DNA of 63,638 bases, counting the filler, from Sphacelaria rigidula (Eukaryota): assembly GCA_964200075.2 (NCBI GenBank). It is 5 parts of 5 records of this genome, joined end to end, with 100 filler letters (N's around TTAATTAATTAA, not from the genome) between each part and the next. Parts side by side here need not be neighbours in the genome. Positions count along the whole stretch, not along the records: positions 50,993 to 63,638 come from CAXNAA020003540.1; 4 more parts are not named here. One strand, written 5' to 3'. Shown here piece by piece: positions 1 to 63,638 of this stretch. A model generated the notes under the pieces. It had not been told where the DNA came from and ran no database searches. It saw nothing but the letters and a program-made list of their open reading frames with translations. The position numbers and the translations under genes are program-made. The stretch's first letter is position 1. Each line of letters begins with the position of its first letter.

Positions 1-92
1 TGACCTTCCTCCTGTGTGACCCTGGCTGATGCACCCACATATCCCGAAAGGGGTAGACTGGCGCCCAGAACAAATGGGACGACAACACACAC
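1..92 (+). mobile_element. 3' end of tRNA-derived SINE (truncated at window/contig start)
   Basis: CCTTCCTCCTGTGTGACCC...GGGACGACAACACACAC matches the 3' part of the full copy at 6548-6900. Confidence 0.75.
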
Positions 93-1149
93 ACCATGAC
101 AAACCGTTGCCGCCCCCTCCTCGCGCACTATCAACCTGGTGGGGATCGTTTCCAAACCATGATGGGAACCTCCGCGAGCATCACAATGTTTTTGAACAAG
201 AGCGCAAAAGTACTTTACAGCCGTCATGTGTTTGTCCTAGCTCATCCTCTAAAACTCCATGTGCATTTGTAAAGTCGTGTGTTGTGTATTGTGCGCGCGC
301 GTCTCCCACGCACAACGTGCTCGACTGATGTAAGAAACTACGGCTCGAGCTGAATGTTTCTGATTTGCGGGGAAAGCGAGTTCCCGACGTTCACCTTTGA
401 TTGTGTTGAGTTGTGTGTCAAGGGTTTTATTGTATGTTCCCCCGTCAAAGGGATATTGATGTCCCTCTTTGGGATGACGACGAGGCGAAAATATTCATTT
501 GTAGGGTCGACATCATATTATTGAGTCGAGAAATAAATCTCTTTACATTCAAAGTATGAAACTGTCAACGTGCTATCGCTCTCCGCTGAACACAGTCTAC
601 CTCTCGGGGCAGGCATGTCACGCTCTTCCAGCGTGAGTTGTGATCTTGCAGGCATGTCGCACAGTCTCAACTGTACTTCCCTTTTTACCGCCTCTGTACT
701 GTTGCTGCAGCTGCAGCTGTCATTCTACCCGATATGTGTTTTATTTCCATCATGAGGGGCTGAATGCGACGGTCTTCACTCCTTTTTAATTTCGAGTCGA
801 CATCATTTCAACGGTTGCTGAGCCTTGGCGTACGCGTGCTGTCTCACACGAAACATCGTTTTTCATTAAATTCTGAGCAGATGTGTGCAAGTTCACGCGC
901 AACGTGCTGGGTTGATGAGCAGCAACGCCTTTTTCACCAAATTAGGACACGTGCCATCACACAACACACATAACTATCACCGAAGGAAGTCTCCTTCGAA
1001 AATGAGGCTCAACATTACAATGGGGTTCAACTCCATAACAGTGATTTCCCTGACCTCAAGTCATGACGAGACACTTTCTACGATAGCTCCCCCCCCAAAA
1101 AACGTGGCTGGTTTGGGGAGGCAAAATCTACACGTGAATCGAAATGAGA

Positions 1150-1765
1150 AAAGCCGAGAACAACAAGCTGGTGGGGGTACCCACGCTTGGATTCGTTTCC
1201 GCTACTGTCGCTCATATGAGGCGCTTCATCAGCCTGAAGCCAAACATCAGGCGCTGTATGAACATTTTCTTCGCGACAGTTTTGGGCCGCTTTGGGGGTG
1301 GAGGCTATCGTAGAAAGTGTCGACGAATGATCTTCATATAGGCAACCTCATGCCCCCTGACCACCCTGGAACTAGCTTTGGGAGTTTCCCGCCTTCCGTT
1401 CTCCGAAGGGTTTTTGCGAAATCACCGTTTTCGGGGTAGAAAGCGTCCCTTTTTTCCACCCCGAAATCAAAGCAAAAAGATGCTCTCGCACATACCCTTT
1501 TGGGAGCAGAAGGCGGGAAACTCCCAAAAATGGTTTCAGGGAGATCGGGGGGCATGAGGTCGTCCATATATAAAAAATGATTTGTCGACATTTTCTACGA
1601 TATCCCCCCCCTCCCCTCTCCTCAAACCAGCCCAAAACTATCACGAAGAAAATGGTCATACAGCACCCGATGTTTGGCTTCACGTTGATGTAGCGCCTCA
1701 CATGAGCGACATTGGCGAAAACGAACCCAAGCGTGGGAATTTCCATAAGTTCGTTGTGCTCGGTA
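1150..1765. repeat. Long diverged inverted repeat (foldback/MITE remnant), arms ~1150-1411 and ~1494-1765
   Basis: CCCACGCTTGGATTCGTTTCCGC...TTTGGGAGTTTCCCGCCTTC on + is mirrored on -. ORF track shows paired pseudo-peptides (PTLGFVSATVAHMRR / PTLGFVFANVAHVRR). Confidence 0.8.
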
Positions 1766-2539
1766 CGGGCTCCCAGGCGTCCCGACGTGAAGAAGCCCCG
1801 GAGGTCGGTACACAATGGCTCCTGGGATACTCCAAGGAACATCTCTTGGTACAAAGTTTCGTCGGGTAATTCGAAAACCTGCAGCAAGGTACCCGAAAAA
1901 GGTTTTTCGATACCAAAATGAAGCAGATCGAGTCCTAAATCGGCGTCATCTCCACCTGAAAGATGGATCTATGACCCCGATGACCCACTCCGGTAGTGAA
2001 GGCTATACCTTGTGGGGGGTGTAATTTTTTCGTCGCGATGGTGGGGGCTGAGATTTGAACACGGAACCTTCCCTCATGAAACTTGAAGGATTAACTGATG
2101 GTGTTGTCAACGCAAAGGGTGATTACTTGTGGGAAATAATCATTTCTATGCAGTTGGGGAAGCTATTTCTCACAAGTTTTCGTGGCGTCTCTCTTCTTAC
2201 TTTCATTTTTGGCAATGCGTCTTGTAAGGAATAGCAGAGACGGTATTGGAAAGACATGCCTACGTCTGTGACCACGGGTTCGCGAGATCGGAATAATGTG
2301 CGGAAGTAATAAGAAAACGGGATCTGGAAGAAATACCCTTTCTGAGCCTTTTATCGCGAACTTTATGCGGAATACGGGCCTTGACGGATTGGACCTCCTC
2401 TGAAAGATGTACTATGCTTTCCAAGAGGATCCTAGCGCACTTTCCCGATATTTCCTGCGCCCAGTTCTACTTTTGGCCGTATTCCCGATTTTTTCTGTAG
2501 CCCCAAAACTCTTCGAGTTGTCGGGGAAAACACACGTAC

Positions 2540-3045
2540 AACAAGGTTTTCGTGAGATTGGGAGTGAAAAGCGGTCAATTAGTCAAAGACTCGTTTCAGT
2601 TCCAAGATGCCCCTCCACGAGGCCCAACATGCTTTCTGTAGCACCTTGCCACTGACGTCCTTGATATCCCTGAGTTGCATGTCGACGTGTAGCTACAAGC
2701 ACACGCCCGTGATGGAGGCAATAAAAAGCACACACGGAATGAAAAATTAGCCAAGTTAAAGCAGATTATGGAAGCCAATCTCAATCAGCACTCTACTCTC
2801 AATTTCACGAAAACGTTGACACGCGGCCATTTTGCTACCCCCCAAAATGCCTCTGGGGGGATGCGCGGCCCTCCAGAGGCAAAAACAAGCCTCCGGAGGC
2901 CTTCAATCCCTCTGAAGGACACCAAACACCACCGACCCGGAGGGCCGCGCACCCCTCCGGAGGCGTTTAATTCCTCTGGAGGCTCAAAACGTTTACCCAC
3001 CTGGAGGAATTTCGGGGGGTAACCAAACGGCCGCGTATGTTGTTA
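2540..3045. mobile_element. MITE (~285 bp excluding insert) with TIR ~AACAACGTTTTCGTGAGATTGAGAGT
   Basis: Terminal inverted repeats. A colinear second copy lies at 32453-32753. Confidence 0.75.
2819..3038. mobile_element. 220-bp MITE with TIR A(C/T)ACGCGGCC...TACCCCCC and 4-bp TSD GTTG
   Basis: TIRs ACACGCGGCCATTTTGCTACCCCCCAAAAT / ATTTCGGGGGGTAACCAAACGGCCGCGTAT. GTTG at 2815-2818 and 3039-3042. Removing the insert restores AAAACGTTGTTA, as seen at the end of the 32453-32753 copy. Confidence 0.8.
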
Positions 3046-4124
3046 TCCTTTTCCCGACAACTCGAAGAGATTTGGGGCTACTGAAAAATCAGGAACACGG
3101 CCAAAATAAAACCTGGGCGTATGAAAGATCGGGAAAGTGCGACATAATCGTCTTGGAAAGCATAGCAGATCCTTCAGAGGGAGGCCCAGTCCGCCATGGC
3201 CCGAATTCCACCAAAAGTCCGCGAACAAATTGTGAAATAGGGCATTTCTCCGAGAGCCCGTTCTCTGACTATAAGCAGCGATCTTACTACATTCTGAAAA
3301 GCCCCAATGATGAATGCTCACACTCAACAACTCAAGACTTATGAGTGATGCTACGGTAGGGGTGCACAGATATTTTCTGAGGTTAGAATTGTTAGGAGCC
3401 CTTGATGCCATGCAAAATACGACTTATGAAAATATGTAAAGGTACGCTAGGATTACTACTCTGTTGTGCTAGGGATATCCCGAATGAATTTGCAAACTGG
3501 GATGCCCTGACCCATATTCTTGTGCATCTAGAATCGATAGGAGCCCCTGAACTAGACGATATTTCGCGAAAAAAGTGTATCCCTGCCGCAGCATTAGGGC
3601 CCTCGTCAGATATAGACACTAAATCCGTTCCTTGTTCGCCTGTGCAAAATCACCGCTTGAGAGTGATTCTACATAAGGGGTGCACTTTGTAGTCCAGAAG
3701 CTTTCTGATGCTGCTACACACTGAGACCCAGACGTTTGTCATCGAGAGGCTCCCGAAGTGTCAGAGCCTCAGAAAAAATGCCCCCCCCGGCGTAGAACCA
3801 CTCTTGATCATAGCCTAGGGCATTTTCTCGCCTCTGAGCCATGCTACGGTGGGGGTTGCATATTTGCATTGGTCAAGGTGTTTCTCCCTGAGGAGTTCCT
3901 TAAGTTAGGAGCCACACAAGAACGTGGGTCAGGACATTCCCTCTTTTTCAAATGCTTTCGGGAAATATACTGTACTAAAACGCACTAGGGTCCAAAGGGA
4001 TTAAATTCGTATGGAGTTACGAGCTAGTTGTATACGTACTTGAGTGATCCCGCGATAGCCTTCCCCAAGAAAAGTGGCTGATTTGAGGAGGCGAGATATA
4101 CATGCGTACCGAAGTGACAAAAAC

Positions 4125-4290
4125 CGAGAGCACCAAAAAGCTGGAAACTCCCACGCTTGGAATCGTATTTGCCAACGTCGCCCCCATATGAAGCGCTTCA
4201 TGCAGTATGGAACCAGTGATCATGCACTGGATGTCCATTTTCTTCTTAACAAGTTTGGGGCTGTTTAGGGGGGCTATCGCTATATGCGGA
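4125..4290 (+). repeat. Third diverged copy of the 1150-1411 repeat arm
   Basis: CCCACGCTTGGAATCGTATTTGCCAACGTCGCCCCCATATGAAGCGCTTCA similar to 1180-1230. Confidence 0.65.
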
Positions 4291-4650
4291 AATAATAATA
4301 AGAAGAAATCACCGAATCCCTCAAAGGTCAGAAACTACTTCCTTTTAGTACGGAGTGCACAAACTGGGGCACTCCGTTTTTGGTATGCTGCTTGATTTCA
4401 GTAGACCGCCGTACAACTCCTTGGCTCCGGTTTCCGTGTAACTCCACGGTCTCTCCTATAATCAATTTCCACCTCGAAGGGGTGAGCGCGATTCGCGGCC
4501 TGCTGTCGGTAGGAGGAGGGCCCATTGGAGCAACCAATTAGAGGGTGTTAAACCCCGTGCGAAACTGAAGCGAAATCGGATGCTTGAGTTTAATTCAATA
4601 TACTAAGATCGAACCCGAAACGTGTGCCAGTACGCCAGCTGGCTGTAAAG

Positions 4651-4918
4651 ATGACACGCGCTTGCAAGACGCTAACGCTTCTTCTCGTGCTACCTATGCC
4701 TCGACCATTGACTGCCTTCTATCAAAACCCATTCCTACACTCTCGCCTAGTGGTGCCGAAAATATCGATATCATCAACCGTAGCTGCTGGAACTGAACTA
4801 AGGTACTACGGATGCTCACAGCCGCTGGGCCGTAGCTTGCGCCGGCGGAGGCATTCCTCGTTGCGTGTTGTGGCCGCGTCGTCAAGGAAGGCAGGAGAGT
4901 CTGTAGCCCCTATGGAAG
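4651..4918 (+). CDS. Exon 1 of NOG1-like GTPase; signal peptide plus transit-peptide-like leader
   Basis: MTRACKTLTLLLVLPMPRPLTAFYQ... followed by a Ser/Arg-rich stretch. Strong donor GAAG|GTATGT, phase 1, compatible with the exon at 11535. Confidence 0.6.
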
Positions 4919-5684
4919 GTATGTAAATGTGGCAGGCGGGGGTGTGCATGATATCGAAACACACACAAGGAGTCTGATATTTCAACTGTGTCCTGAATGG
5001 ATTAGCGGCCGGCCTTCTCATGGGTGTGGTACGGGAAGTGCATGTTTCCTCGATCCTCTACTACATAAGGTTTTGCTTGTGAGTTTTGCCCAATTCGTGC
5101 AAGTGCGGTTAGATTGATGACACACGTAGAGGCTTTAGCGTGTGACTTCAACTCCAAGAAACCTGCGTGATGAGGAGCCCGCATGTAGTATGTACAGACA
5201 AGACAGTACAGGACAGCACACAGTGGGCCTCTTTTCGGTACAATATTTTTGGCTGACAGTCCCGCGGAAGAAGTGCACATGATGTTGTGATCCTTCAGAA
5301 CACTGTGCATCATAGCACGGCACTGAACGTTGAGGATTTAAATGGCTGCTTGCGTACAGTGCAAAATGGCTGGCCTCCATTGCTCCTCTCCTGCCTAAGT
5401 TGAACAGCATCGTCGTCAAGCATTCGCACGGATGTCCTCGGCTGCGCTGGCACCAAGCAGGGAAGGCTGAGCAAATGTGATGCTGGACATACTTTACCGA
5501 CGGGCTTCGCCCCGAAAATACCAGCAGACACGGCTCCGCGCACATATGGTGACCTGTGGAGCGTACCGGGGTATCGGCGCGGCAGAGGGCAGGAATGTTG
5601 GAAAGGGTGGTAAAATACGATCAGGAGGCCTTCAGTAAGGCATGAGACTATCTGGCATCAAGCTCCAGTGATGGCGACGGCGGT

Positions 5685-5954
5685 TAATGAATTTGGCATG
5701 GAATCGTTTGATGCATTAGACAGTGGCGAAAAAACGATCGTTATACTAGGAGATAGATGGTGGCCACAGACGGCGAAACAGGACGGGGATAAACAATGTG
5801 AACGTTTTTTGTGTAATTTATGGAAGAAACGTCATGAGCGCCTGAATGTTGGAGTGTGTATCTATTAGGAGTAGGAATGGTGCTCCGTCTCGAAAGGGAA
5901 TCGGCGTCAATGGTCAAACGACTAAGGCAAGCAACAAATGAGTACGCCCCCCCC
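5685..5954 (+). mobile_element. 3'-terminal fragment of a non-LTR retrotransposon ending in ATGAGTACG-(C)n
   Basis: Pseudo-peptide ...ILGDRWWPQTAKQDGDKQCERFLCNLWKKR resembles a LINE ORF2 C-terminus. Further copies at 56462-56665, 40569-40632 and 38057-38131(-). Confidence 0.6.
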
Positions 5955-5959
5955 GCGGG

Positions 5960-6117
5960 ATGTGTTGTGAATGCGTTGGTGTCCCATATATCCTGTACGC
6001 CAGTCCCTTTCGGTACATGTGAGCGCATCAGCCGGAATCACACAGGAGAAAGACCATCACAAGAGGTTTTTCTCCTTTATTTTGTGTTTTTATTACTCCA
6101 CCTTCCTTGTGCGGTGG
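5960..6117 (-). mobile_element. Diverged 3' half of tRNA-derived SINE
   Basis: Reverse-complement similarity to 6745-6900 (CACCGCA..GGAAGGT...CTCCTGTGTGA..CCGGCTGATGC). Confidence 0.6.
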
Positions 6118-6547
6118 TATAGGGACGAATTACCGCCATCATCGAGTGGCCTGATTCTCTCTCGACCTTTGGCCCATGCAGGGTAATGCGCGGACAAGGT
6201 GGGAAGGTGTGTTTCTTTTAAAATAATCGCGTGCTTCTCAGACCCGCTGTAAAAATAGACATTTTCGAGAATGCACAGACAACGGTGCAGGGCAAAAGCA
6301 AAACCAAGTGCACCCTGTTGCCGGTAAGCGTGGTGTGATGATTCCAGCTACACAGAGGCCGGATGGGACTTGGAGAAAGGCCAGAAAAATCAGAGCAGGT
6401 AGACGTGCAGTCGATAGCACAGTCTAGTAGTACCACATCGTGCTGTACTCTCTTCTCTATATCCTGTGCTGTCTGTACTGGCTGCTGTATTGGAACAGGA
6501 CAGAATAGGAGACTTGACGTGCTGCTTTATTCACAGCACATCCTCAC

Positions 6548-6900
6548 GGTCGCCCCGGTGACTCAGTTGGTAACCTCGAAACCCTCTGACGGTTGGGTCG
6601 TGGGTTCAAATCTCGGAGCGACCTGGGATTTTTTCTCACACCATGCTCAACAGTGGAAAGCGAGTATGTAGTGGGTACACAACAATTCGACGTAATGGTC
6701 GACGAGGGCAGGGGATTGCTGAACCCCTCTCGCGATAAAAAAAGGCGGGCACCGCAGAAGGAAGGTAGATAATGAAAAATGAACAAAATGGAGAAACTCC
6801 TGTGTTGGCCTTCCTCCTGTGTGACCCCGGCTGGTGCGCCCACATATACCAAAAGGTGCGGGCCGGCGTCCCGAATAGATGAGACGACAACACACAACAC
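6548..6900 (+). mobile_element. Full-length tRNA-derived SINE (~350 bp)
   Basis: Head 6548-6623 with A-box-like TGACTCAGTTGG and B-box-like GGTTCAAATCT, closed by stem GGTCGCCCCG/CGGAGCGACC. Non-tRNA body and CA-rich tail. Multiple copies in window. Confidence 0.8.
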
Positions 6901-8701
6901 AGCTACGGCATGAAAGTGAAGGCGAATTGAAACCGCAACAGTACGTCAGAGCAAGGCTGCTGCAACCTTAGGTGTTCGTTGCCCGTCGTTGCCCCGTGTA
7001 GGGTGCGTGTTTCCGTGGCTTCTACCCAGGGATCAGCCATGAGCTGTGTGTGCAGCGTTGTCACGAGTCTGTCGAAAGAGCGGGTACACACTCGAAAGAC
7101 TTATCAGCTCGATGTCGAAGCAAAAATGATCCTGGAGAACATACCTCGAGCTACAAGGCGCGAAGGACCAAGTATTCTTCGAAAAATGTGAGGCCGACCG
7201 GGTTAATGCGGTATGCAGCAGCACAACAAATTCGTGTGCTGACGTCGAAACTAATATGCTTCGCTGGACTCCTATCATTTTCATTCATTTCATTGGGGCC
7301 GGTTACTCGTGTTCCTTTCCTACCCTTTCCTTTTCCCTTCCTCCTTTTCTTCTGTCTTGTATTTTCTCTGCTTTTTGGTCAGTTTCCTGCGTTATATCTT
7401 TGTTCATTTATCTTATCTCCCTCTATGGAGTCTTTTTCAGCGGGCGTCTCAGTTTTGATTACCTTACACACGTCATTATCCAGCTGTGGATAATGACCAC
7501 AGCTGGATTATGACCAGGGGGGTCAGTAATTGTGCAACAGACGATGGAGTCAATCAAACCGCAGTAACCTGAACCGCACTATTCGTCACTAGAACCACAA
7601 GAAATTGTGTGCACGAGATTTGGGGTTGCACAGTACCGCACAGTACGTCAACAAGGCGTCTTTTACCGTGATATGGATATCCAGGATGCTGGGTCGTGCG
7701 TGGCTAACCGGTGTTTCGAATGTTGATGCAATTTATCATAGCAATGAGAGCATGCAATAGGAGCATGCAACGACGGCATGAGCAGCACGGTTGCGGTGCA
7801 GTCTGGCGCGCAAAGACCATATTTCCAAACAGTTGGGTCAACATATATCAAATCGTCCTGGATGCATCAAATGTTTGAGGGAATGGTGCTGTGCACATTC
7901 TTCCTGCTATATACCTCCCCCGTCTAATGAAGGATGGTTTGCTGTCGTGCTGTATTCCTTATTTTATTAGGACTGTGCACCGTCGACTCTCGAGACTGCG
8001 TTTGTCGTGAGGTAGACCAACATAGGTTGTGCACATTTCTTCGCATCCCTTCAATGTGAATTCGTCATTCGGTTTTGCACAACCGGACGTACGTGGGTTT
8101 TCCAGCGTCTAGAGCAGGAAGTACACGAATTCTTTCGTGGCGTTGCGCAACAATTGTGGAATGCTCTCAACCAAACATGTGTGTAGTACTGCGTGTTCCC
8201 TTTGACATTTTTCAACGTAAACAACACCGCTCTCTGTCGATACCCTCTACAGCGCAGCATCGAGGGCAGCAAAGTGTCTTCACTAGCATAGCAGGCACCA
8301 AAAACGGCCTTCCATGAACGGTGACTGGTTTCTAGACAGGGACATTCCGATGGACACTCCAGGCGTCGCACGTACTCTTAACAAAAGTTATTATTCTCAT
8401 CGAGCGACACCGCTGAATAAACCCCGAAAGAATCAACGTCGGGGCTCCGCGTCCGCGTCGGATCCTGTACCCTCTGTATCTGAGTCGCGGTAGTCGGACT
8501 CCTTATTCCTGATGAAGATTTCCGCGAAACAATCGGATTCATGTACAACCGCCGACCCCCCGAAGTTGTTGCGACCGTTGCCGTCATTGGAGCCCACACC
8601 GCCTCCTGACCTCTCTGTAGCCATCCCACTCCCCTCGCGCTCGTATGGACGCTCAATAGGAGGAACACCGGTTGCACCACCAGGCGTCTCGCTCGGCTTC
8701 A

Positions 8702-8717
8702 CACACCCTGGACAATA
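8702..8717 (+). mobile_element. Solo terminus CACACCCTGGACAATA related to the TIR of the 20985-22671 element
   Basis: Exact reverse complement of TATTGTCCAGGGTGTG at 27274-27289. Confidence 0.5.
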
Positions 8718-10334
8718 GATTGCATCGTCAAAAAATTCACTGCGTACAGTGTGGAATAATACACGCAATAGTCAATATTGTACGCAATACACTTTTTTTT
8801 GCGATGAAGTATATTGTCATTCTCCAGCGTGTGCTCGCTTCCCCGGTCTCGCCCAGTATACGATCCGCCCCCTCTTCCAACTCGCTCGCCGGTGTTTTCG
8901 GCCATAGCCATCGTGTGCGGAGGCAAGACCGGGCCCGAAAGTCAGCAGTCGTTACAACCATAGCAAAAAGAGTACAGTCCTTGATACACGTCTGCCACTG
9001 ACACGTTTAAATTATTTCGCCGCGACCTCCTCCGGCTTTCAAATTCACCGCAGAGTTTGGAAATTTCCAGACCGGCCTACTCCCGCATTGCTGGATAGAT
9101 TGACGACGTTGTAGCGGGTTGGCTCAACCAATGGTCCTGCGCGATGCACGTCTACTCCCGTTGTCAAGAGTATTCTCTCCCGGCTTGATGCTCCCACCAC
9201 GCTCGTTGAAGTCGTCTTTCGGCAATATACGCCCGTAGCGTCTTCCCCAAGCCTCGAACACATCGTCGATTTTCTTCACGCGCGCTGGAGGATGGATAGA
9301 TCGGGACATCATCCAGATGACATGTGTGGATGGAGGTCATGGGGTTACCAACACCTGGTCCAGGTGCACAGTGAATTGTGTACTCGGAGCCGCCGTCGTG
9401 GCGCCACCCCAATGGTTGCTGTTCTTCCGGCACGGCAGACGCCTCGCCGGGTAGATATGTCGCCGCTGTCGCCGCCATCCCCGCCCTCGGCGGGCCTCCC
9501 ACCACTAACGTGCGAAATTAAGCAGCCGGACGTTCCAGCCTCTATTGCATATTTATACCTGCCACCACCGCTGTCCTCTCTCTCACCTCCCTGACAATAT
9601 GCCCTCCTTGCCGCGCTGCCAGGGGAATCGACAGGGCGTACCGGTGCTGTATAGCAGCATTTGTCACGGGGATCGAACAGCGAAGTCCTGCCGCACCTCG
9701 TTACGGTTACCGCGCGATGAAGTTTGGTAGCCTGGTGGTCTGTGTGGAACAAGCAGTAGATCGAGCTTCTCCTGGCATCCCTGAGGCATATCTCCGTATC
9801 TGCTGCCCGTGCGCCTTTATGACGACAGTGTCTACGTTGTTAAGTACAACACGCAATATCTCGGGGTGGACTTCATGCTCATAACAGGCTACGATTGCCT
9901 AGTATCCGCGGTCCGTGACGGCCTGAGGAGGTTGCGTACCATATTCCTTCGCGACACGGACAGTGCGGCCTTGCCACGGTTAGTACGGATCTAGCTACTC
10001 CGTGTTTGGGTGGAACTCTGCTGCCGACCTACCTGCGCAACTTTTATTGATGTGTCCTGAGCGTTATACACTACCCACGCAAGGGAGAAAGCCGAAGGGG
10101 GCGCACGATAGCACCTTGGTATACCGCCGCACCAGGGGGGCGTACAGCAATTGTTCGCAGTGTTCGTAAGGCGCGACAGTACTTACCCGCTGGAACATGA
10201 CGCCGAGGCAAAACTATCAACAAATTGAATGTGTGGATGTACCCACGCGAGGGAGAGAACCGAAGGGGGCGCACGATAGTATCTTGGTAAGCCGGCACAC
10301 CAGCGAGGCGTGTAGCAACTCATCGCACTGTCGC

Positions 10335-10818
10335 ACCTTGGACCATTTCGATGGGGTCCGATCTGTTTGTTCACAAATCTGAGGATTTCAGTCCGTCTAC
10401 CGGCGATTTTCTCCCTCGGATAGATTTTTCGGACCCCGTTACGTTGGGCAATGTGGTTCGGCTAGCTGTGAGAAAAACAGATGGATTCTCCGATTCCCTA
10501 GACGTCGACTTTTTATTCATCACTTCTGCTCAAATCGGGACACTCCCGAATACGTACAGATTTGAGGCGCAGATCTGTCTGTGTTCGGGACTATGCCCAT
10601 TTGAGCAGAATGGTGACATACTGAAGGTCAACCTCCCGAGAATCAGAGAGAGAAATAGAAAATAATTGATATGTTCTTCTCACAGCTAGCCGAAAATATT
10701 TCCCACCGGGCTGCAGTCCGAAAATCAATACAAGGGAGAAAATCGCCTGTAGACGGACTGAAGTCCTGAGAATTGTACAAAAATAGATTGGTTCCCCACT
10801 AAAATGGTCTTGGACGCG
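10335..10818. repeat. Inverted-repeat element (arms ~10335-10480 / ~10672-10818) within a ~168-bp tandem repeat starting ~10074
   Basis: TTCAGTCCGTCTACCGGCGATTTTCTCCCT mirrored by AGGGAGAAAATCGCCTGTAGACGGACTGAA. CCGAAGGGGGCGCACGATAG is repeated directly at ~10092 and ~10260. Confidence 0.65.
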
Positions 10819-11534
10819 AGAGTAGTTGCCCGCTGGAGGATGACGATAAGATGAAACTATCCACATATTAGTCGTGAACGAAACGAGCCGGCATCGAAAA
10901 AGAGCAGGAGGCTCTTGTTTTGTTTTGTTTCTTCGAGGGGGAGAGATTGCCAGTTTCACTTCCACATCGCGCCCTATGTATCCCACACAAGAGCGCAGAT
11001 CGCATGCTAGAGTGTTTGGCACGGTCACACAAGCACGCCGACAAAGTTGACCACCGACCGCACAGAATTTTCACTTGAAAACATGTGCCCTATTCAGACG
11101 ATTCAGGTTGCAGAGGTCATGGCCACGGGACAACTTGGGCTCAACCTTGTCGGAGCGCATCGAGTTTTTGACGCGGTAGTTTGCGGCCAACCACGACCAA
11201 CATCGAAAATGTGCGATTAGAAATGGATGTGGTCGGAAAGCGGATGCGATAGTTTGTTCCTCAGATGAGTCACGATGTTGCGGTCGGTGGGATGCTTAGA
11301 ATGAGAAACGGACCTCCTCACTTCCATAGGAATCTCGCTTGCTGAAAGGCACGGTGGATCCAACCCTTCGTCACATCTCCTTTTGCCCCTGGAACTCACC
11401 GTTGTGCGGTTTTTCACAGGACTTGAAATGCCCCACCTGCATCATTTCGGCAGAGTGTACGTCGGAAAAAAGCTCGAGGCGAAGTTCGCGTTTTCCCTTC
11501 CCCCAATGTTTTGGCGTCTTTTTCTCATGCGCAG

Positions 11535-11695
11535 GAGACGCGAGGCGAGCGGCACAGCATGACGAACCGCCACGGAAAAGGAAGACGACTCGAAAGCGAT
11601 TAACCTCGACAGGAGGGCTAAAGTCTCTCCCTATCGTCACACCTTCGGTGGAACTACTCGCGCACGCGACAAGCCGATCGAAGAAGGTTGGCCAG
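11535..11695 (+). CDS. Exon 2 of NOG1-like GTPase (start of NOG1 N-terminal helical region)
   Basis: Acceptor TTTTTCTCATGCGCAG|GA, donor CAG|GTACGT. Peptide GGLKSLPIVTPSVELLAHATSRSKKVGQ resembles the NOG1 family N-terminal motif. Confidence 0.75.
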
Positions 11696-12257
11696 GTACG
11701 TTGTGTGGCTATGCAGTCGCGGCTGGGGGTGGTGGCACGTCGAACCGCTCACTCTATTTCACCCACTGTCTATACGTACGCCGTGCCGCGATCATCCATC
11801 GTGTTTCTGGGCGCCCACGCAGTTCAGAGCTTGAACCGCCTCACCAGATATTTGCTTTTGCTTTGAACCGACGGCCGAATTGGCGTGAGAACAAGGCGAT
11901 GTTGGTGCTCTTGTATGGAAGCAGCTCAGGAACTAGAGTTGGACACGACGCAACTCAACCAACAAACTTACTGAACGGGCTAAACCGGACCCGACGGGCG
12001 CTTAAGCCGACGGCGTGAACCACGGCACACAGCAAACGCAGCACGACAAACGCCAAACACACGAGCCCACCGCACAGCACGACTAGATGGAGTAGCCAAT
12101 ATTTGGGGGTTGTATCTACCGGGGAGAGATGGATCGACCCCTTGAGACCACGGACTCGTCCCGAGGAAGAGGAGGGATTCAAATTGCGACGAAAAAAAAA
12201 TTCTCCGTAACAAATATGTCCATCGTCACTGCGGCGCGTTTACATGTGTGGCAATAG

Positions 12258-12461
12258 GACATGCTGATCAAAAACGCGAGAAATCGCTCCAGAAAGTGGA
12301 CGGCGGAGAGAATGGACGCCCTTGGGAAAGCCGTGTCCAAGCCGCTGGGAGACATCATCCGCCAGTATGAATACCAACTCCCAATCCTGCACCCTTTCGA
12401 GGCTACCCTAGCCGATCTCACGGTCAGAGCCAGGGAAAAATCGGGCGAGCGAACGCTGCAG
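12258..12461 (+). CDS. Exon 3 of NOG1-like GTPase (gene truncated by contig end)
   Basis: AATAG|GAC...CAG|GTGAGG, phase 0/0. Peptide IKNARNRSRKWTAERMDALGKAVSKPL...LHPFEATLADLT carries the LHPF/Y...DL motif of NOG1 N-terminal domains. Confidence 0.8.
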
Positions 12462-12593
12462 GTGAGGATAGCGCGCGTTAATGTCGGTTCACACCGCGCA
12501 CAGGCGGCACACTGTAATCTTGAGAAACGCGGGTTGTGTGCGAAGGTGGCAAGTCCTCGACTGGAGCTTGTCGTGATTTACGCCTCATATAGG

Positions 12594-12650
12594 GTGTGTG
12601 TGTTGTCGTCCCATTTATTCTGGGCACCAGTCTACACCTTTCGGTAGATG
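12594..12650 (-). mobile_element. SINE 3' end at contig edge
   Basis: GTGTGTGTGTTGTCGTCCCATTTATTCTGGGCACCAGTCTAC is the reverse complement of the SINE tail. Confidence 0.75.
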
Positions 12651-12750
12651 NNNNNNNNNNNNNNNNNNNNNNNNNNNNNNNNNNNNNNNNNNNNTTAATT
12701 AATTAANNNNNNNNNNNNNNNNNNNNNNNNNNNNNNNNNNNNNNNNNNNN
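12651..12750. other. Artificial contig-joining spacer
   Basis: N44-TTAATTAATTAA-N44, with stops in all six frames. Confidence 0.97.
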
Positions 12751-13475
12751 TGTACCTGAAAATAGGTTGGATGAAACTTTCGTTCTTCATCTAACCCGGC
12801 CGTTACATACATTCATTGATTTTTAGCAACATGAAGCCACTGTCTCGTGTATATGCAGGACACGTCATTCCTTACCAGCCGCGCTGGTCGTTCTGGAGGC
12901 CCAGTCCCAAACGGGTTAACTGCAGTCTTGTGCACAATATATTTTACAGCGTACGTGGCCTAAATTATCTGCTAGAGTATCTTTCGTCGACTAATCATGG
13001 CAACACACCCACTGTAGCAATATTCTACTTGAACCGTCATTCAAACAAGTAGACTTTGAATCAACACGGAAGAAGTACTCTCGGTAAAAGATATATGTGA
13101 TTCGTGATTTCCTTGAACCGTTACAAGTTGTACCGCATATCTTTGTTGCAACGACTTCATTCAAACGCAATGAATATAGGCTGTATCATCTAGACTCGCA
13201 ACACCCCACCACCGCCCGTGTGGCATTATCCCCGCTACTCATCGACCTATGCCCGCACCTCATGCCACAAGCCGATGCAAGCAGCGCATTTCGGCGAAAA
13301 CTACTCCCCAACACACACGGAAAACAAATCACGATCAATGATCGTCCCTCACGGTAAAAGCCGATGCGGGCGGCGCAGTTCGCCGAGAACTATTTCCCAG
13401 CGCACATAAAACAAAATAACACCAGTCGAATGGAGCTGCCCCCTCTGATTGAAACAAAGCAGAGAGAAACAACGT

Positions 13476-14345
13476 TCAAGCGCTCGGTCCTACTGCAGCG
13501 CTCGCCATCGCCCCGCCAGTTTCGATATCATCAGTCCTTTGGGGTCCGGTAGAGCAGGGCAGGGCGTCCTCGGCCTCGGTGATGTAGTACTGCAACTCGC
13601 TCACCAGCTCTAGAATCGAAAACACCCCGGAAATAAAGGTGAGCCCCGTGAAGTTGTCACCCCAACCCCCCGACACCACCGAGAGCACAAGGAACAGCGG
13701 ATCCACAACCAGTGTCTCCCCCACTGCCTTCACCATAGCAGTCGTCCTCCGATATGCTTGTCTGCGTGTTTGGGTGACCATTCCCCGCTTGCGAGGAAAA
13801 CTCATGATGAACGCACCAAAGTACCGGAAGGGGTGGTAGTATACGAGCACGTCGATGGCGTTGTTGCCAGATCCCTGGTTCAACGCCTCCACCGGTGCTT
13901 CCCCCGCTAGCCCGAACTGTCGCATCAAGTCACCGGATCGAGCCCGTGAACCGAATAGCACCCACAACACAGAATCAAGCAAAAACTCAAGGCTCACTAT
14001 TCTCTCTTGCCCACAAACTAGCATTTCCAGCACAGAATCACAACTTATCCCGCAGCATGGGTGCAGAGGGGTTAAAACAACCATCGCCGAAAATACCATC
14101 AAATAAAACATCACATAGATGCGCTCGTAATCGGCCACGGCAAAGATGATGGCGCAGATCCACCACAGGATGGATGGAGTACTCTCGAATGTCTGATACA
14201 GGAGCACCAGGTCCGTAATGCCATCCAACACCGGCAGCAAGAAATGCCACAGCGAGGTCAGCACCTGCACTGCCTGAAAAGCCCACGAAGGGGCATGCCC
14301 GCTTCCACCTGATATTGTGCAAGTAAAGCGCATCATCCAATCGAT
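13476..14345 (-). CDS. Uncharacterised multi-pass membrane protein (single large or terminal exon)
   Basis: Intact 286-aa ORF (ATG 14336) with several hydrophobic segments. In-frame acceptor TTCCCACAGTCACAG|ATCGATTGG lies just upstream. Confidence 0.7.
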   Translation of the reverse strand: MDWMMRFTCTISGGSGHAPSWAFQAVQVLTSLWHFLLPVLDGITDLVLLYQTFESTPSILWWICAIIFAVADYERIYVMFYLMVFSAMVVLTPLHPCCGISCDSVLEMLVCGQERIVSLEFLLDSVLWVLFGSRARSGDLMRQFGLAGEAPVEALNQGSGNNAIDVLVYYHPFRYFGAFIMSFPRKRGMVTQTRRQAYRRTTAMVKAVGETLVVDPLFLVLSVVSGGWGDNFTGLTFISGVFSILELVSELQYYITEAEDALPCSTGPQRTDDIETGGAMASAAVGPSA

Positions 14346-17300
14346 CTGTGACTGTGGGAAGTTCAGGACAAGCGCAATATCATGATGGCCTCACTCGCGG
14401 GGCTGATGTATACATGATGTTATGAGCACTGTGGAGAATGCGGGATACAAACGTACACATTGCCCGGTCAATTTGAGAACGCTGAGGACGCAGGATTCGG
14501 TGTGTGCGTCGGTTTGCAAGCAACTGCAGATAGATGTCAAATTGTCTCGCATACATGCTCAGGGCCCATAGATGGGAATGATTTAGTACAGAATAGGATG
14601 ATGTGGGCGAAGCGTGGTTATGGCAGAGCGCACAGGATCGACACTCGGCGAAAATTGAGGAACCGCTTAAAACCACAAGATATAAAACATGGGACGTGTC
14701 CTGTTCCACGGTCCTGCAGCACAAACACACTGACACCCTATCATGTGCTGTACCCATCATTGTACTGTGGGGTGTTCAGGCCTTGCAAAGACGGTTTGGT
14801 CTTCGTTGAGATTGCCTGAGCTACTGTATTGTCGTTGTATTCGTCTCTGAAAAACTTGATGTCAGTCGATACGTACTTCTGTCCACACACTGACCAAGGG
14901 TGGGAAAAGTCTTCTTCTTAATGTACGTACTCATATCTTTTTATTTGGACCACTCCGGTCAGGGGATGGAGGACTAAACCACCTCCCCTCCCTTCCTCAA
15001 CGCCCTACAAACTCCTATATAACTGATCTTACGCTTATCCTTTACAAAATGAGGCGATATCGGAGGGGGGGCGGGGGATATCCCACAATGTGTGAGAGGT
15101 GTAGTATATGTGATCCGCGTCCGCCGCTCTGGTAGGTGTAGAAACGAAACGAAAATTCACGAACTACAATGAATCAACAAATAATGATGAAATGAACGAA
15201 ACAAAGCAAAACGAGAAAGTCAAAATTGACGGAAAAATAACGAGAAATGTGAAGAAAGCAAATTGAAATAAATGAAGGAAATATAATCACAGTGCGTAAA
15301 GAAAAAACAAAAACGGAAAGAGGAAAACAAGAAAATTAGAGTCATAAAATAGATTAAACAGATACGCAGGGAAAATACAAACAGGAATAGAATGGGGGTA
15401 ATCATAATAACAAAGGTTACAAGTGGGACTCACATAATAAATACACGAAACAACAAAGGCTCACTTCGGCATGCCTTCCTGAGGTGGGTAACGTTTACAA
15501 CGGTATCCAGCCATCACGGTAAATGGTTGGATGGTAACTCATCACCCTCATTGGGGAAGGAACCAGCCACCTTGGTAATGCACGGTATATTTGGATGAGA
15601 ATTGGCCACTCTGGTACTCATTGGTACAGGAACCAGCAACCTTCGTGATGCATAGTTAGTTTGGGGTGATGACGTGCCACCCTGGTCGTCCGTGGTACGG
15701 GAACCAATGGTAAAAGTAAGCCGCGGCACAACACGACCGTGAGCGTAGGTGTGGCTGTTGCAGCACCACCGCCACCGCACCTGCGGAAGGACATGGCGAG
15801 GCAGGCAAAATCACTTCACAACCTTCACTATCCGGGCCGTCACCAACAGCAACAATCTTCGCGTACGATTACTTGCCTTTGGTCGCGTGTCTATTGATGT
15901 GGTGTTTGGTGCTTTCGTGGTTCGGCACTTCAGCGCTGTAGCGCACGCGTGTTTACCGACTCAACATCAGTGGGAAACTCTGAGGTAGGGTTCTTGAGAA
16001 AAAAATGAAAAAACAGACCATCCAACAAGATGAAGAAAAAATAAAAAAATAAAAAAGTGACAAAATAAATATCTGAAGTGGTACGGTGGGGATTGAATTG
16101 AAACTCCGATCTATTCATATATCGTACTCGCTCACCGCTGTCCTACTGGGGCAATGTTATGTCACGACTGAGGGAATGAGTTCATTCTGCTTTGCTGTTT
16201 AACAAGGGTGTGTCTCAACAAACTTGTTTTCGATCGAACGTGTAAGAGGGAGTTTTCGATGTGATAAGTCTACCCCACTTCTGTTCCTACAATACCTCAC
16301 GTTCAAAGTAGGATATTTGGTAATTTCTAATTTCTTCGTAATTAATTGGCGATTTTGTTCGGTTCTTTCGCTCACCACTGTTCATCACACTGGGGATCTG
16401 AATATACTAGCATCCGCCCCACATTCCAAGAAAATCAATCATCTGTACTCAATATTGAGTGATTCATAGACTGACCAGTCATCGGGGGTCCTGCCACTTT
16501 TCAGGCCAGCTTCTGAATCTTCGGTATTTTCGGTCGATCAAGCCTGCCCCCATGGTATTTGTGAAGAAATGAAAATGCTTGTTTTTTTATTTGTACATAC
16601 TCATTGCACTATAGCCGGAAAACTGTGCTTCACGGTCAATTAACACTCTCCTGATTTACGCGGCATCTACTCATATCGCCCGATAACACTAACTTACACT
16701 AACTCGGGCACTGGTTTTGAGGACGATCTGTTTGTTGTACCAAAATCTACCGACGCCAGCACTTTCGAGATTCATCAAAGAGCAGTACGCGAGAAAAAGA
16801 AAAAAAGCGTGGCACTTTGTACGCGAGGTACTGTAGCTGGCTCCAAAAAAGTGGCATGTTTTTTTTCTTCTACATTTTAAAAATAGTGGCGCGCGGACAG
16901 GAGCAAAAATGTACGTCAGCCAAGCTTTATCCAGTGTTGGAAATCGAACGGAATAAAATGATGGGTGAGGGTTAGGTAATCGATACTCGCGGAGAAATGG
17001 GACGAAGGAGCGCTTGACTCCTACCTTGCAGACCACCACGCCAGAAACCTCCCGTTTACAGAACCATGCGAAGCCAACATAGTGCAGTGATCGAGTGTGA
17101 TTTGCTTTTTTCGTTGGCGGAAACTGAAGATGTTCATCCAGCGATCGGCCACGAAGCTACGTGGTACGGTCAGCGACCGACTTGCGTACATGCTCATGGA
17201 CAGTGAGGCAGCGCAAAGCTGCATGCTGTTAAAGTCCTTTTCACATCGCAATGGAGGTAGAGAGGATACAGGTAGTTCTGCGCTGTCTGTACTGCACGTT

Positions 17301-17764
17301 GCCAGTTTCTCTTTTGCATCCTTTTGTACGAAACACGCAAACACATTCAGCCACAGTGTGTGCCAACAGTGCGGACAGTACAGTACTGCCTGTACTTTGA
17401 CAGGCCAACAAGTACGTACCGCTTCATGAATTTCACTGACTATTCTTCGATCGAAGCTTGCAAATTCTCTTGGACCCAACTCCCGAAAAATGAACAAAAT
17501 CGTTCAAATCGAGTTCACCGCACATATATTTTGAAACAAATCAAATGTACGAAGACACGCCCCATTTGGGAACAACAACATCGTGCGGTATTTGTTTGGG
17601 TGATGACGGGAAACCACAGAAATGCCAGTATTTGCGCGGTCATTATTTGAACGGGAATGGGAGAACAGAATTTGCTCGGTAACGGCCGCTTCTCATGGCG
17701 AACAAATACCAAAATGTTGAAATGTGTATATTTAAAGCTTATGCGCTATTTCACGGCCGAAAAG

Positions 17765-18055
17765 AGAGCTCGGTGGATTTTGACAGTTTGGAATGCCTTG
17801 CTGTACACGTTGAGACGGTTCCAGGACTTACACACGTGCGTTTTTCGGTGGCCACAGTCTTTTCGTTCGGGCCAACCGTGCATTTTCCTCTGGGACCGCT
17901 CGTTTTCTCCGAGATCGGCCAATCAAGTCCACAAACGTTTCAGAAAAAGATGCAATATTGTACCAAAAAAACACTGCGGTCAACGGTGAAACGCACACTT
18001 GTCGTCGAACCGTCTCAACGAGTACAGCAAGGCATTCCAAGGCGTCAGAATCCGC
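17765..18055. repeat. Inverted repeat, arms ~17765-17865 and ~17965-18055
   Basis: GGAATGCCTTGCTGTAC(A/T)CGTTGAGACGGTTC present on both strands. Confidence 0.7.
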
Positions 18056-18651
18056 CCAGATGTCTACTAGGGTGTAAAATGACGCAAAAGCCACAAGCAG
18101 ACAGTTTTTTCTTATTTGTTTTCTGGTTGATCATACGAGGCGGCTCAAGCATCGAAAAATATAGTATTCAAACAAAATTGAAAGTTCTCTCTCCGGCCGT
18201 GATGTGTAGCCTCGCTCATCCTCCGAACAAAGCATCCGCAATTGATGAAATCTCGTGTTCATACCGAACTATTTCGAACTCCGTTTATGCCCGTTCAAAA
18301 CATCTTTTGTTCTTATTTGTCAGAATCCCTTGTGAAGACGGCATTTCACAAATTGCGGATGCTCTTGTTTTCTAGGGGTGAACGAGACGGCCGGTGAGTA
18401 CATTAGCATTCATTTTTCGACAATACTTTACTACGCAGATGAATGTCGCCAAGGTTCATCCTCAGAAAATACTTAATCCGGAACTTGTAGTTGATTTGAC
18501 GGAGGGGCAGAAGAATAGAAAAATGTAGTGGGTGTTGCAAGTGCTGAGGTGATATATATTTGTCGGGACGCTCCACATACCACCACGGCCGCACGGTCAG
18601 CATGACCCATTCTGTTATGACTGGTTCACACAAGCTCAGATAGGAGTTGTG

Positions 18652-19503
18652 GTTGTTGTTTTCAAACAACTAACTGTTCAGAATTGTGAACAACTAGTTG
18701 TTTTAAAAAACCTAACTATTCAAAGTCGTGCGCAACTAGTTGTTTCCAAACAATTACCAGGTGGTTGGTCGACAAACAACTAACTTTAGTTGGTTATAGT
18801 AGGAAAAAATGAAAATGCTGTAGTGGTGTGAACTCATATCTGTTCAGGACAGGGAGTAGGCCAGAAAGATCAGGTCGACCTATTCCTGGATAATGAAAAA
18901 GGCAGAGGTATGCGGTGTGATGCAAGGCAAACGCACACGTCATTCGGGGCGCGAGCATGACACGTTCAAGGTTTAGGCTTTACTGCTGTTTGACGTATGC
19001 ATCACGACCAACTGGCTTGATCAACCACGGTTCCCTTCCGACATCGAAACACAAACACGTACACTGGCCACCATCTGCTGCTGGTGGTGGTGTAGGGGCG
19101 ACTGGTGGCACAGCTGCCATTTGGTGCGCTTGGGGTCTCGTGTGTGTTCGTGTGTTAGTGCGTGGGGTGGGGTGCTCACATGCTTATGCGTCAGCCCGAT
19201 TTCAGCCAACGGTTAACCGTAATTGTTCCACGATGTTGATAACTACCCGTGCCACAAAACAACTACTTCTTCAGAATCGTGCCCAACTAGTTAGTTCCAA
19301 ACAACTGCTCATACTGTTTCAAAATCGTGCGGAACCAGTTGTTTCCAAACAACCACCGTTCCGAAACCGTGCGCAACTACGAGCTGGTTCAGATTGAACA
19401 CCCAAACTTCATTCCCCGAGATTCCCTCACGCCGTTTTTTCGAGTTAGACCACGAAAATTTGCACACATGTTCTTGAGGGCACTATCTAAAACTCAAAGA
19501 CCG

Positions 19504-19551
<48 letters not shown>

Positions 19552-20620
19552 GAGATAGTCGGGATCTGACCCCTCCCCCGGTCTAGTAGGTCGACCGCGA
19601 CCTTGCATAAAAAGTCACAAACAAAACAAAATCAAAAACCCCGGTCTTCAAGTTTTAGATGGTGCTCTTCAGAACATGTGTGCAAGTTTTCGTGGGTTAA
19701 CTCGAAAAACGGCGTGAGGAAATGCCAAAACGTGCGCTGAAGTATAAAAAAGGACGTAATTACTTGATTAAAGTACAGAATCGCCCGTTTGGGGGGTTGT
19801 TTTCACGGTAGAAGACCAAGCCGATTCACTTTGTCGAGTTGAGCGACGAAAACTGGTACACATGTTTCTTGGGATACCACCTGCCCCTAAGATTTCGAAA
19901 TTTTGGTGTTGAGACATTCTGTACCGGTTTCCTGGGGTCTTTATGCTGGGACCTCCGGAAGCGGTAGAGAACGGAAAAACTTTGAAATCTTGCCATGAAT
20001 ATAATTTTCCCATTTGGAGCATCAATACCGACGGAACTGCCAAGTTTTGACGATGATCTGAGCTTTTCTCCGACAGATGAAAGGGAAATCGTCTCGAGGC
20101 TCCGTGGCTCTTTCGTACGTATCATGAGTGGAAATTAGACGACGCCAAAGCTCCACATCATCACCAAAACATTACGGTTTTGGGCAAAATTCGACCCCGT
20201 TGGAACCGTTTTCAGATTTGTTCCTCCCGTTAGATTCCCAAGCTGATGACGGTTACTACGATTTGAACCATGTGGAGATTCGGTGGAAATTGGGCTTGGA
20301 ATTCGTGTTTTCAATTTCGGAACAATTTGAAAGGCGATGATTGGTAAAGACGTATTTTTGTCCACAGCGCCACCGCTATAGCCTTGAACAAAAAATCTGG
20401 CTATGTCACCCTTTTCGTCTATTCATTGCGGTCAGTATGATACCACATTTGTGCATATTGGCTGGGTATTGCGTTCGTCGTCAGCCTGGGAATAAATTCT
20501 GGGTATTCAATCTGAACCAGCTTGTAGCCCTTTCCAAACAACTAATCTCTCAGCATAGTGCGCAAGTAGTTGTTTGGAAACAACTAGTCGGTAGTCGGTC
20601 GACAAACAACTAACTTTGTT
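18652..20620. repeat. Three clusters (18652-18790, 19255-19390, 20510-20620) of ~42-bp sub-repeats containing palindrome CAACTAGTTG
   Basis: Unit CAAACAACTAACTnTTCAGAATnGTGCGCAACTAGTTGTTT starts at 18663, 18705 and 18747. Confidence 0.7.
19509..19550. repeat. (GT)n microsatellite
   Basis: Direct reading. Confidence 0.95.
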
Positions 20621-23600
20621 GTTAGCCATAGTTGTACAGGGTGTGCAAGGTTGTCAGGGGTTGGTTTAGGGTGATCACCTCCAACCACGACGCATCACAT
20701 AAAGCCAAGCAGTTTCCAACGAGTAGGTACTCGGCACGTGTGTGAGGGGTAATGTGCAGCGAGCACAGGAATTGAGACGGGGGAAAGCAGAGGGGGAAAA
20801 TACAGACCCTTCGAGGGGGCGGGGGGATGGGGGGGAGTTGGTGTGCGGGATCATTTATTTCGTGCACCCTTGCCCTCGTGAGTGTATATCATGTTGTTTG
20901 CGCTGCTCCGTCTTCCATAACACAAACAAGGCGCTGCCCAGACCCATCGTTTGCGCGGCACCAGATATGGCTGTGCAAAGACACCACACCCTGGAGAATA
21001 CAATATATTTCCATAATATTAGTCGATCATGTTGGAATTTTGCGATATATTTCCGGTGTAATATATATTGGTACTCTTAGACTGCACACGTATTGCGCGC
21101 CCAATATATATTGATGTCGTGGGACTGCATACATATTGTCCGCCCAATATATATATTGGTACCCTTAGACTGCAATGTATTGCGCGCCCAATATATATAT
21201 ATATATATATTGATACCGTGGGGTTGAACACATATTGTCTCATCAATACATATTGGGGCAGCGTGGGCGACAACATATTGCACGACCAATATAAAGTAGG
21301 GTCGCATTGACGATAACATATTGACCGGTCAATATTTATTGGATATAATGAGTATGATGTACGCTATGAAAAAAATCCAGACGTGATGGATGCCGGAGCC
21401 CGTGCAGATTGGGAAAAGCTTCAAAGGGAGTCGCAGAAGTTCGCGTGCATTACTACGGAGAGCTGTCGAATACGCTTGACATATATATAAACACTTGTCA
21501 GAAAAGATGGTGACAGCGAGGCGAGGCGACCCGGTATATATGCCTCCTGATACCTATCTGGCCGCCGGTGCGGAGCCGGCCATCCCCTTCCCAGCATGTA
21601 ACTAATATATATATATATATATAGATATATTGGCTAAACATCAAGATGACAGAAAACAGCGGTCGATATGCGCCTTTTGGTACCCCTGCGGTCACCGGGG
21701 CTGTGTTTCCTATACCCGGGACAAAACAAAATTCTCCAATAAGATACCAATACTTTTTATTGGAGCCAGCTCAAATATCGTCCTTTCAATATATACTGTG
21801 TTGAGATATCCTCGGAGACATTGAAGCAACAACATATATCGCTCGTGCCATGATCATGAAGTAATATATGACAACTAATATTGGACATGCGTTTGCTCCG
21901 GGAATACAACATTCAATCTATATTGTGCATGCCGGTCGTGTATGTATTGAAGTGTGAATATATATTGAGTCGAAGCAATGAGTAGCATATTGTTACCACA
22001 ATATATTTTGAACGCAAACCATGCAAAAGTATCGTTTTCCCAATATATATTGCGCACGCTCATTGCATTGCTATTGAGCAGCCAATATTTATTGAACACG
22101 CTTGCGGAGGAATATCTGGAGCGTTTTCGGCATGTGGTGATACATCTTTCAATGGCGCCCGCGAACATAGAGTAGCCCACCATACTAATTCTGATACACG
22201 TTACAATCTACTTGTTGAAAATCAATATATATATATATATTGCTACACCAGTATGTTTTGTGACCGTCGGTTCTCTCGTGTATTGTCCGTCCAATATATA
22301 TTGGACTCATTGACGCACGACAAATTGGGGCGGTAATATATATTGGCACTTCGGATGTCGAGTATATTGAATAATCAATTTATACATGCATATTGACCTC
22401 GTGTGGAGCCAGTATGTTATTCGACAAATATATATTGGTGCCTTCTTGCACCAACATATTACTCGGTCAAAATATATTGAGGTGGCGCATGTCGTGATAT
22501 ATTGTTCGGTCGATATATTTTGCACGTCGCGAGCCTTGACATATTGATGGCACAGTATATATTGACCCTCTCTCGTGCCATCATATTGCTCGCCCAATAT
22601 ATATTGACCACCCGACGCGTCGACATATTGAGCGGGCAACATATATCACATATTGTCTTGTCCAGGGTGTGGAGGACACATAACAAGTGCCGGTGTACAC
22701 CGCTCGACCGGCTGGGCCAGACGCCGTGTTCCGATGAAAGGGCCAAACCACAGCGTAGTGCGGATATACTACTGCACCGCCAAGGTACTGATTGCACCGG
22801 GCAACATAGCAGCCGCTGCTGCTGGCGGACGCCAGAATTAGCGTCCACGGAAGAACGGAACCAGACATACGAGTAAAATGGAGATATCACGATACACGAG
22901 CATCGCACTGACCTTCTGCGGCGGGAATTAATCACTCACTCTCTGCTTGTCTGCTTGCTACTTCGTTTCTCTGCTGCTGCTCCCGCCGTCCCGGCGCGAC
23001 CGTACATTCATGTACTGTAGAACGTACACTCCAGATGTCACTCAAGCCTGCTAAACAGTGTCACAAGCTTTCTTCACTACATAATTTACTACAAAAGTCG
23101 CGTTTCATTGGCGATACAGGCTGGTTCACGTTTATCACCTAGAATTGTGGTATCAGCAAATGCCTTTCGCAATACCTACTCAATAGTCGCATACATGATT
23201 TCATACTGACCGTCATGGACAGCTGAAGAGCGTGACATGGCCTGATTTGTGTGAAAGGCCATAGTGGTAGCGCTAAGGGCGAAAAGGTATATCGATTAAT
23301 CAGCGCCCGTCAAATTGTTCCGAGATCAAAATTACGAATTCCGAGCCCAACTTTCACCCAATCTCCACATGCTTCAAATCGTAGTAACCGTCATCGGCTC
23401 GGGAATCCAACGAAAAAAACATATTTAAACGGTCACTACGAGGGTCGAATTATACCCGAAATATCACGGTTTCGGTGATGTCGGGTGTTGGCGTCGTCTA
23501 ATTTCCACTAATTATATATATTCACGAAATACCCCGAAAGCCTCCTGACGGCGTCCCCTATATCTGTTGAACAAAAGCTCAGATCGCCCTCAAACTTGGC

Positions 23601-23995
23601 AGTTCTGTAGGTTTCGATGCTTCGAATAGACAAATTGTATTTTGGGCGAAATTTCGTGGTTTCTCCGTCCTCTACCAGCTTCGGGGGGTCACAGTATGAA
23701 GACACACGAAAGGCGGTACAGAATGTCCCACAAGGAAAATATTAAAATGATGCGTCCCGGGATTGTCCAAGGAACACATGTTCAAAGTTCGGCGGAGAAC
23801 CTCGAAAATCCCACACAGTTTTTCTTGCGTTGACGTCAAGTTCACCGAAAAAGACGTTTGCGTCCTAAAACCAAGTAGTTAGGAGTTGCACATTCCAAAA
23901 CAACGTCGTCCACATACGCGCAAACCTTCACGCCGTTATTAGCAGTTAGACCCTGGAACTTTGCACACATGTGCTTCGTGTCATTACGCAACTTT
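19655..23995. repeat. Pair of ~700-bp diverged inverted copies (19655-20345 and 23295-23995)
   Basis: AGTGGAAATTAGACGACGCCAA...GATGACGGTTACTACGATTTGAA.CATGTGGAGATT present on + at ~20127-20280 and on - at ~23360-23510. Confidence 0.75.
20985..22671. mobile_element. Non-autonomous TIR DNA transposon (~1.69 kb), TIR CACACCCTGGA(C/G)AA(T/G)ACAATAT, filled with phased 42-bp units
   Basis: Left CACACCCTGGAGAATACAATAT, right ATATTGTCTTGTCCAGGGTGTG. No credible ORF. Colinear copy at 25945-27289. Confidence 0.8.
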
Positions 23996-25399
23996 CTATG
24001 AACGTTTGATTTTTACTTCTTGATTTGTTCACCGTTTTTTTGGGGTCCGATGGGATCCAAGTCGTTTTTCGAAGTAGTCTCCATTTTGGGACCCCGGAAA
24101 ACCGGTACTACAACTTTTGTTTCCCGCTTTGTCGTGAACAAGCTGCCGCCGCATGAATCAAGGAAGGGCCCCACGAAATGCCGTTGCAAAACTCGATAAA
24201 CTGATGCCTCAATTTCCATGTTCACGTCAAAGAACGCCCGAAAACGCCGTTTTCGTACTAAAATCAAGTATGCCGTTTCACCGCGGCATATCAAAGTTCA
24301 TCCATCACACGAAAGCGAAAAATCTCACGCCGTTTGAAAACGTTAGATCCTGAAATTTTGCACAACTATGCTATGGGTCATTACGCAACTTTGGATGAAC
24401 CAGGTTTTTGTAGTTATTGCTTCTTTACCCTTTTACGGGGAGCCGATTGGATCGATGTTTCCCCGTAAAAATTGGGACCCCTGAAAAACGGTTAAAAAAG
24501 TCAAATTCGAAAACCTTGACCTTCAAAGATGAATACGAGGTTTTTGCTCGATGCCTAGCGCATATCAAGACAGGGGTGATGGTTTGAATCAGGCTCAAGA
24601 ATTATAGCCATGGCCAGCGTATGAAATCTTTCGATTTTGGTGTTATTCTGAGGCACCCCAGTGATTCAGATGTAGAACAGAGCTTTCGAGTGACACCAAA
24701 AACACGGTCGGTAGTGAAGACCACCGCTACTCCCGAGACCACCGAAATGGTTTGGAAGCACTATGCCAAACAATCATGCATCAGCTTGAACGCACAATTC
24801 GCCAGATGTCATCATATCAACAAACAACCAATCCATCTACCTGGAGAGTTGAGTTGATGTACAATAATCGTGCTTTTTCCTTCGGGGCCTTTTCGTTGGC
24901 ACATGACGAGCGCATGTCACAGAAACTTTGTGCACCTCCAACTTTGAACCCAAGAGCCTGGCACGGCGAAAGAAGGCAGGCGGCTCAAGAGGTACATGCA
25001 ACGATATATCGCTATCGCCTTTCGCAAAGGATGTCTGTACGCTATATAGAGTACTGCCACTATTCAACAAGTGTCAGCATCTACGGCATGCCCACCTCGA
25101 AGCAGTTTGCGCTGCATCCACGGCGAGATGTGGTGTCCTACCAAATCTCCAACAGGGCCACCTGGTGCGCCAGAGCGTGCGGACGAAGTGCAGAATAAAG
25201 TACAAACACAATTATAAATCCATGATGACAGCAGGACGACATCCTCACGTCGCGTCTCCGACGACACGTGCGCTGGCGATAGTCACCTCACAGAAAAACG
25301 ACACAAAACTTTACCCCTGCAACTAACAACAAATTGTGCGAATTGAGGTTTACCTTTGAGATGAGGCTCGAGCCTAAAACAGTGCTTTCCCCACACTTT

Positions 25400-25499
25400 N
25401 NNNNNNNNNNNNNNNNNNNNNNNNNNNNNNNNNNNNNNNNNNNTTAATTAATTAANNNNNNNNNNNNNNNNNNNNNNNNNNNNNNNNNNNNNNNNNNNN
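25400..25499. other. Artificial contig-joining spacer
   Basis: N44-TTAATTAATTAA-N44. Confidence 0.97.
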
Positions 25500-25858
25500 T
25501 GTTGTGTTGTCGTCCCATTTATTCTGGGCGCCAGTCTACCCCTTTCGGGATGTGTGGGCAAATCAGCCGGGGTCACACAGGAGGAATGTCAACACAGAAG
25601 ATTTTTTTTTTTTCTAATACCCCACCTTCCTCCTGCGGTGCTCGCCTTTTATTTTTTTATCGCGAGAGGGGTTCAGCAGCCCCTCTCCCTCGTCGACCCT
25701 TAGGTCAAATTTTGTGTACCCACGCCATACCCACGACATAGTCGCTCTCCATTGTTGAGGATGGTATAAATACAAATCCCAGATCGCTCCGGGAATCAAA
25801 CCCCACAACTCAACCATCAGAAAGTTACGAGGTTACCAACTGAGCCACCGGGGCGACC
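25500..25858 (-). mobile_element. Full-length tRNA-derived SINE at contig edge
   Basis: Reverse complement begins GGTCGCCCCGGTGGCTCAGTTGGTAACCTCG and is colinear with 6548-6900. Confidence 0.85.
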
Positions 25859-25863
25859 GGCTC

Positions 25864-25936
25864 ATAATAATAATGATAATGATAATAACAATAGTAATAG
25901 TAATAGTAATAGTAACAGTAATCGTAATAGTAATAA
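25864..25936. repeat. (AAT)n/(AATAGT)n simple repeat
   Basis: Direct reading. Confidence 0.85.
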
Positions 25937-25944
25937 CGTGGGTG

Positions 25945-27289
25945 CCAATGTATTCACGGGTCAATTCCTATTCGATGTTATAAGTATGGTGTACGCTCTG
26001 AGAAAGATCCAGACGCGATGGGTGCCGGAGCCCGTGCAGATTGGGAAAAGCTCCAAAGGGGGCCGCAGAAGTTCGCGTGCATTACTCCGGAAAGTTGTCG
26101 AATGCGTTTGACATACAGTATATATATGTATTCTGGTCAGAAAATGTGGTGACAGAAGAGGCGACCCGGTATAAATGCTTCCTGATACCTATCTGGTCAC
26201 CGGCGCGGGGCCGTCCATCCCCTTTCCAGCATGTAATATAAATATCTTGGCTAAACATTACGACGACAGAAAACGCGGGTCGATATGCGCCTTTTGGTAC
26301 CCCTATGGTCACCGGGGCTGTGTTGCTTATACCCTGGACAATATAATATGTTCCAACATGATACCAACACTTTGTATTGGTGCTAGCGAAAAGACTGTCC
26401 TTTCAATATATATTGTGTCGAGATGTCCTCGGAGATATTGAAGCAACAACATATATTGCTTGTGTCATCATCATGAAGTAATGCATGTCAATATATATTG
26501 GACATGCAGTAGCTCCGTGAATAAAACATTCAATATATATTGTGCATCCTGGCCGTGTGTGTATTAAAGTGTCAACATATATTGAGTCGAGGCGATGCGT
26601 AGCATATTGTTACCATAATATATATTGAACGCAAACCATGCAGAACTATTGTTTTTCTAATATATATTGCGCACGTTGATCGGATAGCTATTGTGCAGCC
26701 AATATATATTGAACACGCTTGCGGAGGAATACTTTGAGCATTTTCGGCATGTAAAATACGTCTTTGAATGGCGCCTGCGAACAAAGAACTGCCCACTATA
26801 CTAATTCCAATACATTTTACAATCTATATATTGAAAATCAATATATTTTGCTACACCAACATGTGTTGTGACCGTCGGTTCCCTCGTGTATTGTCCGCCC
26901 AATATATATTGGACGCATCGACGCACGACATATTGGGGCGGCAATACATATTGGCGCTTCGGATGTCGAGTATATTGAATCGTCAATATATGTTGACCTC
27001 GGGTGGCAACCAATGTATTTCTCGACAAATATATATTGGTGCCTTCTCGCACCAACATATTACTCGGCCAATATTTGTTGAGGTGGCGCGTGTCGTGATA
27101 TATTGTTCGGTCGATATATATTGCATGTCCCGAGCCTTAACATATTGATGGCACAATATATGTTGACCCTCTCTCGTGTCATCATATTGCTCGCCCAATA
27201 TATATTGACCACCCGACGCCTCGATATATTAAGCGGGCAATATATATATATATATATAATATATATTATATTGTATTGTCCAGGGTGTG
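25945..27289. mobile_element. Second, left-truncated copy of the CACACCCTGG TIR element
   Basis: Colinear with ~21315-22671. Right TIR ATATTGTATTGTCCAGGGTGTG. Confidence 0.85.
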
Positions 27290-30200
27290 CACCGGTTACA
27301 ACCGTAACCGCGAGGGGACGGAACCACCCCATCCCCGGGGTTTCTAACTTTGTGGTGCGCGCGTACCGCCAGTACGTGGTTGTATGTCCCTGACCCTCGT
27401 GTTCTGTGCGTTTTTCCAAGAATAAATGATTGTTGTACGATACCCAGTGCACCTGCACCTGGTGCTGTGGCCTGATAGGTACAGAGCGCAGAAAGTACCG
27501 ACTTCTGAGCGAACAACAAGCAGTTTATGGCTTTCATTTTTTCTTTTTTTAGTTTAGAACCAAGAAAAATGACCAAGTAGAAAACGAGTTCCATGTGCTA
27601 CGACCATGCGCACTCAATAAACCACGACGGACATTATATCTGCTACTCTGCAACGCTTACACTTGACTACCATCCTGCCCTGGTTGGTCGCTTGTTGTGT
27701 GATGGTAACCAGCTGCACGATTGCTGCGCGGCCCTCAAGACAATCGGGCTAATTAGAAATGGAGATGGGGGTCTGCAGGGATCCCCATGGGCCAGATGCC
27801 ATGGTGTATGTGGTGTGCCGTCTACTGTTGCTGCTGTGTGCTGTGTGCTGTGTGCTGTTGTGCTGTGTGAAAATTTTGAAAAGGGGGGGGGGGGCTGGTG
27901 GTGGCATCCGGGATAGGGGGGGGGGCTCCGTCACTCGAAACACCGGGTATAGCCCTGGGATAACCGTTCAACCCACCCGCCAACTCCATGACCGGTTATC
28001 ACCGGTTACGGGTTTTCCCCATCCTTGCTTATAATGCTCAAGCGCATACCCTTTTTTACCCCTTTACCCTTTTTTGTGCAAGTGGTGACCGTACCCCCGA
28101 CCCCGCAGAAGATACACCGGACAATCACAATCAACCCATTTGTTGTGAATTACACCCCACCGAAAGGCCAAAATCCAACGACCGAGAAAATTGTAGCCCC
28201 CTGCTGGTTGGCCCGTACACCCGGAAGATACGACGATGAATCCAGGACGCGAATACTTGTATTCTGAACCTCACAAAGATCAAACGAACATGGGTAATGC
28301 CGCTCGGGTCTGTGTTCGTGGGCTATTATTTCACTAGCTGCAGCTGCAATAGTACAACGAGAGCGGAAGAATATGTACATGTAGTTGAGACGATGAAGCA
28401 CGCGAGTAAGATTAAATCATGCTCGAGGTGTGTCAGTGTTGCCCGGTCAGTACGCCGTGTTCACTGGAGAGCGACAGCACGGTGACTGTTTCATACCGTT
28501 GTACGTCTTCAGCCGCTGATGGAAAAAAGCTCGCATCATGTATGTACGGCAGAGTAGCAGCAGCACAAACGATGAACCAAGGGGGGAGACAGTTGAGAAG
28601 ATGTGACGTGCATGAATGATCAACAAACGCTCAAGGTGTGGCAGGCCTACACTGACAGCACCAGGACTGCTGCGAAAGCATGGATAGTAGCACAGGATGT
28701 ATGTTGGTTGCATATTTCGAGTCAGTGGCGACTGTCAGCGTGCGCCGCTCGAAAATCATAAGAAGCATGTGCCCATGGAAACTGGAAAGTGCTCAGGGAC
28801 GAGGTACATAGTAGCTCTGCAGTCTACTGCGAGCTCACAACCGGTCAGAGGTTTTCTTGGACTACCTTCTATGTATATATGCCACAAAACCACATGTTCT
28901 TGAAAAATGGACTTCGTCCGGTGAAAAACCAACTTATTTGAACCCCAAGTATGGCGTGGTCTGTCGGATCCATCCGAGGGGGGTCGCAGTCAAAGGGTTA
29001 TGAGCTCGTACCGTCAGTTGGTTGATTCACTCGTTGAAGAACCTCCTTGGGAATACATCATTCGAAGTAACGCTGAGTCTGACCCCAACCACAGATACCG
29101 TGAACCTTCGGGCAAGGAGAGTGCAGAGGGTGCTCTAGGCAAAGTGTTCGTTGGCAGACGTCAAACCGGGGGCTGCGGCGCCGAGTGGGATTGAAACGCG
29201 TTCTGCTCACGCTGCGGTAAGAGCACTTGGGACTGTCAGCCCCACTAAAGATCCGAAGGTCAGTGTACACACTAAAATCAAGTAATGATATTTCATGAAA
29301 GTTTTCACACGTCGGACAGATCATGATCTGTTTGAAACATCTGATCGAAAAAGACTCTCAAATCCGTCGATCAAAAAACACAAAATATGTAGCCGTGGAG
29401 TCAGATAAGCCGAGGCGCAACCTTAGCGCTACTGGGTGTGCTCGGCGTCCGGCGCCGCTAGGAGCAAACATGATATCACCATGGACAGAGAACAGCAGGG
29501 AAAAGTGCACCCAAACAGCAGGAAAACGTGCACTCTGTAGAGTATCCAATTAAATCCCTATTGCGAAGTATCTACGAAATGTAGCTACTGGACCTTATCG
29601 GGTGTTGTATACCCTCCACGCGTGCTGTCCAATGCGAAATTTCAACCATTCCGAAAACCCAAGCGTACGATTGATTTCGGTGACAGCACCGCCATCACGC
29701 TATCTGTGTCTCATATCTTGATAATTATGCGCCCAAACTCAAACCAAGACAAAGACGCGTGTGACAGCGTGTGAAACGCACAAGCTGGGTATCGGAGTGT
29801 TGCAACTTGCTGAACAATCGTACGTGCAGTCAGGCTCGGGGATGGACGGGGTTGGGGTGATGGTGTTCACCCCCTGCCCCCGCCCCTCACGAACGACCTA
29901 AAGCGCGTCTCGTTGGCTGGTCGCCAGTGCAGAAAATGGCACACGTAATCAAAATCAACCACGTCGCTTCAAAACTCTCAGGAGAGTGCATTCATTCCGA
30001 CACACCTCACCAGTCGCGGTCAGTACTACACCAGTATTGTACACAGTTTTGTTTCGTCATCAGTAGTGTAGAGGCGGTATTTCGGAAGGTTGGGCGTTTT
30101 GGCACAGCGCACTTGGCGTCTGATGACACTGGAACTTCAAGCATGTATAGGTTGAGACCGCAGGCAGGTTTGCCTCAACAGTACCGGCGGCCCCAGGCGG

Positions 30201-32452
30201 TTTGTGCGCTGCGTGCGTAGGTTGAAAGGATGATTATGCACCATGCTGCCCCTTCGCTTTGAAATGCTTTCACTTTCGAACGACAATTGTGATGGGCAAG
30301 ATATCGACGCGGAAGCAGCGGCTGGCCTAGTTGTTTGGGTTGGACCACGCGGCGGTTGACGGGAAGCTCGGAGGAACACAGATAGCGATCATCAGTCAGG
30401 CTTTGTCGTATGGTTGAGGCTGCTTGCCCCAATTTGTTTTATCAAGTCTCGGGCAAGATGTGGCCGTACAGTCGAGTCGAAAAGAGCAATGTACTATGCC
30501 AAGGACCACCCTGAAGCCGTTCGGGATGGGGACAACGTCCTCTTACAGACAGTACCATGACTTGCGTGGGCGACATTACGACAGACTGATCACTACGGGG
30601 GCGGTTGCTTGTGTCTTCTAGTCCGAAGAGTCAAAACCAAGTTGCGAAGTTTGTCGGGCGGGCTCCCGCGTGAATGTCACGAGTTTTTTTCGACATGCAC
30701 CTGATCGGCCTTTTTGGCGGAGTTTTCTTCGATTGACTTGCTCTCAAAGTGGGATCGAGGGCATTCGTCAGTTCTCACGGAATGGTAGCTAGAATTCCAG
30801 CCCTGCCCAGGTGTGACTCGCGTCGTACAGTCAGTCCAGTCCTGCCGACTCGAAGTACACAGTGCCAATTTCGTCGAATTTTCGCGTGGGATGGTTCGTT
30901 TGTCGTGTGTAAAGCCTTTTCCTCCGTACATAGTAACATGCATCCCTTGTCATCCGAGCGCCGCAGCCACCGGTCTTGCCAGCAGTTCAGCTTGACGTGC
31001 TGATGTGCGCACCTCTCTTCATGGAAGATGTGTCCCTGTCGCCCCAGCACAGTTTACGCTGTGAAGCATGACGGTGTCAAAGGAAATCCGCGTCCTAGAT
31101 ACGAAGAAACCCTAAAGGGTCTCGTTGTGAGGAAACAATGATGTCATAAGGCTCAGCGCAGCATGGCATCGCACCCCACCGTATTGTATTCATATGCTCA
31201 TCGTATTTATCCCTCCACCGACAGATATATCTCCCAGCTCGAAGTCATGGCAGCAACGACGTTTCTTGGGGAGTGATATCCAGAAACGAGCGTACGATAC
31301 AGCACAGTGCAGTGAATGTGCGGCAGATGTACCATCGGAAGCCAGGTGCACACTATTTTAGTCTCGTGCGCAGTAGTTGTTTGCGGCCTATTGCCCCCAA
31401 TCACCTTGCTACGAGGGGCACGAGTGGCAGCTTCTGTCATTGCTGAGCGTTGCAGCGGTTGCGTTCGCTCGGTTCATGTGATCTCTCAGATGCCCGTCAG
31501 TGTTCGTACATTCACTATTACGTGTGTCTACGGAGGACTAGCCCGCTCGCTTTGCAGAGGGTTTCCGCAATTTGTCTTCGTCTGAAAATGAATTAAAATA
31601 GCTCAGCAGATTTCGACGTGCTTTGCGAATAAACAAGAAGTGAGGTATACCCCGGAGAGGATCAAACCCCGATACAACATCCGTGTGTTTGCACAGCCTG
31701 GATAATGGCAGTAGACTACACTGTAAAGAGTGTACTACGTACATAATGAAAGCTGTTGTCTATTCACGGTAAGGTTTGGATGGTGACTGATCACCCCGGT
31801 AACCATTGGTACAGGAAGCAGCCACAGCGATAATGTATGGTGTTTTGTTTTCGAGAGTATTTTCTTCAGCGCGTGACAACCCACCATTGTAGCCTACATC
31901 TAAATATTCAAACAACACGTAATCGTTCGTGGACTTGTTCTTTGCATAACTCAGATGCAAGCTTAGCCTACTGAACACAGGCAATCTCTCACAACCAACA
32001 GAAGAAATACGACAAACTGAATCCAGAGCTATACCCAGTGATATCAAGCACTTGTTCAGGGACCAGAAACCGTGGGAGACATGGTCATTATCTTCCAGAC
32101 AGAAGATTGAAGTGCTCACCTTTGGTCGCGTGTGTTTTCGTGTGGTGCGTATTATAGTACAGTCAGGCTTAACTACGCGCGTGTCCACAAACTGGTGAAC
32201 TGTAGAGCCCTTGGAAACAAAAATTGGGAAACAAAGGTCATGCAGAAAGATTCTAAGAAAAAAGGAAGTGGTCTGGTGGGCATTGAAAGTTCGGCCTGTG
32301 CATCAGAGATTGCAGACGTTTTCCTCTGTCCGAATGAGGTGAAGTGATATTGACTGTCTTTCGCAATTCCTTCCTTGCTCTCCTGTACAGCAGTTCGGCG
32401 CAATATATTTGTGCGGTTTTTGTGAAGGTGGGAAGGAGGAACCACACGAATG

Positions 32453-32753
32453 AACAATGTTTTCGTGAGATTGAGAGTAGCGGATACGATTGAGAGTGAA
32501 AAGCGGTCAATCAGTGAATGAATCGCTTCAGATCTGAAGTGTTCCTCCACGAGGCCCAATATGCTTTCTGTAGTACCTTGCCACTGAAGCCCTCGATATC
32601 CCTGAGTAGGATATCGACGTGTAGCTGTGAGTATACGCCAGAGATATAGGCGAACAAAAGCACACACAAAATGAAAAAATGACGAAGTTGAAGCGAATGA
32701 TCAAAGCCACTTTCAATCAGCGCTCTACTCTCAATCTCACGAAAACGTTGTTA
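32453..32753. mobile_element. MITE, uninterrupted copy of the 2540-3045 family
   Basis: TIRs AACAATGTTTTCGTGAGATTGAGAGTAG / CTACTCTCAATCTCACGAAAACGTTGTT. Confidence 0.8.
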
Positions 32754-35700
32754 CTAGCAGTATTTGCGCGGGTATTGTTTGGACGGGAACGGGAGCATAT
32801 GATTTGCTCGGTAACGGTTTGAATTGGAACCGGAGCACTTGATTCGCTTGGTAGCGGTTGGGATGGAAGTGATATTTGTGGTTCATCAGTGTAACGTTCC
32901 ATTCACCAACTGCTGTGGTTTTGCTATATATAAGTATAAACCACGTCGGGAAAATAGCGAAATAAGCCCATGTAGTCTCGTAGTTTTGCACATGGTGACG
33001 AATGTTGGATTTTAGGCTGTACTCTGAACGCATGACTCCGATTTATCCTCGAGGAACTCCAACGCGCAGCGACCGTGGCCGTTTCTGCAAACGATTGACA
33101 TGTACGACGAATACGAAGGGGAGAATCAAGAGCGGCAATAGCTAAGTTCGTTGAACTATGGTCAATGTCGTGCGGGAGCGTTTGGTCATTATTCAGTCAA
33201 CGGTACCAAAATGCAAGTCAAGTACCGGGAGGGAGAGGGATGGGCAGATCCATGTAGAACACGGACTCGTCCCAAAGAAGGAGAGGAGGTGGAAGTTAAT
33301 ATAAAAGATTCGGAGTTGAGACTTCGGAGCCAAATGAGATAGCGTCGGATGAGAGGGGGCAGAGTTTGTCGCTGCTCTAGTTTACCCCCTACCCCTCTTC
33401 CTCCCCTCGCCCGTGTATTGACCAACTCCTTGGTGTTGCCAGAGACTGCTGCTGTCGTTCTGCGTTGCTTTTCACCTCACCAAGGGTACGCATACACCCT
33501 CCGAAGCATGAGCGTTCTGAGGCATTTGACCTCTCTTCTCATGGAATACAAATACATTTTGGAGGCATTTGATACGTTCTCTTGGATAAACTTGTCGCGA
33601 CCTGTCCTTCACGTCGCCACGTTACAGTTATCTTGGAGGCATCCGTTAGCGTGAACACATGCAGCAGTGCGTCGACTTTTGAATTTTAGATTCGTGCTCT
33701 ATTCCGTATACATCAATTCATAGTGTCAGAGTGCTTCTCGCTCGCCGTCGGATCGCTCCACCTAACTCCATGACACCCTCCGGAAGCACAGGGCGGGCGG
33801 GTTGAGAAACGATTCTGATCCTCACTGCACTACAGAACAGTACTCAACTTGTGCGGCCGTTTCACAATTGAACTCCCCGCCCTCGATTCGGGAACTGACT
33901 GGCTGTTCAGGCCGGCGTTCCGTGCGTATACTAGTGCGTCTGCTCTCAGCGGATTAGCTGATACTCGCTTCGATGTTCGGTATCACAGGGAAATGCATAC
34001 GAAGATCTGACCCTTTCAGGCCCTGTCCAGCACTCGTCACCTCGAACAAGTGATGACTTATGTTAATTCAATTGAGTTCCATTGGTTTTGGAGAAGCCAT
34101 CCCGTTCCCACGAATCACGTATACCCTCGATCATCAATATGTCGACTTATTCTCGCTTTCGAGTTGGTGCATTGATGAGGCCCTGCCCAACGGGCAGGTA
34201 TGAGGCGTGGAAAGCATTTTGAATGAAAGCCAACCACCCCCGCAGGTGGGTGCCAACAAAAATTAACAACCCCAACTGGCAGTACCCTCGGTCCCTGCCA
34301 GCTAACATACCACCTTGCTGGTTTTCGAGCAGGGACATCTCCTCTACATCCATTTCTTCCGTCGTTCTCGTCAGGCTTTGAATGTACATACACTCTTCAC
34401 TCGTCGCTGCTGCAGACGCCTTTTTTTAATTCTTGATTAACGCGTGTATGCTTCAACATCTCACAGCTCACTCCGATGGGGGTTCCTCTCCAGGTTGCTT
34501 TCCCCCCCCAACCGATGCCCGTCCTACGGCACGAGACGCCCCCTTCGTATTCCAGCTTTTCCCTATCACGTGTAGCCCAGAAGCATCGGAATTCCGTCTT
34601 TCTGCACTACATCGGGCGATGCTCCTATTGCTGAAAGTCGAGAAGCCCTGCCGATACGTAAGGAGTACAGCACGTACTCGTAGGAGTCCGCTCCCGCCGC
34701 CGTTACCATCATTCTTGAAGCTTTTGATGCTTTACTCTGGGCCAACCAGGCTACCACCCCTTCGCCCCGTATACGTGATGAACAGTGCAACCCGAGGTAA
34801 ATCCCGCATACAAGGAAGCAATGCCACTTGAACGTGAGCCGCTTCCGGGCTCGGAGCCCGTCCGCTATCGCAACCATAATTCTCGCCGCGTTCTGTACGT
34901 TTCATCATCACCCTCACACTCATCTGTTCACCTCTGATGGCACGCAAGCGCACCTCTACACAGGCGACCGAAAACCATGACGGTCATTAGGTTTGCCGCG
35001 TGTCGTGAAGCAACGCCACATGTTCCCGTCACGAACAATATATATGGTGTGCTCGATCGGCACTTTCAGCCATTACTTCTGGTTCACAAGCCAACAAGAA
35101 AAACGACACTCTGAGACCTGATGGCAAATACCCGACCCCCAGCTTCCTACTGCGACGCCAGTTGTTCGGCTGCGCATGGTGCCGTCCAAGATACTGGCGG
35201 CCGCCACCGCGGCTGACTTCCTACTTCTGGGAAACTACGCTTCGACCCCTTAGAGCACTCTTCACCCCGACAAGTATCCGATAGGCGAATCCAGGTGCAA
35301 TACTCCGTCGATACTGCTTCACATTTCATTCGAATATTTCACGGCTGCAAAATGAGTTGCAGTTGAGTTGACTCGTAACCCGTACGCTGAACGAGCGTAA
35401 GGCAGAAGTGCGTTCACATTCTCCATGTTTTTCTCCCCTGGGCACAAACCCTGGGTTCCCCATGTCGTGTCGGAAGCGAGTGAGTGACCCGATGTATCCT
35501 TAGAAAGTCTGTTTTAGACGGTCGCGCAATGGGTATTCCAGGGATCTCGAATCCAAATTGTGGCAGTAAAGTCGATGCCCCTGGTCCCCGACCATCTCTT
35601 CATGCCATGGGACACTGGAACGCAAGGCAATCATGTCGGTGGCAATAGAATCTCTCGACCACCGCGGAATACCGTTTGCTTAATCGTTTAGTGCACTAGG

Positions 35701-38056
35701 GACTCGCTTGGCTTCGGAATACCATGAGGTAGATACTTCGAGTACCCGAGGTACCGCGTAAGTATTCCTGCTCTCGGTTCGTTGTCCCCTGGCACTTCTT
35801 GATGTATTACACGGCGGAGCTATGATCTCCCCCTAACAGGACGCAATGTTTGACATCTTCACTTGTTTTTTATTTGTAGGAAGATCACGATCGACCACGC
35901 AGACATGACCGTTCCCGCTTATTCGAGCACATTCGTAGGGGATTTATTTTTGTCATGGACTTCGTGGCCGTGAACGAGCTGTCGCTGGTCATGCGTCGAA
36001 TAATATCGTCACCAAATGTCAGCTTCTGCACAAACCGCCAATCACCGACGCTGATGCGCCTAACAAGGACGACAGTGCTGGCACTCGCGGCAACACTTGC
36101 TATCAGATCCCCGGTAGCTGTTAGCTCATCGGAGGCCACCAATCTCCGAAAACCCGTGAAATTCCGCCCCATGTAATATTCGCCGGTTCCGGTTAGCTGA
36201 GCACACGGCAAATTCTCTCATTTTCACGTCGACCTTGTGTGCCGAAGATAATTCCACAGATCGCAACAATAGTCATATAGTGAACTATCCTGGTCGTATC
36301 AGGGTGGCGTATTTACCGTGGAACAGCGATGTGGCTGGCAGCCCCCGACATCGGTTCCCGGTGGACAGGGACCGGTACAATGCCCCTATCACGTTTTATC
36401 GTGACCGTGGCTCCTCACCACGCCGATCGGCGGGCATTTGATGCACGAGCACCGCGAAAATACGTATGACTAGGTGAGTATTCACGCGCAGAGGCCGCCG
36501 ATAGCCAGTTCAGAGAACCAATCCACTCCGCCATCAAACTGCAGCCGGAGATCAGACACCATCACATCATCCACATCATAGCTGAGAATGTCTTCACCTG
36601 AAAAATCCATAGGCACTCGTCTGTATACCCCTCTCGCATCTTTCCTACTAATTGCGGGACACGCAGCTCCACCCCGGGACCGCTGTAGATGCGAACTTTG
36701 CAGCATCATATCCTCATGCACGTAGCCCAGTAGCCCTGAAGGCGCACATGCAGAATCCATGTCTGCATTACCACTCGTGCTCCCATCCGGGTCATTTTTC
36801 ATTTCTGGGATTGAAAGGTCATGAGTCGTACGAGAATCATCTCACCGACTCCGACCGGAAATGTATGCATGTGATCATTTTCGTTGCCGCGTGTTTTGTC
36901 AAACTCAATCGTTGTCATTGGTCGCGTCTCTTCTCACCCTTGACCGCAACTTGTGGGCATGCGGAATAGTGCTTTGTGATTTCCGTACTCCACTGTCGAG
37001 ATCTTTTTAACCTCCTTCACATCCAGCGTAACCCCCGATTCCGACGTGCGCAGTAGTCGATGTATCTTAAGAACTGTTGTCCGCCCCCCCCGGACCAATG
37101 TGGCATACGCTCGACGTCGGTATGCAGCGCAAAGTGCGAAGAACCAGCATCATCAACCGAACGACCGACGTTTCCCCCGTTGGCGCCAGTGAGTTAGACA
37201 CAACCCATGGGATCACTCGTAATTGTTCTACACCGTACAGCAGACTAAGCTGGTGTTTCCAACTTGCGATGAATTCAGCAGTCCAGGCTGATGTTCGTGA
37301 CATGTGATCGATTTCAGCGTTTCACGAGGGAATGTGCAGCCCCAGCACACTATTCTCCGAACGAATAACCAGGTGATACTGTACACACATCGGTTTCGCG
37401 AGCCCTCAACGATCCTGGCACGAGCGACGCGCGCTCGCCAATGGTCTGGCCTGCCTGCATCAGCGCCTTGGGAACTAAAGGGTTGGATAAACGAGCAAAA
37501 AACAAAAACGTTCGACATTGCTTGATCAATCCATGGCGACCATGTGTCACGACCAAAAACATGAGGAACGTTTGAAGAAAGAGCGTACTGCCTGAAGAGC
37601 GTACTGCCTTGGCGCGTGTGCTCTCGACAATTCTGAATACCTCACGATTCAACTTCTGTCCCCGCCCGAAATAAAGCACTCAGTCGAAAATGACCGGAGT
37701 TCGAAGGAATAATCTACCACACAGCGTAGAGAAAACGATCAAAGTGTCTTGATTGTTTTGCATGTAGATGGTAGCCTTCAATGAGTTGCTTCATTTTGTG
37801 GTACCGCCACAGCCAGAGATGGCCAGGGTGACACATTGCCTAATCATGGGTGTGTCGGGATTTGAACACTACGTAGTACCGTCATCCCGTTCGCTCGGAA
37901 TTGAGATTCTCCCACCCTGCACAACATGAACCACCATCATGGTTACCGCAACAAAGACGCAAGCGATAAAAAAACGGTAACCTGGTTAACTAGTCTACAC
38001 AGTAACAGACAGGCCTGACAGCGTCGTTGCCAACCGACGTTAATACTTAAGCAGGA

Positions 38057-38131
38057 GGGGGGGCGTACTCATTTTTTTCTTGCCTTGATCGATTGACCAA
38101 CGATCACGCATCCCTTTTGAGACAGAGCACC
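38057..38131 (-). mobile_element. Retroelement 3' tail fragment ending in ATGAGTACG-(C)n
   Basis: Reverse complement matches 5880-5954. Confidence 0.6.
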
Positions 38132-38146
38132 TAAGAGGGCAGGGGG

Positions 38147-38246
38147 NNNNNNNNNNNNNNNNNNNNNNNNNNNNNNNNNNNNNNNNNNNNTTAATTAATT
38201 AANNNNNNNNNNNNNNNNNNNNNNNNNNNNNNNNNNNNNNNNNNNN
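38147..38246. other. Artificial contig-joining spacer
   Basis: N44-TTAATTAATTAA-N44. Confidence 0.97.
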
Positions 38247-40287
38247 CATGCTCCTCAGTACACCTCCCCCCCCATCCCCCCGCTGATGACTTTTTTGTTT
38301 ACACTTGATTGCACTGGTAGGAAGGTAGGTGTTGGTCTAGTAGTACAAGTAGCTATGCACAAAAAGCAGAAGTTTCCTCCAGAGGTGCTGTGTGAGTGGA
38401 GATGGCGTCTACTCTGCGCGGAGTGTTCAGGCATAGCGAATGCGGTCGAAAGGCCTACTCAAAGAATGGCTGTTTCGTCGCGCATGGGCCTTGCTAGCCA
38501 ATCCTAATCCTTGCTGACCAATCCAAGCTCTCAGAGCCTTGTCCTATACTTACGGTGTACACTTTTCATATATTGCGTCATTGTGCACGCAAGGCAGTCT
38601 TCACGCATGTAAGGACGGGGGTTCCGCCGTCTGTCGGTCTTGCTGGTCAATCCAAGCTCTCTCTCTCTCTGGACCTTGCGCCACCAGTACCGTGCGAATT
38701 TTTGCGTTTTGCTCAATGTTGTAGCATGTGAGAATTTTTTTTCGCGTCGTCTGTACACCTCATCTATTGTTCGGATTTGACTATTTCGTCAGCGCGTTCA
38801 TCAGCGGTGGGTTAGTGTTTGAAAATCAGCATCATAATACAGCCGTGGAAACTGTGCAGTCGCAACAAAATCTGCGCGTTGACTTTATGGCATACGCAAA
38901 GATTGTCCACCTCTGAGAGCGCATCGCAAGAATTGTTCGCGGTATTGACGAAGTTTGGTCAGCAATTGAAGCAAAGGGTTGCTCATGATCCCTACGATTA
39001 GATCACATGTATTTTTTTTTCCTCAATAGACCATGTCACTCCAGAGATTTTGCGTTTATTTGAGGACAGCATGTAGCCGTATGTATCCAAAGAGTGGATG
39101 CCTTGGTACAAAAACTAATCGAGTGCAGCCTTTTATCCAGATTTTGACATGTTCCTCAACTTCAAGCAACTTGTTCCGTTCATGCTTCTCGTCACCCCAA
39201 CTTCGGAACCTTGTCTAGCTTTACTCGTGGAACACGAACGGCTTTCTGTTCCGAGAAGACAGCCTGGCCCTCCCGCGGTCACTGAGAGTATGGTAATTCT
39301 GTGGGCCAATGGCTCCTTTTTGGCCTTCGGGCGGCAAATCTGACAGGAACACCATTTTCCTTTCTTGGGCGTATGGCCAGTGTAGAATCTGTACCGATGC
39401 ATGAGCGGGCGATATGGAGCTTTTGAGGACCACAGATGAACTAACTCGCCGGCTAGCCGTATTTTTGGTTTTGGTCACGACCAATCGAGCATAGATAACA
39501 TGGGTACAAAAAAAATGCGCTTTTAATCTGCCCGTGGTTTTTGCCGCCTGCCTGAACCCTCCTTTATTGCAAGCATACCTTCACATTGTCCGTAGTGTTG
39601 TGGAGTACAAAGCGGAGGCATCAACAACGCTTAGTAGACTGTGTTCGCTAGAGCGCGACGGCACGCTGATCGTTTCTTGTCGTTGTATCCAGCGGAGACA
39701 TGCAGCACAAATATTGACTCTGCTTGAAGAACAGGTGAGGGGTTCTGCTGTACTATTTTCTGTATAGATGCCCAACATCCACATCTTCACAGACAAAGTG
39801 TGTCTTGTGTACCGATAGAGCAGCTGCTCTGAAACTTAAACCGTCTGAGTCCTCTGAGGCAGGTTCCCCGTTTAAGGTTTAAGCTTCCAACCAGGGGTCC
39901 GGTCGTCCACGGGGGCAGAGTACCCTAGGCAGAGTGTGCGTTGGGATAGCTCAGTAGTAGGCCACAGATAGCTGCACCGTGTGCTTTGGAAGGATAGCCG
40001 ATTGTCTTCACATCTCACCGCCCGGCGTCGGTCGCATGCTGCACTTGCAGTGGACTTTACGCGAGAGACTCGTCGAAATATTGTAGTGGGGCGGTCCTTT
40101 CTGACTCCGACGTACTGCAGGATTTTTGTGGTGTCGGTCATGATATTTTTTTCATCTCAACCATTCGACTACAGGTCCGACTTTCTCGCATTTCCCGCTC
40201 AAGAACACTCTACAGGTCGGTTTATGGTTCTATGAAACGAAGTCGTGAAGGTTCGCATTGGCATAAAAAATCGTACATTGATATCAC

Positions 40288-40288
40288 T

Positions 40289-40326
<38 letters not shown>

Positions 40327-40327
40327 T
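40288..40327. repeat. (CAT)n microsatellite with adjacent AT-rich low-complexity tract
   Basis: Direct reading. Confidence 0.9.
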
Positions 40328-40967
40328 AATATTAATATGATCATAATTATAATATTATATATTATAATTATTGTAATTACAATTGTTATAACAAGATAAT
40401 CATGATTGTGGTTATAAGTGGGAGTACATTTGATGACGATGATGAGAGTCATCATCATAATAACAATAATGACAATTATTATTATTTCCGCACATTAGCC
40501 CGATCTCTCGAACCAGTGGTCAAAGACGTAGGCTCGTCTTTCCGATACCGCCCCTGCTATTCGGTGATTCGTCTCGAAAGGAATGCGTGGTCGACGGTCA
40601 AACGACTAAGGCAAGCAACAAAGGAGTACCTCCACCGCTATTCCAAGAGAGACAAGTATCGTTTGTTCTTTCGAGACCAAATAGAAAAACCACTAAATGT
40701 CACCGAATAAAAAAAATAAGAGAAAGACGTCAATTACACATGAGAGAAATAACTTTCCCAGCTGATTGACGTGAGGTAACAACAGACTCATCAGATCTGC
40801 TGACCAAATATACAGAAGAATAAGGTTAAAAAGTAAAAAGATAACGGAGATTAGGATGGCTACGAAGTGAGGGTCATTTCAACCCCAGGCACCCTCACAG
40901 GCAAATACCAAAGCTGTTTGGAAGACGGCAGGTGCACTAGCAAGTGTACTACGCTACGGTGTACTCG

Positions 40968-43790
40968 TTACGTTTCGCTGATCTTCGATAGGCACTGAGG
41001 GAACTCTAGCGGAACGACAGCAAACAAGCCCTTAGTATGGCGTGATTTGCTCCAAGCTGCCATGTACATCTTCGACCCCTCCTCTAAGATTCGGAACAGT
41101 TTAGCAACTTCTTGGGCAATCTGCGTCCACGATGTCGCGTTTATTCTGAAATCGGAGGAACCTGCCGTGACATTGTGTTGCAGGCGTCTTGCTGGTCGGC
41201 CTGCCTTCGTCTTCCCTCCGACCACTACTCAGCGCCTGACGACGTGGGGGGGTGTTCGCCATGCATACGCACGACATGGACGGCGTGTAGGAGGCTTGGC
41301 TTCATCAGGATAGCCTCGATGCACTCGCTGCCAGTTCTTTCGAAGACCTGGCGGAATGGAAGCATGTGGTAGTCGGGAGCGCTCAGGCTTGAGGTATGCT
41401 TGTTGAGGTACCTCAGCACGAATCCCCGGGTGGGCTCCCATAACGCCGAATCAGTCGCGCGCGATCGTCCAGATCGCGCAGCCGTATAGCATCACCTCGA
41501 CCACTTCAGCTTTCAGGAGATGAACCTTGGTGGCCAGGGCGATGTATGGGTTGTCGTATACCGCTCTGCTGCACTTGTAGAAGCACGTCCAGATCTGGCC
41601 ATTGCGGCTGTAAATATCAGGGGAAACATCGCCTATGCCGTTGATTTTGCCGCTCAGATGAATGAAAGACGCAACCTGCTTGTATCTTAGGCCCTCCGCC
41701 TCCACTCGACCACATTCGTCTTCATGTTGGGGGAGCGCATACGCATGGCCGCCTTTTTTTTGTTACCACAAGGAGACCCAATGCTGCACAGACTCCGACG
41801 ACGGCTGTCACCCTCTGCACGAGGCATAGTTCAGATCGCGAGACGATGCCAGCATCGTCGGTGTACAGCACGGCGCGAAAGACGTTGCCGAGTCCGTCCC
41901 TGGTCTTTCCATCCAAGTCAGGGATGCGAATGAAGTCCTTCGCCACCGCTTTGTCGATCGAGGAGCGGTCGAACGTCACTGTCAGCACCGCCGCGAAAAA
42001 GATGCTGAACAAATCGGGGGAACGTACACGGCCTTGGCGGAGGCCCTGGTTGACGTTGAACCACTCAGATGTCTCGCCGCTGTCAAGGGGTACGCATGCT
42101 CGCATGCCGTCGTGGAACTGGCGGGTAATGGATACCATCTTGGCGGGAATGCCGTAACGTGCTAGCACCTTCCAGAGAAAAGAGTGGTCGACTAAGTAAT
42201 ACGCTCTTCGGAGGTCGATGAAGCACACATAATTGGGGAGATTCTTTTCTCTGGTCGTTCTTGACGTCTGTGCACAACGTACATTATGTCGACTGTCGAC
42301 CGGCCGCTTCGGAAGACGCGTTGAGCTTCTGCAAGGGTTCCTTTCCACTCGCAGTAGGCGCTGAGGCGAGTCGCAACTATCTCAGGAACCACCTTGCCGA
42401 CCCTAGCGAAATACCGCGGTAGTTGCCACATTCGTGCGGGTCTTGTTTCTCGAACAGCGCCTTAACGATTGTGTCGCTCCATTCCTGGGGTCTTATTTCC
42501 TGACGCCACACTGTGAGCATGATGTTACGGAGGCACTTCAGAGTGGCAGAGTCCTCGGTGCGGTTGAGCCTCAATAGTTCGCCACAGATGTCAGCCCAAC
42601 GCCCTTGCCGGTCACCAGCTTGCCCACCGTTTTCATCGCTTCTTTGATCGAGGGTTCGGCCTCGAGCGGTGCATACTCCGGCATCTGTTCGATGAGATCG
42701 ATGACAGTGAGGAGCGTAGGCAAGATTGCCTTCAGGAGCATGTCAAACCAGGCCTTCCGCCATTGCAGGATTGCTTGCTTATCCGCCAACAACTCGCCGG
42801 TCGCGCTTCTGATGTACGTTGAGCCACACCCCTTTTCCCCTTTCAATTCCAAGGCCTTGATGTGTTCGGACAGCCCTGCTTAGCCCTTTTTGCTGGCAAA
42901 CTATGCTGTCTTGACGGCAAACTCGTGAATAAGGTTCTGCAGTTCAGAGTCATTCATCCGCTTGAACTCCCTGCCTATCACCTCCGGCGCCTTTCTTCAG
43001 GTCAGGCTCTTCCGGGCCGTCGCGTAGTTTCTCTTGTACACCTTTCCGGATATTCCACGCCTCTTGGAGGTGATCCTAAGCCTGCGACGACTCAAGGAAA
43101 CCTCGAGATAAGGAGTTCTTCAGGCATCGTGGGAGTGTACGCGCGGCCGTCTGTCGCAGGGCATTAGCGAAGGTTGATGCCATGTCGCTGACGTCCAGGA
43201 TTTCCGTGGAGGTGATAGCATTCGGGAGCATGGCGAGAATGGCCTGCGAAACAATTGCTCATCCACGTCGGTCGGATGTGAGGATTTTCCGGTTGAAGCA
43301 CATTCCGCTGTCTCCACCTCTCGGTTCAGGTCGGCGTAGGGTGGGCTCCGTGCGAGGAGAAGGATGGTGGCTGAGACCAGCCGATGGTCCTATTTTATCT
43401 TGGGATGCACGATGACGTTTTGGACGAGTGTTTGGTCTTGCTGACGTACCAGTATATTGTTCACGGGCCAGCGGTGTCCGACCTGCGGCCCCTCATATAT
43501 GTCTGCGACCGAGCTTTTCCCACTAGTTGGCGAGCGAACAAATGCGTTGGTGGTTACCATTTCATCTTCCGCACTGCATTCCAGCAGACGTCTACCGCTG
43601 TCATTCCGGGTGTCTCTAGCATAGTATTTTACGCCCGATTCCCCTGCCCTGCTGATGATGTTGGGGCCCGCTCCCTGTTCACCACATTGTGTCACCCCTG
43701 TGGCGGCTGTTCTACTACCGTTTCGTATATTCCCCTCTGGTCAAACTGCTTCACTGGGGTAGATCGCACAACCATATCTGCTCTTCTTAT
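40968..43790 (-). mobile_element. Decayed RTE-clade LINE (APE endonuclease remnant plus reverse transcriptase), frameshifted
   Basis: Fragments in order: RNDSGRRLLE...TNAF (endonuclease C-part); [80 protein letters not shown]...W..IAQ. Confidence 0.9.
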
Positions 43791-44339
43791 TTCATGAAAA
43801 ATATGACGGAATTTCGTGACTTTACGGGGGTGACCCACTTTGGCTGTCATACCTATTTTTTTTCTTTCATTTCCTTGGTGGCACTTTCATGGCGACCGTA
43901 TTGTCGAGGAGTTGTGCACTGAATTTCACGCTATGGTTTGTTTTCCGATTCCATGTACCCGTTCCTTTGTAAATCGCTGACCTCGTATGCTCACATCAGC
44001 GCCCGTTGGTGAGTACAGTACTTCCAGACCACCGAAAGATGCCCTTCACGAAGCCGACAAACATCGATCGCCGCGGTGGACAAGGCGCGACAACACGCAT
44101 CGTTCCGGATCAAGACACTCCTCCGCGCGCCGGAGCAGCACGGGTTCCCCGGACTCACGCTCCCGACCCGCTTTTGGGACTCTCGCTCTCCGTCCCGCTC
44201 TCGGGACTCCCGTTCCCGCTCCCGCTCCCGTGCGTTTCCTCGCTGCGCGCCTTCTCGCACGAGATACCGTTTGAGTAGTCCTGCGCGTAACGGTCAACAC
44301 CCGCGTTGTGCAGGGCACGGGCCCAACACAGCGGATAGA

Positions 44340-45015
44340 AGCCGAGCTGAAGGTGTGGACAGAGCAGAGGCCAACCAACTGGCCAAGGTTAGTGAACGTG
44401 TGAGGAAGCGGATCGCAGAGACTAGCGCATGCTCTGTATACACTGGATCGGCGCCAGGAGAACTGACGGTAGCCAACTGCGCGGTCATGCTGCAGCACAT
44501 GATGTGGAGCGTGCTCCACCATGTGGAAACGGGAGTGCTTGAACTTCCTCAGGACAAGTTTGTCCGAGGCAGGTGGATCACGAGAGTAGACGACTATTTC
44601 CTTCGCCGCCGTGATCTGCTCCTGGACTTACTCTAGCTGGTAGGCTAATGTGGCCCCGAAGTCCATCAGTACTCGTCCGGCGGCAGGCTGCCGAGGTTCG
44701 TCCTTACACAGGGCGATCGTAGACAACGCTCCACGAGAACTATTCGCGCAATCACTCGCGAGGACATTCTCACGCACCAGCAGGCGCAGTCAGTCCGTGA
44801 CCGTCACTTGATCATGGTGAACATATTCCGTTTCGCCCGAAATGAGGCAAACATTGACTCGAGTGGCGGAGACAACAGCTGTGGCGGCCGTTCCGCTACT
44901 GGAGAGTAAATCCAGGAGCAGATCGCGGCGGCGAATAAAAAGTCGTCTTCTCTCGCGATTCACTCACCTCCGATGAAGTCGTTCTGAGGAAGTTCAAGCA
45001 CTCTCCTTTCCACTC
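44340..45015. pseudogene. Putative gag-like retroelement remnants, two diverged copies in inverted orientation
   Basis: VLELPQDKFVRGRW...RRRDLLLDLL on + (44524-44633) is mirrored on - (44902-45013, VLELPQNDFIGGE). Upstream of a Gypsy integrase. The gag identity is inferred from position only. Confidence 0.4.
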
Positions 45016-45183
45016 GAGGTCGCGATATTTGCTCCAAGCTGCACAGCTGGGCTCTCCCACTCATGAAATACGACATGGAGCTCCGATGACGACAAGGAAC
45101 CCAGCACGTATCACCAGATACCGTGTCTCGCCTCCCACACCAACAGGAACCAGCAGACGAAGTAGATGTTTCTTTTCCCGACG

Positions 45184-45645
45184 AATTCACCCCGGCGCAT
45201 CATCAGAAGCCGTGCGACCTCGAGGTTCCCAGCCAGATGAGAAATGGTGGTCGACATTGTCAGCAGACGGTACCACGGACGACCAGATGGTTGCAACCGT
45301 GTCGACAGGTTTAGCACCCGACACCACCTATGCCGGTACTACTGCAGAGATTACTCTCGGCATCTCGCACGCACTCCAATTTGCTAATTACGCATCAATA
45401 AACGATTAACCGCTAATTCACCCCGGCGCATCATCAGAAGCCGTAGGGTCTCGAGGTTCCCAGCCAGACGGGAAATGGTGGTCGAAATTGTCAGCAGACA
45501 GTACCACGGACGACCAGATGGTTGCAACCGAGTCGACAGGTTTAGCACCCGACACCACCTACGTCGGTACCACTGCGGAGATTACTCTCGGCACCTCGCA
45601 CGCACTACAACTCGCTAATTGCGCATCCATAGAAGATTAACCGCT
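45184..45645. repeat. Tandem duplication, 2 x 231 bp
   Basis: AATTCACCCCGGCGCATCATCAGAAGCCGT starts at 45184 and 45415. Confidence 0.9.
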
Positions 45646-46079
45646 TCGCCGCCCCCACAGAGTCCGCAGATCGTCCGTGCGTTTACAGCTCCTCGGCGCT
45701 GCGTGTATCGACACCTTCTCCATAGATGTGCACATGAAGCTTCAACCGCATCCAGGTCCCACGCGTATCGAGGTTCCATCGAGGGACCCAACACCCATAA
45801 TCCCTGCTCCCATCAGCGAGCGGGTGGGAATGGGGGAGGGGCTCACAGCGGGAGGGGGGGGGGGATAGATTGGACCTATCAGCTTCGGAACAAACTACAG
45901 TGGACACATTCGCATTAGAACGGGCCGTGCAGACACTCGACAACAGCACCAATCTGAAGCGTCAGCAAGAAGAATACTCCTTCTTGGGACAGATTCGGTT
46001 GAAACTGGGGGGAAAGGAGGTGGAGAGTACGACGAGTGGTGAGGAGGTGTAGAGCACGAGGAATGGTGACGTTGCATCA

Positions 46080-47090
46080 GAGTACAGGGTGGACGAAAGA
46101 GATGTGGTGTGGTTAACGAAGGATAAAGCCAAACTGATGCTAGCGACGCTCCTACTTCAATGTTACCCGATATCTTGGCGTTGGTTCAGACCTTGCGAGG
46201 GCATGCTGGAATACATGCCACACTGTCTCTGATCCGCGGTCGCTTTCACTGGCCGTCGATGGTCAAATATACCAGGGAGTACGTTTTATCTTGCAGTTGC
46301 AGGAGGCGAACGAGGGCGAGTAACCGTACAGCTGCGATGATCCCTGGACTCGCGGTGGACCCCTGGAAAGAGCTGGAAGTGGACCTGCTCAGCATAGACA
46401 CGGCATCGCTCTCGAACAACAAGTGTATCCTCTTGATTGTGAAGCAAGCCTCTAAACTCCCGTTTGGTTGCCCCCTTCAAATAAAGCAGGCAGAAAATGT
46501 AGCTCGCATACTTGTCTGCCTATGCTTGACATTCGGCGCGCCATGGAAAATTCGTGGCGACGGAGGTCAGGAGTTCAGGGCCGAGGTGGTGACACATCTG
46601 TGCAGGTGGCTGGAAGCAGACATCGCCTTCACCTTCAGACCGCGGGATCACCCCAGAGGCCAAGGACCAGTCGAGAGGTTGGGGATATGGTTGCTCAACA
46701 TGTTCGCGGAGCTGCGTAAATCATGGACTCAGAGATGGGACGAGTGTGTTTCCCCTGCGCTCTGGATCAAGCGTACCTTGCCTGACGCTTCCCCACCCTC
46801 CGACATGTCCCCGTTCGAGCTCTTGTTCGGTCGTATACCCCGCACGTCCCCAGACCCGCTCATCCCCCGAGGCACAATCGAGCAAAGGAGTGAAAGCCTT
46901 CGTCGAACAACGCAGACAAAACCTCATGGAGGTACGTCTGGCGCCGGAGAGGCGGCAAGCCGCGACAGAGTCAGCTCAGGCGAAACCGAACGTCTCCATC
47001 TCGAGGCCTTCCGCCGGAGTGTCGGTTGAAGAAGTAAATCTAGTGATGGTACGCGAATCAGACAGTGCGCTGCACCGCGACGGTTAAGGG
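46080..47090 (+). mobile_element. Ty3/Gypsy-type LTR retrotransposon integrase remnant
   Basis: ORF 46160-47029: GHAGIHATL...FHWPSM...YVLSCSC (degenerate HHCC), EVDL, RGDGGQEF, HPRGQGPVERL (DDE core), SPFELLFGR. Frameshifted C-terminus. Confidence 0.88.
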
Positions 47091-47822
47091 ACGAAATCGC
47101 AGCACGGAAGCTACACTGGGCCCGGGAAAGTTCAGGAGGTACTCATGACAGGTCTCAATGTAGAAGCAGTCATACAGGGCCGTAAACCTCGCGGACGGGA
47201 TTGAACGACCGTTGTGATCACCCGGGGTTCGCCTCAATGTGAGAAGCCCAAAACCGAGGAGTTTTGGTTTGTCAGTTGTTATTGTAGCCACCGGGGAGCA
47301 CATTTGCCGGCTGGATAACGACTTTTGAGTCGCGCTGGCTTTGACAAGACCGGTGCTTCCCGACCTGGCACTATCGCAGTGCTACGGCCGCCATGCCGGG
47401 GAGGGCGGTACACGACGAGTGGTTTTATGTTGCTGCTGAATGAAGGAAATGTACATGCTGTAGCTTGACTGCGCGGTGTTTCCAGCCGGCATGAAAATGG
47501 TCTGATATTTTAGATATGTGCAGTGTGTGATTTGCAGATGATCACGTACTTCGCCCGCGTTTGGGCAGACAGCCGTGGTCATACAACGCGTAAATCTACA
47601 TGTCGCCATCATGCTGAATTGCGGCACAAGACAGAGAGAGGCTGTGAAGGCAAATGTTGTGGACGTAGTGTAGCCGAAAGGAGTATCTAACATTGAGGTA
47701 GTGGCAGCTCCCAATGAAATCTGTGTGAAGCGGTACTTGTTTTGTTGTATTCAATACAGGCAGTCCAGACAGTGTTCGGCACTCCCTGCCACTGCGGATA
47801 TGTTCCCTACTTGGTAATTGAG

Positions 47823-47931
47823 TGCGAGCCTGGTCCGGCGAAAACCCGGCGTGCTCTGTCCCGGCTTTGTAGGGATGCGAGGTCAATGGTCTGATGACTA
47901 TGGCATGCATGATCATGAGTACACCCCCCCC
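47823..47931 (+). mobile_element. Repeat 3' end ...GGGATGCGAGGTCAA...CATGAGTACA-(C)n
   Basis: Close copy at 63496-63591. Shares terminal motifs with the 5685-5954 family. Confidence 0.6.
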
Positions 47932-50446
47932 ATCAAATAGGGTATCCCCTCCTCCTCCTACTGCCCCAGGATGAGGTCTTGGTCTCCTGGGGGGGGGGGG
48001 GGGGGGGGGTTGTCATCTCCCGATATGGGGCCCCTCGTAACAATTACTTTACATGACGTTTATTCAGCGGGGAAAAGGCTGTTGAGCAGATGGACAGTTT
48101 CCCTTCCTTGATCAGGCGTTTAGTGAGATATGCGTATCACGGCCCAATTCGCCCGTGTCAATGAGATATGGCTATGAGGGCTTACCTCCGTTAATAGGCT
48201 GGTCCAGCTCGCATTAAAACTGATGTCTGCTACATCTGTGATACTACACCTTCCTGACTAGGGAGATCATCAAGGACAGTTTCGCATGTGGTACGTGCAG
48301 ATAAATATACCGGAGGTCGTGACACATGGCAGAGTGAAGGGGACAAGTCGAAAAGTTAATATGTACAAGAAATTTTCAAGACAAAGAACGGAAAGAACGC
48401 ATGGAAAGATCGAAATATCCGAGTAAAAAGTCTGGGTGAATCCTTAGGCGGGTTATTGTCGGAATTTTGATTGATTGATTGATTGATTGTCACACTTCGA
48501 CTGACGCCCAACCTCCCCAGGGGTCCAGCCGTGGTCGCATGATAGACGTACCCAAGAAAAACAAAACAGAAACACTCGCTGAAGAAAAAGAAGGAGGAAC
48601 AGAAAAAAGTCGAACAGAAAGACATACGCAGTAGAATAGGACGTGAAAAAAAAAATCCAACAAAAGCAAAACACGGAAAGAAAGGGCCGATCAAAAACCA
48701 AAAAAAAATGAGAGAAAAAACAAGAGCAAAAAAAAAAAAAAAAAGAGTGAGAATCGCTTTCCGAAAAAAAATGGGGAAAACGATCGAGGGTTGGTTGCTG
48801 TGACACCACCCCCTCCCAAAAAAGTGCCAAATAATCGCTTCAGCGAAAAAAATGTTTCAATTTTGCAAAAGCAATTTGTGACACCTCGATGACAGGAGGC
48901 TACGGGCTGCAAATTTCCATGGCTGACACAATTTTACAGGTATCGCTACCCCTAACCCTAACCCCAACCCCAACGCATGCCGAGAACCCTCGGGCAAGCG
49001 CGTTACATACGTTTCCTAGGCAACGTGTGGCCTTGGTATCGTCGACTGTGACGCAGATTTCAAGGTGGCGCCGATTTCAACGAAACGCGTTCTGCACACG
49101 CAAGGAGCACACGGGACTGTCAGCCCCACTAAAATTCCGATTCTTGTTGTTGACACTCAAATAGAGTGTTATCAACCATTAACATTTGTAGCAAAACCCC
49201 GGTAGACTATACTAGTTGACAGGGGCATAAGCAAAAGCTTGACCGACAACTCAACACAATCAAACGTGAACCTGAGGATCGCACTGCCCTCGCAAACCGA
49301 AAAGACACGGCTTGAACCATAGCTGCTCACCAGCTGAGCATCTTGTGCGTGACTTTGCTCAAATCGGTTCGGCATTCAGTCAGAAATGATGACTTGATGA
49401 CTTACGTGAGACGTGCGCATAGCACACTTACGGGCTGGGCCAGCCTAGACACGGATTCAAGCTCTCAAAGCAATATCTCGTAGTCACGGACGAGTTGGGC
49501 CATTATCCGTATTTTGTATTAATCGTCTACCCAAGGGAAAGGTGCCCATCTGCTCAAAACTTTGAGCCCATATTTTCTCGTTGATTGAGTCCCATGTCTG
49601 ATCAATCCTTTACCTAACGGAGATAGCGTCTATACTAAAATCTATATGCAACCTCTGATCGATGCATTCGGCGGATGACGACGAATTTTGGTGTGGACGT
49701 TCCCTGGAGCACGGGAAGACGATAGATACCCTCACCTTTACCTGCTTCGTCATCTGTCCCGTGATATGGCGCACATAAGTTTATATACTGAAATCAGTAT
49801 ATTACGGGCAGATACACTAGACGAACTAAACCTGGATATCGCGTCTCAGTTTTTGAGAGTTGTGAAATGAAATTGTGTATGGAGAACCGCTAGTGCGTCA
49901 TAAAGCTTGAAAAAACAGCTTCTTCAAAATTTTCGTTCATTTCATTCTTTTTTTGGCAGTTTTGAGGAGATATGAACATTGCGTTTGAGCCCCATCTCGA
50001 CTTTTTAGCTCAATTTTTAGAATTGTAATTTGTAACCCAGGATAAAGAACCACAGAGGTATGGTGAATGAAAAAAAATGGGCCCGCAGTTTTTTTGGGGG
50101 GGAGAGAGAGGTTCGGGCGTTCTCGCAGAAAAATGGCAGTTTCCACACTAAAACCCCCCAAACCAGTGAAAAGAAGGAAAATCGACCTGATCCCCTTTAC
50201 TTCGTCAATGATGCCCTGGCCATCGCCACCTACGGCCCGGATCTTCTGAGGTTTGCCATATGTACTCTCTTTCTTCTTTATTATGTATCCCTGTTTTTGC
50301 TTGTATCGGGTTTTGTGAGTCATAATCTGGGTCTATCTTGTCTTCTTTTCCTTTTTTTCCTAGCCGGTGACCACGGAAGAGGCGTCCGCATCAGACGCCA
50401 AGTGCGAATGTACCGCGTAGATATCGGAAAGGTTTTAAATATTAAG

Positions 50447-50500
<54 letters not shown>
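50447..50500. repeat. (ACA)n microsatellite
   Basis: Direct reading. Confidence 0.95.
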
Positions 50501-50501
<1 letters not shown>

Positions 50502-50892
50502 AAAGTTTCATTTCACGAACACCAAACGTGGGCCGGTAAATGGCCCGCAATATACTGTTCCGAATTTCTTCTGATCCCGTCACTAAACGCTCATTGTACG
50601 GCCAGTATTTAGCGTTGGACCCTGAAATTTGATGTGGACAATGAATAGTGCATGATCGAAACAATTACCAGTGCACACAAGTCTTTTTCTTCATAAGTAG
50701 AGGGCAATAATCAGTTTAGGAAAATACCTCTGATAACTTATTATGAAAAAAAACTTACGTGCACTGATAATTTATTATGCCCCATTCATTGTCCATACCA
50801 AATATCAGGGCCTGCAAACTACAAATAACAGCCGATTTTCGAAAATGGGGTTGAAAAAAAAAATGAGGTTCAACTCAAAAGCCGTGCTTTCC

Positions 50893-50992
50893 NNNNNNNN
50901 NNNNNNNNNNNNNNNNNNNNNNNNNNNNNNNNNNNNTTAATTAATTAANNNNNNNNNNNNNNNNNNNNNNNNNNNNNNNNNNNNNNNNNNNN
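50893..50992. other. Artificial contig-joining spacer
   Basis: N44-TTAATTAATTAA-N44. Confidence 0.97.
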
Positions 50993-51060
50993 GGGAATCG
51001 AACCCCACAACTCATCCATCAGAAAGTTACGAAGTTACCAACTGAGCCACCGGGGCGACC
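50993..51060 (-). mobile_element. tRNA-like head of SINE at contig edge
   Basis: Reverse complement GGTCGCCCCGGTGGCTCAGTTGGTAAC...GGTTCGATTCCC has good A and B boxes. Confidence 0.8.
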
Positions 51061-53180
51061 GGCATGCGACGGTGATTGTGTGTATGTGTTTGTGTTCTAC
51101 AAAACGCACGGTTACATGCACACACACGTCCACGTGGTGCACACAGACGTGTTATCTCGACGGACTTGCGACTTCTGCGTGAGGGCGCCAAAGCCATTAG
51201 TTCTGAGTGTCGTGCCGAAGCGGTGTTTCGCGGTAGAACTCGGGCATACGGCTCAAGACTCTCCAAGATAATCTATCTCTTGGGAGCCAACCCCCAACTA
51301 TCGACCCTGAGGTACTCACCGGTAATATGTGCTTTGGTTCATCGACAATGACAAGAACCAGAGAGTGAGGACCCCGGTATACATGGTACGTGATTATTTG
51401 GCGTGGTTCCCGCTCTAACAGAGAGGAGCCGCTCGGGAGCGTCGGACTTACCGCCATTTAAGGGTTCGCCGGCGGTATTGTTCCGAAACGAGATCTGTGG
51501 CGTAAGGAGCTAACCGTGTCAACGCTCGCGTGTGCCATTCTGTTGACTCGGCATGATGTTCACCTGGAAAATGACTTGTCAGACTCAATCTGTCCATCTG
51601 CGGACGCTTAAAGGGGTGGGGGGGGGAAGTGAGGCGATGGTTCCGGCATACTTGTGAAGCCGAGACTCACCGCTTGTAGTAGTTTTGGGGCAGTGTGGTA
51701 CGCCTCTATTTGCTCCCTGCGCTCACTACACAACGGTGCACGGTATTGGTATCGTCGAGTCCTCTGGAGATGGAGCACGATACGCGCTCGTACTGCTGAC
51801 AGACCTAGCAGGAGGTACGCTCTACCGCAGAAGATTCGTAGGGCACTGATGAGAGTCTTGAGAGGTTCCTCCACCCAACATGATGAGCCGCAAAATGAAC
51901 ATACGCACACACGTACACATAGGTGCGCATACATCATATACGTATGCATACGCGCGTACATGTACGTACACACACACACAAATGGGCATTGTTGGTGTAC
52001 AAGCTGGAGCGGCGTGCCCCTGTCAGTCAGTCAGTACCTCGGGTGACTGAGAACAAGACGTCCCTGGGTGGTGACGAGTTGGACAAACCGAGATTTCGTC
52101 GGGGGACCAAGATCTTTTGTTGCGTTTCCCAAAAAGTCTCGTTCATGACGACCGAAAATCTCACCGACATGTGTTTACAAAAAACATTTTTTTGGTGTGT
52201 TGACCGCGGCAGCTCCCCGATGAAAGACCGACATTGGTAAAATATTCTCCTTTTTTTTTGCGTTTCGCGGGGATGTTGCTTGCCGTGAAATATGGTACAG
52301 CAGCATCGGACAAATACGGGACACGAGAGAGCTTCACGCTGTCTTGAGCGGGCAGTTGCGATACGCATCAGCCGTTCAGCCCATAACTGTAGACCATGAT
52401 CATGTCGGTATCGATGTCTGGAATTCCGAGACAGATGTCATTTCGAATTAATGCTGACGGCTCGTGTCACCATGAGGTCCATGTGCGTGACCCGGAGCAG
52501 TACGAGCTTATGATTATACGGATAATGCTTTGTTCTTGAGACAACTGAAGATTAGTTCTTCATCAGGCCAAATAATTACAGGACGGTCAGTGAGTGCACA
52601 TGAACGCAGTGCTTGGATTGCACAGGGCAAACGCATGATGCCACACAGTCGACATGGACAGGCAGGAGGAAGACCTGCCCAGTAGCCTGCTTATTCCGTA
52701 GGAACAATCTCCTGCCTGATTTCGATCACGACGTATCTGTGTGTTTTCGGATCGCCCAAATTTGCACTTGAGTCGTCAACATTTTTTTGCAAAGCGCACA
52801 GTCTTATCTCATCTTGGCCCATCTTGACCTAAGAATCGACCCCCCCCCTGTTCTTGGTCTCGCAATTCCTCGTCGCATTCCAACCATGGATGTAACTGTT
52901 ACATTGCCCTGTCCAAACGGGCGTTGCCCTCCCCGCATCATGGCAAGGTGTCGTGCTAGCGGAGGAGTCACCATATCCAGCCCAGAATTCATCAACCTCT
53001 CGACCAGTGCATCTTGCCGAACGTGATACGATGTTGATATTTTCCTCGCCGGTCAGTTTGTCGGACACCAGGAAGCACCTTTGTTTCCTCTCAGCGGAAC
53101 TCGGAATTTTCTCCCTTGTCATGACACAGGGTCGGAGCATGACCAAAGCTAACGTGTAAATATCGTGGCCGCACGCGCAG

Positions 53181-53342
53181 GTGACAGGCGAGTTCGTACG
53201 ATTGTTCAAGATGAGATCTCAGCTCGATCAGCTGCTGTTCCCGGAGATGCTGGGCAAGGCTATCATAATCAATACGCCCAGTCTGTTCAGCTACGTCTGG
53301 GCGATGCTCGCTCCCATGGTTGACGCCCGCACACGATCGAAG
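53181..53342 (+). CDS. CRAL-TRIO/Sec14 domain exon (first recognisable exon; upstream exons not found)
   Basis: CAG|GTG...AAG|GTCAGA. DQLLFPEMLGKAIIINTPSLFSYVWAMLAPMVDARTRSK matches the Sec14 motif YPE.L....IIN.P..F...W....P..D..T..K. Confidence 0.9.
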
Positions 53343-53824
53343 GTCAGACGGTTCTTGTGGTATTCGGGTAGCCATACTATACACACGATACCACACCACC
53401 TTGTACTTGTGGTCTTACCGTCAGAGGAAGTAATACAATTCTGTTTCGAGAAGTCATAACCTTGTCACAACGTTGGAGTTCCAGCTAAGTGAGCGAGCGC
53501 CCTTGACAATGCTAGTGAACTGTGTTCCTGCAGATGCTCCGAAGATCGCCCCTTGAAAAGTTTAACAGGGTGAATGTTCGGGAAGTTTCCCCCGCAGACC
53601 GCTACTCATTTCAATAATTTTTACTCTTCCGCGAATTGTAACATCAACCATTCCGTGTACCATATGTTGTACCCCATACGTACACCACCGTCAAACGTTT
53701 GGGCAAGCTCCTAGACTGAAGTTGAAGTCCCCCGCCCGCTCCCCCCAGTTGACGGTATGAAGAAACATCTTCCTGCTTCCCAAATTCTATCAATTTTATA
53801 TATTCGCAAATTGATTTCTCGCAG

Positions 53825-54610
53825 GTCGCTGTGATCTCGCGACCAGCAGACTACAAAGCAGCTTTGCTCGATATCGCAGACGCCGATCAGATCTCCCCGG
53901 AATACGGAGGCACCGGCCGACGGCTTGCTGACCTTGCCTCCCTCGGAGACGCTCTCCTGGCCGCCGGCAACCCCGGCAGTGGCGGCGGTAACGGTAGCAG
54001 CGACCACCACTCGGTAGCAGCTGGCGGACGTACTGATCATTCTAGCGTGTCGGGTGGCCGACGGGGCGGTGATGGTCATGGTGGGGGCCAGGTTGAATCC
54101 GACGGTGAGATGGAGAGGGGAGGAAGTCAAGCACGTCCAGAGCTTTGTGTCGGTGTGGACGCCGCAGTAATGGTGGAGAATGCCGACGGCGGCGACGGTC
54201 GCGGCGGCGGCCGTAGGTCTTCTTCCACGGATGTGGTGGATGAGGGTAATGGTGGGCGACGGAGCATAGTTGTCGGCGTGGGTCCTAGTGATAGCCACTC
54301 CCCCGGAGGATCCGGGGTGTACCGTAATCCCACGACGACTGGTGACTGTAGCTCTGGCTTCATGACTTCCCCTACTCCCGACAATTTAAGGCGGCGTGGG
54401 GGGGTCAGGCTCGTCCCGGAGGAGAAGGCGCAGGGGAAAGAGCGGAGCGGCGATACCGAAGGGTGGTTCTCTGGAAATTGGGGCGTGTTTAGTCGTGCAT
54501 GGTGGTTTGGGGAGGAAAACGGGCGGCAGGGTACAGCTGGGGAGAGGAAGGCTACGGCGGAGGAAGGAGATATGAAATATGACTCGAGTGGTTCACCCGA
54601 TGAGGAAGAG
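53825..54610 (+). CDS. Exon: CRAL-TRIO C-terminal end plus Gly/Ser-rich linker
   Basis: TTTCTCGCAG|GTC, donor GAG|GTGCGT, phase 0/0. LLDIADADQISPEYGG matches the Sec14 end motif (I...QLP.EYGG). Confidence 0.85.
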
Positions 54611-55307
54611 GTGCGTGTGGTGTGCTATTACACGGGGAGCTGCTCTATCTTTGTTTTGTAGTGAACATACGCTGGGCAGCAGACAACATGACACTGCGGT
54701 GTTACACAGCAGCATTGTTGTTCGTCAATACAAAAGAATGCGCGTACATGATTCGGATTTTGAGGAAGAGAGGGCCGGTTGACCTGCACGTGTGTGTGTG
54801 TGTCTAGTCGGTGCTTCGATATGGTCGGCGGGGTGAGCAAGAATGCTCTCGTTGTAGGCAGCCGCCGCGGGGTGCGTTTTTCGTCGCGATGGTTGTAAGT
54901 CGACTTGACTGTGGCAAAAAAAAACGTGGTACAGGTGCTTTCTTTTACTGTTTGCCCAGGCGTAAGAGGACAGTAGCGAAAAAAACACTTTGAAAAGCAA
55001 GCAAGCAAACAATAGCGACAGAGATCAAGAGGCGATCGCATCATGAGAGCATGCATCTGACTGCGATTCGTTTTGTGTTTTGCCGGCTATACGAAGGTAG
55101 GATAGTCATGATCTTGCGCCACTACTGTGCGGATGTCCGATGCTACTGCGCCACTCTCAACCCGTGCTCAGGGATCGGCGCGAATATCCCAGGATGCGCA
55201 GCGCTTGTTTGCCCCTGAAAAAACAACGTCTCTTGTTTTCCCCCACTCAAGTTTATTGTCGTTATGTTTGCGACACGACCTCCCGAAAAAATCGTGAGTT
55301 GACCCAG

Positions 55308-55895
55308 TTCTTCGACGCGCTCAACGAGCTGGACTATCAGGCCCAGCGCGACAGCTGGGATGGCACACTAACATATTTGGTTCCATCTCGCTCTGTCCGT
55401 GAGGATAGCAACCAGCCGCCACACGATGGGGGCCGTGGTCGGTCGGGAAGTTCGAGGAGAAGCCACGGCGGCAAATATGCGCCAAATATAAAAAGAAACG
55501 GCGGCGATGTTGAAAACGGAGGCTTCGCTTCTCCCGCAGTCGCCGATACCGACGACGGCGACAACGACGGTAGCAGCGGCAACCGTACGAGCAAATTTTC
55601 AATTTTTTCCTGGTTGCGCAGTTACTGGGGACGGGAGGCGTCATGGTACAATGGCGACGACGACGACGACGACAACTCCCATAGCTCGAGGTCGGGTACG
55701 TCAGCGCAACAGCAGCGGCGGCAACACGGGCAACGCTGGTCGGCGGGCGAAACAACGACGGCTGTAAGCCGAGGAAAGGCCGACGGTTCCCGGGGGAAGT
55801 GCAGGGCTGCAAACCCGGCCCCATATATGTCAGCAGCGCTGGGGTGGTGCTGCAAGCCGGCTTTGCGGGCCCTGGGGCGTAGGAGCATAGACACG
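55308..55895 (+). CDS. Exon: FFAT-like motif plus low-complexity linker
   Basis: CCCAG|TTCTTCGACGCG in frame with ORF 55140-55928. Proposed GC donor ACG|GCAAGT gives phase 0. Confidence 0.65.
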
Positions 55896-56461
55896 GCAAG
55901 TGTCTACACCCTGTACAATTATCCGTGACATTGGAAAACCAAATATACCGTTTCGTAAAAACGATGAAGCAAGTTGTCCGAAGGCCAGAGAATTCGCTGG
56001 CGATGTCTTGCGGTGTCGCATAGCACAGCAGTTCCAGCGTAATGCTTTGCAATCAAAAGATTCCCAAGGCAAGTGTCGAGTACACTGGAAGAAGGCAAGC
56101 GGCGGTGAAAGTGCCTCGTTGTCCTGAGCGTGCGAGTTACGAGTGACGGAAATGGTGTATGAACCTACGTGAGCGCTACTTTTAGTGATGGTGAACATGA
56201 GCACAAGCCCCTGCCCCCCCTTGATTGTTTTCAGCACTTGAATCAACATATACCTGGCTTTGTTATTCGTGGCTGGGCAAAATCTGCTCTACCGTAATGA
56301 ATTTCGAACAAGTGTTGACATAGACCCGCCCAGTTTTGTACAATTACCGGGATGGGTCTCGAAGTCTATCCCGAGTACTTTGAAATACTACTTCATCCCC
56401 TGTCGGTTGTTCATGCCTACTCTAAACTCGTGTTTAGGGTTAATCCCCTCCCCCTTGTCGT

Positions 56462-56665
56462 CAAACAGGACGGGGATAATATATGTAGAAGGTTTTTGTG
56501 TAATGTATGGAAGAAACGTAATGACATATGGAAGAAAACGTCATGAGCGCCGGAATGTTGGAGGTGTCTCTATTAGGAGTAGGAACTCACGTGCTCCATC
56601 TCGAAAGGGATGCGTGGTCAATGATCAAACGACTAAGGCAAGCAAAAAATGAGTACGCACCCCCC
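56462..56665 (+). mobile_element. Intronic non-LTR retrotransposon 3' fragment with C-rich end
   Basis: Colinear with 5776-5954. Confidence 0.7.
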
Positions 56666-56712
56666 GTCCCCCGCCGCGACCGCCTTGCGTCCCCATCCTC
56701 CTGGTGCCACAG

Positions 56713-57051
56713 TTGGCACGGTGGCTCTGCATTGCAAACGCTGTGTCTTCACTGTTGGCCGTAGGCTGCATCGTGGCGGGGACATTCAGTGTGTCCACTT
56801 CTTGGCTGGGCGCACTCCTCGGTTGGCAGTTGGGGGCCATCGTAGCCGTCTGTCTTGGCTCGCTGCTTCTTCTGCTGGCCCTGATGGGCACCGGCGGGGC
56901 ACGCTTGCGGAACCATTTTACTCTCCTGGGGTTTGCAGTTCTAGAGGCAGTCGTGGCCTCTGGCACGTTGCTAATGAGTGTTTGGTGCCTTGCTCTGGCG
57001 AGTGGGATCGCTGAGGTGTCGGACTTGACCTGGGAGTACATTGATAAGGAG
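56713..57051 (+). CDS. Exon: tetraspanin-like TM1-TM3
   Basis: CCACAG|TTG...GAG|GTGAGG. LCIANAVSSLLAVG..G / LGSLLLLLALMGTGGARLRNHFTL resembles tetraspanin N..., G..GA..N..L. Confidence 0.8.
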
Positions 57052-57384
57052 GTGAGGCCGTCTGGGTGTTGTTATAGGTAGTGGTGGTTTGGGAGAGTGG
57101 GTTGTCGGTTACTATGTGTCGTGAGGGGCGCTGTTTCGGCGTTGATTGGGCGTTGGGTCTCGTATGTGGTTGGTGGTTCCGGCATAATAAACAGTCGTCC
57201 TTTCAACGGGTATATGTGATAGCGGCTGCATGGAATGTCCCCGAATCGTGCAGCTCACGCGCTCTCTAGGCAGAACATAACCCCGTGGCGCTTCCCTACC
57301 CACCGCCACCGCTCCTTTCCCCCGTCACTTGTTTATGCCATCATGCCACCAACACAACCGCCAAATTACCGCTCACACTCGCAG

Positions 57385-57653
57385 CGAAATCCTTCAGTAA
57401 CGAAGGGGCAGTTCCTCGACGGCGCACGGGACAGGCTGGTTGCCGTCGGTTGGTCCGGGCTGACGCTGTCCATTTTCTCGATGTTGGGACCGTGTCTGCT
57501 GGCGGTGGCATTGTCCAACAAGATCAGGCAGGTGGAGGGGATGGAGGAAGGGACACGGAGAAATTCTGACGGGAAGAAGAGGTCCAGGCAGCTGCGACGA
57601 TGGTTTCAGGAGACGAATGCGCTGCTGACGGCGTTCGCATGCGTTTGTACGGG
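57385..57653 (+). CDS. Exon: TM4 and start of second TM repeat
   Basis: CTCGCAG|CGA...GG|GTAAGT, phase 0 to 2. Confidence 0.8.
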
Positions 57654-58310
57654 GTAAGTAGTCTCGGCGGGGGGAGGGGGCAGCGGCAGCGCGATGGCCC
57701 AACTTGAGGTTCCGCGGGGGTGCTATTCAAGATGCTGTGGTCCTTTTATTCTTGGGTCTGTCAAGGGAGGGTAAGGGGAACTGATGGGGAGGTGATCTGT
57801 GTAAGGAATTTGCAAATTTTATCTTGAATGGAATATGTCGTCTGATTTTGGGGTGAGTATAGTTGTTACTACTCGGGAGATTTATTTGGATTGGTTGATC
57901 GATCAGTTATCTCGTGTAAACTGATGAGTTACGAATCCGGCCGTGCTCAAAATATGAATGTACCCGAGGTATATGAGCGTAATTACTCGCTCAAAATCCA
58001 CTTGATCGAGAAAAGAGAATGAAACAAAGAAGCGATGCGAAGAAAAAGAGAGCAAAACGGAAGAAGAGAGGATGAGAGAATAGCCGAACTAGACGAAGCC
58101 GTTGACGTAGAGCTACGTCAAGGTCGGGACTGAGTTGATCTCGTAGTTAGCCCAACAGGTTCAAACACGCTACATTGCACGATTCACACGACTCCCAGTT
58201 TCCCCGGCTCAATCGCATCTCGCCCTCACCGCCACTGACACCATGCTTGACCTTTATTTACTGTTACGCTATTTCACTGCCGCCTGTCCTCGCAAAACAC
58301 AACAACAAAG

Positions 58311-58420
58311 CTACGGGGGTTATGGGCTGTCATTCACCATCTCCGTCGGCCTTGCCGCGAGCGCGACAAGCACGTACCTCATGCTGGCGGGCGGCTACAT
58401 CCTGCTCCTAGGTGGCATAG
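58311..58420 (+). CDS. Exon: TM segment
   Basis: AAG|CTAC...ATAG|GTGAAG, phase 2 to 1. YGGYGLSFTISVGLAASATSTYLMLAGGYILLLGGI. Confidence 0.7.
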
Positions 58421-58751
58421 GTGAAGCCTGCTGCACTCACCGTATCAGATCCAGACAGTGGTACGGCGTATATAGGCGCGCGCATGGAGAGGGGGGGCGG
58501 GGGGTTGCGTAAGGGAGCATGTCTACTCAGCCGCAGCACGATCCAGCCTAGCGCTTTCACGCCGTGACATACGTAACAGATTGTGGTGATTCTTGACTGA
58601 TCAGATCTCGTAACACCCACCGCTGCACAGACAGTGAACAAGTACGGCTGTAGAAGTACATGGGAGCTTCCTTTGCTTTGACAAGTCAGTCTCGTGACAC
58701 CCGCGGCCGGCCCTCTCCTGTCCGCCTCCCCCTGAAACGTAATCTGAACAG

Positions 58752-59292
58752 TCGGCGCTTGGGCGGCTTCGAGCTCTCGCCCGGACGCCTACCGGCTGCA
58801 CTTCGGCACCCTCCTGCCGGCGGGCGCGTTGTACGCGGCCCTCACGGTCACGCAGCTTGTTCGCGCCAAAACCAGTAACGCGGACGTCCAGCAGGCGTGG
58901 CATAGCCTCACCCCAGGCAGCCATGATTTGTCTATGGTGCAAGCGAAAGCCAGAACGATCCTTATCGTGGGCGGTGTGCTCAGCGCTGTTACCACGGTGC
59001 TGATTGTCGCTGCGATTGTGGCGTCGAGGGCGACGCGATCCGCTCTGCTGAGTATTGAAGGCAGTAGTGTTGGGTATTCGACTGGCGACGGGCGGCGCCG
59101 ACGCCGGCGGCGGTTCAAGACCTCGTTGACGAGAAGAGATAAAATGGTCGCTGCGTGGGCCTTGGCTTTGGCTGCGACTTCTACATTCCTGGACGGGAGC
59201 TTTGCAGTGTTCAGCGCGTGGTTGGCGATGGATAGGAAGCAGTCGGTATGGCTGGTGGCTTTTTGGCAGGCGATGGGAAGGGGGGACCGGCG
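58752..59292 (+). CDS. Exon: multiple TM segments and Arg-rich loop
   Basis: AACAG|TC...CG|GTGAGC, phase 1 to 2, in frame with ORF 58829-59296. Confidence 0.8.
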
Positions 59293-59791
59293 GTGAGCTG
59301 ATTTGTGATTTTGACCAATGCTTACCACGGGGCGGGGTCACCGCGCGTAGGCGGTGGTTGTTATCGAAGCTTGCGGTGTTTGGGGAGTGTCAGGCAGGTA
59401 GCATTACAGCAGGTGGCACTTCCCTACGTGTGGCCGGACCAAAAATGTGTTTTGTACTGGCGGTTTGTTTAGGCAACCAGTGAAGGGCGCTGTTCATTTC
59501 TCACCAAGGAGGCACCGACGAACCACTAGGTCTGATTATGCCCGTGTGCTTGGTCCGAGTGCGAAATAGTCCGCCGTTGAATCCCGAACTTCCACCCACC
59601 ACAAGGATTGCGTCAACGGCACCCCGAGTTTGAACGGCGCGATGTTTTCCTCCCGAAATCTTGAGTTCTTCGTGAGAGAAAATACTGATTATGCTAGTTT
59701 TCATGACCTTGCCCTACCCACCCCCACGCCCCTCCCCTTCTTGCTTGTGGTCAACCTTTGGTCGGTCCACGGGGAACAACCATCCGCACAG

Positions 59792-60326
59792 TTACGTGGA
59801 GGGGGACACTTTTGTGGTCGCAACCGCGATAATTGTCGCCGCGGTGGTGGGTCCGGGGGCTCTGCTGTACGCCTGGGCGGTGTATTGCCGCAAGGGGTTC
59901 CGTTTCTCAGTAGGTATACTCGTGTGCTCAGCGTCTCTCTACACACAGCTTCTGCGGTACGTCACCAAGTCAAGTGGACAAAGCGCTTCAGAGGGTGAGG
60001 GTGTAGGTGGTGGAGGGGGTGGCGGGTGGGAGGAGAATTACGCGGTGTTCGTCGCCGCTTCTGTTTTCCTAGCTCTGTTACAGATCTGCGGCGCCTCGGC
60101 TGTCCTCGTCTACAACATTCGAGGCATGTCCAAGAGAGTACACGCGGCCGAGGTTCAGTACAAGGCGTTACTTATCGAGCACGATAGGCTAGAGAGCACG
60201 ACTAGTGCCAGGCAGCAGGTCGGGCGTGCTGCCAGGGGTCGAAGTGAGCGGCAGCAGCAGGATACTGAAACGAAATGCCGGCGCCGCAGCGGCGGGCTAG
60301 GGACCGTGGCAGAGCAGAAGGCGTAG
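59792..60326 (+). CDS. Terminal exon: three TM segments and charged tail
   Basis: CACAG|TTAC phase 2, stop TAG 60324-60326. The 8 exons sum to 3330 nt (1110 codons) with no frame conflict. Confidence 0.8.
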
Positions 60327-61628
60327 ACGAAAAAACATAAGAAGACAGCCTTCATATACATCTGTGACGGTGCCTTGTGCGAGATGTTCTATGGCTGATG
60401 TTGCTACCCTGGCGCATAGATTCTCGTCGTGTACACGAGGTCAAATAGTTGTGCAAATAAGTTGGTGCTGGGACTGTACGAGAAGCTGTGCTAAAAGTGG
60501 CTTATGAACATACCACGCTGCCTCATACGAATATGGCAAGAGGCGGCGCGGGTCTACCGTTGCCGGCGGTAGCGCGGTGTGGGCATGCCAATCAAACGTC
60601 TGAGAGTGCTGCAGCGGCGAGTAGAATTTTTGCTGTTTTTTTGCGGTATGTTTCATTTTTGACAAAAAGCTCGAAAGGGGGAAGTACCTATGGATCGTTG
60701 GTATTTCGAGTGGGCGTGTTGTGCTTTGTATAACTTGTCTGTTCTTCCCGGATTCGCCTGGACAGTGTTTGGTTCGGTATTTGTGTTTCTTGTGAAGATA
60801 TGTGGTTGTCACACCATCGCATGCGAGGAACGTATGTTTTTTTGTGTGTGCCTAGAGTCCCCCTATAAGGAGTTGTTTGTCCTGAGTGTCGTCGTTTTTA
60901 TCTGTGCCCGACGCTGTGCTTGTTTTTGGTCTGCGCGACTTTTTGCGTGCAACAGATGTGCACCTAGCATGGCGTAGCAATCGCTCGTCGACCGATTTGT
61001 CGATTAGATACCGGTGTCTCCGGCAGCAGCACTTGTTCGCCGTGGCATGCTGTAGGTATGATGCTGTGCTCAGTAGACGTTCGAGCTTCCAGTCTTGGGA
61101 TTGGGCATTTGGACCTCCAACGCTTGCACACTGGATTTGTAAATTTAAGAAGTGGTGGTGTGATCAGATGAGAAAATTAAGACATGAAGTCTACAGTACT
61201 GTCACAGCATCATCCCTGTAGACATTGAGGCCCAAGAACAACTGAACGGTTCTCTTCCAACTCTGGTTTTGTTACTCGGCACTTATTTCCCCAATGACTA
61301 AATCTGGGAACGGAGAAGTCCCGCGCTGCGACATTTCGCCTCATTTCCCTGGTCTAGCGGATCCATACATGAGGACGTTGTATCGAAATATGCAAGAACG
61401 TCAGCGTTGAAACGCTCAGTAGCCAGATTTGACCGCACGACAGTAACGCGAGGTTCTGGGGAATGACCATTGTAGGTAACCAAGGTCAGTGGCCGATCGG
61501 GCGATTAGGGATCTCCGTTTCTGTGGCTTTGTTTCGTGCAGCAGTCTCGGCTGTGGCTGCCGAAGCCATAGTGTGTACACGATGGCCGCATCCGGCACAC
61601 CTCCGCGCAGGCCATGCTACGTGCACTA

Positions 61629-62092
61629 GTGGCGTTATCACCGCTCGTGCTGATCTCCAACGTTCAGCCTGTTCCGTTGGTGGCGCATATACACGAAGAA
61701 TTTCGACGCACGTTTTGTGCATGCCAATGCACAGTGAGCGGCCTCGCGGCCCAGCCCCCGCTGTTTTAACGTAGGTGCTGTCTCATCCACCAAAAACAAC
61801 TTCCCGAAATCCTTCAAGACAGGCGACCATGTAGCTACTGGACGCTAAAATGATGAGAACACATTGGTGGTGTGATCACCGCTCGTGCTGATCTACATCC
61901 GTCAGCGTGTTCTGTTGGTGGTGCATATACACCAAGAACTACAGTAGACGCGCGCCTTGCGCATGGCAACGCATAGTGAACGGCCCCGCTGTTTTGATGT
62001 TGGCGTTGTCTCATCCACCTGAAACGACTTCCAGGAATCCCCCAAAGACAGGCGGCAATGTAGCAACTGGACGCTAAAACGATTGAAACATG
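61629..62092. repeat. Diverged tandem duplication, ~235-bp unit
   Basis: ATCACCGCTCGTGCTGATCT...GTCTCATCCACC...ACTGGACGCTAAAA occurs twice. Confidence 0.85.
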
Positions 62093-63495
62093 TGCAGCAC
62101 AGGATGTCAATAACTGCAGCATTCCTCCCTAAAGGGCTGATGTGCACACGAGAAGAATCAATCGAATCCGTTCACAACAGGTGCAACCCATTTGCTGAAA
62201 AATCTTGTGCCGTGCCGAGGCAAACAACGCTTTCACATTATTGGACGGGAGATCCCTCTGAAAATATGATGCCTGATTTACAGGGAGGGGAGGGCTGTTC
62301 CCTTTCGGTCAAACAACAGGTGGATACCGAGATAGAGAGTAAGTTCATTGCGTTTAAGCCAGATACCAAAAGCAAGATTAAACGCTAGGGGGCGCGACTC
62401 TCCATCACCAAGGGTTGAAATCACGTTGAACTCGACCCCTTCCACGCTCCACGCAGAAGCAGCTACGAACGTTCAAGTAATGTGCAGCCTCTTCCTCGCG
62501 ACGTGCACCCGCATGGCCGCCCGTTTTAATCCTGCCGTAGTTGTGACCTAGCTGTTGACCCTTCACGTAAAATATCGCCGTGAAAGTCTTGTCCCGTTTG
62601 ATGACATGGGTAATGGCCACCGCATTGCTCTTTGTATGCCGTGTTCTGCTGCTGGCTATGGCGGCCTCGTGAGTGCCATTGCGGAGCACCGCTGCTAGAA
62701 ACACCGTTACGGCCGCCACCATTGCTGTACTTCGCGAATCGAGCAGCGGTCACTCTTTTCCTCAGTTCTTCCACATGCCAGTCCAGATAACCTTCTAACG
62801 CTGGCCCGGTACACAGCAGACCGGTGATGTCCGCGTTCCCGAACATAACGTAGCACCTGACAGTGTTGTTGTCGTCGAAGAATCGAGAGCAGAGGTGTGT
62901 TTGCGTGGGGAGCGGAGCTAGGAAGTAAGGGCACACACGTCCCGAGGTATTCGGCGCCACGTATATCTCGTATTGGCATGGAATTGTCGGTGTGTATCGT
63001 TAATACGTTCTTGACGCGTGTTCGATTCTCGGTGCAACCCGTTCCCTGCGAACAGAGGGACACCGTCCCGGCTTTGTAGTGACGGATCTCCGATGGGGTT
63101 GGCGTTGGTTGGCGATGACGCTGCAAAACACGCCACTCACTGCGTAAGCTAGGCAACCAGGTTACCGATAGTTTTTTACGCACTCGAGTTTTTTTGCGGT
63201 AACCGTGATGGTGGTCGAGCTGGATAATATTGTGCGGAGTGGGAGGACCTCAACTCCGCGCAAAAGAGATGATCGTACTACGTAGTGTTCAAATGGTGAG
63301 ACACCCATGAGACCGTGTGTGAGCCGTGACTGTCTCTGGAAGTGGCGATACCAGAAGATGAATTAGGTAATTGGAGGCTGTCATCCATGTGTAAGATAAT
63401 CAGTACGCTTTGGGCCGAACAATCTCAGCAGGATTCAGGTCATCCTTCATGCGACTCGCCGAACACATCACGGCGCCTCGCACTTGATTATTGAT

Positions 63496-63591
63496 TGCGA
63501 GCCTGGTCCAGCCAAACCCCGGCGTGCCTCGTCCCGGCTTTGAAGGGATGCGAGGTCAACAGTCTTAAGACATGAGTACACCCCCCCCCCC
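63496..63591 (+). mobile_element. Repeat 3' end with CATGAGTACA-(C)n
   Basis: Copy of 47823-47931. Confidence 0.6.
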
Positions 63592-63638
63592 TCCTTCCCC
63601 CACCGCTCGCTTGGTGATTGAAACACCCTGGATCCGTT

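Follow-up and report, generated by a model that had tools for sequence, protein, structure and literature searches.

Sphacelaria rigidula carries a locus in which a Sec14/CRAL-TRIO domain is followed by a long linker and about twelve membrane helices. Does it encode a single fused protein, and what might such a protein do? The window analysed here, 63,638 nucleotides in total, consists of five unrelated pieces with N spacers between them; the piece holding the gene starts at 50993. The locus is confirmed as a real, expressed gene of brown-alga type, and its features are listed in Table 1.

Gene structure and transcripts

The eight exons proposed in the initial annotation join in frame with phases 0,0,0,0,2,1,2 and translate into 1109 aa plus stop. 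Five of the seven splice joints were found directly in RNA contigs. Introns 1, 2 and 4-7 have GT..AG borders, and intron 3 (55896-56712) has GC..AG borders. A high-copy dispersed repeat lies in intron 3 at about 56536-56660.

Table 1. Features of the Sphacelaria rigidula locus (positions along the window)
Feature	Position	Strand	Evidence
Exon, CRAL-TRIO (Sec14) C-half (VTGEFVRLFKM...TRSK)	53181..53342	+	Pfam, tblastn, RNA depth
Intron 1, GT..AG, 482 nt	53343..53824	+	RNA contig piece from 53823, 2-nt AG ambiguity
Exon, CRAL-TRIO end (...ISPEYGG), then Gly/Ser/Asp-rich linker	53825..54610	+	RNA contig 53823-54610, translation
Intron 2, GT..AG, 697 nt	54611..55307	+	Retained in large share of RNA
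Linker exon, opens with FFDALNE (55308-55328); 3' end encodes Cys-rich juxtamembrane stretch LGWCCKPALRALGRR	55308..55895	+	RNA contig 55306-55894 spliced to 56712
Intron 3, GC..AG, 817 nt, holds in-frame stop 55926-55928	55896..56712	+	RNA joint, dinucleotides
Exon, TM1-TM3 of tetraspanin-like block 1	56713..57051	+	RNA joints, family profile
Exon, short outer loop, TM4, basic cytosolic loop, TM5 start (block 2)	57385..57653	+	RNA joints 57051/57385, 57653/58311; Discosporangium protein P0026 matches over TM4 (BLASTP, E 1e-14)
Exon, TM5 end and TM6 start (block 2)	58311..58420	+	RNA joints; tblastn with P0025, E 3e-8
Exon, TM6-TM8 (rest of block 2), Arg-rich cytosolic loop, first EXPERA helix and W..GD.R motif	58752..59292	+	RNA joints; 25 homologues, E 3.9e-58 to 2.5e-41
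Last coding exon, EXPERA helices 2-4 (YVEGDTF...), charged helical tail; stop codon at 60324-60326	59792..60326	+	Pfam, family profile
3' UTR, end approximate	60327..61233	+	RNA contigs 60040-61103 (X1, X8), 60041-61233 (X2)

Runs X1, X2 and X8 behave as RNA: at 51000-52687 and 57752-58173 their depth is zero and that of the DNA run X5 is ~28x. The figures for X1 and X8 are identical, and the two may be one data set filed twice. A 2054-nt RNA contig joins 55306-55894, 56712-57049, 57383-57652, 58310-58418, 58750-59291 and sequence from 59791 onwards, and thus shows five of the seven joints directly. Among them is 55895/56713, one of two junctions singled out earlier for checking; as 55894/56712 (cut +1) it is present in X1, X2 and X8 and absent from the DNA run X5. 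This splice skips the stop at 55926-55928, where the initial annotation had considered that the transcript might end ahead of a separate membrane gene, and the RNA contigs place the Sec14 part and the membrane part on one spliced RNA. The joint 53342/53825 fits a contig piece starting at 53823 and bin depths for about 160 nt of exon. RNA depth falls to about 0-1 at 61550-61971, past the 3' UTR.

Position 53181 marks an internal acceptor and not where the gene begins. The exon 53181..53342 is the first in the window, yet internal in the gene. Matching of eight full-length homologues begins at 53169-53181 (tblastn), and a 1693-nt RNA contig includes ~743 nt of upstream sequence absent from the window. 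The 5' end is absent from the model, with the Sec14 N-half located upstream of 50993, where the piece starts. The N-terminal third of the Sec14 domain falls outside the window, and what the locus encodes here is the protein's larger, 3' part.

The second junction singled out, 54610/55308, is not among the 15 joints listed from the RNA contigs. A 755-nt RNA contig spans 54581-55335 unspliced at depth 22 (X1) and 13.8 (X2), and the contigs flanking intron 2 have depths of 13.1 and 19.1 (X1) and 18.5 and 20.8 (X2); the unspliced intron equals or exceeds its flanking exons in X1 and reaches about two thirds of them in X2. Retention of intron 2 would add 16 residues before the frame reaches a stop at 54659-54661. 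It is conceivable, though rather unlikely, that most of the mRNA retains intron 2 and that the main protein is a soluble Sec14 with a disordered tail ending at that stop. The membrane protein, if made, would then start internally at an in-frame ATG in the frame 55101-55928, which is open and has Met codons upstream of exon 3, and the long fused protein would be made from this locus in minor amounts or not at all. The depth of the unspliced contig and the absence of the joint from the 15 listed favor such a pair of products, as do several brown-alga database models that comprise the membrane part only (P0019, P0005, P0004). However, those models begin mid-helix (MLLSGTWCLALAGG, MVAGGYLLLLAG) and therefore look like truncated predictions, and the fusion is present in Scytosiphon P0025 and 22 other relatives. 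The contig breaks also coincide exactly with the GT and AG of intron 2 (54610 and 55306), and the contigs overlap by 30 nt, as expected when a bubble has an alternative, spliced path, and we infer that intron 2 is spliced. The acidic tract and the FFDALNE core described below adjoin only after this splice, and relatives have the two side by side in ORFs without interruption. Finally, intron 59293-59791 is partly retained in X2 as well (521-nt contig, depth 6.1), so the libraries contain unspliced RNA.

Domain architecture of the encoded protein

The assignment of a CRAL-TRIO C-half at the start of the model is supported by Pfam: CRAL_TRIO is matched on exon 1 with E 6.7e-9 and 36.2 bits (cut-off 22.6) over profile positions 79-128 of 153. 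For the family profile, the match to Sec14/SFH5 reaches E 3e-50. The disordered linker, estimated earlier as ~420 aa and rich in Gly, Ser and Asp, was counted as 427 aa with G 17%, S 12%, R 10% and D 9%.

The 12 helices of the membrane part are arranged as three four-helix units: two tetraspanin-like bundles, homologous to each other, and an EXPERA domain resembling EBP. Twelve long helices, matching the ~12 TM segments expected, are seen in the AlphaFold model of the Discosporangium orthologue (pLDDT 88.4, pTM 0.82). The tandem repeat was recovered by hhalign, in which block 1 and block 2 align with a probability of 97.9% (E 6.7e-13); with the EXPERA block as control, the values were 0.1% and 0.9%. 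The family profile matches CD53, CD81 and TSPAN15 with E 7e-9 to 2e-7 (best CD53, E 7e-9) and solved tetraspanins overall with E 7e-9 to 4e-4. The window's own Pfam Tetraspanin score of 13.9 bits (E 0.044) is below the cut-off of 32.1, which is passed by four relatives. Fold matches of block 2 to uroplakin (Z 16.6) and PRPH2/ROM1 (Z 16.1) barely exceed those of generic four-helix bundles (14.1, VIA-align). No CCG and no cysteine was found in the outer loops of 34 aa and 32 aa, and the cautious wording "tetraspanin-like at most" remains appropriate. Like tetraspanins (CD81, CD9, CD53, TSPAN15, uroplakins, PRPH2), each unit has four helices with both ends cytosolic; unlike them, the large loop is only 32-34 aa, lacks cysteine and CCG, and the units occur twice in tandem. 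Of the 141 residues on the side proposed to be cytosolic, 39 are Lys or Arg, compared with 15 of 130 on the opposite side, and this charge distribution places the two termini of the membrane part, along with every basic loop, on the cytosolic side.

The "about four more helices" and charged tail of the initial annotation are present, and the helices can now be identified as an EBP-like EXPERA domain. The EXPERA superfamily includes EBP, TMEM97/sigma-2 and TM6SF1/2. The last coding exon alone matches Pfam EBP/EXPERA with 21.9 bits (E 2.3e-4). Similarity to human EBP is strong in sequence (family profile, E 1.2e-32 and 1.5e-24) and in fold (Z 16.9, rmsd 2.2 over 162; VIA-align, Discosporangium orthologue model). 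The last four helices are homologous to human EBP, but here the domain is preceded by a Sec14 domain and eight further helices. The text of PMC4263179, which defined EXPERA, gives 11 residues as main determinants of catalysis by EBP; neither 'Sec14' nor 'CRAL' occurs in its main text. Neither the window nor any of the seven brown-alga rows keeps H76, Y104, E122 or T125. In the window and five of the seven rows, H76 is replaced by S, E80 by D, Y104 by M, E122 by A and T125 by V, and P0001 and P0026 have other non-EBP residues at some of these sites. A two-step alignment read by eye shows two further replacements in the window, N193 by A and W196 by Q.

The strong EBP match could be taken to mean that the EXPERA domain is an active sterol delta8-delta7 or related isomerase, with the tethered Sec14 domain delivering or removing substrate, and the distant members P0058 and P0117 do keep H76, E80, W101, Y104, D108, R110, Y111 and E122. 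SEC14L2 (supernatant protein factor), which stimulates squalene epoxidation, resembles such a feeder. The sites replaced in the window and most brown-alga rows are among the 11 determinants, however, and were counted against an active isomerase, which appears improbable. Because the brown-alga domain has lost the catalytic His76 and Glu122 and kept W101, D108, R110 and Y111, the unit more probably binds, senses or stores sterol or lipid than acts as an isomerase, judged from its residues.

Relatives and the linker motif

With the membrane part alone as query, 138 relatives were found. Among 43 longer ones scanned against Pfam, a subset of the 138, CRAL_TRIO lies upstream of the membrane domain in 23; CRAL_TRIO plus EBP was found in 10 and CRAL_TRIO plus Tetraspanin plus EBP in 4. 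Homologues thus do fuse the two parts. The search for the same architecture elsewhere, suggested earlier, found the fusion in Chrysoparadoxa, Triparma, pelagophytes and Telonema. Some relatives are ORFs that take up almost the whole of a short contig (P0045, 919 aa on 2940 nt; P0040, 1135 aa on 3889 nt), and Telonema P0090 and P0178 are TRINITY transcript ORFs. A published description of the Sec14 plus 12-helix architecture was not found in the literature searched, in agreement with the initial annotation, but the architecture belongs to a conserved family, undescribed in print, rather than to this genome alone.

The linker contains an FFAT-like motif, absent from the initial annotation. In the window it reads SPDEEE/FFDALNE and is split by the exon 2/3 junction, codons 54593-54610 (SPDEEE) providing the acidic tract and position 1. 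It falls in one alignment column set common to 26 full-length members. All 26 have F or Y at position 2, and 21 have A at position 5; at position 4, 20 have D, 4 have S and 2 have E. The eight residues upstream hold 4-8 D/E/S/T. The relaxed FFAT pattern occurs in 25 of the 26 members, which are related sequences and not 26 independent events (near-duplicates are P0054/P0164, P0045/P0163, P0073/P0174 and P0090/P0178), versus a mean of 18% of shuffled linkers; the strict pattern occurs in 0.1-0.7% of shuffles. By its sequence, the motif (acidic tract, then EFFDALN) is a near-canonical, family-conserved candidate FFAT. FFAT motifs, as defined in section 3.1 of PMC8306308, bind the MSP domains of VAP. 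The conserved motif gives the contact-site idea independent support.

Proposed function and comparison with known proteins

The design looks built for moving lipids between organelles. By analogy, the protein is most likely an anchored lipid-transfer tether working like STARD3, a reading held with moderate confidence. The 12-helix module would fix the protein in one membrane, the FFAT-like motif would bind the MSP domain of ER VAP and keep two membranes together, and the Sec14 domain would swing on its tether, carrying lipid between them; this scheme parallels the MENTAL anchor, FFAT motif and START domain of STARD3. EXPERA proteins such as EBP are ER residents. If the anchor were in the ER, the FFAT motif would act in cis, which would weaken the analogy. 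Retention of intron 2 would yield a soluble Sec14 protein without FFAT core or anchor, and splicing may set the ratio of free to anchored protein; this is the most speculative step of the proposal.

There is also a slim chance that the real work is done by the membrane module, acting as a transporter, a scramblase or a tetraspanin-type microdomain scaffold, with the Sec14 domain as its regulating lipid sensor. The 12 helices form one confident model (pTM 0.82), and many Sec14 domains serve to sense or present lipid, not for bulk transfer. On the other hand, a conserved FFAT-like motif and a very long tether are hallmarks of contact-site carriers, and no transporter fold stood out in the structural matches.

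For the favored tether, a close parallel is STARD3/MLN64 (with STARD3NL), which tethers its own organelle to ER VAP and moves sterol over the contact (PMC5430228). In both, a single chain combines a polytopic anchor, a cytosolic lipid-transfer domain and an FFAT-type motif. The protein described here runs in the opposite order and has its transfer domain at the N-terminal end; that domain is Sec14 instead of START, and the linker is about 430 aa long. The two proteins share no sequence relationship. The MENTAL anchor has four helices and binds sterol, whereas the anchor here has 12 helices of unrelated families. MOSPD2 (CRAL-TRIO, MSP and one TM helix; PMC8306308), the plant Sec14-nodulin SFH proteins and the Sec14-GOLD patellins likewise join Sec14 to a membrane-targeting device and act at contacts, with SFH5 and SFH7 described in ER-chloroplast phosphatidic acid transport (PMC12096540). 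They lack a polytopic anchor, an EXPERA domain and tetraspanin-like repeats. MOSPD2 bears the receptor (MSP), whereas the protein described here bears the ligand, the FFAT-like motif.

Gene model and transcripts

The five pieces, each of ~12.65 kb, are separated by spacers across which no feature is to be read. The gene sits in the last piece and, because the window consists of separate pieces joined together, the sequence 5' of position 50993 is unrelated to it. Joining of the eight exons (Table) with the phases 0,0,0,0,2,1,2 gave an open frame of 1109 codons, as claimed in the initial annotation. Six introns are of the GT..AG type, and intron 3 is GC..AG with a good GCAAGT donor. The long G/S/D-rich linker, first put at ~420 aa, measures 427 residues (G 17%, S 12%, R 10%, D 9%). 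The reported C-half of a CRAL_TRIO domain was recovered as well: the exon 1 translation passes the PF00650 cut-off (36.2 vs 22.6 bits, E 6.7e-9) and aligns with profile positions 79-128 of 153.

Table. Positions of the gene and of other features in the window
Feature	Positions	Remarks
Spacer 1	12651-12750	44 N + TTAATTAATTAA + 44 N
Spacer 2	25400-25499	as spacer 1
Spacer 3	38147-38246	as spacer 1
Spacer 4	50893-50992	as spacer 1
Last piece	50993-63638	contains the gene
tRNA-like sequence	50993-51060	minus strand
Upstream ORF	52896-53156	rejected as part of the gene
Exon 1	53181-53342	53181 an internal acceptor
Exon 2	53825-54610	
Intron 2	54611-55307	also covered unspliced
Stop on retention of intron 2	54659-54661	16 residues further
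Exon 3	55308-55895	
Cys pairs before helix 1	55830-55895	LGWCCKPAL
Intron 3	55896-56712	GC..AG
Dispersed repeat, first place	~56463-56660	inside intron 3
Exon 4	56713-57051	
Exon 5	57385-57653	
Exon 6	58311-58420	
Exon 7	58752-59292	
Last intron, unspliced cover	59267-59787	521-nt contig
Exon 8	59792-60326	
Tandem copies	61624-62090	~230-nt unit
Separate RNA contig	62519-62856	part of 1220 nt
Dispersed repeat, second place	63167-63638	

Eight sequencing runs of one organism, from two studies, were available; none is recorded as RNA, and X1-X4 and X8 were taken as RNA by guess and behaviour. Runs X1, X2, X8 and X5 were mapped to positions 51000-63638. X5 covers this whole stretch at ~28x and is DNA. 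X1, X2 and X8 behave as RNA, since their cover roughly matches the exons and their depth is zero at 51000-52687 and 57752-58173. The figures for X1 and X8 are identical and the two may be one data set filed twice; the independent support is therefore that of X1/X8 and X2.

A 2054-nt contig present in each RNA-like run joins 55306-55894, 56712-57049, 57383-57652, (58310-58418), 58750-59291 and 59791 onward. With the cut offsets this gives exactly the model joints 55895/56713, 57051/57385, 57653/58311, 58420/58752 and 59292/59792, and joined forms of these five were absent from the DNA run X5. The first of them had been singled out for checking in the initial annotation; the stop at 55926-55928, where the transcript might have ended, lies inside the removed intron. 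The joint 53342/53825 is consistent with a 1693-nt contig, in which a piece starts at 53823 (2-nt AG ambiguity), and with bin depths for ~160 nt of exon 1.

Intron 2 is covered unspliced by a 755-nt RNA contig (54581-55335) with a depth of 22 in X1 and 13.8 in X2, vs 13.1-20.8 for the flanking contigs. Because the DNA depth of the intron is single-copy, this RNA cover comes from the present locus. Retention brings translation to a stop within the intron, and a rival reading has the locus yield two separate products by this route; the spliced joint 54610/55308 was absent among the 15 joints listed of 72. The flanking contigs stop at 54610 and start at 55306, with 30-nt overlaps with the unspliced contig, the pattern left by a bubble in which a second, spliced path runs beside the unspliced one. 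This splice gains comparative support, since the conserved motif SPDEEE/FFDALNE (the slash marks the junction of exons 2 and 3) exists in the window only once intron 2 is removed. In X2 the last intron, too, has an unspliced contig (depth 6.1; spliced contig, 20.8), so that some unspliced RNA is present in the libraries.

The gene model is 5'-truncated, because an RNA contig overhangs the window and the N-terminal part of the homologues' Sec14 domains has no counterpart in it. The 1693-nt contig contains 905 nt upstream of 53823, of which just 162 nt lie within the window and ~743 nt beyond its content. In tblastn searches with eight full-length homologues, the first ~235 residues of the Sec14 domains had no counterpart in any part of the window; the matches start at 53169-53181, with none upstream of 53169. 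The CRAL_TRIO_N domain and the N-half of the lipid pocket, both present in the orthologues, are absent from the window. An upstream ORF shares the frame of exon 1, only one TAA, within a GT..AG stretch of 27 nt, standing between the two, and by eye it resembles the missing Sec14 strand; it was rejected on zero RNA cover and zero tblastn matches of the eight homologues, and is probably due to chance.

Homologues and the membrane part

Exon 7 matched 25 longer proteins (E 3.9e-58 to 2.5e-41, 54-64% identity), those with a named source coming from Laminaria digitata, two Ectocarpus species and Scytosiphon promiscuus. These matches place the source of the window among the brown algae or near them. 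Linker exon 3 as a query gave zero longer proteins at E <= 1e-3, because the linker is too divergent. A phmmer search of 1.84 billion representatives, which took as its query the membrane part of P0021 from Ectocarpus, found 138 proteins at E <= 1e-3, 87 of them at <= 1e-10. Further family members are from Chrysoparadoxa australica, Triparma columacea, Chrysophaeum taylorii, Tribonema gayanum, Pelagophyceae sp. CCMP2097, Discosporangium mesarthrocarpum and Telonema subtile; the transcriptome entry of the predator Telonema could derive from prey. The database names of the relatives are at most 'CRAL-TRIO domain-containing protein' or 'hypothetical protein'.

The longer relatives (43 of 138) were scanned with Pfam. 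CRAL_TRIO was found in 23/43, two such domains in 3/43, EBP at E <= 1e-3 in 17/43 (14 over the cut-off) and Tetraspanin at E <= 1e-3 in 18/43 (4 over the cut-off: P0051, P0058, P0060 and P0117). CRAL_TRIO and EBP occur together in 10/43 and all three families in 4/43, so that homologues do fuse the two parts, which the initial annotation had treated as a point on which its model could fail. The Scytosiphon protein P0025 (1027 aa) holds CRAL_TRIO_N, CRAL_TRIO and EBP/EXPERA in one chain (EBP 26.4 bits, cut-off 25.7). The fusion is no artefact of exon chaining, because several short contigs consist almost wholly of a fused reading frame (919 aa on 2940 nt, 1135 aa on 3889 nt) and the Telonema entries are ORFs of TRINITY transcripts.

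The models of P0021 and P0019 (Ectocarpus) and P0025 skip helix 4 of block 1, aligned to window positions 57385-57520. This helix is present in the RNA-supported exon 5 of the window and in the Discosporangium protein P0026 (exon 5 vs P0026, E 1e-14), and its loss would invert the topology of the Ectocarpus and Scytosiphon models, which are probably mis-predicted. Other brown-alga models begin mid-helix. With several database models truncated or without helix 4, the annotation of this family in brown algae is worth re-examining.

A profile built from 40 family members was compared with solved structures and gave matches in three separate regions. Among tetraspanins it matched CD53 (7e-9), CD81 (3e-8) and TSPAN15 (2e-7), and also TSPAN7, CD9 and UPK1B; without the Sec14 parts the match to TSPAN15 was 7e-6. 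The tandem repeat described in the initial annotation is borne out by hhalign (block 1 vs block 2, probability 97.9%, E 6.7e-13, 152 columns). The same comparison gave 0.1% for block 2 and 0.9% for block 1 against the EXPERA block, that is, no relationship. The repeat is real and no by-product of helix composition, since the two blocks match and the EXPERA controls do not; the same values rule out an anchor of three EXPERA repeats of the TM6SF type.

The AlphaFold models are those of the two orthologues P0021 (pLDDT 80.1, pTM 0.67) and P0026 (pLDDT 88.4, pTM 0.82, 12 long helices), not of the window's own protein. Block 2 of P0026 matched uroplakin (Z 16.6) and PRPH2/ROM1 (Z 16.1), ~2 units over de novo four-helix bundles (14.1), and block 1 matched CD53 (Z 9.1). 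The likeness of block 2 to MS4A proteins (FceRI-beta, CD20) and de novo four-helix bundles (Z 11.7-14.1) was taken as generic bundle similarity. A search of the ESM Atlas gave no usable match. With the N-terminus inside, cytosolic loops contain 39 K+R in 141 residues and those of the other side 15 in 130; helix positions, charge bias and models agree on four helices with both ends cytosolic.

The PF00335 cut-off was missed (window exon 4, 13.9 vs 32.1 bits; P0021, 21.2), and the Tetraspanin matches span just profile positions ~2-128 of 225. There is no cysteine in either outer loop (34 and 32 aa), and CCG occurs nowhere in the membrane part. The earlier wording 'tetraspanin-like at most', given for short loops without CCG, was right: the blocks are remote relatives that fail the defining loop features. 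Pairs of cysteines lie just before helix 1, and relatives show QCCAKMMCC and RLC motifs there; the arrangement is reminiscent of the juxtamembrane cysteines that are palmitoylated in tetraspanins.

The last four helices are related to human EBP, which the family profile matched over chain positions 65-234 (E 1.2e-32, 116 bits; E 1.5e-24 without the Sec14 parts). Exons 7 and 8 each encode part of this domain; exon 8 alone scored 21.9 bits vs the PF05241 cut-off of 25.7, and as single queries against solved structures the two exons were not significant, with EBP in the correct register at E 1.3. The P0026 model matched the EBP fold in 8w0r_A (Z 16.9, rmsd 2.2 over 162) and 6oht_A (Z 16.6, rmsd 2.3 over 155) and the sigma-2 receptor at Z 12.3, and Foldseek ranked EBP first for P0021 (E 2.2e-3, probability 1.00).

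According to the paper that defined EXPERA, EBP catalysis has eleven major determinants, H76, E80, W101, Y104, D108, R110, Y111, E122, T125, N193 and W196 (PMC4263179). They were mapped by a HMMER alignment to EBP and the family alignment. In the window the first nine sites are occupied by S, D, W, M, D, R, Y, A and V, and N193 and W196 by A and Q, the last two being read by eye from an alignment made in two steps. Four residues equal those of EBP and one is a conservative change; the W..D.RY cluster is kept, and H76 and E122 are lost. Five of seven brown-alga rows equal the window at the first nine, and P0001 and P0026 have other non-EBP residues at some sites. A rival reading makes the domain an active isomerase that the Sec14 domain would feed, and H, E, W, Y, D, R, Y and E are indeed conserved in the distant members P0058 and P0117. 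Loss of the histidine and the second glutamate makes an isomerase role of the brown-alga domain unlikely. It may still hold a sterol-like ligand, by analogy with the non-enzymatic sigma-2 receptor, of which a cholesterol-bound entry, 7mfi, was among the structure matches.

Sec14 domain, FFAT-like motif and possible function

The Sec14 proteins known so far are either soluble or equipped with simple targeting devices. The family profile matched the structures of Sec14p and SFH5 (E 3e-50 to 5e-49). Aligned by eye, FPEMLGK and MVDARTRSK of the window correspond to YYPERMGK and FLDPVTVSK of Sec14p and would keep E, D, T and K, presumably the PtdIns-barcode residues E207, D233, T236 and K239 of the C-half. 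A PtdIns-binding barcode of this kind defines the Sec14 superfamily (PMC7462610).

The motif at the junction of exons 2 and 3 is FFAT-like. The conventional FFAT motif is EFFDAxE with an upstream acidic flank, and its binding partner is the MSP domain of VAP proteins, which reside in the ER (PMC8306308). The window's E-F-F-D-A-L-N fits 6/7 core positions, with N at position 7 followed by E, and SPDEEE, directly 5' once intron 2 is spliced, supplies the acidic flank within the 427-aa G/S/R/D-rich region. The linker is presumably disordered and exposed to the cytosol. Among 33 long members examined, the strict pattern occurs in the linker of the window protein, P0025, P0035, P0039 and P0040, vs 0.1-0.7% of shuffled linkers; in P0108 it lies outside the aligned linker position.

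Column counts were made on an alignment of 26 full-length members, whose rows share ancestry, some of them as near-duplicate pairs, and do not amount to 26 independent events. A related motif stands at the same columns in 26/26, with F 23 and Y 3 at position 2, D 20, S 4 and E 2 at position 4, A in 21 at position 5, and D or E in 13 and S in 6 at position 7; the eight residues upstream include 4-8 D/E/S/T. The relaxed pattern was found in 25/26 members vs a mean of 18% in shuffles. The motif is the sole conserved element of the otherwise unalignable linkers in this alignment, ~235 residues past the Sec14 domain and ~190 residues before helix 1.

In the proposed mechanism the 12-helix module would anchor the protein in a membrane, the motif would engage VAP at the ER, and lipid would be carried over the gap by the Sec14 domain on its tether. 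In a less likely rival reading, the membrane part would be a machine under the control of a Sec14 sensor. The closest working analogue of the proposed mechanism is STARD3, a known FFAT carrier with a polytopic anchor that uses a START domain. STARD3 combines a four-helix cholesterol-binding MENTAL domain, an FFAT motif and a START domain, tethers endosomes to the ER and moves cholesterol (PMC5430228).

An anchored, FFAT-bearing lipid-transfer tether is of a known kind, and the present combination of modules is undescribed in the full-text literature searched. The statement of the initial annotation that it knew of no described protein with this architecture agrees with that literature, subscription journals lying outside it, which gave nothing that pairs EXPERA with Sec14 or with CRAL-TRIO, or that links Sec14 to tetraspanins in stramenopiles. 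For Sec14, brown algae and transmembrane proteins, one paper gave a plant context only (PMC12096540), and the main text of the EXPERA-defining paper has zero occurrences of Sec14 and CRAL (PMC4263179).

A wider reading of the tethered carrier, which we hold to be rather unlikely, is that of a self-contained machine in which three membrane lipid-pocket bundles collect a sterol or other isoprenoid lipid, the Sec14 domain of the same chain ferries it across an FFAT-VAP contact, and regulated retention of intron 2 switches between a free soluble carrier and an anchored form tethered to the ER. Such a protein would stand for a new class of contact-site lipid transporter, one that is ancestral to photosynthetic stramenopiles. 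The bundles would be a de-catalysed EBP pocket and the two tetraspanin-like units, comparable to the cholesterol-binding cavity of CD81. If true, the protein would be a 'Rosetta stone' joining Sec14, tetraspanin and EBP biology.

In this family three module types that each handle sterols or other lipids alone stand in one chain, together with a putative ER-docking motif. Beyond brown algae, its conservation extends to bolidophytes, pelagophytes, xanthophytes and, apparently, Telonema, all of them groups in which little is understood of how lipids move around the ER and the complex plastid. The family offers a concrete candidate for work on how brown algae handle sterols and on their contact sites, and a natural case for the role of a de-catalysed EBP domain and cysteine-free tetraspanin-like bundles.

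Features around the gene

At the 5' edge of the last piece a sequence is tRNA-like by eye, with a T-arm GGTTCGATTCCC and a D-arm-like TGGCTCAGTTGG, and is cut by the piece edge; Rfam and ARAGORN returned nothing for 50993-63638, this sequence included. A very high-copy dispersed repeat occupies two places, with a summed contig depth of 5e4-6e5 in RNA-like and DNA runs alike and many cross-joints between both places. The copies share the end ...GAAGGGATGCG.GGTCAA...ATGAGTAC.C-rich. Rfam gave no match for the repeat, which is probably a transposon or SINE-like family. Downstream of the gene, two tandem copies of a ~230-nt unit, with three co-linear repeat pairs of 81-85% identity, lie a little past the 3' UTR. 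Further 3', the separate 1220-nt RNA contig (depth ~8) suggests another transcribed unit running into the repeat region.
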